Positions 1 to 64,000 of a DNA stretch of 64,000 nt are shown in pieces. Position 1 is the stretch's first letter; the number at the start of each line of letters is the position of its first letter. The stretch covers positions 62,001 to 126,000 of the forward strand of contig JAHLWZ010000791.1 of the NCBI GenBank assembly GCA_020536535.1, written 5' to 3'. The translations under genes and the position numbers were made by a program. Source of the DNA: Pelomyxa schiedti. Lineage: Eukaryota; Protista; Evosea. Below the pieces are notes generated by a model. The model made no database searches and was not told the origin of the DNA. It saw only the letters and a program-made list of their open reading frames with translations.

Positions 1-1151
1 ACTTGGTCACCTTCTTCTGTACCACATGTTTCAATAGGCACCACTGCCGGAAGAACTCCTTCAGTGGCTGATCCAGTGCCAGTAAGGTTTGCTACATCAG
101 AGAGTCGATGTGATGCGCGCTCCTTTGCTTCTGCAATCCTTGCAGCTTTTGCTGCGCGAACTATCTCAGGGTCCAGTGTTGCTTCCCAGCGAGAAACGGC
201 AGCTCGCGAGGCAGCGTCAGCAACAACAACAGCTTCACATTCACGCTGAGTGAGGGAGAACTCTCGAACAACGTGAATTGCGGTTTCAAGGGAAATCATG
301 TGGCCAATAGAAATGAAAACGGGATTACTTGCCTGCGTTGCCTGAGTTGCAAAAACAGCAGCCACACCCAAAACTCTGCCATTACGCGCACTGGAAGCAG
401 AAGCTGATGTTGCGGAGGACGCAGTACAAACGGCCGTGGGTGACGATGATGCAGTGGAGGTAGTGGCAGTTGGTGAGGTGGAAGTGGAAGTGGAAGGTAC
501 TGTGGATATACCTCTTATGGTGACAACCCTTTCGTTCGGGGAAGTAGCCTCATTTGGGCCTAATTCCCACTGAAGCATTGTCTCCTTTTCTCCCACTCCA
601 TCGGCGAACAACGGCGTCTTGGCCACACCAATACTTGGCCAGTTTAGCTCAAATCCCACGTGAGAAGCAGACCCGAATGCGCGAGGGTGCCATATCCCAT
701 TTCCATCAATAATCAACACACTGTTAGCAGGAGTAGCATCTGGAAAGTCAACTGCCATTCTGCCCTGTATGAGCTCTTTGAAAGCCGGAACTTCACGGAA
801 TGCCAAGTAGCCACTAGGGTAGTTCATGTGCGAAGTGTTGTGCTGCACAAGAACACAACATTTGGCATGAGTGTGGGCATCCAGCACAGCTACACAGGCA
901 AAACTCTGTGTTGGGTCCACAGGGGAGAACGAAATATCACACCCAATTACATACCTACACCCAAAGCACCCCAAAAAAGAATATGCATCATTTCAGTAAG
1001 TGATGATCCCGGCATTACAAACAAAATGAGGGATACAAAACAAAACAAAAAAAAATTACTTGAGGTCATTGTGGTAGTCAATTGCATCCGTAGTAATTAC
1101 CTTTGGAGCACACTCCAATTGGTATTTGGTCCACGCACTCACATCAGACAT
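1..1151 (-). CDS. ENDOV: Endonuclease V (inosine-specific nuclease), 2+ exons, runs off the left edge
   Basis: Manual translation gives MSDVSAWTKYQLECAPKVITTD, then an intron, then YVIGCDISF, NYPSGYLAFREVP, IIDGNGIWHPRAFGSASHVG, PSIGVAK, PVFISIGHMISLETA and EAVVVAD. These are the EndoV catalytic and wedge motifs in order. No stop is reached before base 1. Confidence 0.92.
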
Positions 1152-1244
1152 GTTGTGTTTATTTTGTTTGTCCACGGTCAAAAAAGATTGGCGTCGCTTT
1201 TACTGCCCCAATCTTTTCCGGGAACGAAAACCACCTTTTTTTTT

Positions 1245-2390
1245 TCAAGTAATCCTTTCCCCTTGTAAAAACTCCTCGTACGCAATGCGTTGTGTGGCAT
1301 CTATGACATAGTAGCCATTGCATTGTACAAGTCATTGCCAACAGTTCTCTGCAAGCAAGAAGCCTGTGTCATAGCAGAGTGAATAATTCTGACTTAGAGT
1401 GGCTGGAGTGAAAGGGCGGCCTCGTTTGGGGAGCGACGTACTCGCACCCATATCGGGTGGATGATAATCAATATGAACATGTACAGTGGGTCAACGGCTG
1501 CAAATATGACTATAGTTGTTATTTCCTGTGTTTTGATGGCGTCGTCTACGTCTATGCAGTGTGTGTTAGGGTGGAAGCTTCGTTTGATGTTGGGAAAGTA
1601 CCTATCCAGCTCAGTATGACAGGGTCGGTGTCAATGGGAAATGGTGCAGTCACGCCGCTTAGAATTTCTTTGGCTGTGTCAATATTATCCTGGGTTGGAG
1701 TTACGCCGGACTGGATTGTGTTGTCCCTCCATCTCATCAAGCAGGCATAGGCATCAAATGAACCTTCAACGGCACAGCCAAGACTGGATGCAGTGCATAT
1801 GGCTAAGTACTTGACTGGGGCTTGCGAATCCGATTCAGTCTCATTCAAACCGAAAACGGGAGCGAGGAACCCCAGTGACGGCTTGCTGGAATCAAAGAGC
1901 ATAGCTTCGTAGTTTAGGGGAGCTGTTCTGTTGAAATCCACAACGGGCTATCCGGAGTATTCAACTGTACAGGTTTTTCTCCGCTATCAACCAATCGATA
2001 TGAAAAGCAGTTGGCATTGATCTTTTTGTTGTTGAGGAAAAGTGGGTGAAAAAGGGATAGATACATACTCGACGGTTTTTAAATGCCAAAATCCAAGCCA
2101 CAAACACAAGACTGGGACCTTTGATTTTTCAAAAGAATCAGTAAGCACAATGAAAAACACAAAGCAGGCAGTAACGTCGTACCCACTAGCAGGCCCAAAA
2201 CAACACCGGCCCAAACAAACGGAACTCGAACCCACGGCCAAAGCCACCCCAAACCACGCTCCGTGAAAAACCAATGCTGCCTTCCCACTCGCCCGATCTC
2301 GTCGCCCGTATTATGCGGCGCGGCGGAAGGCACACGAGCTTGGCATTGGTTGTCTGTTTCGGTGGGTTTTTTCGGCGAAGGGTGCTCCAA
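1245..2390 (-). CDS. Hypothetical multi-exon protein, possibly secreted or membrane-anchored; start uncertain
   Basis: ORF 1552-1941 plus flanking exon-like frames, with a hydrophobic segment near 2150-2260 and a stop at 1245-1247. No family recognised. Confidence 0.4.
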
Positions 2391-2576
2391 GCGCTTGGTG
2401 GCCCGGAACTGGAAAAAATCTACTGGAGTAAATGTCCTGTTTTATGGTGAAACTATCAACAAATTTGTTGTTACTTTACAAAAGCCAAGGTGGGCTGGAG
2501 GATAGAGGAATGGAGCGGACAGGTGTACGGTAGCTATACATGGGTAGGGTACGTTGGTGAGCGGGGAGGTTTTGAT

Positions 2577-5500
2577 TTAGATGATGGGTGGGTCATTGTC
2601 CTTGGACCAGAAGTATCTCCGGGCAAGGTCGTTTTGTCTGAGCGCCAGTATGGCCCGTATGCTGGGGTTATTCACTGATTCGGTAATCCAGTCCTCGGCT
2701 TGCTGGATGACTTCGGCTGATATCTCATTCGAGAACGTCGGGAAGACGTGGAGGACGTGTAGTTGTGTCTGGCAGGAGGCTGGATTGAAGTTTGGAATAG
2801 ATTGTAAACTAACAGTGAGGGTGGGGAAACTTGACTGTATCATTGTCGGCGAGCACATAGCGGATGGGGATGTGGGCATTTGTGGTGATACGTTTGGTGT
2901 GAAGGTTTGGAACTGGGGTGTGGGGGTGTATGCGAAGGGGGTATTATGTGGGGGTATGTCATGGTTAAATGATACCGGTTGCTGTACCTGTTGCTGCACC
3001 TGTATAAAAGGGGTGGCGCGCGGTTCACTGAATGCAAACCCGCAAGTGCTGGGATTATTGGAAGTGTAATGCTGAAGTGGTTGGGATGAAGGAGGAAACG
3101 AAAACTGCTTTGGTAACGGATTTAGATTTGGCATTGGCCTTGTTGAAAAGTCACATGAATTGAGTTGGAGGTTGTATTCGAGTGGCTGAGGTGAAATGGG
3201 GGGAAATAGCTTTCCTTTCAGTGACAGGAGCCACAACTGTAACTCGGTAAGAGATTGGGCGTGCCCCTGCTTGGCTGCTTTGAGGAGATTTTTCAAGGCC
3301 TGAGTGCGATCTCTAAGCGTACCAATCCCAACCCACTGGAGCCATGCTAGACGCCTAGTGAAAGGTTTAATGTGTGGGTGTTCATTTTCTAACATACCTC
3401 TGCGCATCGGCAAAGCCCAAAGTGGCAGAGAGTGTGTACCAGTTAACAGCTTTCATGAAATTACTGTGAACTCCAAGTCCACGTTCATATAACCAGGCCA
3501 GGCTTTTATCCAAGTGAGTAAATGGTGTTGCCTTGAAGTAGCAAACCTGCACTGCGATTCAAAATCTCCTTTTTCACTTGCAATACGGTAATACTTGGCG
3601 GCCTTCTTCCAACTTTGTGCAACTCCTATTCCAACTTCATAACAATGGCCAAGCCAACCATGTGCTGGGGCATCCCCCCGTAAACAAGCACTCCTTTTTA
3701 GAACGGTTACTCACACATCAAAGTATTTGTGCGCACTTTAAAAGCCTTATTCCTTCTTGTGGGTCACATCCGCAGACACCCGCGCCATCTCCTCTCAAGT
3801 GGCGTACTGCAAGGGCTCGCTGTGCAGGTGCACAATGCTGCGAAGCTGCACTTGCCCAAAGTTGTGTTGCTTTGTGGGAATCTCGTCGCACATATAGTCT
3901 ATATGTGTTTAAATAATTTATCACTGGAGAAAAAAAAAATCATACGTGAAGGTTGCTAATAACGCTCTAGCAGCAGGAAAATCACAATGTTGAAGGAAAA
4001 AGGATTCAGCAGCATCTTGCTCGGCTGTGGGTGCTTTCCGGAGTAGTTCAATGGTTGCATCATTGGAGGGCACGTCAAATACTACATTTCTACTGGTACT
4101 TGCTTGAGTCAATTCCTTCGAACTGCCATAAGGTTGAAGTCCAGTGTCAATCGTTGCATTACTACAAATTGGTCTTCCCCCAGGACCAATCACTCCAATG
4201 CTGGCAGCAACCCCATCCCCCATTATTTCTGGACGGGTCCACCAGCACCAGTTTAAAATTGCAAAAGCAGGAATGCACCTTTCAGTTGTTGTGAGTGCAA
4301 CATATTTTGAGTCATGTGTATAAGAAAACACCTTGGTGAAAGGCAAAGTGCCGTTCGCAGTGCATAGGTAGCATGGGACATCTGACCCGAGTGTATATTC
4401 TGCAAGGCAGTGTGAAGAAGAGAATGTAATGAGGGTCCTCCAGGACCAGCTGTAGGTCCGGGTGATGCCTGTGCCAGTGTCACACATGAAGATGCCGTGC
4501 TGATGATCTTAAGGAAAAAAATGAAGATGCTTGCATCTTGTACCATTGGGGGGAAGGCGAGGAATCCGAAGCATTGGGGTCATTCCAACACGCAACAACC
4601 ACGGTTTTATCATGAGATGTATTCCAAAACACTTGTACGCCTGGTTGCTGTAAGATTGCACGTGCAAGAGCTGTTTGAGGGTTAAAATAATGAATGTTAC
4701 GAACTCTCTCATCTTACTTGTTCTCTCGGAAGAAGGCGGGAGGGAAATACACGCTCGCTTTCTGTGGTAGAACTGAATTAGATGTTGCAATAAAAAGAGA
4801 AGTTGGAGAAGGAATACGGTGATGGTGCTGAAATTTTTTCGTCTTCACTGGAACTAGTTCCAGGAGAAGAATGGTTTGATTTCCTCGTGTCCAGCATGGG
4901 AGGAGTTCCGTTACTCAGAGGGGATGTGGATGACGAAGTATCACTCGAGAATGGAGTATTTGAGCGTGTACTAGGGGAAAGTGTATTTTTGAGTACTGGG
5001 GTTCCCTCTTGGCATCGAGGCGGTAGAATGATCTGCGCCTTATGAGTTAGTTAAAACTTGACAAAGATATTGCCCACATTGTCTATTTCATGTTCTGTTG
5101 GAAGAGTCCATAGCCGAGAGCATATTGATCCCCCATGTAAAAATATGTTGGAGGCAATCAGCTCCTGTTTGTGATATGTGGTTGCGCAGTGCATCCACCA
5201 ACTCTCGATACTTTTATCTCTAGAGGCTGTACTACTATCCGAAGTTGCTTCTGTGTTCTCAACTTTCACAATTGGCGGCTTGGTAGTTGGTGGGTTGTCT
5301 CCAGGTTTTGTGGTAGGCTGGGGCGACAAATTACTGCCTGTATTGCTGGTTCCAGAGGAATCAAATAGCTCCGCACACATCCCACTATGTCTTTCTGGTT
5401 CAGCAAGGGTACGTTGTTGTTTACATTTATTTGGCCTATTTATATTATTAGTAAAAAATCTGGAGAGGAACGTTAATAAAACGCAAATTGTACCTTCTGC

Positions 5501-5952
5501 CCAGTCTGCACACAATAACACTGAGATGGGACACACGGCACAGAGGCAAGATAGTCATGCCCTCAGGTTTGTTGATTGAGATATATACCTCGCAATTTTG
5601 GGGCAAATTACTGTGCATCACCGACTTGATAGCTGTTTTTTTTTTTTTTTAATACCCCGATTTCTTCGTTGGATTCGATAACAACGGGGGAAAAAAACGA
5701 ACCGTGAGTGAAAGCTTTCCAGCAGTGCTTGCATTGTTTGTCAGGGGATTTGTTGTGGTTGCACACGAGGATTTGTTTGGGCGTAGCATCAGATCTCAAA
5801 ACGCTTTCATTTCCATTCACCGACACAACGCACGCCTTTACCGTATTTCCGTGTGTGACAAGGTTCGATGTTGCAGCGGCGGTAGCCGACGATGATATCG
5901 ATGAATGGCAACAGCCCTCAAGATTCTTGGTTGCTGTATCGCCTTGCTGCAT
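2577..5952 (-). CDS. Sel1-like repeat protein (multi-exon)
   Basis: Repeated Sel1-type units: KATQLWASAASQHCAPAQRALAVRHLRGDG, YEVGIGVAQSWKKAAKYYRIASEKGDFESQ and RLAWLQWVGIGTLRDRTQALKNLLKAAKQGHAQS. Linkage of the 5' exons (4500-5952) is inferred. Confidence 0.68.
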
Positions 5953-6227
5953 GAGTCGAATCTATCTTTCAGTTTCTTTTAGTTCAGCGAATTCCCGAAC
6001 CAATCAAACAACAACGATCTGTCCCGAAAAGCATTAATAGAACTTTCAGAACACTGAAATCCTCCTTCCGGGGGCCAAGAATAGTGAATCGTCCAAAAAA
6101 GATTGGGGATGAACAACTCCAGAGCGACAGCGCCAAACGCACAAGCCAAATTGGGTGGCACGGAAACAAACAAACAAAAAAAACACTTGTTGTTGGTTTT
6201 TAAACTAAAAAAAACAGTGTGCTTTTT

Positions 6228-8343
6228 TTACACAGAGAGTTCGTCGTCTTCTGTTTGAGAGCCTGAGCTCGAACTCAGAGTCTTCATCTCAATTCCGTCG
6301 GATTTTTCGTCATCCTTAATGGGATTCGTGTGGAATGTCATTTTTGTTGGGAAGGAGGTGTGTTACTGAGTCATCTTGCGTGTCATCAACAACGTTGTTC
6401 TCTCCTGCATGGCATATTGCCCAAGTCAACGGAATTGGTCCAAACGTCTGGTGTGGTCAGTTACATAATTTGCTACAAAGGGGAACTGACCTGTGTGAGA
6501 GCAATCTCACACAATAGACCAGTATTTAGAACAGGCCCAAAATCGGGGTAAAGCGTGGTAACTTCTGCCGCAAGACCCACACTTACTCCTCCCTTGAATG
6601 TTGGCGCGTTATTCAGTTCTTTGGTGTGGAAGGAAAAGAGTAGTAACCTCTGTGAAGAATCCCAGGCAACTCATAACTCTTTTTGATCCAGCAAGAGGGC
6701 TGCATGCGGGAAGTAATGATGATACCACTGTGGCCAATATATGAAGTGCAAACAAGCACAGTGAAAACTGCCAGACATGGGGAAAGGCCGAGACGTTCAA
6801 GCTTAGCCCCGCAATTGTGAAGAAAAGAACAAATACAAGTGGTACACCCACGCCCAACACACGCTTCAACTATCCCAGTTCGCGTTAGTTCTAACTTACA
6901 TGTGGAAAAATATACCTGAACTCTTTTGGAGGTGTAATTAGTGATGATGAAGCAACAAATGACGTCTGTGAGCAAAGGTTCGAAAGACAAACTGAGAGGT
7001 TTGACATTAATTTTCTTCAATGCTATTTGCAGAGATGTGAGCGCAAGTCTACAAAGTGTTAGATTAATATCTTGGGTACGCATGTAATTACGCAGTTGCA
7101 GCAAATACACAGGCCAGTAGAAAGTCTTCTACACTTTGCACCGAAGGCAACAAGGTGCGGAGCCACTGTGGGTATGTCTCTTTTGTCAAGTATTTCTTTT
7201 GGCCAATTTTATCTGTTTTACAAGTCATTTGAGGTATAGAATTGCCTTTTTTTGGCGGGTAGGGATTGCACTAACCACACAAATATAGTCGCAGAAAGGG
7301 AATGTGGAGTAGTCCAAAGAAGAAAAGACTAACAAAGCCACCCATAATGCCAGTAATTGTGAGATTTACAAGCAAATCCACAAAAACCTGTTCTCATGTC
7401 ATAGATAGCTCAACAAGAATTGTATTTACCCAAATTGTAATTCCATCACCAGCAAGCCCGGATGCAATGGAACATGCAATCACCCATTCGATGAGCACAA
7501 GAAATTGGATAATCATGATAATTTGCAGAACGAATCTGCAGTAAGGACCGTTTGCATTGAGCTGTTTGAGTGCTGAAACAACTGCCAAGCGAGTTAAAAA
7601 GGGAAACCATGGTTCTTTTATACTTGCACTGGGGCTTCTACAGGTGCATACTGTAGCAGAAAGAAGAGCAACGCTTATGCCCTGTTGGATGGTAAGTGTG
7701 TCCATCCATGGCAAAACGGTGCGTAGAAGTGCCAGACTGCCACATATGATACCCATACTGACCGCCATCGACTTTAAGCTCCAAAAGAGCAATTTTGGAA
7801 CACTGACAATATATTTTGTATAAAATTCCTATCACACATAAATTAGGGTCCCTCATTATGATCTTTTTGTGAAGGCTTACTGATGCTGCAATAAAACAAA
7901 TCCAAGCCAATGAAGTCTTGGACAAATACTTCAAGTTTACACCACTGCTCTTATCAAAAATTTCTAGGACATAAGGTCCCGTCAGAATCCCAGTCAACAG
8001 GAATCCTGTAATCATAGGCAACTCTATAATGCACAAAGGATATCTCCGTGAGGGGAAAAGCAAAGAAAAAGACAAAAGACACAAAAAAAGAAGCAAATTA
8101 TGCGCACTTATTGTAGAAAACCATCTGCCAACACCCAAAGAAGCAGCACACACAACTGCCAATTTGGCTGTATCGAGAGCAGACGCCCCAATATCAATGT
8201 CATTGGTCGTCGTTGTGCCGAGTGACGACACTGACGACATATCCGTCCGTGGAGATCTCCCCCTTGACGATCTGTTGTTTAATTAATTATGTGTAATTTC
8301 AACGCTTCCAGATGACAACCCGTAATTTTCTGCTTCGGTCCAT
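6228..8343 (-). CDS. Cation/proton antiporter (Na+/H+ exchanger family), multi-exon
   Basis: Many TM segments. LPMITGFLLTGILTGPYVL, CRSPSASI...LNANGPY and LVFVLFFTIAGLSL are typical of CPA-family antiporters. Stop TAA at 6228-6230. Confidence 0.8.
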
Positions 8344-8416
8344 TTTTCGTTCTTGCTAAAAATGGCCCGGCGAAGACGAGAATTCTAAAAAAAGGTTTGT
8401 GTTGTTCAAAACAATT

Positions 8417-11400
8417 CTACAGGAAGTCAACAAGCTGTGGTTTTTGCCTCTTCTTGCTTTTCTCCCACTCACAGAACCTATGAACGTGCTTTGCCCATTC
8501 ATTTAGGGCTCTTGTGAGATACACCTGCTGTGCCGGGGGCACATCAGTAAGTGAGCTGAATGGTAGTGGATTGGTGCTTGTTGTGCTGCTTGTGAGTGCA
8601 CTTGTTGGTAGTGTTGTGCTGATGGCCGTGGTTGCAACTCGGAGCCTGGCAATTTTCAAGTATGACTCGATTTTTGAGTAGATTAGCCTATGTTTTTGGG
8701 GGAAAGCGGAGAGTTAGTAAAGTGTTATAATGCGTGTGAGAGTGGTGCCTGTTGACAGCCGCACTATCGTTGTTTGGGTCAATTGCAGGATTTCCTCCGT
8801 GGTTACGGTTGGCTATTAACTGAACCAAGTAAGAGAGTTCCTAATACTTGGGGATTGGGTCACCTTAAAAAGGAGTACTTGATAGTAGTACGCCCGAACG
8901 AGACAGCTCTTAATGATGGTTAGAGTACTTGCAATACCGAAAGTGTTGAAATACCCAATGCAAGAAGAAATAGAAGAAATGCTTGCGAATGAAGAACTCC
9001 ACAAACAGGTGCTGTTTATATTTAGAGTTTCATAAACAAAGTGATCCAACCTGTCTAGTAGAAAGGAAGAATATATCACCGTGCTTGTATATCAAGGAGA
9101 GTATCTTAGGAAGAGGTTAACACAAAACAAAAAAGTTGTAAAACTATACCCTGCATAGAACCATGTGATGATCAACGGAGATTATAACTAACAAAAGTAA
9201 GTTATGCACCCAATATTCATCCACACACCATCTAAGCCTTGACAAAAGAATTGCACATCAAACTGGGGGCCAAGAACTTTGTTGTGTTTTACCAAACAGT
9301 CAAACCATCTATCCATAATCCCAAAGGTTGCTGTGGTACATTAAGGGCACCAAAATATTATTAAAAATTAAAAAACCAGCAATTGCGACATGGTCAACTG
9401 CGTTTGTCTTCAAAAAAGATATTCTGGCAGGGTTAGTTGTAAAATGGATGGGAGAAACGCACTTCATTAAAGCATTTAGAACACGCAAGTCATTTGGTAA
9501 AGTAAATTCCTCTAGTTCATGAAGTTGTGCAAAGGTGGTGTACTGGGCCGTACCCCCCATTTGAAATTCTTGGAAGTAGCCTTGCATTAACTGTGAATAT
9601 CCAGGTAATAATTTCCAGTTGAAGGATGGACTTTTTCCCGTAAGGAAAGTAATTATAAAAGAGGTAATTAAATTACGTGGTTTTGACAAGCCCGCCCACA
9701 TACAGAAAGAGCTCTTTCAAAAATGATAGAAAAATAGTTTTAAAAGATAGCAGCCACTGCGATGAGGTTATACACAACTAGAAAATATGGAGTTAAGGCA
9801 CATACTGTATTATCACTCTTCAATATTTTGGAATCTTCTTCGTCAACATGGACCTTCGTGGCAGTTAATAACCTGGTGGTAAATTGTACCAAAATAAAGG
9901 TACTTTCAATAAAGACTCGTGAAATCGCGGCCACTGGAAAATAGCAGGAAATTCTTTGTGTTGCTCAATAACAACCTCTTCACTCGTTAAGGTTTGTTTA
10001 CGAAAATACGAAAAAACTCAACAACCTTCAGGAGGCGAAAAAGGTGGTTCGAGGATAAAATTGGATGGCAGATTATTGCAAATAAAGGTTCGAAAACCTG
10101 AGTAGGAGTAGGCTGACGATATTAAGTAGTGTGAAAAACGTACTTGGAACTCGCAGGAAAAGTACAGGAAGTAATTTTGTGCACAGACGGAGGTAATTTG
10201 CAGGAAGTTCCATAAATCTTTTGGGCTATTGTTGCGAATAATTGAGAACATTTCACAGTTTTCAGAACTTACAAGTTCAAAAGGTGGAAAGTTTCCTCTT
10301 TGGAGATGGAGGGGAGGACTTGGAGGAACTGGAGTTGACTGTAATGGACTGGAAGGGAGTCCTGTGGGAAGTGATGGACTTGAAGGTATGGAGGCAACGG
10401 CGGAAATAGTCGGTATGAGTTGGGTCGGTGACGGCAAAGGATTTACTTCTGTGGTAGGGGCCACTGGGTCTCCAGGAGATGGACTGTTAATTCCGACTTG
10501 TTGTGGCACTGTAGGTTCCTTTGTGGGCTGCGATTGTTCGTCAATATTTATTGCAGGTTCTCCATCACTCAGTGGTCTGGGTTGCTCTCCTTTTAGAGGA
10601 GTTTGATCTATGTCACTTCCTTCACCTCCGGATTTCGGTGCCTCGCCAGAATTTCCCGTGCTCTCCTCTTGTATTGGCGGCAAGGCAAACAATTCCTGTG
10701 GTGTTGAAGGAGATTCCTGGGGAATGGTGGCCTTTAAATCCCCTGCCTCCAGCCTTGCACGCACTTCCTCTGCACTGGGCTTGAGAGTACCATCAGCAAC
10801 TTCTTTATCCGTGGAGGACATTCCAAAGTCACCCAAACTAATGGTAGAAAGGGATGAGAGTGTAGTAGATGGTGCTTCAGGTTGCAAAGCAGATTCCGCA
10901 GCTTCAATGGCAGAAGCATGAGGTGGTGTGTAAAGCCGTATTGATGATGCTGTTGCTGCAGCCATTGATGAACATGATGTGTTTGATACAGATATTTGAG
11001 CTAGAAAATTGTAATGGTAAGTGCAAATAAAACTGTGGCGAAAAAAAAACCGTCAGGCAGGTCAAGATTTATTGCTTGGCTCTGTTTGCTCAATATGCCA
11101 GTAATGAGATGTATTGTAGAAAACAGTAGATGACGATATCTGAGGGCACAAAATAGAATAGAATCTGTGCTTCCTCCTTTGACAATGTCATCAGTAAAAG
11201 AAAAAAGCTCTAGCTCTGGCCTGTTTAAGACTTAAAAGGGAACGTATATTTCCCTAGTAATACCTAATCATTACAGCATAGATGGCATTGAAGAATGATG
11301 GGTGTATTTCGTGAGGTGGTAACTGTTCCATAATCAGCAGTGTATGGTGCCAACACTCAAGTAAGCACTGATGAACCGTATCCGTGAATTCACTGAGCAT

Positions 11401-12592
11401 AGTCACTGCAATGTTGTAAAAAGCAGAAATACATACTTGGGCTGTTCGACTATTTGCATATTTGATAAAACCGTAATAACTTTGTCCAGGTATTGTGCTA
11501 TGGTATTTACAGCTAGTCGCTGTTGGTCCACAGGGGAGGGTGAAAAGGTGAGAAACAAAGTTTGGAGGGAAATGTGGACAGACTTGTTGTTGATCTGGAA
11601 CAATGAATTTGTCACTTAGTTCCCACATAACAGGAACAAGCTCCTTTACTACTGCTTTGTCCAGCAGTATTGACCTTTAATTGTAATTTTAGACTTCAAA
11701 AAAGAGAGAAAAAAAAAAAAAAAAAGAAAAAAAAAGTAAACGGAGCCACATACCAGTGCCGATATTTCTCGAGCTTAGTAGGTTGTTTAAATAAGGAAGT
11801 TGATAAAATATGCAAAAGGCCGCCACTAACAGCAGTAGCGGCCGAAGAATTCGAGGCAGGGGAGGCAGCTCCAGGGCCACCCTTTGCGGAGCCCGGCGGT
11901 TGCCTGCTAGGTGACAGCGCCCTCGTGTTTGACACCACACCACTACTGCTACCACCACTGGCAGTTGTACTCGTAGAAGTGTTGATTCCTGGTGACAATT
12001 GCGATGCTGAGGGTGATGTGGCAGTTGATGAGGGTGATGACGACGCCGTCGAAGGAGAAGGCACAGAAGGAAGAGTTATGGGAACAGAAGGTGTCCCAGT
12101 AGTGGCCGTGCTCGTGCTCGTACTCGTACTAGTGCTAGTACCGGTGCCGGTACTGGTACTGGTACTGGTACTGGTAGCGGTGTTGCTAGCGGGGGTAGAG
12201 GCGGCGGCTGCGGTGCTGATAGTAATTGTGGGATGAGGTGGTGAGGAGGACGACGGCTGCTGGTCGTCGACATCGCCTTTTGTTGTAGTTGCCGATGTGT
12301 CGGCTGTGGTTGGGATTGCTGTCGCTGTTGAGGTTGCAGTTGCAGTTGCATTTGCATTTGCATTTGCCGGCGTGCTGCCGGCTCCCGTGCGCCCTTGTCG
12401 TGGCTGGTGGGTGCTGGTGATGGGGCTGACCGTGGTGGTTGCCGCGCCGCCGGGGGAAGCTGTGGTTGTGGCTGTGGCTGTGGTGGTGGGCGGGGGCGGC
12501 GGGTGCGTGTGGGGAGCGGGGGGCGGGGTCGTGTACGCCGCGGCTGCGGCCGCCGCTGCTACGCGTTGTATGGCATTGGCTATGCTCTGCAT
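8417..12592 (-). CDS. Large multi-exon protein with a low-complexity N-terminus and a possible degenerate RasGAP-like domain
   Basis: Collinear minus-strand ORFs (11696-12592, 11403-11615, 10018-10965, 9740-9934, 9309-9701, 8417-8659) separated by intron-like gaps. LPNDLRVLNALMK...IAGFLIFNNILVPLM resembles the RasGAP P..LR...GFLFLRF..PA segment. Confidence 0.5.
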
Positions 12593-13011
12593 CTATGCCG
12601 ATACACCCACGCTCGCGACCCTACTTGTTTCGAGTTGTGGAGCGACCTTCTTTTTTTTTTCTTTTTTCCCTTCGCTTTTTTCGGCTTCGGTCCCCTTCTT
12701 CTTTTTCTTCTCCTTTGAAAACCAGATCCTTTTTTTCTTTGTGGTGATGGAAAGGAGGATGGAAAAGTGGGCACAGACACCATCGTGGTACATGAGAACA
12801 CGCCAAATGATCGATGCTTCCATTCTCCCAAAGGAGAGATGCAAGAACCACGTCAGTACGAACGTTCTCCATAAAAGTTTACACGAACGCGGGAAGAAAA
12901 AAAAAAGGGAATGTTACAGGAAATGTTGTTACTTTTCTTTTTTAGTTCATCCCAAGTCTCGTTTGTGGGTTTTCTTTTTAGAAAAAACCAACTAACCAGT
13001 TAGAGAGTGGT

Positions 13012-14817
<1,806 letters not shown>

Positions 14818-15247
14818 TTTGTATTTAAATGTGGGTTCCTCTTTTTTTGTTTTTTGTATGTTTTGGTCTTCGGACCGGGGCCTTAAAAAGCAAATTTTTT
14901 CGTTTTGACTTTTTTCGCTAAAAACATAGAGGCGTCAAAAAGGTGCTTAAAAAAAGCCTTTGTTTTCGAAACTTTTTTTGGCAGGCGGCCTGGGACATTG
15001 CGACCGAACTTCCGCTATCGAAAAAGTGGATGTGTAAATTCTCATGAGAACATCAACACCCTCGTGGGAGAACAAAAAAAGCATCGAAGTTTTGGTGAAA
15101 TTTTTCTTAGTGTAGTGGTACAAATGCTGGTATGAACATTTGTAGAACCGGAATGAGTGAGGAGAGAGTTTGTTTGGTTGCTGTTGCTGTATTTATATGG
15201 GTATAGTAGATAATAAGATAGTGTGGAATAGTGTTTGGTAGTGGGTT

Positions 15248-16467
15248 TTAGCAGTGGTGTGTTCTGGGCTTCTTGGTGGACTGGGTTGGAGGCGAGAGGG
15301 GATATCCCACCCGCTTCTGGGGTTTTTGTCTTTCCGGAAGGATGTTGGTTGGAAGTGAGTTGAGAGTGGTGCCGGCGGTGGTTGTTGTGGTGGTGGCTGG
15401 GTTGGCAAGCAGTTTATTTAGTTGCAACTGAATCTGATGCAGAGTGTTCTGCAGCTGCTGCTGTTGTAGTGCTATGTCATCTCTTAATTGTTTTTGCTGT
15501 TGCCTGATTCTCCGGCACTCCTCACAACAACCGGGGTCCGGCGAAGCTCTGGAGGGCCCCATAGGAACTTGCCCACACGAGGGGGGTGTACAACAGGCAT
15601 GCAGCGAAGGGGAACCGTCTGCCGCAGACGTGGCAAGTGCCGGTACAGACGCGGTAAAAGCGGCAACTTGTTGTTGAAGTGCTCCCAAATTTAAGCGTTT
15701 GCAGAAGTCTAGAGGAATGTTAGAAGAGGAGATACAGTGAGGAATCAAGTACCAACTGCACAGCTGAGAACCTCCGAGTATTTTTCAAATTGCTCTGCAG
15801 ATATGTACAACTCGAAATGGAGCATTCCAAGAAGAAGTACTTCGAGGCTGTTCATCTCTAGCAGAGGGACACCCCCAACTTTGCTGTAGAAGGTGTTGGT
15901 GTAGTACTTATCTTCGAAGTGTTTATTGGCGACAACAATACTGATGTAAAGTTAGAGATCGGATAAAGTGGTACAACTAGCTCACCAGGTCCATAGTACC
16001 CTGTGGATGTTTCTCTCTGTGATGATGAACGACGGGTTTAACAAGAGGACTTTGTCAATATAGACCAAAGCTGCCACAATTGTTTCCCTTGTGCAACCAG
16101 AGTGCTCTTCGATTCTATTTGAACGTTAACATGTGAGCTCGTACAAACGGGAAAAAAAAAAAAAAAAAATGTAAAAAATAAAGTTCATGCAAAAAACCGA
16201 CCTGCCAATGTACTCCTCCAACGAAATGACAGGAAGTCGGCCAGACCGCGATTCAAACGGCCGCTCAGTCCCCAAAAGAGCCGAGACAAACGGCAAAGTA
16301 GCAGGTGTGCCTGTTTCGGCTGCCGTCGAGTCGGGAGCGCGTTGGTGCATGAGCGCGCGCAACTTTTGCCAGTTTATAAGACTCGTGAGAATGAGGGACA
16401 GGGGGCCAGCCACGGACTCATCGGACCCTGTTGTGGTAGCAGCAACTGTTGTTGGTTTGAGAAGCAT
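15248..16467 (-). CDS. Pho80-like (cyclin P/U family) cyclin
   Basis: LPVISLEEYIGR, AALVYIDK, NIHRVL and VANKHFEDKYYTNTFYSKVGGVPLLEMNSLEVLLLGMLHFELYIS across GT-AG introns. Confidence 0.9.
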
Positions 16468-17083
16468 TCTTGAAGGTTTGTGGGGAAGGGTGGAGCTCGT
16501 GGAGGTTTTTTTTTTTTTGTTTTTTTGTTGCTTGATGGTTGGTTAAAGTGCTTTTTGTTTGGCTGAAAGTGAAGTTTTTTGGCTTTCAGCTGCACTTATA
16601 AACGTACAGGTAGTAAAAAATAATTTTGAGAAAGTCAATGAAAGGACAGTTTGGCCTTATACTAATTAAGAAATCTGATTCTCACCTTATAGCAAAACAG
16701 GAACGTGTCCCTGATGTTTTTTCGTTTGTCAGTGCTCTTCGCTGAAGCTCCATTTATTTCTAGTTTTTTCCTCGCTACCACTAGATGGTACTGGGCAGCA
16801 CCAGAAATTGTTCAGTTCCCGGAATCCTCCTTGGTGTTGTGAACCCTTTTCTTTGGGCTTGTGCAGTGCAAAAATTGAAGTTCACTATAGCCTATGCTTT
16901 TTTATAAAGACCTGTGCGAATCAGACCTTTTCTGTCTCCAAGATTCTCCGACATGGTTGATGTTTCAAGGTGACGAAGGGTTTGGGAGGTGGCCACAGTA
17001 TCCCCAACCTAGGAAAGCAAGCTTGCTCCTGATGGTTTTGGGGGAAAACGGTTCTGTTTTGGGGCTTCGCATTTTCCGTAAAT

Positions 17084-18505
17084 ATGGGAGCCACTGAAAG
17101 TGCGCCGGGCGCCGCCAGGACCGACGACGACAACTCGTCCGCCACAGACGACAGCCTGGACGACGACCGCTACAACGACATATCCAGCGGGGGCGAGACT
17201 TCGTCCTCCGACACTGATGAGGCCGTCACACCGGCTTCTACTGCCACTTCCCGACAAAACCCCAAACCATCTTCCCCTGTGCCTGAAGCTGCTAAGGTGC
17301 TACCGTCGGCTTCCCCTGCCCCGCCTACAACAACAACAACAACCACAACAACAACCACAACAACAACCGTTACCACCAGTTCCCCTGGTGTTGGTGCCAC
17401 AACTACTACTACCAAGACTAAGGCAAGCAACAACAGCACCACCAGCACGTCGCCAAACTACGAGGGAGACAGGGACGCCAACGGGCTGCCCCACGGGGCG
17501 GGCCGCCGCACGTACGACGAGAAGGACCAGGGGGGCACATACGAGGGCGAGTGGCGGCACGGCGCGCGCCACGGCCTGGGCGTGCGGCGCCTGGCCAGCG
17601 GCGACGAGTACGACGGCGGGTGGCGCAACGACGCGTTCCACGGCATCGGCACGTACCGCTGGGCCGACGGCTCCGTGTACACCGGCGGCTGGGCCGACGG
17701 CGAGAGGGACGGCGAGGGCGCCTACGTGGGGGCGCCGCCGGGCGGCGACAAGTACGAGGGCACGTGGGCCCGCGGCGTCCGGGAGGGCGCGGGCATGTGC
17801 ATCTTCGCCAACGGCGACGTCTACAAGGGGTGCTGGGTGCGCGGCGTGATGGACGGCGAGGGCCTGTGCGAGTACGCGTCCGGGGACGTGCGGCTGTACT
17901 TTGGCGCGTGGTGCGACGGCAAGCACCACGGCAGCGGCCACTGCAAGTACGCCGACGGCGCCACGTACGACGGCGAGTGGAAGTGCGGCGTCAGGCACGG
18001 CGCGGGGACGCTGCACTGCGCCAACGGCGACGAGTACGTCGGCGACTGGCGCGACGGCCTGATGAGCGGCAGCGGCGTGTTCACGTGGGCCAGGGGCGGC
18101 CACTACGACGGCAGCTGGCACGCGGGGCACCAGGACGGCGTGGGCACGTGCGTCTACGCCAACAGCGGGGGGACCTACTGCGGCGAGTGGGTGTGCGGCG
18201 TGAGGCACGGCCGCGGCAGGCACGTGTACGTGGACGGCAGGGTGTACGACGGCGAGTGGAGGGACGACAAGATGCACGGCCAGGGGACCTGCCGGTGGCC
18301 CGACGGCAGCACCTACGAGGGCATGTGGGCCGACGGCATACGCAGCGGCTTCGGCACCAGAAGGTACGGCGACGGGAGCATATACGTGGGCAAGTGGCGC
18401 AACGACAAGAGGGATGGCCACGGCACTTTCACTAGTGCTACTGGGGAGTCTTTTGAGGCCCTGTGGCGGGATGGTGCTCCTGTCCACAAACAGCAACAGT
18501 CTTAA
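17084..18505 (+). CDS. MORN-repeat protein (intronless, 473 aa)
   Basis: About 14 tandem YxGxWxxGxxxGxG repeats following a Ser/Thr/Asp-rich N-terminus. Confidence 0.95.
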   Translation: MGATESAPGAARTDDDNSSATDDSLDDDRYNDISSGGETSSSDTDEAVTPASTATSRQNPKPSSPVPEAAKVLPSASPAPPTTTTTTTTTTTTTTVTTSSPGVGATTTTTKTKASNNSTTSTSPNYEGDRDANGLPHGAGRRTYDEKDQGGTYEGEWRHGARHGLGVRRLASGDEYDGGWRNDAFHGIGTYRWADGSVYTGGWADGERDGEGAYVGAPPGGDKYEGTWARGVREGAGMCIFANGDVYKGCWVRGVMDGEGLCEYASGDVRLYFGAWCDGKHHGSGHCKYADGATYDGEWKCGVRHGAGTLHCANGDEYVGDWRDGLMSGSGVFTWARGGHYDGSWHAGHQDGVGTCVYANSGGTYCGEWVCGVRHGRGRHVYVDGRVYDGEWRDDKMHGQGTCRWPDGSTYEGMWADGIRSGFGTRRYGDGSIYVGKWRNDKRDGHGTFTSATGESFEALWRDGAPVHKQQQS

Positions 18506-18740
18506 CTTCACACACAGTCTCTACTCTTTCTATGCAAAACTCGCCTGTAAAAACACCACACAGCACCATTTTTATGTGTTGAGGTGCTGTGACCAAGAAG
18601 CCAAAAAAAAGTGCTTTTCTTTCCAGCGATAGAATTTAGATTTTAGAATTTGTAACCGTTCTTATTCGTGACAGTTGCACTCTGCAGATTTAATTAAATA
18701 CAAACAATACCGTAGTGCCCGGACACTCGAGGTAGACACC

Positions 18741-20411
18741 ATGGGTCGCAAGAATCGAAACAAAAACGCCAACAAATCCGCACCTAAAGAAGCTGACGAA
18801 GGCGTGCCGCAAAACACGACAGAGGAAAACGGCGACAACTCGAACGAATCTACGACAACCACAACCAGTACCACTAGCAGTGGCACAACGAACACAACCA
18901 GTACGACTACCACGAGCGCGAGTAAGAGTGCCGATTCCGGTGACAAGTCCAAGCCGACTGATGTTGAGAAGGAGGGGAAAAAGAAGATAAAGGCGATACC
19001 GTTGACTCCCAGAAAGAAAGGGAAGAACGGAAGCACTTCCACTGCTGTAGCGAAGCGAGAGCTGGACGAGAAGGAGCGAGAAAAGGCCCTCGCTGAAGTC
19101 AGGGAGGAACGGCGTTCTGCTAGGCAGAAGCACAAAATGAGGCGTAGCAGTTGTTGCCCAAATGAGGAGGTTGACGGTGCCAAATCAGATACCGCCACTG
19201 AACCCAGCTCTGCCACCACACAGGCGAATGCAAGCGCTGTTAAAATTGATGCACAGGCACCCAGTGCTACTTCTTCGTCAGCGGCAGATACCACTGCATC
19301 AGCAACCGCAACAACCACAACGCCTACAACCTCGTCATCTACCGAAGAGCCCATGGAGTGTGGGATATGTATGGAAAACATAACCATCAGGGGAAAAATC
19401 GAGTGTTGTGATCATGCATTCTGCTTTGCTTGCATTATGCACTGGTCCAGAGTGTGCCTCTTCTCAGTTAATTCGTGACTCATCAATTTTGTTAGGTAAC
19501 TAATACTTGTCCTATGTGCAAGGCAAGGTTCAAGCGGGTGGAGAAGAAACATGTATCTCAAATCTTCATCTCTGTCTTGCTTACCTTGTCAAGATATCTG
19601 GCCCTCCCGTGAGTTTAGGAAAGACTATCCACAAAATTAAAACAAAAGATCAACGCCCCGAATACAGCCCTCCAAGACCAGGAGACTTCGACTCCGATTC
19701 TGATTTTGACGGAGATATTGTAAACAGCACTTACCTTACACTCCTTCATAACAGTAACTTTTTTTAGACTGTTACTTTGGACAGTCGGGATCTTCCCTAC
19801 TTGATGGGAATGATGGGTATACCTTCTTTTGTCTTCAAGTTTTACGAAAATAATTAATTTCAATTCAGCTGCCGAAGACTATGAAGACTTTTCTGATGGT
19901 GACGATATGATCCAGGTGATCGACTTGGATGACGGGGGTCAGGTGTTTTCGTTCGATCCCAGCAACGATGAGGCACTATCAGTGATCCATATTTTTGATG
20001 ATTTGAGTGACTATGACGATTATGGATATGACACCGACAGTGAGGAATCAGACGACTCCGACGATAGTGACTCCGACGCTGAATCTGAGGGTAGTTCCGA
20101 TGATTCAGACTCTGATGCCTCTGACGCAGGAGTTTGGGTTGTACGAGAACGTGAACCCAGACGCCGCAGGTAACGTTGCCCATTAACCGTGATTGACAAC
20201 TCATACCTTTTCCAGACAACCATCAAAGCTGTTCTCCTCACAACCACAACAACCACAGCAATCGACACCACACGAAGACCAACCCACCACAACACCAACC
20301 ACAAGTACACCTACCACAGAGGATCAAACCACCCCAAGAATAAGACAGCATCCCAATTCTTCAGGGGCACCACGCCAGAACAACAAGTCTAAAAGACCCC
20401 GCAAAAGCTGA
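18741..20411 (+). CDS. C3HC4 RING-finger protein (putative E3 ligase) with acidic and Thr-rich tails
   Basis: CGICMENITIRGKIECCDHAFCFACIMHWSR, intron, VTNTCPMCKARF. Confidence 0.88.
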
Positions 20412-20846
20412 ACAAATGCACAGAACCCCAAGCACCACTAGAACGCACGAAAATGAAATAATGATGAACTCAAAACGAAATTCTTTGAATTTTTTTCATC
20501 GCATCACGAAAGTTTTTCCTGTTCACCAAGTTAAAAAAAACTCTCACACAGAAACTACGTGCAATAAACAAACCAAGGGGTGATAGCGAACCGACCAACA
20601 AACAAAACAAAAAAAAAAAAAACCAAACACCAACAACCCACAACGACCACGGCCAACCCCAACAACGTCCTGTTGATCGGAACCAGGGGCGAGCGAGGTG
20701 CCGCGTTGATTGGGTCTGCGGCCAACTCGTCGTCGTTCGTGAAGTGCCAGGTGAAATCGGGGGCGTCGTCGACCTCCTCGGCGTCGGCTTCGTCGCCTGG
20801 GGGGTTCCGCAACAGCACGGACTACAAGGGCCTCACCCTCACCAGC

Positions 20847-23800
20847 ATGCACCGCACCGTGCCCCCGAACGCCGCACCCGCCCCTCCCGCCAACGTGCCC
20901 CCGATGCCAATTATGGGAGGCGGTGGCACAGCCGCCGCCACCACGGCCACGGCCACGGCCACGCCCAGCATCAACAATACCACCGCCGAGTGCCCCGAGG
21001 CGCAGACCCCGCCATCTCATCAGCAGGACGCAGTTTTGTCAACGGGCACTTGTGGGAGCGGCGACTTGCCCCCAAATGCTGCCCCGGTGCCTCCTGTTTA
21101 CATCCCGCCCCCGCCGACCGTCGTGGGCAGCAGCCCGCCTCCGCCGGCGAAAACCCACACGGCGGAGCTGGCGTACTCTAGCGCCGCCGCGTCGTCGTCG
21201 TTCGCGGCGTCCTCCGCTGCCATCGCGGCGTCGGCGATCGCGGCGGCGAGTGTCACGACGGCGATGGCTGCTTCGCAACTGCAGCAAAGTTCAAGCATGC
21301 CGGCTCAGGGGAGTGGTACGGCGACAGCGAGTCCTGAATCTTCGGAGCAATCAGCTATTGACGAATCGAAACCGTTTGTTCCCGCCATATCGAACTCTTT
21401 GACAAAGTTTCCTCACCAACAAAAGAGCGATTATTGTGGATCATGATGGCGCTGTTAAAATGGGAACAGTCGAGGCCTTAGTTGCACGCCTTACTACAGA
21501 AAAAAAGCCAGGCAAGTTACTTTTTTTAATTTTACTTTCTGACCTTGAAAAATACTTTAGACCCACAGTTCATGCTGCGATTTTTACTCACACACAATGC
21601 CCACACAACACCTTTCCGCCTGTTGGAGCTTTTGATAAACAGGTTACCAATATTTTTCTGTACTAAGAAATTGAAATTGAACAATCCCAGGTACAATCTT
21701 CAGCCAACACGAATTAACACCCCTGAAGAAAGGGAAGCATTTATAAAAACAACTTTGTACCCTATACGTCTGCGGTACCCTGCTTTCATTACCTTCTCTT
21801 TTGGCTCATAAAACACAGTATATTTGTGGTATTAGAAACGTGGATAAAAAAACTTTGGAATAGTAGCACTGATCCAGAACTTGTAAATAAAGTAAAGGAG
21901 TTCGCCACAGAAGCCTCACAAGTCATGAAAATGCCAGCAGATCAACTTCTCAAAACTATACATAAATCGGTTCGTCCCATCCCTAAGTTATTTGATTTGA
22001 TCTTATGCATTTTCCCCCTTGTGAAGGTTACTGGTAAGGAGGTAGGTGGGGAAATTGTCTGGGATAAGCCACCACCTCAGTCTCTTCTTCCTCTTGCTTT
22101 AAGCCAGGGATATGAATTAACTCCAGAAATCATGTCGTTTCATACAGTACCTGTATGTGACAGCAGGAGGGGAGGAAAAGTTTTCACAACAAAAGATAAG
22201 GGAAATTGCTAGGCAGTTGACTCTTATTGAGCAAGGGATCTACAAATCCATCAAACCTTGGGAGTTGCTGGGTCTTGCTTGGACAAAGAAAGACAAATCC
22301 CTTGCCCCCAATGTGTCTCGTATGATACAACACTTCAACAAGGTTGAGCATTTCTCCTTTCAACGGATTGTGTGGGAGCTTATTCCATCTACCAGATAAG
22401 CAATTGGGTGTATTCTGAGATAACTGCTGTTGAAGATCTCCAAATGAGAATCCGCACATTGGAACGCTGCATTGAACTTGCAGAGGTTGTGCCAACTCAT
22501 TACAGCTCATAATTTATTCCTCCCAGAATTTGGAACGCCTCCAAAATTTCAATGCTTTGATGGAAGTAATTTCTGGATTAACCAACAGTTGTGTTTTCAG
22601 GCTGAAGAAAACTTGGGCGGTAATACATCCCTCACTTTTTTACTGCTTTACATTACAATATCCTTTTCAACAGGGAATCTCTTCACATCATAGTAAAATA
22701 TTTGAGGCCATCAGAGAGCTCACTGATAACTCAAAGAACAATCAAATTATGCGAAACAGACTAAAAAATATTCATCCCGTATTTGTTGTTAAATATTTTC
22801 CATTTATTAACTATTAAAAGCCATGTATTCCATACTTGGGGATCTTCCTTACTGATTTGACTTTCATTGGTTGTTTCAGTGTCCTCATCTTAAAACTAAC
22901 ACACTTCCAGAGGAGGGTAACCAAACATTCATTGAAGACAAAGTCAATTTTTTCAAGTGCACCCTTCAAGTACTTTCATTTAGTGTACATTCAATCCATT
23001 TACACTAAAACTTGCTAGGCCAATGTAATTATTGATGTTCAGCAGTACCAACAACAGCCTTATTGTCTGCGAGAGGTGCAACCAATCATTGACTGGATAC
23101 TGACACGTGGCTGCACCTTGACAGAAGAGATATGCTACAAACGCTCTGTGATGTATGAACCTACAAATTAGCCTACTGATCCACTTACGACTTCCTTCTA
23201 GTCTTGAACCAAAAGAAAAATCTCCAGAAGACAACAAAACTGAACCTTCTGAAGATGGTCCTCCACCTGAGGAAGAACTCCCTATTTCCATGTTGTTCCC
23301 CTATGAATTGGAGCCTACCCTGGTGAAGCTACCTGTATCAATGACTATTGGTGCTGCCTGTCGGTATCAAGCCTCCTTCTCACTTCACAACTAATGTTAT
23401 TTTTTCCCTGTCACATCAGCTTACTTTTCGATCGGTGGAAAGCCAAAAAGCCTCCTGCTATCTCTACCCCATTTTTTTCCAAGTTCTTGTCACAATGCAA
23501 TGATGTATCTCTCTTGAAAATAGTTGTCCCACAGCCTCATGAACAAGCTTTTATGCTGGAAGAGCACCAAAGATTGGGAGAACTAGTTTCTAGTCTTCCA
23601 TCCTCTTGCATGCCTAAAAAGGGGGTATGTTTCGTTCTACTACTGATTATTCTTTCACAATTCCATTAGAACGAATTCTTTTTTGCACTGTTGCCATCAC
23701 CAGAAGTAATAAGTTGTGTCTACATTACTGAAAGAACATGTGAAGCAAGCCGTAAGTTACGTTGTCCCTCGCCGCAACACTAAGTGGCACTAAGACCCCC

Positions 23801-26586
23801 TCATTGATTGCAATGCCCCTCTTGGCCTGATGATACCATTACTTCAAATTGCCTTCGGAACTACAGAAAACATAATCTTAGCATACTACGAAAATGAAAG
23901 TTTGGGTAACTATTCCCTCACTTTTTTCCTTTGAATTGATTCCCGTTAGTACAATGGGTAAATTGTAACTTATCATTTGCTGCTCAACGACTGGGGAAGG
24001 GAACCCTTGTTGTGATAGCGGTGTCTGCTTTTCAGGTAAACTCTATTTTTGGCACCATATTTTAAAAAAGAAAATAGGAGTTCGTGCAATCTGAGGAGGA
24101 AATTAGAACAAGAGGGCAGTCGTTTAACGCTGTATATTTTTCCTCAAGAAAAAACCCACATCTCACTTTACTGGCAGGGTGAGTGGTCATTGAGTGGGAT
24201 CTTGCGTATCACGTCAAGTATCCCTAGTAGTGTGAAGGCAGCCCACATGGATTTGCTTGCAAGAGGTCGCAAAGTAGTGAAAGAAAAAGGACATTGGACA
24301 GTGATGATAGATGGTTTATTGGTTTATTATGCTGGAATGGAGGTAGCTACATCGGCACGAAGTAATGGAATGTAAAATTAACGTTTGTCAGGATGCGATT
24401 CCGAAACATGTTCTTCCTATCCAGTACTTTGATGTACAATATGTTCGAGAGGGAGCTCAACTGTGTATTTTAATGAAGCCAATTCTTCCAATTAAAGAAT
24501 TCAAGCCATTCATTGTATCAATTCCCTTTTCCTTCTGTTTAAGAGCAACACTTCTGTAGTTGTGTGCACCCCAGGAGGAATTGACAAGAACATGCTTCTC
24601 TCTGTTCCATACACATGTAACACCTTCCACCATATTCTCTTTGCCTTAATCTTTTATAGTCTCGAGTCAATGGTCTGATCGGGAATTATGATTTATGAAA
24701 CTAACTCACACATAGAAAAAACGCGGCAATTTGGAATCTCTCTTAGTGTGATAGCAGCCCGACCTGGGAACAAGTCGTTAGTTCCTTCTGTTTTAAGAGA
24801 CATTCTTAACTGGCTTCACTCACATAGTACTTGTTTATACCACTTTCGCTCCTAACCTGCTCTACTTGAAGGCATTTATAACGAGCGTCTCTTCTCTGGG
24901 GAAGCAAATGGCATGATTATCGAAAAATATAAGTCTCAGTTCGACTCTGGTATTGAAGTGGATTTGGGCTCATGTGATAGCGCAATTCTTGGGGAACTTG
25001 TTTGCGTCTTTTTGAGTGAGCTGCCTGAACCCCTTTTAACTTATGCCCTGTATCCCAAGTTTCTGCACATCGCTGAGCAACTAAGTACCCAGTTTTCTTC
25101 ACTTGAAGGGAAAATAACATTTTTCAAGTAAGGGACCAAACAAACCAAACAGAGATATTCAATCTCGGTTGTCTTATGGGACAACTTCCTCTTCCCAACT
25201 ATGCCGTAATTACCTTTTTGGTTGGGTATCTGCACAACTGGGTTACTGAAAGTAAAGTTGATATTCTCAAGGTATGTATCCCTTGTCTGATGAAATCTTA
25301 CATAATGAAAAAAGGTTGCTCAGATATTTGGGTTAATGTTTTTAAGGCCTCCTTCTGAGGTGGACACCAATGAGACTATTCCTTCCTCTGTTATGCTCAC
25401 CTTAGTCATTATCAAGTGCCATGAACAGGTGAAGTTGCCCTGCTGTTAACACTGTCTTACTTCCACAAAGATTTTGTCCCGCTATGACCTCGACTTGTGG
25501 CCTCAATTCCATGAACGGTTTGGAGAAAGTTACAAAACTCCACCTACTGATATTCATTTAATTCGAGCAGAAACAAAGAAGGTATTTAATTCTTGTTCCA
25601 CACGTGCCCACTCACCCAAACAGGAAATATTGTATGCAATAAAAGAAGCCAAGCAAAAAAATTCATTTGGTGAGGTTCTGAGGAAGTCATACAGCGAAAT
25701 CCTTCGTCTGACTCAGCCGCCTCAGGGTTCACTCACTAGTTCGTCTTCAGTAGCCAACATTCCTTCTTCACCATCACAACTATCTAGCCCATCACCGCCA
25801 GTTCCTCCCGTTGAGTCTGTACCTGGTACCCTTTTACAAACTCTCGTGTTAGGTTAATTACGTCCGCACTAACCCAAAAAAAACAAAAACAAACCCAAAA
25901 CAAAAACAGGTGGAATTTTGTCTCCCTCTCCACCAATGCATACTCACCATAAAACCTCTCTTCCCCCCCTCCCAATCAATGTACAACAGCAACAGCAACA
26001 GCAGTTCACACCCACGCCGCCGCAAACACCCCCTCCACCAACACCCTCCCCACCGGACACACACCCCCACACCCCGCAGCCCACCTACACTCCCACGCCG
26101 CCGCCCGGGCTCCCTCGCCCATCCCCCTCCCCCTCCCCGCCACCTCCTTCCACAGACCCCCGGCCCACCGCCAGCCAGGACGACGAAATTCCGCCGCCGC
26201 CGCCCCAGGGCGAGCCCCGGCGCACCCACAAGCACTCCACCTCCCTCACCCTCCCCTCGATTCACGCGCCCCCTCCCCCGACCACGCAGTCTCCGAGCTC
26301 GCCCCCGGCCTCTCCCTCGGCTCCGCCGACACAGGCGCAGCGCCTGACCCCGCGGATCCTGCACCTCCCACCGGCCCCCGCCCCGCCGTCCCAGCACTCC
26401 AGGCTGCCCTCAGAGCAGCCGGTTGTTTCCACCCCTCCATCATCCCCTGGTGCGAACAGCAGTAGCAGTAGCGGCGGCGAGCTTCCGGGCACACCAACTA
26501 TGGGACACAGAGGCACTCCACCTGTAAAACCAGCACCCCCACCACCCAGTCGCGTAGCTCCGGGGGTCACCAGTTCGCATTGGTGA
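20847..26586 (+). CDS. RasGEF (REM + CDC25), PH-like, RhoGAP-like multidomain protein with a Pro-rich tail
   Basis: REM: VKMGTVEALVARL, FMLRFLLTH. CDC25: EIARQLTLIEQGIYKSIKPWELL, LQNFNALMEVISGL, PCIPYLGIFLTDLTFI. PH-like: KEKGHWTVMIDGLLVYY. RhoGAP: FGISL..VPSVL, FLSELPEPLLTY. First ATG at 20847; the frame is open from about 20580. Confidence 0.88.
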
Positions 26587-26732
26587 GTCCTTGTTACTGG
26601 CCTGTACTACACACAATTTGAGCTTAGTGTAAACTAAAAGGAAAGCGAAAGAAAAGAATTCTCCTTTTCTACAATGGGAATTGGCTTCTTTTTTTTATAG
26701 GTTGGCTTATTTACTTTGGAACAACAACATGT

Positions 26733-27602
26733 CTATCTCCAAGATAGAGGGAGAATCAGTGGGTCACGGAGTGGCCCAGAACTTGTAGATAGAGAAGCGC
26801 CTATGTACACAACAGGGCGGGATGTACTCTCCCTGTGGAAATATCGTTCGTGCGCATGTCCAGATATAGAGAGCCGCCGTTCCAAGTTCTCAGCTGGGTG
26901 CATGGCCCGAAAAGCGTGCCTAAGATGCTTGTCATTTCGTCTATCATCTGCCAAGAGTCAGTGGTTTGGGAATCCCTCGAATAATGAAATGAGATAAAGG
27001 AAAATACGGTTTGGTGGACTATGTGACACAAGTATGTCCACAGTTGGGCATGCAGCAAGAACCGACGTCCATTCTTCATCAGGCTCTTGGAAAGTGGTTC
27101 CAAAGATGGTCAGCTGCCTTCCTCCGGGGAAAGGAACGGCGCAGCCTGTGTTTCTCAGTAGAGTGAAATTGAGTTCACTGTCCTGCAGAAGCAAAGTTTG
27201 CTCTGAGCAAGTAAGTCATTTGAAGATGGGAGGTTGTACTGAAGGAAGATAGCGGGCCACGTTATCGTGATTGCCAAGAACCTGGCCAACGTTAATTTCA
27301 CGGTGGTGGGGGAGAAGAGAATAGAATTAGCTGATTACCACAAACTTCCTTTGCCTTGGTATAGAACCCATAAAGGGATCACTCCCCATCCACACATTGA
27401 AGTCGATGACTTGGTTGAAGTGTGGCCATTGCACCATATCACCTTGGGTTGTGTGTTATTTTGCTTGTTTGTACTGCGTCAAGAATAAAACGAAACCAGA
27501 GTGGACCACGATGCAATTCTCAGGGTTGCAGGACTCGGCGGCCAACTTGGTGTTTACCTCCCGATGTCGCCCATGTGTGTCTGACAGCGCAACCACAAAC
27601 AT
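26733..27602 (-). CDS. Calcineurin-like metallophosphoesterase (MPPED1/2-like)
   Basis: All five motifs recovered across introns: ALSDTH, VHSGD, VLGNHD, DILVSHSPP and SGHAHE. Confidence 0.88.
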
Positions 27603-27684
27603 TACTGATTACCCTTTTTTTCCCGAAATCAGAAACTCCAGGAGGAGAACAACCCTGCGGCAGCAGTGCGATTTATTGAACACC

Positions 27685-28180
27685 TCAGAGCTTTAAGCAG
27701 TTCCAGAGACCGGACTTCACACTAAATTCTTGAGGAATCCAAGCCTGTAAGCCCAAAAGAAGGTGACCTGACCGTACGCGGCGTTTCATTGTTTGTGTAC
27801 ATATGGGCAACCGTGTACCAAAGTAACTCTGAGCAGTGGTCTGTTGTCCGAACACACAGGTGTGCTGGATGGTGTCCGAGTCGTGGTGCTGTGACGTCAC
27901 TCTCTGTGTGGTCCCCCCACCACCTTCTTCTTTTCTGACCCATTGCACCGACATGAACCCTGTGGTGTCTACGGTCATAAGCACGTTCTCTGGCGTGGTC
28001 ACGTCTCGTGTTTCATATCTTCCGTCGTATGTGCCATAGAACTGGTTCCATTCTCAATTGGGAACCTCAGACCCGGCACTTTGGACGACGTGAGGTGCTG
28101 ATGGATTCTTCCTCTTGATGATGTACACTATGCGCGTAGATGACCGCGCAGCGACTGCGTCATTGTCCAGGTTGTCATCG
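27685..28180 (-). pseudogene. Probable remnant of a gene truncated by the transposon
   Basis: ORFs 28054-28245 and 27685-28002 share a frame and are separated by one TGA (28054-28056). The frame runs directly into the left TIR. Confidence 0.3.
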
Positions 28181-28197
28181 CATAACTGGATCATGGG
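28181..28197 (+). repeat. Left terminal inverted repeat
   Basis: CATAACTGGATCATGGG, the exact reverse complement of 32259-32275. The match extends one more base outward (G/C). Confidence 0.93.
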
Positions 28198-28376
28198 CGA
28201 AGGGGCGAAGGTGTCAGTGTTTTCCTCTATGAAGTCTTCGCCCAAAAACCCAAGGGGCGAAGGTTTTTGCTGTCACTTCCCTCTGGAAACCTTCGCCCCT
28301 AGGGCGAAGGTTTTTCCTCTCAAAAAGCCTCGCCCCATGGGGCGAAGCTTTTCCTGGGGCGAAGCTTTTTGAGAGG
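28195..28376. repeat. Left subterminal array of GGGCGAAG/CTTCGCCC motifs
   Basis: About 8 copies in both orientations, several forming short palindromes such as aaccttcgcccctagggcgaaggtt. Confidence 0.88.
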
Positions 28377-28414
28377 AAATAAGGTAAAAAGGTAGTATTT
28401 GATAAAAAACACTG

Positions 28415-29881
28415 TTAAACCTCTTTTTGCAAAAAGTGTGCTAGTGACAACAAAGCAGCCATTTGGTTCATCAAGCATTCCCAGGAGTTTTGGGCATCAG
28501 AAGATGACAGCCTACCTTTGCAACATGTCTGTTTCAGGTGTTTGTGCCACTTGTTGATTGCTTCACCAAGCTCTTGTTTCAAAATACTAGGAGGACCATA
28601 CAGCACAGCATCCCACCAAGAGTGCTCACACCAATAGTGTATAGTTGGGTTAAGTTGGTTCCCAAACAGTGCACATAAGGCCAACATCTTCTCCCTTGCT
28701 TCTTCCCATTGAGAATAAACCTCAGAAGTCAATTTCTCACAGTGTAACCAGTCATATGCAAACTGCAGTACACTTAAAAGAGAGGTTAAAATCTCCTTCA
28801 AGGTTTTAACCTCTGTCACATTTGGTTTCCATGCCAAGGGGAAACATTGCTCCAGCTCAACTTCCACCTTTGCATTTTTGATAAAACAAATATCAGTGAG
28901 ATACTGGCCATCAATCAGCTTTTTTGCTTTATTGGCCTGAAATGTCTTGTCAGGCCACTTTGGAGCAACTTGAACCACACAAGAAATCAACTGTGATGCC
29001 ACACCTGTGCATCCAACAGCCTTCAGCCACAGCACACAAGAGGCCAAGAGATTCAGCACCACATTTGCAAATGAGTGCAAAGGATCATACACCAAGCGCT
29101 TCAAGATTGACTTCAGCAGTTCTTTTTCTCTTTGAGAAGCAGAATAGTAATACCTCCAAATGTTTTCCAACCATTCACCAAGCTTATGCCTCACTAGAAA
29201 TTCGCAACCATCTTTGAAGCAAATGGGCTTGTCTTGGATGTTGATGTGTTTCCTAGAGGCATTTGGAGCAGCACAGTCAGAACACAAAGGAACTGCTTGC
29301 ATCCAGTCCACACAACAACAAGTTCTGATTGGCAGAGAAACAGTTTCATCAGCAATGACAAATTCAAGTGGTTTCCCATGCAAGAAATCCAAATAGTCAT
29401 TGAAGTGAATCTCTTGGTCAATCTCAGCAAGTAAAGACTCATTAACAGTCTCATTCACCTTCATCATGGCCACAGTGGCAAAGCAACTCTGCTTTTGAGC
29501 ATTGTGAACAGAAGATACACTGAGGCCATAAAACAGGTTCTTCCCCCACAGTTGTCTTCCATCAATGAACCCTTTGACCAAAACATGGGAAAGCCCATGA
29601 AGCTCCCACAGGTTGCTCTTGGTAATGTGATCCACAAGAAAATGAAACACAGCAGGACAGGAAGCATATGCTCCATTCCTGGGATCACTCATTGCTGATA
29701 CTTGTGCCCACTCACTGTGTTTCTTGACACACTGTGAGATTGCCAACTTCCGTTGCGGAATATCTAATAGCTTCCCAAGAAGAGACCACTTGGCATTGGA
29801 CAAGTTCAGTTGAAGCTTAACAAAGGTGCAAAGTGCAACAGCTTCTGCTCTCTCTCTTTCATTGAGGTGTTTTTTGAACAA
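28415..29881 (-). CDS. RAG1-core/Transib-like DDE transposase (488-aa terminal exon)
   Basis: LVKGFIDG (D107), TVAMMKVNETVNESL, CCVDWM (D192), ICFKDGC, YDPLH, FQANKAKKLI, HYWCEH and GPPSILKQELGEAINKWHK (E440). The order is collinear with the RAG1 motifs VKESCDG, PLCLMLADESDHETL, GYDEK, CTLC, IDALH, MNGNFARKLM, HKTLAH and GSIGAWASEGNESGNKLFR. Confidence 0.85.
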   Translation of the reverse strand: MFKKHLNERERAEAVALCTFVKLQLNLSNAKWSLLGKLLDIPQRKLAISQCVKKHSEWAQVSAMSDPRNGAYASCPAVFHFLVDHITKSNLWELHGLSHVLVKGFIDGRQLWGKNLFYGLSVSSVHNAQKQSCFATVAMMKVNETVNESLLAEIDQEIHFNDYLDFLHGKPLEFVIADETVSLPIRTCCCVDWMQAVPLCSDCAAPNASRKHINIQDKPICFKDGCEFLVRHKLGEWLENIWRYYYSASQREKELLKSILKRLVYDPLHSFANVVLNLLASCVLWLKAVGCTGVASQLISCVVQVAPKWPDKTFQANKAKKLIDGQYLTDICFIKNAKVEVELEQCFPLAWKPNVTEVKTLKEILTSLLSVLQFAYDWLHCEKLTSEVYSQWEEAREKMLALCALFGNQLNPTIHYWCEHSWWDAVLYGPPSILKQELGEAINKWHKHLKQTCCKGRLSSSDAQNSWECLMNQMAALLSLAHFLQKEV

Positions 29882-30015
29882 ACTTGAAGGAGGAGTACAG
29901 TCTTGTTGTGTACCTTTTTGGAATACAAAAAAAATAAAGTGAAAATTTAAGTTCTGTTTGTGTTATGAACCATACAAGAAGAATTGGATTGAATCAAAGA
30001 TTGAAGAAACCTAAC

Positions 30016-31966
30016 TTCCTCTTGATGTGCCCTGGTATGAGCATCAATATCATTCTTATGAGCATCCAAGGTGCGTTTCTTCTCATCTTGCAGATCTTTG
30101 ATCCTGGAAAAAGTTACATGTGCAGTAAATTAGAGATCACATTGGCCAGCTCCTTGTCATGTGCTTCAATTGTCTTGGTCAGAAGGTGGTCAAACTGAGT
30201 TCGTTGTGTAGCCATTGCAATGTCATGTGTGTCTTGAAGGCTTTGTGTAACTTTTCAGGCATCAGCAAGCTGTGCTTTCAACATTGGGATTTGATCTTGA
30301 AGTGCCCCCTGTTTTGTGTTAGAAAATAATGGAAGGAGATGAACAGAATATAATACAGTTGCTAGGACCGTTGACTGCTGGAGACTATTCATTGTAGAGT
30401 GCACTAACTTAGTAGACAAACCTGGAACTGATTTCACAGGAGAACTCTGAAGCTTCAGTGTTGGCTTCTTGTTTGGTGGAGGAACCTCTTCATCATCATC
30501 ACCATCAACTGTCACATCATCTTGACTGCTGGATGCTGAGGAGCTCTTTGAGGGTGGTGCAGAGGGCTTTTGCTTGTGATGTACACGGCTTTCCCTAGCT
30601 TTTAACAGGTCAGAAGCCAGGCTCTTCACCTCTTGGTCTGGATCCTCATTCACAATTGAGGTGATTACTGGGATTCGCATTCCATTCATTTTTGATGAAC
30701 GAAGGAAAATGTCTTCCTTGTTTGGTGCCACAGTGATCCTCAAAGAAGCTTTTGATGACTTTGTGTTTTGAAAGATCTCAACAAGAAAAACTGGGGTGTC
30801 TTTGCTGCCCACTGTCACTTGCTGTCCAACATGTACTTCCAACTTCGTTTTCTTGTGAGTCTTGGTCCTTTGAAAACATGTGGCAGCAGTCCAGAAGTAC
30901 TTCCCATCAACTTCAGTCATTCCACCCTTGGGTTCCCAGGTACAACCTTTTTCATTTAAGGCTTGAAAAGCTTGCCTTTTCTTGATCTCTGCTTGTCTCT
31001 CTCTACTGGCTTGCACTGTGGACAACTCTTGAATGAAATTTGCTTTGCCCTCAAACTCGTGGTTAGCAGCCAGATCCAACACTTCCTTCAGAAAGGGGTA
31101 ACTGGATTCAGCCCAGCGCTTCACAAGACCTGCATCTGGTCTGCAGTTGTCAAGAACAATGCTATCTCTGATAGCACGGGCATCACCTTGTGAAGATGTT
31201 ATGCTTGAGAGTAAGTATATTTATCATTGTACCATTTCCCCTTAAAGGATCCTTGACAGAAGACTGAGTATGGTTGCCAGTGTCATCAGAGGGCTTAGGT
31301 GTGCTCACATTTACCCCTTTGGCGTGCTTTGTTGTGGAGTCTGATTGTATTTAAAGGTCAAAATGTAAAAATTGTTGTTGTACCTTTTTCAAGGGCAGTT
31401 GCAACACAAGGCTCAGTAGAGGTGCAAGGCAAATTTGAGTTTCTCTTTTCTGTTCCTTTGAAAGATGAGATGATTATAATGTCATTGTCAAACTCAATGT
31501 TACCTGGATTTGGGAACTCAGGTATTCTGACTTGGGTTACCTTGGAGGTATCCAACAGAGGATCTAATTCATGGGAAGTTCATGAGAGGGAGGGCTGCAA
31601 TTTAAAACACTACTTACTGATAGCACTAGTCAGATTTTGTGCTTGTTTTTGTGCTTCCATTAGATTATTTGAGACAATTGTTGGTTTGTCTGGTAGTGGA
31701 ACCACAATGGGGCTTGAAGGAGTCACTGGTGCTGAAGTGGTGTTCCCTTGACTTTCTGGATTATCACTCCCTCGTGACCTCCTAAAACATGCATTATGAT
31801 GGTAGAACAGACTACATAACACCCACAGAGGTATTACCTTGATGGTGTTGCACGCAAGGAATGTCAAAATTGACACTGTTGGTTGTGTTGCCACTTCAGT
31901 CATCTCCAATGATTCATTTGACTCACACTGAGATGTTTGGGACTGTTGCAGATGCCTTTTCGACAT
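30016..31966 (-). CDS. Transposon upstream spliced module (N-terminal extension or second gene): Ser/Thr-rich, BAH-like segment, coiled coil; in-frame TGA at 30255-30257
   Basis: ORFs 31610-31966, 31358-31555 and 30255-31124 are on the transposase strand, with GT-AG gaps. Coiled-coil-like sequence continues past the TGA (KVTQSLQDTHD...; IKDLQDEKKRTLDAHK). Confidence 0.6.
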
Positions 31967-32036
31967 GTCCGCCTTGTTTGAGGGATATTTTTCTTTTTTT
32001 CACAGAAATCAGACCATCAAAACTTTTCCCTCAGTG

Positions 32037-32260
32037 AAACCTTCGCCCCACCAGGGCAAACACTTTGGCTCACTCAGTAAGGTGTTTGTCTACCACGTGG
32101 ACCTTTGTGCTTGTTGTTTGGAAGAGGTTGGTTACCCCCAAAACCTTTGCCCCTGGGCGAAGGTTTTGAGAGGAAAAAAAGCTTCTCCCCATGGGCAAAG
32201 AAAAAAGGGCGAAGGTGTCAGTGTTTTCTGCTATAAAGCTTCGCCCCAAAACCTCCGCCC
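32037..32260. repeat. Right subterminal array of GGGCGAAG/CTTCGCCC motifs (some decayed)
   Basis: Four perfect copies plus the variants gggcaaa and ctttgccc. Confidence 0.85.
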
Positions 32261-32275
32261 CATGATCCAGTTATG
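32259..32275 (-). repeat. Right terminal inverted repeat
   Basis: CCCATGATCCAGTTATG. Confidence 0.93.
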
Positions 32276-32599
32276 CCCCCCACTTCTTCAAAGAATGTTT
32301 GCTTTCTTGTTCGAGACAAGCTTGGACTGCGAGCAGTCCGAGCGTGCTCAGTGATTCACGGTCCACTTCAATCGAGGAAGTGGAACGTGAAGTTGAACGA
32401 ACCGGTGGTGTGATTAGGAGGAATAGTAAGTAGCGGACTCTTTTGTCCAGAGGTGCAATAAAGAAAGTGGTTTGATAAAATATAAGAAGCGGGGGATTAC
32501 ACGGCCCCTGCGACGGTTCGGGAACGGTTTGCGGAAAGTCGGGCGAAACGACCGGAACTGGGTTTTTCGAAGAACCCTTTTCGTCCTTTCTTTCAAAAC

Positions 32600-35112
32600 A
32601 TGGCACAGACAGGCGCGGGGGTGTTTACATGGAGACACATGGACTGTGTGGCGCGTCCGTCGGTGACGCCGACGACTACTCCCGAAATGCACCTTGTCAC
32701 TACCACGACGTCATCAACGACCCACGCAACTGCAACTGCCACTGCAAGTTGTTGTTTTGGGGGAAATGTTATGAATAGGAACTCACATTGTGGGGTGGTG
32801 CACAACGGGACCCTGTACGTGTACGGGGGATACGATGGCCACTCGGTGCTTGGTGTGCCAACTGGAATTTTCCCTCTTACTTTGTTTGTTTGTTTGGTTG
32901 GTTACTGGTAATAGGAGATATGGTGTCTCTGAACCTATGCAAGGTCAATGGCTTTACTGATAACCGCGTAGAGTGGGATATTGTCCCACAAATAAATGCT
33001 CCGAGTCCCAGACACAGTGCCACTGCTGTCCTGCATAAGAACTCAATGTAGGTTCTGAATGTGCCCGCTTTCTTGTTTGTCATTTATTTGACCACACTGT
33101 AAAGGTATGTCTTTGGGGGTGCCACTGAAAGTGGGGCAACCAATGAATTACTCTCATTCAATTTCTTGACAAAAAAGTGGGAAGTGGTTGTACCACATGG
33201 TGCAGTGGATTCTCCGCCTCCCCGGTATGTTAGGATATTCTATTCAACTTCCAGAATACCTTCTAAATTAAACAGGTGTGGACATTGCTCGGTGATATGG
33301 AAAGATTCCGTCGTTATACATGGCGGTTTCTGTGATCAGGACTCTTCAACAACTGAGGATTGTTGCCAACATCTCTGGAGATTCAGTTTACGCAGCCACA
33401 AGTGGTCCTGTCTCAGGGTGTGCGGGACAACCATTCCGGCGCCTCCACACTTCCATTCTGCCGTTTTAGTCAACAATCGGCTGTATGTCTTGGAAGGAAA
33501 GGGCGCAAAAACTGTAGAGAAGCACATCAGGTTAGTTCCCCAAAGGTTGACTCGAGAATATAACTAAAGAAGCCCGCAGTACTGCATTGACCTGAAATCA
33601 TTGACGCTCGAGCATCTTCCCATCCCCCCTCAACCATGGGCAGATATTTTTGGGCACACATGCACAGCTCTTGCCGGAACATCATTGCTTCTTTTTTTGG
33701 GTGGTTTCAGTGGAGCTGAGAATCATGCTGTCAGTAATGTGGCACTATTTGATATATCCAATTACCAGTGGACCAGTGAGTCAACAAAAAGCCTTTCTCA
33801 TTAATAATCAGTCGTTAAGATATCTCCTCAGAAGGAAATGTTGCTGCATTACACTTCCATGGGATTGCCTGCTCACCAGGAAAGTGAGGAACCTCCTTTC
33901 ATTTCCTTCCTATATCTTTATTAGAATATTCGTCTTGGGTGGAATTCCACAGAACTCTGAGCGTGCCGGTGACATGTTTTGGTGCTGCTCCAGGACTGGG
34001 TGTGATTTAGATGTGCTTTCCTCTCTTCCAGAACATCTTTTATGTTGCATTCTTCAGGTCCTTCCCCTCACTGATATCCTTTTCCGCCTGTCCCACGTGA
34101 GTTGCCAAACCCTTCTTTTCATTCAGTCAAGCTCTACCAAGGTCAATAAAGCACTGTACAAATTCTGCCATCAACAATCCACTATTCGTTCCATGGCCCG
34201 ATGTCATGGCATTTCGTTCCCAACTTGTCTTCTCGATCAGCTTGATCAGTTTAATAGGTTCCAGCAGCAAATTTATGAATTCTTGGCAGTGTGTTCTTAT
34301 CCAGATCGAATGTGGCTCCCAAGGAAGGACTTTACTTTGGTTCCATTGAAAAGAACATGTTGGGACATGAAAATTTGTGTTGTTGGTGCTCCTCAAGTTG
34401 GAAAATCAAACCTTATATTAAGATTCCGACAGGGTGTATGTATCCCACAATAAACAGTTCTCAGTGAATTTACCCCCAATTTAGATATTCGTGGAGGTTT
34501 GTGTCTCTTGTTGCAAGCATTGGCAAGTAACCTAAAAACCCCTCTCTTTTTTTAGCAGCTAGACCCATCATATGAAGGTGATGACGATTGGCGCAAGATG
34601 TTCCAAGTTTCAAATGAATATTCTTTTCCGCACTCATTTCTGAAAAGGTTGACACAGCGTTCTTTAGCGTCGATATAGTGGAAGAAGGTAAAGGTTTGAG
34701 TCAAAACCCCAAAATGTTGGAGCTATCGATCCAACATGCACATGTGTTATTTGTCTGTTTCAGTCTTGCTGAACCGGAGACTTTGGAATATGCCCGGAAT
34801 AAATTCCAGCAGATTAGAACAGTCCGAGGGACCGCTCCATGTCCAATTTTTCTGGTTGGGTGCAAGTCTGACCTATCTGATAATAATAGAAGCACTGTAA
34901 GCTTTGATGCTTTTTCCTTTGCTCACACCAACCGAATTCCGGTATGTGCCCATCCTTGTGCATTTTTCAATCACAGTTCTGTTTTCACACAGTATCTTGA
35001 AACATCAGCTAAACTGAACACCAATGTTGATGCATGTTTCCACCAAGCTGGGAAAGAATTCTTCCTTGCAACACAGCCCGAACCTCCCCCATCCAAATGT
35101 CTTTTGATGTAG
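32600..35112 (+). CDS. Kelch-repeat + F-box + Ras-like GTPase domain + CaaX fusion protein
   Basis: Kelch: LYVYGGYDG, YVFGGAT, VVIHGGF, LLFLGGF, IFVLGGI. F-box: LSSLPEHLLCCILQVLPLTDIL. Ras: KICVVGAPQVGKS, LVGCKSD, YLETSAK. The protein ends CLLM. The last kelch blade, the F-box and the P-loop lie in one ORF frame (33650-34453). Confidence 0.85.
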
Positions 35113-35181
35113 GAAAAAAAACCCGTTTTCAAAAACATACAAAGTATTTCATGCAAGAACCGAGTTTCTTTCTTATTACAA

Positions 35182-38100
35182 TTATAGGTGTGAGTATTGC
35201 GTGATTCTTCTTGGTTCAGCCTCACAGAACCAGTTGACAAACACTGCCCTGAGCGAAGCAATGCATGACGCGAAAACGCACTCGTCAGCAACTCGGCACA
35301 AACCACAGCAGCATGTGCGTGAAGCCGCTGCCTGGTTCTTGTAACATGCCTTGTGTGTGTGCATGTGCCACAGTGCAGTGTGTGATTGTTGGCAATCTGT
35401 CGAGAAGCAGAGTGACAGAACTGACAAGAGGCACAACGGGCTAACCACAAGGAATATCATGTCCACCCGGTACTGTGATGATGATGAGTGAGCGGTTTGT
35501 GTTGTTTTTAGATTACACACTTGAAAGTTGGACAAGTCCGGATCAATGTATGTCACGGCATATATTGCTGCGAAGTAGACATGACCCGCACCGGCCAAGG
35601 ACAACAACAGTAGCATTACAAAGCAAGAAAATACTGACAGGTAGTTGCGGAAGAGATAGAACAGGCCAAAGTGCCTTTGCGAGATTCGACAGAATACCTG
35701 GAAAAAAAGCAGCGCCACGACAAGACAGAGTGCAAACGTTATTACTGTGAAAATATTAACACAAATGGTGATTAATGTTAAGAGGTCAACATGATTTCTC
35801 AGCCGAGTAGGCTGAATCGTTCATTAGGGAAATTGTCCACTTCCAATTCTCATATGAGTCTCCCCAGGGACGAAACGCAAACCTCCATACAACGAAATAC
35901 AATGGCACCGCCAGTAACAGAAATAGTCCCCAACAGAGAAAAGCCAGTGCCACGGAAACTCGGTTGAGATACTGAGTGTCGGAAAAAGTTAGTTAACGTC
36001 ATTAATTTTTTTAGTGTTTATTCTTGCATACACTATTCACGCTAGTTTTGAAAAGAGAAATGAAGTCCACTTCTGTGTGGAACCACATTACAAGCAGGAA
36101 GCATGAGAATAGAACCAGAGATATTGCAACAGATGCAGTGCAACTGACTATGAGTTGGTTATGCTTCTCTGATGAATGAGTACTCTTGAACAAGTCATCA
36201 AGGATTTGTATCTGCTGAGAGTACCACATAAGGGACTCTGCCATTGGCAATTTAAAAAAAAGGGATTAGTTGTGGTAGTGAGTACCCGTGTAATCATAAG
36301 ACTCGGATTCAGGAATATCATTTTGAGAGAGGGCACTCTCTGTGTTTCCAGTTACTTTCTGAACGTAGTACGAACAGTAACTACTCTCACTCAAATAAAT
36401 GCAAAGTGAAAGAAGCACTACCTTTGTTTCTGTTGCCATAGTTGCCGGAACGAAATCAGCCTTTCTGTTTCACTTAGCAAAGGAAGAGAATCAGAAATCA
36501 ATACGCCTGGAGGACTTTAAGGAAGACATGGAGACGGAACTTGTGATTTCTACCTTGCGACATTGCAGGTGGGGCCAGTCCCAGAAGAGACATAATAGTT
36601 GATGCCAAGTCATACACGGCAGCAGGGCGTGAAGCTAGGGGTGGTTCCCCAATGAAACTTGAGTTGATGTTGCTATCTTTGCAGTAAATGGCCAGTGGCA
36701 CTTGCCGCACCCCTTATTTGTCGTTACACAGTGTTGTTGCGTTTTCGAAGTATCGGGAGTTGAGGTTACATTTTTCAGAGCCCCCGTGACCTCCTGGAGG
36801 TATGTGTCCATGATCGCCTGCAAATAGTATGACTGTGGAGTTATCCGAAGCAGCCAGAATGCTCTGGAGCAACTGTGTGGTGTTCGAAAGGGAACTTTGA
36901 AAGCTAACATAAGAAGTGAGTTGAAGGTCCACGGTAGATTATACTACTTATGTGATTGAGTCCCATATACATGGGCTACATTGTCTGTATCAACTAAGGC
37001 AGAGAGAATCAAAAAATATGGATTTGGCTGCTGTAATGTTGATGTGATCACCTGTGATAAACTTTGTTATTGACCAAGAGGACCAGTCAATTAATTGATT
37101 CTACTTGTGTAGAGAGATAGTCAAACTGAGTGCGAGAATGTGGCTTATCCTTGCATGCAACATATCCATACCCTTCGTCGTGTTACTACTCAACACACCA
37201 AACCAGAAGATATACCAGAAAAAGGGTCAAGGAGGGGCTCCACTGGCCAGAAACGGTCCCCTGAACTAGTGAGAACAATCCTTAGAAATGCACATACCAA
37301 TTATTGCCCGCATAATTTGAGTTGCCTGTGCAACCCTAATAATATTATCCTCGTCAATGTTTTTGTATCCGTTACCCACACTTCTAAAGAAGAGTTACAA
37401 CTATGGGGCAGTTTATTTGTTACCCAAAAAACTCAGGCTCCATTCCTGTAAGTAAACTCACCCAAGCCCCATCACTGAAGGCTGGAGAAATTGTATCCAT
37501 TTGTGAGACTCTCATATCCTTGGAATAGGAAGAGTTGTGCATAAGCTGGTACAAAGGGTTGTTGCCTTCTTCCACTAGATGCCAGCTAAACAAAAGAACT
37601 TCAGGTGAGGAAATGGGAGGCTATCACATACGGGATTCCATCAAGTGTAAGGTACAAAACTTTTCTAACTGGATGAAAAGGTAGTACTACCGGAAATAAA
37701 GAATCTCTAGATGCTTGAATAGACTTCATTTCTGTAAGACTCCAATAGCTATCCTGCATACCAACAAAAAAAATATAAGAACCCAGAGAAAAGCCCAACG
37801 ACCCACAATGATGCTAAGTAAAAGTAAAATCGAAACAAAAGTACAATCACGGGTAGTGAAGTGATCTTCAATTACATGAACACACATGGATTGAGCTCTT
37901 GTACATTGCAGATGCTACCATGCTGGCCAAAAATATAACTACAATAAGAGCCGAGAAGCATCCCACTGCCTTCGAGGGTGCCCACCGCCGAGGAGCCCTG
38001 TCCATCTTCACACTTGCGCGCTTCTCTGCCTGTCATTACAGGATTATGGGTCTGGTACATTGTGGCGTCGAAACAACAAACAGACAGACAGACAGACAGC

Positions 38101-38279
38101 ACCGGGGACTTCGAAAACTCGCCAAGTTGTGGCACACTCACCGCGGTTTTGGTGTGGTGTCGGTTGCCGTGATCGAGGGTGCTTTCTCCACCTGCATAGG
38201 GCTCATCCTCATCGGCACTGTCGTCATCATCAGATCCACCAGACAGTTCCACGTCCCCAGTGACCTGCTCACGTTTCAT
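35182..38279 (-). CDS. Alkaline-phosphatase-superfamily membrane protein (GPI ethanolamine-phosphate transferase-like)
   Basis: KVLYLTLDGI, WVSLLTG, ILFAGDHGHIPPGGHGGSE, VPLAIY and YDLASTIMSLLGLAPPAMSQG, with an N-terminal TM and multiple C-terminal TMs. Confidence 0.78.
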
Positions 38280-38396
38280 GGCGTAACCCCTGCCTCCAAC
38301 TCGCGTGCGAAGATTCGGTTTTTTTTTTGTTGTTACCCATCACCCGCGAAAGGACACTGAACAGTAACTGCGAAACGTCTCTTCCCAGAAAAGGAA

Positions 38397-40742
38397 ATGG
38401 GTGCAACAACGAACAAGGAGACGCGGAAGGCTCCGACCCCCGCCAAAGCGACCGCACCAGCCCCAAAGAAAAACCCTGAGGCCACAGTTAGCGTATCTAA
38501 GGTCCCGAGTTCCAACAACGCCCCCCGAACCCACAATGCGGGTTGCGGGGGTGTGGTCGCTACCAGCAACAACACCAACAACAAGAAGAACCAACTCGAC
38601 GACGAGTCTCTGGCAAGTTTCGCCGCCACCGGAGTTCTCCCACAATCGACTGCCGTCAGCTCCGAAGACAGGTCGCGGATGCTCACGGCGAGGCGCGCGC
38701 ACGTGACCCGGGTGTTCGGCGACACCAGCGGCGAGATGTGGAGGATCCTGCCAAACTGCCGCAACACAGCGAGGTTCATGATCGACGAGGCTTATGGGAC
38801 GGCGACGAGGGAAATCGTCTCGGAGCGGTTGTACGGCAAGTACTCGGCGCCGTTCCACAACAGGTGGGACAGGCCGCCGAGAACCGCCGGCGCGGTGGAA
38901 TTACGGGACGAGGAGGAGTTTCTGAAGCAGATTGGCGTGGACCTGAAATCTCAGGGAGTTTTACCTGAAGGGGACCGGCCGCCACTGAATGTTGTTTTCG
39001 TTTGTTTCTCATGAGAGTTGAAAATGGCAATGTGCATTTGTGTTTTGGTGCTAGTAGGTGATTTGGTGTGCTATTTTGGGCATGGGATCCCTATTCTGAC
39101 TTCAGTTGAAACAGGAGGAACAAATGAAGGCTGTGGAAGCAACAATTGCTTGGAGAAGGCAAAGACCGTGTGTTGAGTGGGCTAGAAATCTCCGGGCTGC
39201 TGGATTCAACTCAGTTTTGCTATCTTGTGCTTGTAGTCACGCTTGGGCTGACTGGTACACTGTGGAATGCCAAGCTCTTATGAAGACGTCAAGCTTATGG
39301 AAGCGAATACTGTGTAGTGTTTCCTCCTCTATGCTTTCTTTTTTTAACCAGGAAAAAGTGTGCTCTCAGGACGCACAAAGAGCTATGGTTTCGTTTATAT
39401 GTGGCAGTCATCCCCGTGCTGGGAAGCACAGTCCTCTCCAAGTTCTGTCTTCAGATATTCTCCAAGCAATTGCCAACACCTCTGTTAAATATGACTGCAC
39501 TCTTTCTGATGGCTTGCAAAGAGAGCCACCACCCACAGATGTCGATATATCCCTAGACTGCTACAGGAGTTCGTGGACAAAAAGAGATGACATTGACTCA
39601 AGGATGACGGCATTTGGGAACTATTCCCCTGAAGAGCATATTGCCGAAACGGCCATTGATGCCGGTAAGTAGATCATTCCAGCTTAATCTATGTTGATCT
39701 CTGGACAAGTTGGAAAAGCGTACAAACTTTTATTCGACTCTGGGGTTTGGGTGAGACTTGATGACTTTATAGAAGCTGTTGGTAACAAGTAAAAGCAAAA
39801 AGGTGAAAGGATTAAATCAAAAACTAGAGGCAGGAAATATTGGTGTTCTGAAGTGCATAGCCTTGTTTCAGAGTGCTGAATGTGCAAATGCACCGCCGAT
39901 CAGATTTATGGCACAGAGACTGTGTGAAACACTTATTGGATCTTCAATAGCCAAAGAAGTTCTCCATGTATCTTAGACAATCATTTTGATGTTCCTCTAA
40001 TTCAATCAAGTTTCGAAAATGCTTTACTGGAGATGGGAAGGTAACAATGGCAAATGGTACCAAAAAGTAATGTTCCAAGCTGTCTTAATTCAAACCAAAA
40101 ACGAACTAACAACAGATGTGTAAAGGATATTGTTGTTGGAGACATTGTGGCCACTGAAGCCACGCCGAAATCTGTTGTGAAAATTGAAGTCCTAAAGGTG
40201 AATGCTGTGACCTCTATGTGCTGGATTGGAGACACATGGCTAACACCAGGGCACCCCATTTCTGTGGTAAAAAATATTGATGCACAATGTAAATAGTGAC
40301 TAACACAACAAACAGAATGGCAATTGGATTCATCCCTTTGAAGCTGTTTCTGTGCAGGAAAGATTTGTTTCAGAATTGTTCAACTTTGAGCTTGAAGGAG
40401 GTCCTCTGAGCCCTAATCATTCAGTTTGGATAAATGGCGTCCTGGTGTGCGCCCATAATCCCGCGCCCACTCCCTCTTGCCCACAGGAAGCGGACTAACC
40501 CAAACCAGGTTTGTACTCTTGGCAAAGACTGTGGTCCCCGAATAACAACTGGTTGGCCCAGAGCCAATGAAATAGCTGGAACTGGCTATTGGCGAAATTC
40601 CTCTTCCCACTGGGCCAAGTCAGTTCTATCACACCTACACTGTGAAGTATAAATACCCACCCAAACACACATCACTCCCAGGCTGAATGAGGGGGATCCT
40701 GTTGAAATTTGTGAGCGTGCTTTCCTTCTTTGTAGGGGATAA
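38397..40742 (+). CDS. Protein with a C-terminal Hint (Vint-type) autoprocessing domain
   Basis: Spliced translation gives CFTGDGKVTMANGTKKCVKDIVVGDIV (block A), WLTPGHPI (block B TxxH), WIHPF and LFNFELEGG..HSVWINGVLVCTLG. Stop TAA at 40740-40742. Confidence 0.82.
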
Positions 40743-40824
40743 ATCAAAAAAAAAAAACCCGGAGCTCAGGCGTTCGCGTTAAAAACAGAAAAACAACAAA
40801 AAGGGGAATTAAATCTGGTATCTG

Positions 40825-43800
40825 ATGCCTAGTTGTGCACCGGTTGTAGCGACGTCGTCTGGGCGCATGTGGTGGTCCACCGTGCAGGAGGATGACGCCT
40901 TCGTATTGCAACGTGTATGCATTTCTTTTTTTTTTCCCCATTTTCCCCCCCCCTTTTTTTTTTGTTTTGTCCCCCTCCCCTGCAGATAGTTGTTTTGCTG
41001 TTCTTTTTTTTTTTTTTACAAGGGGATGGTTATTGTTCATTTTTAATGAACCCAACCAAACAAAAAGCACCGGTTTAAAGTCGTAAATGGGGAGGCACCT
41101 GGTTACAGGATTATGATCACACACAATTCGGTCATTATTGCCCAAGCACATAGCGAGCAAGACATAATGTCTGATTGGGAATCGGTACATCAGGTTCTTG
41201 ACTCTGAGGCAAAGAAGGTTGATGAACCTCCTGTGCTTCCTTGCTTATTGTATTTACCTTCATAATCAAAGGCAACTTTACGCTCCTTGTCTGCAACATT
41301 TCTGAAATCAGTTTTTGAAGATCTTTGGAGTGCATCACACCCCACGACTGACACTCAAATCGTACTCCACATTTCCTTTTCTTTTAGGTTAACGCAAACA
41401 GACTGAAGAAACAATTGTTGGTGAGGCTAATGTCGAAATTTTTCAAGGTCTTTGACTCTTACCTCCATATTTCTTTCTCATAATCTTCCAGCAATCCACT
41501 CTGGTGAGGCAGGGCAGCTGCATAAAGTTCTCGTTAATTTGAAAAAGACTTTGGCTTCCCTTACTTCTTCGGCATCTTCTTCCACAGGCACAATATCCCT
41601 ACAAGACAGAGTACTGGAAATGCCACAAATGTCATCTCCTCTGCATGTGGCTGCTTTATATGATCGTATAGATGTGTGCAAGGTGCTTCTCGATCACGGT
41701 TTTGATTTGAATGCCAAAGATATTGATGGGTTTGCTCAACAGAATTAATTCTAAGTTTAATGTTTTTTTTTTTAGATGGTATGTCAGTTCATGAAAGTTT
41801 CATTATCAATGTAAATTTTCAAAGGTGTCCTCTCCACATAGCAGCATCGAAGGGCAACTTTTCAATATGCAAATACTTTCTTGAACAGAGTACTTAGCTC
41901 TTGATAAGCTCTCTCACAGCTGTCTTTTCTTAATAGAGGCCATTGGAGTTCTTGCTGTTGGAGATGATGGCACATCAGCTCTTCACAATCTTGCAACACA
42001 TGCTTCACTGACCACAAAAGAAACCAGCAAGCTTGTAGAATGCCTTGAACTGATGTTACAAAAGGGTTTACAAGTCAATACTCAAAACTCGTATGCTTTC
42101 TGTTAAAGTAACTCCGCAACCAATCAGTGATTCCAGATTAGGGCACACTCCCCTCCACCAAGTAATTTTTTCCCCAAGTTTCAGTCTCCTAATTTCTCCC
42201 TTTTGTTGTGCTTAGGCTGCTTTATCAGGAGCTGTTACAGTTGCTCAAATCTTACTAAAGCACAATGCCAACCCCAATTTATCAGCAGAGTGTGTTTTCT
42301 TTTTTTCTTTTTGTATGAAGTAATTTTTCCTGTCCAGTGATGGACAGACTCCTCTGCACTTAGCTGTGAGAGGTGGACACCAACCTGTTGTTAAGATTTT
42401 GGTAGATTCGACATGATGCCTTTTTTTTCACGAAAATTAATCATAAAAAAAAAGATGGACAACGGTGCTAACCCAACAGCTCAGTCCGAGAATGGCACTC
42501 CACTACAGGTGTAATAAAAGAAATGTCCTGATAATGCCACTAAAACTTTTCATCTTGAAGATTGCCTTTAGGATGTCAAGTCCTGCAGTGGAACTTCTAG
42601 TCAAAGGGGCTCTTCAAGGTAAGCAGCCCGCTTCCCAAATTCTGCTGTAACATTCCCTAGAGGAATACCGCCGAGTTGATGAAGCTTCATCACAACCAAA
42701 TATCCAAACATCAGCAAATGACCTGTTAAATTCCCATGATCAACAGCTCACTTCTAAACTGTGTGTTTGTTCATTATACTTGATCGATTACCTGAAATAA
42801 TGCTGTTTCTAGGGGCGACTCATACCTGCGGTGTGGTCTTTCTCCAAATGAAGTGTACTTTGATGTATACTCCTGTGTGCACAAGAGCGGTGGTTCTGCC
42901 CCAGGACTCTTGCACATCTTCGAGCACTATATCTGCTTTATTCCAAGCCAATCTGATACAAGCAAGGTGAAAATTCCTTTTTGACTTTGGTTTTTTTAAA
43001 AGAAAAAAGCAAATCATAGCCTTGGTTGATGTAACGGACATTCAAAAGAAAGACCCATTTTCAGGAGTTGCTGCCATTGCCATTACTGCTTCCAACAAGG
43101 TATGGTTTTTAACACAACCTTCTGACTAACCCACTCAAGAAATATGTGTTTTCATTATATCTCCGTGATGGTACTTAAAACGGCTATCTTTTTTTTTTTT
43201 GCCTAATTTCTCACCCAGAGGCTTATAATCTTATTAACTATTTGTTTCAACGGTCCTCAATTATTTCCCCTACACCACTAGTTTATCCTTCTGGTTGTGT
43301 ATTATCGTAGTATCTGTATATTTCTAATACTGGTTGGGCATTCCATAGATACTGAACTCCAACGCCTTGCCAAAGTTGGCCGTGTTAAGTTCCCAGAGCA
43401 CCATGCGTCCTACTTAACACACTTTCCAGCTGAATCTGCAACCTCTGCCCTAATCTATTGTGTGCAGTCATCTTTAAGTTCTTCAGCATTAATGGCTGCA
43501 CAGACACCTCAGGCACCCAAGTAAAAAAAGCTCCAAGTGTCCGTATTGATGGCTCTCTGTATCTATCTTCACAATTTCTTTGTTTCCTTTCTTCTGGGAA
43601 AGAGCCTCAATCTACTGTGTCACTCCACTTTTTTTGGGTTTTTTTATTTACAAAGGCAGGTCATAGAATTGGGGCAAGTTATACACCTTTCAACAGAGAC
43701 TAATTGTATGAAGTTAGAATACTTGGCTCGTTCTACAGCAGAGCCATTGGAGGTTGCAGCTTGTCTCCTTTGAGCAACAGTGTTCTCACCCTCACTTCCC

Positions 43801-46800
43801 GCGGTACAGGCACTCTTCGAGTTTTCGGCCTATCAGAATAAAGTAATGCCGTTTGTTGAAGAAGCTTGGAAAACTCAGGTTGGCATGACTGCCCTCCTTC
43901 TGTCTTACTTAAGTACAGCGTGCCAAAACTCTTCCACATGTTGTTGTTTTTGGAGTTGATACACCTCCTGGTGCGTATCTGGTTAAAGAACTTACCAAAG
44001 ACAGCCCAAAATGTTCTGTGATATTGACTTTGTGTTACTATCAGTTGAATACCTCAATTTTTTTTTCTTGAACTCACTCTCATCTAGGCTCAAACCAGAA
44101 CCGGTTCCAAATGCCAAAACTTACTGCCTTTCTTCAAATGCACAACGTAAGGACATTGAAATCCTGCTTCAAGAGGCCACTATTGTCGTAGTGCTGCAGC
44201 CTCATTATATTCTGGAGCAAACACACACACGTTTTGAACGCAAAGAAGGAAACAATAGCAACCTGGAGGAGGTCCGCGAATCTCTCTTCAGTTAGTTCTA
44301 CCAACATAACAGTTCTAATCTAACTAATACATAAAAGGTATCATCGTGTCAGAAGCAAAAAAGGGAGGAGTTTCTAAGTTCATCATGCAATCTATTCCTT
44401 TTTCCAAATTGGAAAAAGAAAATGATTCGAACTTTGCTCCACTGCCCTTGTCAACTGCCACCATTATGGGAAGGTGTGGTATGATGCTGGAGCGTTTCAA
44501 AGGAGGCGAGGATGATCTAATTCAGTCTGGGATGCCATATTGCATCATTAGGTGAAACACTTCACACTTACCTTTATTGTGACATATGTTTAGATGCAAT
44601 CCTTTGATGCAATTTTTACCCAATTTTCTCCAACTCACCACACGTCGTTCATTCAAGCTACCAATTGGGTCAGAAGAAGTATTTTACAATTGAGTTTTCC
44701 CCACCTCATTTAGTTCAGGTATCTTGGGTTGATGCAGAAGACTTTGCTTGTGTAGTTGCATCTGTTATATTCAGTCCATCTCACTCCGGGGCAATCTACA
44801 CACTATATGGTATTTTCAACCTGTGTCTCTATATATGTACGTTTTAATAACTTTAGGCCCGGAATCTCTGAGTGGTAGTGACCTGGCTACATCTCTTTCT
44901 GAGTATACTGGCCAAAATATATCTTACACACTCTCAATACCTAACGAATTTTACAATGGTACATTTTGACATTAAATTCTGCCTCTCAAACATATCCATA
45001 GGCCAGGCAGAAACCAATTCCTTTTTCACATACGAGCTTTCCTCTATTTATTTTTACCTATCTATTTGGTCTGCCCCGAATTCAGTTACTGAGCCTGAAA
45101 GTTGTTGGAACTCCATGTTTAGAATTGGCCGACCCATGATTACTGTCTCACAATTCTGGCCAAAGATTAATAGTGACTTACACATCGATTATCACCGGAT
45201 ATGTATGTTGCTTTCTTTATCACCGTTCTATCAATTGGCTTTTTACCCAGTGAGTGGAAAGGAGATAGACTTACTTCGTGCCCGGTTTTGTTCTGTTAGT
45301 GTTAATAACAACAATTCATTATCAAAAGAGTATTCCAATGTTCTCACTTTTTATTGAATAACACGTAATTCAGAGAGTTTGTTTCCTCTCTTGGTGAGCC
45401 TTTGGTTAGTGCTGGACTTGCATCAATCCTATTTCGTGCATTCAATTTGACTTCAAGGACTTCCATTGCACTGGAGGATTGTCTAACGTATAACATCCCT
45501 TGTGCTTGCACATGTTTACAAAAATAAATAGAACCATGGCTCTCATGACACGTGGAACCCAAGCACAACAGAGTGATTGTATGAGTATTTTTGCTTTGGT
45601 ATTGGATTGAAGTAACTGCAGTGTCGTTCTTGCTGTTTGATAGAGATGACAAAGGATTTATAACATATGATGATGTGACAAGAGTGTGCGCTTTCCAACA
45701 ACGAATTTGTGATAACTTTACTTTTTTCCTAAAATCTGGGTAGGATGGCCTGTCTTCAGACTTGTTACCAAAACGTTGGACTGTGCTGCGATATTGATTC
45801 TTTGCTAGCTATCTACAAAACCATTTTAGACAAGTACAATGGCGAAATCACAGTGGACGACTACGGCAAAGGTACAAGTTATTGTTTTCTTTTTCCAGTC
45901 ACTCTTACGGTTTACAACTTCAGAATTAGCTGAGTATCAGATAAACATAATGTATCTGGGTGCCCTTGGAGTGACACCAGAAAAAGAGAAACAGTCTCTC
46001 ATGCAGACTATGCCAGCAGCACCATGTGTATGGTTTGGCTGCCCCTCCTGGCAACTTGGTTCGATTTCCTTTCTATTGGCTGTGCCTTATATATATTATA
46101 GTGTCGGACCTGATGCTTGGGATACAGATTTCCGTAGTCTTCAATTTCGGTTTTTAAATCTTTTACCCTCCTTACAGACAGCTGAAGTAAGCGCGAGGCC
46201 TTTCTATGAGAATCTACTCCCCAAAGACTTCTTGGAGACTTCTGATTTCAGATTACCAACTATAGATTCTGCATTGACTACTGTAGTAGCAGAGCAGACA
46301 CCCCAATCACCAGCTCTAGCTCCTTCCCAATCATCAACCTGTAGTAGTGGTGCTCCTGTTCCTTCGCCACAACCCACTTGTGCTCAAGCAGTTCCATTGC
46401 AATCACCTCGATTATCCAATTCACCACTTGCACATACACCACAGTCCCAATCAACACCAGTACAACTAACACCACCACAGTCACTCACACTATCTCCACA
46501 ACCAGTACCAGTCTTGATTGATAACTTGGATGCAGATTCACTCCAATCACCACCTCCAGAGCCGCCAACCGAGCGAGGTCTCTCTCCCGCGTCACCCCAT
46601 GAGGACTTACAGGCATAGTTTCCCTCATTGGCTTTGGTTTTGAGTAACGCATGAAGATAAACCAAGACAAACCTACAGACGTGGAAACTTTATCTTGCCA
46701 CCCTTCCCAACGTAGAAAGAATTCTGGGACAGCAGGAGACACAGTTGCAGATCCTGCAGATACACTTCCTCAGGTAGGCTGCTTCCATGAAATTCTCATC

Positions 46801-48351
46801 TCACTCAAAAAATGAAGGAAGACTTGGAGAGTCCAGTAATATTAGGTCTCCCAACTGGGGTGACTTCAAACCCAACACCTGCAATGTCTCCTTCGCCATC
46901 AGCTGTAGTCCGGTCAACAACACCAACCATTATTCCCTCTCCTGCCAGCACTAAAGGATGGCAGTTTAGTGATGTTGCACCTGTTCCATTTAAAAGGTGT
47001 CGGGAGTTATCTGGAATTTCCGAAACAGAGTATTCTGTAAGTATCCCCAATAGCGCATGTTTTACATTTATACATCTTAGGGGTCCCTTGGTTTTGGAAA
47101 CTTTCTTGGCAATCTATTACTTGGTCGACTTTCCACTATAGTTGAACTGAAATCCTCAAGCCGGTATGTACCCACACCATAGTGAACTTCTCCAACCAAA
47201 AAAAATATTCCCAGGAGCGGATCACTTTTTTTCAAATCAGGAAATGGAAAATACTTTTGCAAAACGATTCCTGTAGAAGAAGAGGAAAGAATACTTGATA
47301 TTTTGCCGGCTTGGCTTGACGTAAGTCATGTCTGTAACTCCTGTGCTAGAAAATGAACAACTACCACAGTATTTCCGGAACAACCCCAACACTTTGCTCC
47401 CCAGATTGTATGGAATGTATCACCTCAAACGTGGTTATAACCTTGGTGGTGGCCATACACACAAGGACTTAACTCTCCTTATCATGGAAAATGTGTTCAG
47501 ATACCTTCCAGTTCACGAACAGTACGATCTCAAAGTATGGAAACACTCTTTTGTCCCATTGAGAAACTCAGTCACTGGTAGGGCTCCACAGTGGACAGAC
47601 TTGTAAAAAATGTTTCTGATCCAAATGTTGCACTTAAAGACCAAAACTTCAAGACAAAAATCCGCATTGGGTCAGCAAGGTGCAACGACCATGAAATTGA
47701 TTCCATCCATTAACCCCTAATCTTTTGAAAGGAAAGTAGTTTTGATGGAACAAATCGAGCGAGATACGCAGGTACTTCACTCTTTGGGTTTTTACTGGTC
47801 ATTTACAAGTTTCAAGTTTTTGGTAACCAGAAACATTTGTGATTTCAGTCTACTAGTTGGGATCCACAAATTCACAACCCCAATAAAGCCACCTCTTGTA
47901 GACAACAGGTTGTTGTTCCTTAATGGCACTTATCATCACTCACAATACCTGCCAGTGAGCACCGAAGTACTCCTCTTTCTACCTTGAACCCAATGGGTAC
48001 AATAAGAAGTCTGAGACCTCAGAAAGGTCTTATACGTATGAACTCTCAATGAACTTACAATCTAAGTTGACAACAACCATTTGCAGATGAGGAATTAGGT
48101 GGATTTGTTTCCGAAAAGGGGGATTGCGTATATTACATAGGAATTATTGATACTTTCACTGTCTACAATTTCCGAAAGAAAGGGGAACAAACAGCCAAGT
48201 CCTTTCTGCATGATAAAGTAAGTTTGCTTCCGCACCCATAATTTTTCACTCACTGACTCCACTTTCTGATTGCTAGTCACAAATTTCTGCCATGGCACCA
48301 GAGCCGTACCGAAAGCGGTTCCAGGCATACGTGTATTCCATAATAGAGTGA
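40825..48351 (+). CDS. Ankyrin, GRAM x2, NmrA-like Rossmann, EF-hand and PIP5K (phosphatidylinositol phosphate kinase) multidomain protein
   Basis: Ank: SPLHVAA, GHTPLH, GQTPLHLA. GRAM: YSCVHKSGGSAPGLLHIFEHYICF, DGSLYLSSQFLCF. NmrA: SGMPYCIIR, VSWVDAEDFA, GPESLSGSDLA. EF-hand: FDRDDKGFITYDDV. PIPK: SGSLFFKS..KYFCKT, MENVF, YDLKGS, LKD, DFSLLVG, GIID. The start and the single-gene continuity are inferred. Confidence 0.75.
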
Positions 48352-48571
48352 GGTTGTATGAGTGTAACAAAAAGAAACCAGTTCAGTGTTGTAACTTTAA
48401 ATTTGGAAAAGAAAAAGGCTGACCTAATGACAGGTGCCAAGCGGGCTTAGATTTTCTATCCAAAAAATCAGGTCCGTTGGGATCAGAGGAAGATCTTGGA
48501 TCCCGAACTTCCGATGGTTGTGCAGAGCAGATAAATCAAGTTCTTCCGATTACATAAAATTATCTGCTGTG

Positions 48572-49629
48572 ATGGCATCCACAGGACCGCCACCAAGCGT
48601 TTCTACGTACCCCAAAAGGAACGCAAAAGCAGCTTCTGCTGACACAACGGCACCGCCGAAAACAAACGGGTGGAACGTGTGCAGCCACGTCGTGGTGTGC
48701 GTCATAGGGCCCCACTCTGGGGAGACCGAGGATTCCTTCTTCGCCCGCAAGGCGTCCGACATCGCGCTCTGCGGGCACACCTACTGGCTGTGCCTGTCCA
48801 ACCAGATGTCGTACGACAACGTGGTGTGCGCCTGCACCGACGCCGCCTCAGCAGCTTCCAACGGCGGCAGCACTAGCAGCGCCCGTCGTACGACCGCCGC
48901 TGCGCCCTCGTCGTCGCCATCTAGTACCAGCACCACCACAACCACAAGCAGCAAAAGAGGTGCTGAAAAAGACCCTGAGGATAGTGAAGACGACGAAGAG
49001 GAAGAGGAAGATGAAGATGAAGATGAAGAGGAGGGGGAGGGGGAGGAGCATGAGGAGGACGAGGCGGAGGATGACGACGGTTGCGACAACCGTCGCGCGT
49101 GGTGCTTGTTTGTGGCACCTGCGACGCCTGGGGGCGCAAAGGACACCACAAAGTCGGTGAATGCGACTGAGGTGTCCCTGGACGGCGGGGCGACGTGGGC
49201 CCCGCTGGACAAGGGACTGACGCCTGTCAACGGAAAGCTGTCAAAGAACGGGTCGCTGGCATTTGTATTTGACAAAATCTTCGAAGTTCCAGAGGTTTGT
49301 TTTGTAGAAGCCAGCTACTGCTGTTCATTTTTTTTTTTTTTGACTGCTCACTCACTGCCACTTAATGATACTAGGGGCAAGAAATTGTAGATCTTTGGGA
49401 TTTCGCAGCCTACCCAGGTTCTGGGCCGTCTCCCGTTCCACTCAAGCTATATCTAGGAGGTAAACAAACCTTTAGCATCCTGGTTAATTTTTAACTCTGT
49501 GCAGGTTCCACTGTACTTGGTAAAAGGTGTGACACCAGCAAGATTCCCGGTGGTGTGAAATCCCATAAGAGAAAACTGGTAGCTGTAGCAAGATTTGCTT
49601 TTCCATACTGTGTAATGGTAAAGGCATAG
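48572..49629 (+). CDS. Hypothetical protein with an acidic insertion; domain resembles uncharacterised bacterial proteins
   Basis: Three exons reading VIGPHSGETEDSFFARKASDIALCGHTYW...RKLVAVARFAFPYCVMVKA. Confidence 0.6.
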
Positions 49630-49748
49630 ACTCTAAAACCAAAAAAAAAAAAAAAAAGCTCTCACAGCCCTGTTGTTACTTACAAAAAAAAAGCATTTGT
49701 ATTTTTGCCTAGTCCATGTACAAAAACAAAAACCGGTATGGTGCAGTG

Positions 49749-50069
49749 TCAATCCTCTTCGACTTCAAATGGTTCAGAGCCGGAAGAGTCGGCGCGTTTT
49801 GGCAGCACAGCAGGCAGCGTTGGGGTGCCGGGAGCTCCGAAATCTGAGGAGTCTACCACTACCTGGGATATGATGTCTCCGTCTCCGCCGTGGCGCTGGC
49901 AGCGGCAGCCGTACTTGGCCAGGTCGGTCGTGGGGCAGTAGGACTCGCCGCAGGTGGAGCACCGAGTGGTGCCGCCACCAGTTACGTTGGTGGCCAAAGA
50001 AGGGTCCGGCGCCGTTGGCGAGGCGTGGTTGCTGCCGCCTCCATTTTTGCTGGAGTGCGTTGCACCCAT
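49749..50069 (-). CDS. Small hypothetical protein with an N-myristoylation motif and a Cys/His cluster
   Basis: MGATHS (MGxxxS) and CSTC...C...CRCQRH, with GC-rich codon usage. Confidence 0.5.
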   Translation of the reverse strand: MGATHSSKNGGGSNHASPTAPDPSLATNVTGGGTTRCSTCGESYCPTTDLAKYGCRCQRHGGDGDIISQVVVDSSDFGAPGTPTLPAVLPKRADSSGSEPFEVEED

Positions 50070-50587
50070 TGGCTTTGCTTGTGGCGGTTAGGAGTTCGTG
50101 TGCCTTGTTTTGGTTTTTGAGGCGGTTTCTGATGAATTTGGAGAATTGATGTTGGTTGTCATTCACTGAGGCTGTGGCCTCCTGGAGGGCCAAAGGTAAC
50201 AAAAATAACAAACCTTTTTCAAAACCCCATTGGCACAGTGAGTTCCACAATTCCCCTCCTCAAAAGGTTCAACAACACACCCAACGCAGGGTGTGCGAGA
50301 GAAGGTTTCCTCGATTTGAACGATGACTGCGAGCCTTATGTCATGACTGGTCACCTGCACCGCACAAGCAGTTTCTAAATTTGCGTCGCCTTGTAGTCCT
50401 TGACCCGTGCGAAAATGATGGGTTCCATTCACTGAAACTGGGAGGATACCAAACTACATTCGAGGTACTGCTTCTTTAGACGCAATTCTTCTGGCATGGT
50501 CCTGCCCCAACTTGGGCAGGGAAGTTGCAGGGTCTTAGGATCTGATCTGCTCACACCACATTGGTCAAAAAAATAACATAAAAAAAA

Positions 50588-51403
50588 ATGTGGCGCCAGG
50601 GAGACACTCGTGTCGTTCCGCGGGACGCCGTTGTTGAGCACAACTCGTGCCGCTTCGTTCTCGGGAACCCCCCTCGTCTGGAATCCCTCCTCCTGGTCCA
50701 AGACCAAGGCCCCGCCGAACCCATAATCGCCCACGGCAGCCCGATCGCCGACACCGACCTCGCCTCGTGGTTCCGCAACAGCAGCTACACCCTCGGGGAG
50801 CGCAGCGTGCGCTACGAGGTGCTCCCCATCGCCGTCTCGCCGCACCCGCCGGTGCTCCACAGCGCCGTGCGGTGCAACGTCGCGTGGGTCGCCGCGTCGG
50901 GCGCGATGGGCGCGGCGTGCGGCGTCGCCTCGGCGTCCGTGGCCGCGATCCGCGGGCGCGACCGCGAGGCCGCGCAGGGGGTCCGCGGCGCCGACGTGCT
51001 CGCCGCCGGGATTGTGGGATGCCTGATGGGCTCGGTCGGCGCCCTGGCGTTTGGCGGCCTGACGTGGGAGCACAGCATCCAGGTCACTCTGGCCCCTGGG
51101 TTCGAGTCCGGGAAGCGCCGGATCTCTTTTTCCTCGCCTGGTTCTGGCTCTGCTTCCGAGTGCGCTGATTCTGCTTGTGTGGTGAGGAGGCGGACAAGGC
51201 CCTTGGGGTTGTTCAATCTGAGCGTGCCGAGGTGCTTGATGTCTGTGAACATGCCGGCCAGTTTCAGTGGAATCTTGTTTGCCAGCAGGAAAACGACGGC
51301 TTGTGCACAGAAAGAGGGGAGCCGGACGAGGAGGGCTTCAGAGCTCAGGACTCCCGCAAGTCTGTTTGCAGAGAGGCCAAGTTGGTGGATTCCGTTTATT
51401 TGA
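50588..51403 (+). CDS. Hypothetical intronless membrane protein (271 aa)
   Basis: ATG follows an A-tract, GC3 bias is strong, and there are two Gly/Ala-rich hydrophobic segments. Confidence 0.6.
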   Translation: MWRQGDTRVVPRDAVVEHNSCRFVLGNPPRLESLLLVQDQGPAEPIIAHGSPIADTDLASWFRNSSYTLGERSVRYEVLPIAVSPHPPVLHSAVRCNVAWVAASGAMGAACGVASASVAAIRGRDREAAQGVRGADVLAAGIVGCLMGSVGALAFGGLTWEHSIQVTLAPGFESGKRRISFSSPGSGSASECADSACVVRRRTRPLGLFNLSVPRCLMSVNMPASFSGILFASRKTTACAQKEGSRTRRASELRTPASLFAERPSWWIPFI

Positions 51404-51543
51404 TTGTAGGCTTGCCAAAGAGAAGTGTAACAATAGCCTTTGTTTAGTTGGTTTTACTTGTTGTTGGTGTAAAAAGTTCTATTAGAAATAACAGGTATTT
51501 TGACGGGCTGGACAAAAAAATGAGGGAAAAAGGTGGTGGGCAC

Positions 51544-53386
51544 TTAGGCGTCTTCTTCCCTTTTCATAACAACTTCGAGGTGATCGCCTGCTGTAAGGCA
51601 TGCCAGGTCGTCATGTTCGTTTATTATGATATTGTCGTTTTTAACAAGATAGCTCACCTGTTGATTTTGTGTTAGAGGGTGGCTTTCAACGGGGACATAC
51701 TTTTGAGCTTGAGCACTTAACACGTTTCGATACTACTTCCAGGAATTGTTCGTAGGACTGGAATGAAGTCCCCTCCATAAAAGCAATCTCCTTGTAGAAA
51801 GTGTCACCTTGGATCCTGACGAACAAGGCCGGAGGTGTTCGGGTTTGACTTCGAAGATATCCGACAGTGTAGAAGAATCCTGCTATCCATCAGATGAATA
51901 TGGCATACTTCACAATGACAAAGAACCTCGAAAGCCAAAGCGCAAGCAGTTTGAAATCTTCTGAAGGAACATCTGAACATAGTCACTGAGGGATGTACCA
52001 TGTATCTCAGATGTAAATGGTGACACAAATATGGAACAGATCATCTAAGAAGGTCTATAACAAAAGGATAGAAGTGTGTTCTTACATTAAAGATGATGAA
52101 CAGCACGCTTAAAATCGAAGCTAAAATGCTCGCAGTGGAGGACACATGTGGATGGCAGAGCACATGTGAGTTGTTAATACCCGTATAAAATCCCTGTGAT
52201 ATTTAAGTTATAACAGAGTTGTGCAGTAGAATTACATTGAGCCAGGAAATATTGGAGATAGCAAGTAAGAATACAAAAAGTAGACATATTGAAGAAATCC
52301 ACTGGGATAAGTGATACTTGGAGAAGTTAATCAAAGAAGAACAAGTCTAAGTAACACATACAAGGACACAAGGTAATTTGCGTGAGTCACCAAGGCCATA
52401 CAGAAGTAGCAAGCCACCTGCTATCACACAAAGAAAATCAAGCATGGCGAAGCCAAACATCGTAGGCCGTGCATGAAGCTTGACCCGAAACTCAACCACG
52501 TCCTCATTGTACACAGTCCTCGAACACTCTGCCTGTACCGCAAGGTGCTTTTCTCCTCCACACGGGCGACCAAAGATACTATCGCTAGCATAGATTGTAC
52601 ATTCTTGTTGTGAAACACAGGCAGAACTTACAACCGACATAGACCTTTCAGAGTGGCACCATGAAGTCATATAATTTCCGCAAGTTCCTTTCTTTTTTTT
52701 TAGTGCGGTATCAAAAAGAATAGAGATACCTTGAGGAAGGCCGTAACTTGCAAAAGAGATTGATTCAAACGTTCCACCTCTATCACACTGAAGAGTGAGC
52801 TCCGTGTTTTGCGGTGTCTCCCAACAAACAGACCACCTCTTTTATCCCCCGTAAGGAGATTAAAGTGAGATCAAAAACTCGAGGCCACCCAGCGTAAGCA
52901 ACAACAAACCTCAATCTGCGTGTCCAGAAGGTCCCTCGTCCACAGAGTCCTGTTGACATTGGCCTGCTTCATATAGTTCTCGTTTTTCCGACGGACGGCA
53001 ACGGGCCAAGCCTCGTCCTGTGCCGCGTCGTTGTAGCCGAAGTCGTCCGTCGCCGCAGTTTTCGCCGGTATCACGCACACAGTCTCCTTCCCTCCATCCA
53101 GCGAGGCGACGCCCGACGTCGCCGCCACCATCGCCGCCAAAACCATGCAGGCCGCCACAAGTGAGAAAGATACGAGACCGCCGCGCGAGCGGAAAAGCCT
53201 ACGCACCCACGCCGGGTCGGTGACTCCGCCGGTCGTGCGTGTCGCCGTCGTAGCCGTCGTAGATGTTGAGGGCGCCAGCGACGACGAAGAGGAGGAGGAA
53301 GAGGCTGCTGCAGATCTTGACGTTGCTGTAGAAGACACATCTGTCGTGTTTAGCGGGACATCGCCGTATGACTGGCCGTCTTCCAT
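51544..53386 (-). CDS. Multi-pass membrane protein with a SUEL/galactose-rhamnose-binding lectin domain
   Basis: LQCDRGGTFESISFASYGLPQ, intron, GTCGNY..CHSERSMSVVSSACVSQQECTIYASDSIFGRPCGGEKHLAVQAEC matches the SUEL cysteine pattern. Hydrophobic segments lie before and after it. Confidence 0.8.
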
Positions 53387-53640
53387 TGGGGGAAAAGATA
53401 ATTCTTGTGAATCTGTCTGATCTACGAAGTGCCACCACGATGAAATTCTGGTTTTTCAGCTAAAACCCCTCGAGGTCTGCAAACAAGGAAATCGTGAAGC
53501 ACTGGGAACGAGAAACAACAAAAATCAGCCTCCGCGAACAGCGCAGTACCAACAACAACAAAAAAACAACCAACAACAAAAAAGAAGAAATAAAGCCCCA
53601 GACACACAGCGTGTCACATACAGCAAAACTACTACAAAAA

Positions 53641-56600
53641 ATGGCTGCCACATCGACGGGGGAGGATGTTCCTGCCGAAGACGCCTCGTCGTTTATCAAC
53701 CTCAAGGTGACTTTGCCGGGGAAGGGTGTCACTCGTGCAATTAGAGTAAACGTGAAGCTGCCTGTCTCTGACATTATGGCTGATGTTGCAGAGAAAGTGC
53801 GTTTTAATCAGAGTGTTGGGAGCTGTGGCTTGCTTCATCATTTTCTGTATTTGTATTGTTTAATAATGAGTTAATTGATTTGATTGGACACACACCCTTT
53901 CCAGTCGTGACACACCACACCGAATAGTTATCATAACTTTTTTTTCCCCCCATTCTAGACTGGGGAAGGGAGCCCAGAGCATATGTTACTTCTTCCAAGT
54001 AAAACTGATGGCAAACGCGCCACGCCGGCCAAGTGGTTACTCCCTGAGAAAACATTCTCGTTTTATGAAATTGATGATGTATGACAGCCTCCTTAAGCTC
54101 CTCTTTCGTCAAAACTTACCCTTCTCGTTATTTTTCTTTGAAAAACATCAGGGTGAAGAACTCTATTACAAAAAGAAAATTCGCCCACAAAAAATAAAAA
54201 CTGTTGATGGCACCATCAGAACTGTCATGGTTGATGACACACTTCCAGTATCAGTATGCGTACTCTGTTTTATTATTCATGTTCCAAGTCAGTCTTAGAG
54301 TATTATTGGCACATTGCTTGGCAAGCTTGGAATCATTATAGTTGACGAATGGGGAATTCAGGAAGATGGAAAAGGTATCCTCTTAAGTGGGAGATAGAAA
54401 TATGACATGACATTATTAAGATAAATGGTTGTATGAAAATCAATCCCTGCTGGAGCAATTTGTTGATGAAAGTGCTGTTATTGTGCTAAAGAAAAAGCTT
54501 TTCATGTTTGATCGCGAGGTGGACAAGGGAGATGAGCAGCAAGTCAACTTGCTTTATGTTTCTGTAAGTGCCCTCATTTTTTAAATGTTCTCCTCGAATA
54601 CCCTCCTCAGACAAGGGATGCCATCAATGAGGGGAAGTACCCTCTGACGGAAGAGGAAGCTCTTGACCTTGCTGTTATAGAAGCCCGTATCCAACTAGGT
54701 GAATTTGATTTTGATAAAGAGCGAGAATCGAGAAATCCAGAAAAACCCAAGGCCACAAAAGAATATGATGCATATGTAAAACAAGTCAAGAAGTAACTAA
54801 GCAGTGACTTTGGCATTATTATTCACAACAATAGGGATATCAAGAAAAAATGCTTGCCCCCTCCTTTGAACAAGTCACACAAAGACCGGCACATAGAATT
54901 CATTTTTACTGAATACAAGAAGATGTCTGGTATAGACCTCAAGGGTATCAAACACCGATATGTACAGAAGGCACAGTCACTAAAAACATTTGGAATTACT
55001 ACATTTCCTGTGAAGGTGCCGTACTCTTTAAAATTCTCTTTACAATCACAATTTGTCTAGTTGAAAGTTGGACGTCACCAAAAAGAAGAACTTTTTGGTG
55101 TTACTCGTGATGCCATTGTCCGTATGGACCCTGTAACAATGGTATTACCATATAATATGAAATTATTGACGCGATTAATCACTAAAACAGGATGTAATAA
55201 AGCGGTATCCTCTTGCCCATGTAAAACGCTGTGGGGGTGTGGATACTTTCACGGTTGACTTTGGAAACTATGATACTGATTATTTGGTTATGATGACAAA
55301 TCAAGCTGGTGAGATTAGCAAACTCATTGCAGGCTACATCGATTTGATAGTAAAAATGCGCACCGGTACTCAATTGAGGAATATGTTGCCAACCCTAAAA
55401 AACAAAATAGAGGCTAGTAAGCCACCTGTGGATACTGATGTAAAGCATGCCACAGCTGAACTTACCGAAGTTGTTGATGCAACAGCAACATCCCTTCCCC
55501 CGTTCAGAAGTTCTTCAGTTCCAAGTGGCCTGCGCTCTCATATGTCAGTTTCTCCACTGTACGTGGTTTCTACTTGCTATGAAGTTTAAATTTGCACAGA
55601 CGAAACGCCAGTGGCAAATTGACGATCCGAGGACCACTGTCTCAGGTAGTTATAGACGATATTCCAACTGCTACACAAGCTTTTATTGCGTACAGTGAAG
55701 AATTGTCTTCCACACCAACTGCAATATCCAGAGACAAGTCTGACATTCACCTCATTCTCCTTCTATTAAACACAAGCTATTAGTGTGGGAAATGTATCTG
55801 CTCTGAAAACCCAAATTGTGCAGTCTTACAGTGCCATTAAATATTCAGTTGCCCAGATTTTCAATGTCAACACTTGTCATATGAGTGTACCTTACATTAT
55901 GTAGGGTGTGGAAGACGGTAAGCAGATGCTGTCCCGCCAAATGGTAATTGAGAATGCCAAAGCTACAATGGCACAAGTTCGGGAGTTAGCAAACCAGGCA
56001 AAATTCTTATCTCCTGAAGATTACTCTGGCCTCTCTATGCTGGATGCTGCTAGAGGACTTGTGACTTCGATGGCTGGGTGTGCATGTATGCTCACCACGA
56101 GTAATGTAATAGGCATTCCATAGGATTTATGGATGCTGTGAGGACACCTCAGAGGGTGTTACACTATCACCAGAGCAACGCACATCCTATCAAGAAGCAG
56201 AAAAAAGGTTTACAGCTGCCTCAGCACTAGTGGATGCCATTATTTCGTATGTGGTGACTTTCTATTCAAATTTGTTGAACAACCTAGTGGAAAAGGAATT
56301 GCGGACCTATCTTCATCTTCTCTTATGATAGAATGTTCTAAGGTCTTTCAGCCCTCAGTTATTACTACCTCACATTCGAAAGAATCTTGTCAGTTCTACT
56401 CAAGACTTATTTTCCACGGCTGTGACCTGTAGTGCTAACTTGCCTGATCCTTCAAAGAAAAACTTAATTGCTGGCGCTCAGCAAGTATACATCCCTCTTC
56501 ATGGTAGTACTCACAAGGCTAGGTTATGGACCTTGCTTTTGTTTCTCACAATGTAACTACGACAATGGCTCCAGGCGCACTTATTCCAGCATGCAAAGCT

Positions 56601-59600
56601 GAAGTGAGTGCATCCCAAGCATTTTATTAATGGAGTAACAATCCAGGCAGATTGTCAGTTCTGTTCAAGACCTAAAGAGCCAGCTCACAAATGTATTGAA
56701 AGATGCGTTGGCAGTTTTTGAAGTGACTGAAAGAACAACCATCGCTGCCAAAGCACAGGTTCTTACCCAGGAGAATTTCTTTTGTTTCACACATTAAGAC
56801 TGTATCTGAAGCAATAGCGGCATTGCTGCAGGCCGCAGAACTTTCCGAGCCTGCTTGTCCCATGCTCCCAGCACAGGTAGCCGAGTTTGTAGAGGCCATG
56901 AAAGAACTCTCAATTTCCTTTGTTGACCTGAAGTATGTTGCCATTGACGATTTGTCAAGTAATCTAGTACACAGAGAAGCTGCTGGGAATCGTGCAAAAA
57001 CTGTTTTTTCCACAAAACAAGTTGCAACTTCTGTGTGCAAGGTGGTTGCTAGAAGGAAAAGTCTTTCGTCAGATGTCGATCCCGCGACGAGGACCAGGTT
57101 GTTGGATTCTGCCAAAGAAATAGCAAATCTTGTAAATAGTATGTTTTCCTTGTTGATTCCCTCTCTTAATTTCACAACCCCAAAGAGCTCTTCCAAGCAG
57201 CCAAAAATAGCGCTGAAGATATCGAAAATAAACAAAAACAGGAAGCCTTTTTGGCCATTTCTGGCATGCTGAATGAAGCAACACAAGAAATGATATTTAT
57301 ATCAGGGAAAAATTCTGCTGCCACCAATCTTCGTAGAGAAGCCAAGGCAAGCAAAAATTTAAACAGGAACACGCTAACTTAATTGCCACAAGGCGTTGCT
57401 TGCAGCTTCCATAGCCAATGTTGCTTCTTATAAGGAGAACGTAACATTAGTTCCAGAGGCACACACTGACAAGATGGCCACATCATCAAGTTCACTTGCA
57501 GACGTAATTAAATCCTATGCAACCGTTGTGAAGGTTGTTTCTGAATGTACCTTTATCCCAAGAAATTAACCAAGACGTGAAGGTAGCCTGCAAGGACCCT
57601 TCATCCTCATCAGCACAAGTAGATCTTCTTGAGCAAACACAGAAGGCTTGCGCAGTGGCTTTACAGCTGGTTGTTGATTCAAACGAACTTGTTGCTGACT
57701 CTAAAACCCCAGCCACAGCTAAACTTTTTGCTGAACCTGCAGCCCGGTATCCTTAGAGAGTGTTTCATTCCTTTTTTTTTTACTCCCCACCCAGAACAAA
57801 AGCAGCAGCCGAAGCTGCTGAGAGAGCTTGTCAGGCATTCAAAGAAGTTAATGGGCAGACAGCAATTTCCGAAATAATCGAGGAATTGGAAGCAATGGTA
57901 GCAGAAATGGATATCACTGAGACTGCAATAACAAGTGAGTGCTTATCAATAACACATATCGACTGATTCATATCAGCTGGGTATTTGGACCAGACAATAG
58001 ATCCCAGTGCTCATGCTGAGGCCTTTACACTTTTATCTGACTCCGCCAAGTTACTGACGGTAGCGTCACAAGACCTTCTTGATGCCGCCAAGAACAACCC
58101 TCGCAAGGTATAGTTCTCTGTCTGGCATTATCTTATATTGTCAAGCTCCCTATGAAAGCAACTGGAGTCTCCGAATGTACAAGCCAAGTCGTAACTGCAG
58201 CTAAAGCTGTTGTATCAACACTACCCTCCAAAGCCCAGCAATTTGCAACCCTTAAACTGGCAAAAGACCTCACGCGAACAATCCAAGGTTCCACATAATA
58301 TGTATCCATAAACTGTGATGTGACTCCTGTTTTCAGAGCTTGTTTCAACTGGAAAACTCCTTACAATGAAGCCAAATGATGAGAATATTCAAGTTGCCCT
58401 CGATCTGACTTACCAAAAAGTTGGAACTGGAATCGCCAATCTATTGTCTTCAGAGGTGGGCAAGGAAAAACCAATTATTTTGTAATATGAAAAAGGTCGA
58501 TTCGAAAGAAATTGACAGTGCCGTGGAACTTATAAATGAGCAACTCGGATTGCTTTCTGCAGTCCAAAATGACAAAATCCCTATGAAAAGAGCAGCAGAA
58601 CGTGTTGGCCTATCCACCAAAGCATTGAGTGCAGCATTGCAGCAGCTTGCTGTTTCTGTTCAAACAAACCCTCAAGGAATTTCTTCCGCAGTTAAGCTTA
58701 TGTCTTCCACTGTGCCTCCTCTCATTTCTGCAGTCAACCTGGCCGGTATTCCAGCTTCCTTTCTTCATTTTTCTAAATCAACAAGCTGGGGCATCTCCAA
58801 ATGAAGCCACCGCCGGCCAAGTTCTTGAAGCAACCCGAGCACTTGTGGATCAGGCAAGTTCGGTTATCAGACTGGCTAAAGCTTCTGGAGCTGCTCGAGG
58901 ATCTGGCGGGATGAACAAGTACCACTAATAACTGATATCTTCCAAATGCATCTCATTATTTCCAGGACTATTCTTGATGCAGTTAAATCTGTGTCGGCTT
59001 CCATTGGACGTCTTCTTCGCACTCTCGGTGCTGTCTCTAATAACGACTGTGAAGAAGCGCTTGGGGTATTCAACGACGTGTTGTGCCCTGTTTTTTACTT
59101 CTATTAGGTCATATCCTCCACAATTAAAGAGCTGAATAATCTTGATGGTGTACAACCTGTTACACCAGCAGTTGCTGTTCGTAAAATAGCTGAAATATCA
59201 AACTGCATGGTGGAGCAATTAGAGGGAATTCAGTCTGTTGCTCACACAGACCCTGGTATTTCCCCAGATATTCAAATCTCAGCAGACATTGAATCCAGGT
59301 GCTCTTGGGAATTATGCACGTGGTACAGCACAACAACTTAGACTTCTTGTTGACACAACTCGTTCTTTGACTGCCAAAGAGGTTCCCTACGTTCCAGAAA
59401 AATTTTTAGGACCATCTGAACAACTACTGGCAGCTATCAGCAACATAAATTCAGAAGAAATAGGGGTTAGTGCCAAATCGATTCAGGCCTCTGTGTCTGG
59501 ACTTCTCACTGCTGCACTGGATGAAGCTGGTAAGACTGATACGACAAAAGAGCATGCCCTTGCCTTGAGAAAAAATGCTGCCATTCTGAAGAATCTTGTA

Positions 59601-62600
59601 CCCAAATTCGCTATTGCAGCGAAGGCCATAGTGGGTGGAGATTCATCCGGAAAGGAGGAGATGGAAACAGTGGCAAAAAATTTCCGGGACACCACAGGGA
59701 AATTGCTTGAAGTTGTTACTGTTCAGCCAGCAGCGAAGTTTCTCACCAAATCACTCTTCTTGCTTTACCAATCAATAACTCAGGGATGCTTTGGAAGAGG
59801 GCAAGAAGGACAAAATTATAAGCGCCGCCCGGGAGGTGGGTATGAATGCCTCACAACTCATACTTTCCGCAATGTCTGTTTCTGCAAAACCTCAAGACAC
59901 TGATCTCCGAGGTACTATGGCAGAAAATGGCACAACTGCAGTGGAGTCTGTGAAATCATTTATAAGAATTGGTATGTTGGCACAAGATGAAGTTCGCCTT
60001 TTAACACACAACAGGAAATGGTTGTGTTCCTGGAGCAGATCAAGTTGAGTCAAGCATTGATTCTCTTCAAGGCACCGATAGTGATCTTGCTGCAGCATCA
60101 ATGGCAGTTGCTGTTGGCTCAATTGCCGATAGTGCTTCCTCCATCCCGAGTGAAAAGCTCCAAGACATGCTAGTCACACAATCAAAGATTGTTGGTACAA
60201 AAATCGCGGCTGTCGAAGCTTCAGCACGCATGCACCCCGCAGTTGTAGGGAAGGCTGCTCAGGAATGCTCCGCCGAAGGTTGGGTTCACACTTTTCCTTT
60301 GCCTCTCAATGCAGTACAGTGAAGGAAATCGGACTACTAGCTATACAAATGGCCGCTATATTAGAAGACACAGAGATGCAAACAGAATTGATCAACAACG
60401 CTAAAGCACTCTCTGATGCATCTCTCAAACTCGTACAATCAGCATTCAGTTGTACATGTAACCCTTCAGTAGAAGGAAGCAAGGTTTTGCTGACGCATTG
60501 TTAACGTGTCTCTAATGTCCATAGGAAGTCACTGTTACGAGTCAAGCTGCGACTCAAGCTCTGAGCCAGCTCGTTTCAAATCTCGGTGCCACTTCTACTC
60601 TTCTGGTAGATATGGATGAAGCGCTTTCTGACATTGAGAGGTTTTTGTGGTGCCCTAGTTCATCATCTTTTCTCACCTGTGAAAAAGGACCGCCACCCAA
60701 ATGGGAGAAATAACTCCCCCACCTGATATTGTATCATATGAACAGTGCAAAGCAGAGCTAACCAACGCTTGCAAAGGGATTACTAGTGGTATACGCACTC
60801 TATCTGCAGCCGATAAAATCAACCTCATGCAGGTGAAACAATTTCTTCTGCAGTAAAGTTCTAATCCATTTAGCTTGGAAACACTGCTAGAGGTGTTGCC
60901 CAGGTTTGCAGCTTACTTCCGCAGTCCCTTCACTTTGCACAAGCCCTTGCCCCAACACCAGAGATAGGAGAAAGTCTTGTTACTCATGGAAATGCACTTA
61001 TTTCATCTACACACGCGGTCGTTAAGTGTGCTAAAGTAACTCTGACCCTTCTAACACTAGTCTCTTGAACTTATCTTTCTCAAGAAACTGGCTCAAGAGA
61101 AGAAGAATAAAAAAATTGCTTCGGCACTTCTGGCTGCTTTTCAGGAATGCACTAAAGCAATCTCCGATTTACTTGCTGTGGCAAAGAAAGGTGCTGTTGG
61201 GGAGCAAATGTGTAATGAAGCAATGGATTCTATCAAGAAAGTTATTGCTGAAATCGACTCCTCAATGTTATTCGCGTCTGCTGGACAGTTGGAGTCGAAT
61301 ACCACAAGTAGACCACAAGAACTTCACCAAGCCTTATTGGCAATGGTACAAGAAATTGGCGACAATTGCGGCAGACTTGAGGGTGCAGCAAAGTCCTCCT
61401 CAGAGGTGCAAGTTGGAGAAGCAGTCAAAAGTGTTGCAACAAAAGTGGGGCAACTTTCTACTCAATGCTTGGAAGTTGCTGGTGCTTTCAGGTCAATCTG
61501 TCTCTTCCCATTTTCTTGGAGACTTACTCATTACAGAAATACTTCTACCCAACAAGAGATACTCTCTGCAGGCAAGGCCGCTGCCATTTCAACACAAGCT
61601 CTGATCTTTGCAAGTAAGAGTGCACGTGGAAGTAATGCAAATGGACTTCGATCACTCTCTAAAGCAGCCGAGGGTGTTTCTGACTCACTTGGTACGTAAG
61701 CTTCCTCTTCAGAAAAAAATTAACTGTAAGCAAGGTCAACTATTGAGAGCATCACAACGTGCACTGGATGATCTTTCGAAGGGAAGTAAAGATCTTATTA
61801 CTGCCAAGGCAAAAATCAGTGCATTACGAGAGCAATTCCCATCTGAAATAGAACCCAACAAGGACTCCTCCCCAAAATCTGTCGTTGACACAGCTAAAAG
61901 TCTCGTTGGTTTGGACCTTGCCGTTGTGACAACCTTTAACCAAATTTAGCATTGTCTGCCTCCCTCACCTCGGCTCTTTTTTCCAATAACCAAGATGAAA
62001 TGAGCAGGGTAGCACAATCACTGGTTGATCAGACATCCCGACTCCTCAAAGACACACTGGTACCAACACCGTGACTGTAAGGACTAAACTCTTTGCAGGG
62101 AATTCACCTTCAGCTACCTGAAAAGACCACAATACATGATAAGATGAATAATTCCATTGGAGAGACAGTAAGGTGCATAGAAAGCCTATTGGAAGTAGCG
62201 TCTGCTATGGCTACAGCAGAAGAACCAGAAAAACGAGCATTTAAAAAAAAGGTTTTTTTCCTTGGGGTTCACTTTGGTTAATTTAAGCGCCAGATGGAGA
62301 AAGCCTCTGCAGCAGTTGCCATGACACTCCAAAATATTGGCGATGTTCTTCAGCAGTACCCTGGCGGAGAGGCACTTGCCCTGGAGGAATCAATAAAGGA
62401 AGCAGAAGAACTTGAAATGACGGCAGAAAGGTAAAGAGCCGTACTTTTTCCGTATGTTCTGACTTCTACCCAGAGAACTTAAGAAATGCATTCAAGCAAT
62501 AGATTCAGGTTCTGCAAAATTGTTGGCTTCAAAGCCCGTTGTAAAGCCTAAAGCTGTGAGATTTCCCATCCCCTGTCTTTCCCTAACATGGTACCAGCCA

Positions 62601-63414
62601 GGGGCGAAATTAGACCAAGTGGATATTAGTTGCATCATTAAAGATGGTGCAGCAGCAATTACTTCAGCAAGCAGTAATTTGATGAAGTACGCTTCCACTG
62701 CGCAGGTACATTGCTGCCTTGAAGTTAACACAAAATAACACCTAGCATAGGGCAGTAGAATCACCCTTTTGCGAGCCGGAAGTGTGAAGTACCGCTCTGA
62801 TCCTCTTTGGACTAATGCTCTCATAGCAGCTGCCCAAGTTGCTACACTCCTTTTACAACTTTCAATTAACCTAACGCAGGCTGTTTCAGCCAAAGTGGCA
62901 GCACTTGTTGCCGCTGCGATAAAGGCAAACCCCACAGAAGAAGAGATAGTTTCTACATCAAGTGGGGTTAGCACTGCGACGGCAGCACTGGTTAATGCCA
63001 CAAAGCAGCGTGTCTATGATCCTAGCAGTGTGGTACTTTAATTTGCAGTCTCACGTTGAGTTAACACAACACTTAGGAACAACAGAACATGGCAAATGCA
63101 GCCAAATCCGTGGCCGCCTCCACCGTGGCACTCGTTACTGCAGCCAAGAAAGCATTAGAGCCAGTTGAAATAGAGGAGGTATGGCTGCAGAACAATTCCA
63201 TTCCCCTTTTTCCTAATCCACACAAAGTCTTCAGCAAGTACCATAATAACAGGCACTGGAGGTTATGACTGGGAATTGGAGAAACAAATTGAAGTTGAGA
63301 AAATAGAAGCTCAACTCCGGCGAGCCAGGTCCGACATGCAGAAGGTTTCTATTTCCCACAAATGACCCAAAGTTTCTGATTTGAATTTAACAGCTTAGAG
63401 GAGGCAAAAGTTAG
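53641..63414 (+). CDS. talA: Talin (FERM head, helical-bundle rod, I/LWEQ tail)
   Basis: RPQKIKTVDGTIRTVMVDDT, YVQKAQSLKTFGITTF, FTVDFGNY, EISKLIAGYIDLIVK, a long Ala-rich helical rod, YRSDPLWTNALIAAA and ELEKQIEVEKIEAQLRRAR. Stop at 63412-63414. Confidence 0.95.
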
Positions 63415-63625
63415 TTGTATATAGAATAGAACGACTGTGATTTATCCATTGTTAAAACAAAGAAAGTTTTGCAGTTTACACCCTCTCATTTGAAAAAAGA
63501 ACCAAGCGTTATTAGTGAAACAAAAAACAGCCGCGACGAAGGTTTTGGAACTGCATCGAACGGATTTGTTTTCCAATCGGTTTTAAAATTGGTTTTCTAG
63601 ATAGAACAAAAACATAGTGGAGCTT

Positions 63626-64000
63626 TCACCCAGACCCTGTGTAGCTCTGGTAGTACCCACTGCTATCCAGAGTGTAAACCGCCCAAGACATGGCCGTTTG
63701 CAGGGCTGTGATGATTTCTTTGGTATCTGGTGGTAGACTTTTGATAAACTGGTCCAAATCCATAGCATAGTTTACAGACTCCCAGCCTGCAGGCCACACT
63801 TCTGCAAGAAGAAGTTCTACTTTTTTACAAACATCCTTTGCGAGATGTTAGTACAGCGGTTTTAAAAGTTTTACAGGGAACACACGGCTGGTGGTAATTC
63901 GCCGTAAGATGTAAGGTCATAGGCTTTACCATAAAAGTCAACATGCGTTACAGCGTCGGGATCACAGGCTTCAACATACGATCTGAAGCCTGGAACCCAG
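63626..64000 (-). CDS. 3' end of a hypothetical protein (runs off the right edge)
   Basis: Two exons reading WVPGFRSYVEACDPD...ELPPA, intron, DVCKKVELL...YYQSYTGSG, stop. Confidence 0.55.

Follow-up and report, generated by a model that had tools for sequence, protein, structure and literature searches.

A CMCT-clade transposon of Pelomyxa schiedti with a RAG1-like transposase core, no detected target-site duplication and frequent added G at its junctions

The anaerobic giant amoeba Pelomyxa carries a recently active transposon whose transposase core is predicted to share the fold of RAG1, whose flanks show no target-site duplication (TSD), and whose junctions often hold extra bases, mostly G. 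The element lies in a window of 64,000 nt, the whole stretch of DNA analyzed, to which all coordinates refer (Pelomyxa schiedti GCA_020536535.1, contig JAHLWZ010000791.1, 62,001–126,000, forward strand). Structure models support its membership of the CMCT clade (CACTA/Mirage/Chapaev/Transib/RAG1). Our best explanation, in which we have about even confidence for its two parts jointly, is that the element forms a lineage of its own within that clade and that its blunt insertion is finished by host end-joining with untemplated addition of G. A bolder reading—an undescribed RAG1-fold lineage of superfamily rank among microbial eukaryotes, which has lost staggered strand transfer and integrates via host end-joining and untemplated G—strikes us as possible but doubtful.

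The element spans 28181–32275, and the initial annotation was correct both on its length of 4,095 bp and on its perfect 17-bp terminal inverted repeats (TIRs; Table 1). The genome-wide search for further copies that it had proposed yielded 38 TIR ends, against none in a reversed-sequence control, and read depth gives an estimate of approximately 12–16 near-identical copies, plus sister families. Ends are precise in all copies, with CAT at every Pelomyxa end; CATA is assigned to the element because empty targets lack CATG/CATATG, and the absence of CATG likewise rules out that the terminal CAT/CATA is an obligatory target of which AT or TA is duplicated. Motifs resembling GGGCGAAG are concentrated near the two ends (9 and 8 copies, versus 3 in the 3.6-kb middle) and, judged from sequence, are probably binding sites for the transposase. 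The assembled window copy is defective, and has 4 letters at 31866–31869 in place of 45. Its left and right flanks probably derive from different insertions of one collapsed repeat; they happen to join in frame, which we judge to be chance because the sequence on the left runs colinear with contig C1927's right flank. A kelch gene lies at 32600. Being outside the TIR, it is ruled out as a counterpart of RAG2, and domain searches gave no match to a RAG2-like kelch gene inside the TIRs.

Table 1. Features of the element in the window, and junctions compared with empty sites
Feature	Position or locus	Strand	Basis or remark
TIR, 17 bp, begins CATAAC	28181–28197	+	end downstream of gene
TIR, 17 bp	32259–32275	-	perfect inverted match to 28181–28197
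Subterminal array of GGGCGAAG-like motifs, both orientations, 9 copies	28198–28400	.	motif count
Subterminal motif array, upstream end, 8 copies	32001–32258	.	motif count
Last exon, transposase core, RAG1-like fold	28415–29913	-	
Catalytic D107; D192; E440	29561–29563; 29306–29308; 28562–28564	-	
Further core residues C221, C226, H269, H415, H420, E437	last exon	-	
Predicted 62-nt intron fusing accessory part to transposase core	29914–29975	-	frame check
Eight upstream exons	29976–31966	-	frame and RNA contigs
Small beta-rich domain, motif VxVGQQV	about 30650–31140	-	
Predicted introns	31782–31837, 31564–31617, 31450–31503, 31341–31383	-	
Introns	31141–31186, 30309–30356, 30104–30141(+1)	-	spliced in RNA contigs
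In-frame TGA, window copy	30255–30257	-	CGA in reads
67-bp loss versus majority form, window copy	30141–30142	.	
Junction G, no counterpart in paralogous empty sites	28180	+	paralogues 75–80% alike
C6 run abutting TIR (outward: G6)	32276–32281	+	fits G-tail pattern
Extra G	L022		empty site is a 99% copy
Extra G	L024		
Extra G	L017		six paralogues
Extra GG	L058		
Extra GGG	L013		99% allele
Extra GGG or GGGG	L021		
Extra TGG	L131		
Extra AA	L061		99% allele
10-nt G-rich tail	L064		
No extra bases	L007, L098, L118, L067, L028		

CMCT elements have been described with TSDs of 2–5 bp (PMC12730594). Here, matches between left and right flanking k-mers did not exceed the control at any k from 1 to 8, either in family 1 (20 and 15 ends), where there were none at k = 4–8, or in family 2 (35 and 26 ends), a test that holds without correct pairing of the flanks. 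For a 5-bp TSD in family 1, 0 of 15 possible 5-mer matches was found. One Pelomyxa pair shows a 2-bp match, CA, which is near chance. Paired-end MITEs were discounted as evidence for a TSD, C3792 being a hairpin artefact and the flanks of C848 failing to pair. The lack of a TSD had no place in the initial annotation.

Junctions carry a further signature. In 10 of 15 comparisons with empty sites—several of them paralogues rather than alleles, and leaving out the doubtful L015 (extra CAAC versus an inverted repeat at the same locus) and the self-target junctions L002 and L025—between 1 and 10 extra nt separate target and TIR, and 23 of the 27 added bases are G. Across 135 ends, about 11 of which are probably chance pattern matches, G makes up 56% and C 6% of the first outward bases (-1), both element ends alike; TG follows in 20%, and 44% lack this G. 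Runs of at least four G abut 11 ends, versus 1.0 expected from the same flanks (p 1e-8), and the flank endings ATGG and GGGG recur. The first bases of the L064 tail are the reverse complement of the following 6 target bases. L013 and L021 map to opposite sides of a single empty site (C905), where no target sequence is missing and the two overlap by 1 bp at most. This is the only insertion for which a close empty site is available for both junctions; on the L021 side the comparison depends on a local match of 21 nt. Target preference is ruled out as the source of the G bias in most of the cases tested, the G being absent from empty sites, with L067 and L028 as exceptions. At the left end of the window copy, which is one of the ten comparisons with extra bases, paralogues suggest that the G at 28180 is probably an added base; no empty site was found for the C6 junction. 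Two PolX genes are present in the genome, and their proteins carry YFTGS/HFTGS, which we take to be a lambda/beta-like motif, rather than GWTGS, presumably the motif of TdT and Pol mu. The presence of PolX genes fits the addition of bases by a host polymerase, but the lambda/beta-like motif speaks against assigning it to either protein. A limited literature search found no description of added G-rich bases at precise DNA-transposon junctions.

The uninterrupted 488-codon reading frame of the initial annotation is present as a stop-free frame (28415–29881, minus strand), but it opens at TTG, with its first Met at approximately residue 64, and probably represents the final exon of a spliced 9-exon gene of ~1,085 aa with its ATG at 31966. 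The last splice is predicted, and none was seen across 29914–29975 in RNA contigs; retention of that intron would introduce a stop at 29947–29949 and yield the accessory protein alone. The upstream exons encode a low-complexity N-terminus, the beta-rich domain and a C-terminal coiled coil. Domain searches were run exon by exon, and the spliced model was checked for reading frame. For the accessory part there was no match in Pfam or the Atlas, the structure model was unusable (pLDDT 44), and likeness to the divergent ORF of relatives is weak (hhalign probability 17%, E 0.0014).

The transposase core was modeled at pLDDT 92. Among solved structures, Foldseek places RAG1 first (E 5e-9, TM about 0.6), with HzTransib at E 8e-6, and Z scores (VIA) are 18.8 for RAG1, 18.2 for BbRAGL, 12.7 for the P element and 12.6 for HzTransib; the RAG1/RAG1L alignment covers 412–424 residues at 13% identity. 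Language-model features also rank RAG1 first (0.95). The RAG1/Transib-type fold proposed from the sequence is thereby upheld, and the motif blocks, the numbering of D107, D192, H420 and E440, and the 20-residue H420-to-E440 spacing all stand; an ExxE motif is present. Relatives keep D107/D192/E440 and C221/C226/H269/H415/H420, with C221, C226 and H269 invariant. The proposed zinc module is conserved in its C/C/H/H residues, though its two Cys are spaced as C-x4-C here, against C-x2-C in the majority of distant relatives. The H-x4-H spacing (H415-x4-H420), which had been read as favoring RAG1, Transib and Chapaev over CACTA, is indeed present, but H(3-4)H is common to the whole clade: C2C and H(3-4)H motifs recur in CACTA, Mirage, Chapaev, Lanisha, ESTA and Plavaka (PMC12730594). 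The element has the C2C/H(3-4)H motif, CA..TG termini and RAG1/Transib-shared fold of CMCT members, and lacks their 2–5-bp TSD.

Relatives from other eukaryote metagenomes are CA..TG TIR elements of 3.1–4.2 kb, mostly TSD-less, with termini CAC, CAA or CAG and one CGT. Taken together, the elements measure 3.1–4.2 kb, with TIRs of 17–47 bp and two coding parts. A long-read relative, L099, has no TSD; L100 (AT) and L115 (CT) show 2-bp matches near chance, and some families may have a TSD. In short-read relatives the flanks may be mismatched. Among relatives the outward base is G in only 2 of 17, without the G bias of Pelomyxa. It seems that G bias is a property of the Pelomyxa host and lack of a TSD a property of the lineage.

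How might such junctions arise? As a cut-and-paste (class II) transposon belonging to the CMCT clade, the element would, by analogy with RAG1/Transib biochemistry, have its subterminal motifs bound by the transposase, which would nick at the TIR, leaving the flanks hairpinned and the element with blunt ends. Integration would differ from that of known CMCT elements, in which strand transfer is staggered: the blunt element would be joined to an unstaggered target break, and host end-joining would finish the junctions, a polymerase adding a few untemplated bases, mostly G, to target 3' ends. The product would resemble V(D)J signal-end junctions with N nucleotides.

Competing explanations concern both the identity of the element and the origin of its junctions. 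The first rank of RAG1 in PDB and feature searches, the H-x4-H motif, the H-to-E spacing of 20 and ExxE would all be explained if the element were a true Transib/RAG1L, near the origin of the V(D)J recombinase. However, the PDB contains no CACTA, Mirage, Chapaev, Lanisha, ESTA or Plavaka transposases, so that the top rank of RAG1 is one among solved structures. The closest predicted structures belong to an unnamed cnidarian cluster (TM 0.75), followed by CACTA Transposase_21 (0.70–0.73) and DUF1280 (0.68); CACTA/Mirage/DUF1280 and unnamed clusters fit as well (0.68–0.75), and we therefore place the element in the CMCT clade without assigning it to Transib/RAG1L. Nor is there sequence or profile similarity to the Transib/RAG1 core in the PDB or Pfam: a PDB sequence search gave no match at E up to 10, a PDB profile search no relevant match, Pfam no match for the core (including Transposase_21, DUF1258, DUF1280 and Plavaka), and profile searches of a large protein set no addition. 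CAT termini, no 5-bp TSD and no RAG2 also speak against this identity, which we consider unlikely. The lineage membership claimed initially is thus supported for the wider clade that includes RAG1, and not for the Transib/RAG1 lineage itself.

As to the junctions, precise element ends, no target loss and alteration of ~2/3 of junctions are consistent with two-ended strand transfer at zero stagger, for which Spy is a precedent (PMC4122938), with G added at the nick of the non-transferred strand and fixed in some daughters. Yet this requires extension and ligation with loop-out at the nick, and it fits poorly with tails of up to 10 nt or with tails on both sides of a single insertion; we regard it as rather unlikely. 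Imprecise excision could carry donor-flank bases along, G-rich junctions being inherited from earlier sites, and would suit the variable length of the extra bases and the recurrent ATGG and GGGG, but an original source of G is still required, the empty targets tested contain no G-rich stretch at the insertion point, and no assembled end offers a matching donor for the AA or the 10-nt tail, leaving little probability for this route. Less probable again is an origin of the outer G as an 18th, degenerate base of the TIR, or as a palindromic (P) base left by a hairpin at the element end: the G at -1 complements the terminal C, TG follows at a fifth of ends, and the L064 tail opens as a P stretch might, whereas long runs of G go beyond what one G plus background would give, neither ATG nor TATG is enriched over TG, and many ends lack the G. 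An amplification, sequencing or assembly artefact would be conceivable given single-cell amplified DNA, a collapsed repeat, chimeric flanks and hairpin artefacts; it is very improbable, as the TSD test is independent of flank pairing, correct TIR sequence follows the G tails, the window C6 is present in each of two DNA runs, and an RNA run from a second sample shows a further C-rich junction (C181).

The CMCT clade includes the ancestor of RAG1. If integration does use host end-joining, the element offers a testable natural parallel to RAG's step from transposase to recombinase; it would be a natural transposon with V(D)J N-region-like junctions and a model for a RAG-like nuclease handing ends to NHEJ. 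The ~490-aa core is small enough for expression and assay. More broadly, TSD-based annotation would miss or mis-bound such elements.

Set beside known systems, the element shares with RAG1/ProtoRAG (RAG1L) the core fold, the D-D-E triad, zinc-binding C/C/H/H, H-x4-H, the H-to-E distance and ExxE, and differs in ending CAT rather than CAC and in having no 5-bp TSD, RAG2 or sequence-level match; neither RING nor NBD was found in it, and an RSS-like heptamer CACAGTG is absent from its ends. Transib ends in CAC and duplicates 5 bp of its target. Its HzTransib representative resembles the Pelomyxa element in the size of the core, a single RNase H with zinc insertion and short TIRs; CAT ends, no TSD and an accessory region or gene set the latter apart. 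C(2)C and H(3-4)H motifs, CA..TG termini and models at TM 0.68–0.73 are shared with CACTA/EnSpm, Mirage, Chapaev, Plavaka and ESTA, and subterminal repeats and an accessory protein with CACTA, whereas the family Pfam domain and 2–4-bp TSD of Chapaev, CACTA, Mirage and Plavaka are lacking. An amoebozoan CMCT element, EnSpm-1_DDi, already figures in Repbase trees; the initial annotation had been aware of no characterised example in this protist group.

Two further systems invite comparison. Lanisha (MT647524) branches near Transib in the CMCT tree; its transposase was recognized as RAG1-type by profile methods only, in a multi-ORF TIR element (Carey et al., bioRxiv 10.1101/2020.07.03.163634, PMC8245031) that in moss measures 10–12 kb, with 35–40-bp TIRs and 5–8 ORFs (PMC8245031). 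Both are TIR elements with more than one coding part, and in neither is the RAG1 type of the transposase evident from plain sequence searches; the Pelomyxa element, at 3–4 kb with two coding parts, differs from the moss form in its dimensions. The unnamed Atlas clusters that match the Pelomyxa core come from Streptophyta, Mucoromycota and Cnidaria, which agrees with the host range known for Lanisha, and may be Lanisha. Spy, of the PHIS clade, is a cut-and-paste TIR transposon without a TSD that inserts at a fixed AAA|TTT target, leaves the target unaltered and adds no bases, and it has been presented as the only TSD-less eukaryotic cut-and-paste group (PMC4122938). The Pelomyxa element has in common with it the lack of a TSD, and differs in having no AAA|TTT target, no PHIS-type transposase, and altered junctions; a TSD-less lineage inside the CMCT clade would be a second, independent case beside Spy.

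Both of the perfect terminal inverted repeats (TIRs) proposed in the initial annotation are present, and a genome-wide search with the TIR returned 38 occurrences versus none for the reversed control. Arrays of a GGGCGAAG-like motif lie inside both element ends, with nine and eight copies versus three in the middle. Contig depth reaches 300–480 within the element versus 19–29 in unique flanks: roughly 12–16 near-identical full copies are collapsed into one assembled element, which argues that this family (family 1) has been recently active. A pattern for sister families gave 92 further genome matches, a few of them chance, and a transposase protein search of the Pelomyxa genome gave 67 matches. 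More distant, intronless members with open frames of 599 and 528 aa lie at L073:891-2687 (contig C1768) and C1064:3859-4941; no TIR was found around the C1768 member, which is possibly domesticated or truncated. At two loci (L002:1392-1437 and L025:212-259), element ends are joined to their own subterminal region ~47 bp inside (inversion; tandem end), which suggests intramolecular or local attack, although these joins may be amplification chimeras.

No target-site duplication (TSD) was found at the window element, whose two flanks are probably mismatched, because paralogues of the host gene family in its left flank run on into the flank of a right end on contig C1927. The left-flank member is frameshifted, and its family comprises more than 20 paralogues (73–82% identity) with no Pfam match. 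Given the probable mismatch, the TSD test chosen needs no pairing: a k-base TSD would make the set of k-mers in left flanks match the set in right flanks. For k = 1–8, left/right matches were at or below control in the two families whose ends were numerous enough (family 1, 20/15 ends; family 2, 35/26 ends).

Of 135 ends, 56% have G and 6% have C immediately outside the TIR, a bias that holds at both ends, and runs of at least four G adjoin 11 ends versus 1.0 expected. When junctions were compared with empty copies, 10 of 15 carried 1–10 bases absent from the target and five were exact; G accounts for 23 of the 27 added bases. The clearest additions, seen against empty alleles or copies that are 99% alike, are GGG at L013, AA at L061 and G at L022. 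L013 and L021 converge on one empty site on contig C905, where no target base is missing, no more than one is shared and both sides bear G tails, the L021 side resting on a 21-nt match. The added G strand reads target-G-CATA, as if the G's had been placed on the target's 3' ends. Few relatives' ends outside Pelomyxa (2/17) bear an outward G, which points to a host activity. The Pelomyxa genome encodes two spliced PolX-family genes, L202 (C496) and L203 (C1066), which we take by motif to be lambda/beta-type, neither clearly TdT-like; judged from sequence, both are candidates for the G additions. The L022 flank (contigs C482 and C2258) is a multi-copy retrotransposon-like target, with a dUTPase-like motif by eye, struck by elements of families 1 and 2 alike, ~80 bp apart. 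At L028, the empty site defined by L205/L206 runs on into a TIR-like word, CAT..TGGATC, perhaps the remains of a decayed end, perhaps a favoured target.

Precise ends without TSD and with frequent G-rich additions, together with the RAG1-like fold of the core model, form the basis for a possible mechanism. By analogy with RAG and Transib, excision would leave hairpins on the flanks and blunt element ends; the blunt element would then be joined to an unstaggered break in the target, and host end-joining with untemplated G addition would finish the junctions. We give this sequence of events an even chance. Zero-stagger strand transfer, with bases added at the residual nick, appears unlikely, and carry-over of donor bases is quite doubtful as a source of the additions. 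CATG is absent from empty targets, and so the terminal CATA belongs to the element. That the outer G is itself a degenerate or palindromic terminal base is very unlikely. An artefactual origin of the junction pattern is highly improbable.

The 488-codon frame is stop-free as first described, but opens at TTG and lacks a Met until about residue 64; relatives nonetheless conserve its first helices, so an upstream exon is required. Three short introns are absent from RNA contigs of a second sample, and a nine-exon model from ATG 31966, used for a scripted frame check, runs into the core as ~1,085 aa with one stop. Sequencing runs read CGA at this stop (TGA 30255-30257); relative to the runs, 67 bp are also missing from the window copy and 31866-31869 are altered. 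What was assembled is therefore either a defective copy or a mixture of paths. If retained, the predicted last intron would end the accessory protein at 29947; CACTA elements offer a parallel for a separate accessory protein in TnpA/TnpD. Exon-by-exon searches gave no family match for the accessory part, and its predicted structure was unusable. At L070:7009-8451 (contig C276, assembly gap nearby), a sister-family accessory exon continues the reading frame of a host-like dehydrogenase sequence (GAGLLG motif) upstream of it, through either fusion or mis-assembly. A Kelch-repeat host gene (Kelch_1 E 4e-4) starts ~325 bp beyond the right TIR, outside the element. An 86-bp repeat at L062:334-419 has at least 40 matches, of which many lie at the ends of contigs, and probably marks the terminus of a different transposon family.

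Features of the element and its flanks (window coordinates)
Feature	Position	Strand	Remark
Host gene-family member	27860-28180		left flank
TIR	28181-28197		perfect, 17 bp
488-codon frame	28415-29881	-	
Last intron	29914-29975	-	prediction only
Short intron	30104-30141 plus one base		absent from RNA contigs
Short intron	30309-30356		absent from RNA contigs
Short intron	31141-31186		absent from RNA contigs
TIR	32259-32275		perfect, 17 bp
Kelch-repeat gene	32600-33100		outside element

By sequence, the core matched nothing in Pfam or the PDB. Its 36 relatives, mostly unnamed metagenome proteins, retain D107, D192, C221, C226, H269, H415, E437 and E440, and in its confident structure model (pLDDT 92, pTM 0.89) D107 and D192 sit at the ends of strands, whereas a helix carries E440. 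Foldseek ranked RAG1 top (E 5e-9), with BbRAGL and HzTransib next, and VIA Z scores were 18.8 for RAG1, 18.2 for BbRAGL, 12.7 for P element, 12.6 for HzTransib and 8.6 for Hermes, a ranking limited by a PDB whose CMCT (CACTA/Mirage/Chapaev/Transib/RAG1) transposases are all of the RAG1/BbRAGL/HzTransib type. Among predicted models, the best matches were an unnamed cnidarian cluster (TM 0.75) and CACTA (0.70–0.73), with unnamed Streptophyta and Mucoromycota clusters and DUF1280 at 0.68–0.70; RAG1 led a feature search at 0.95, a score equalled by an unnamed cluster. Motif, fold and termini together place the element in the CMCT clade (PMC12730594). Thus, the proposed RAG1/Transib-like identity stands as to fold and clade, but the RAG1 link is not singled out, other CMCT models reaching TM 0.68–0.75. 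A closer link to RAG1 in particular may exist; true Transib/RAG1L membership is improbable.

Seven relatives outside Pelomyxa were traced to contigs (L099/L100, L102/L103, L108, L110, L111 and L115 families), all within TIR elements of 3.1–4.2 kb with CA..TG termini (one CG). Beside the transposase, these elements carry a divergent accessory gene with a comparable plan: a low-complexity start, then a small domain and a coiled coil. L099 and L100, both from long-read assemblies, are the same element found at two sites. Of six two-flank relatives, four lack a duplication and the other two have 2-bp matches, only L099 and L100 being from long reads. Two relatives (L113:3401-5494 and L114:3699-5936) contain a nested Tc1/pogo-type element (DDE_1 gene; 247-bp TIRs).

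A protist transposon with a RAG1-like fold is expected for CMCT, and amoebozoan EnSpm is already placed in a published tree. In a limited, open-text search, we did not find described either a CMCT lineage without TSD or G-rich additions at transposon junctions; the Pelomyxa lineage may already be filed in Repbase, possibly under Lanisha. The transposase of Lanisha was likewise recognised only via RAG1 profiles (PMC8245031). A TSD-less group is already known in the cut-and-paste transposon Spy, but this belongs to another clade, PHIS, and leaves its target unaltered (PMC4122938).
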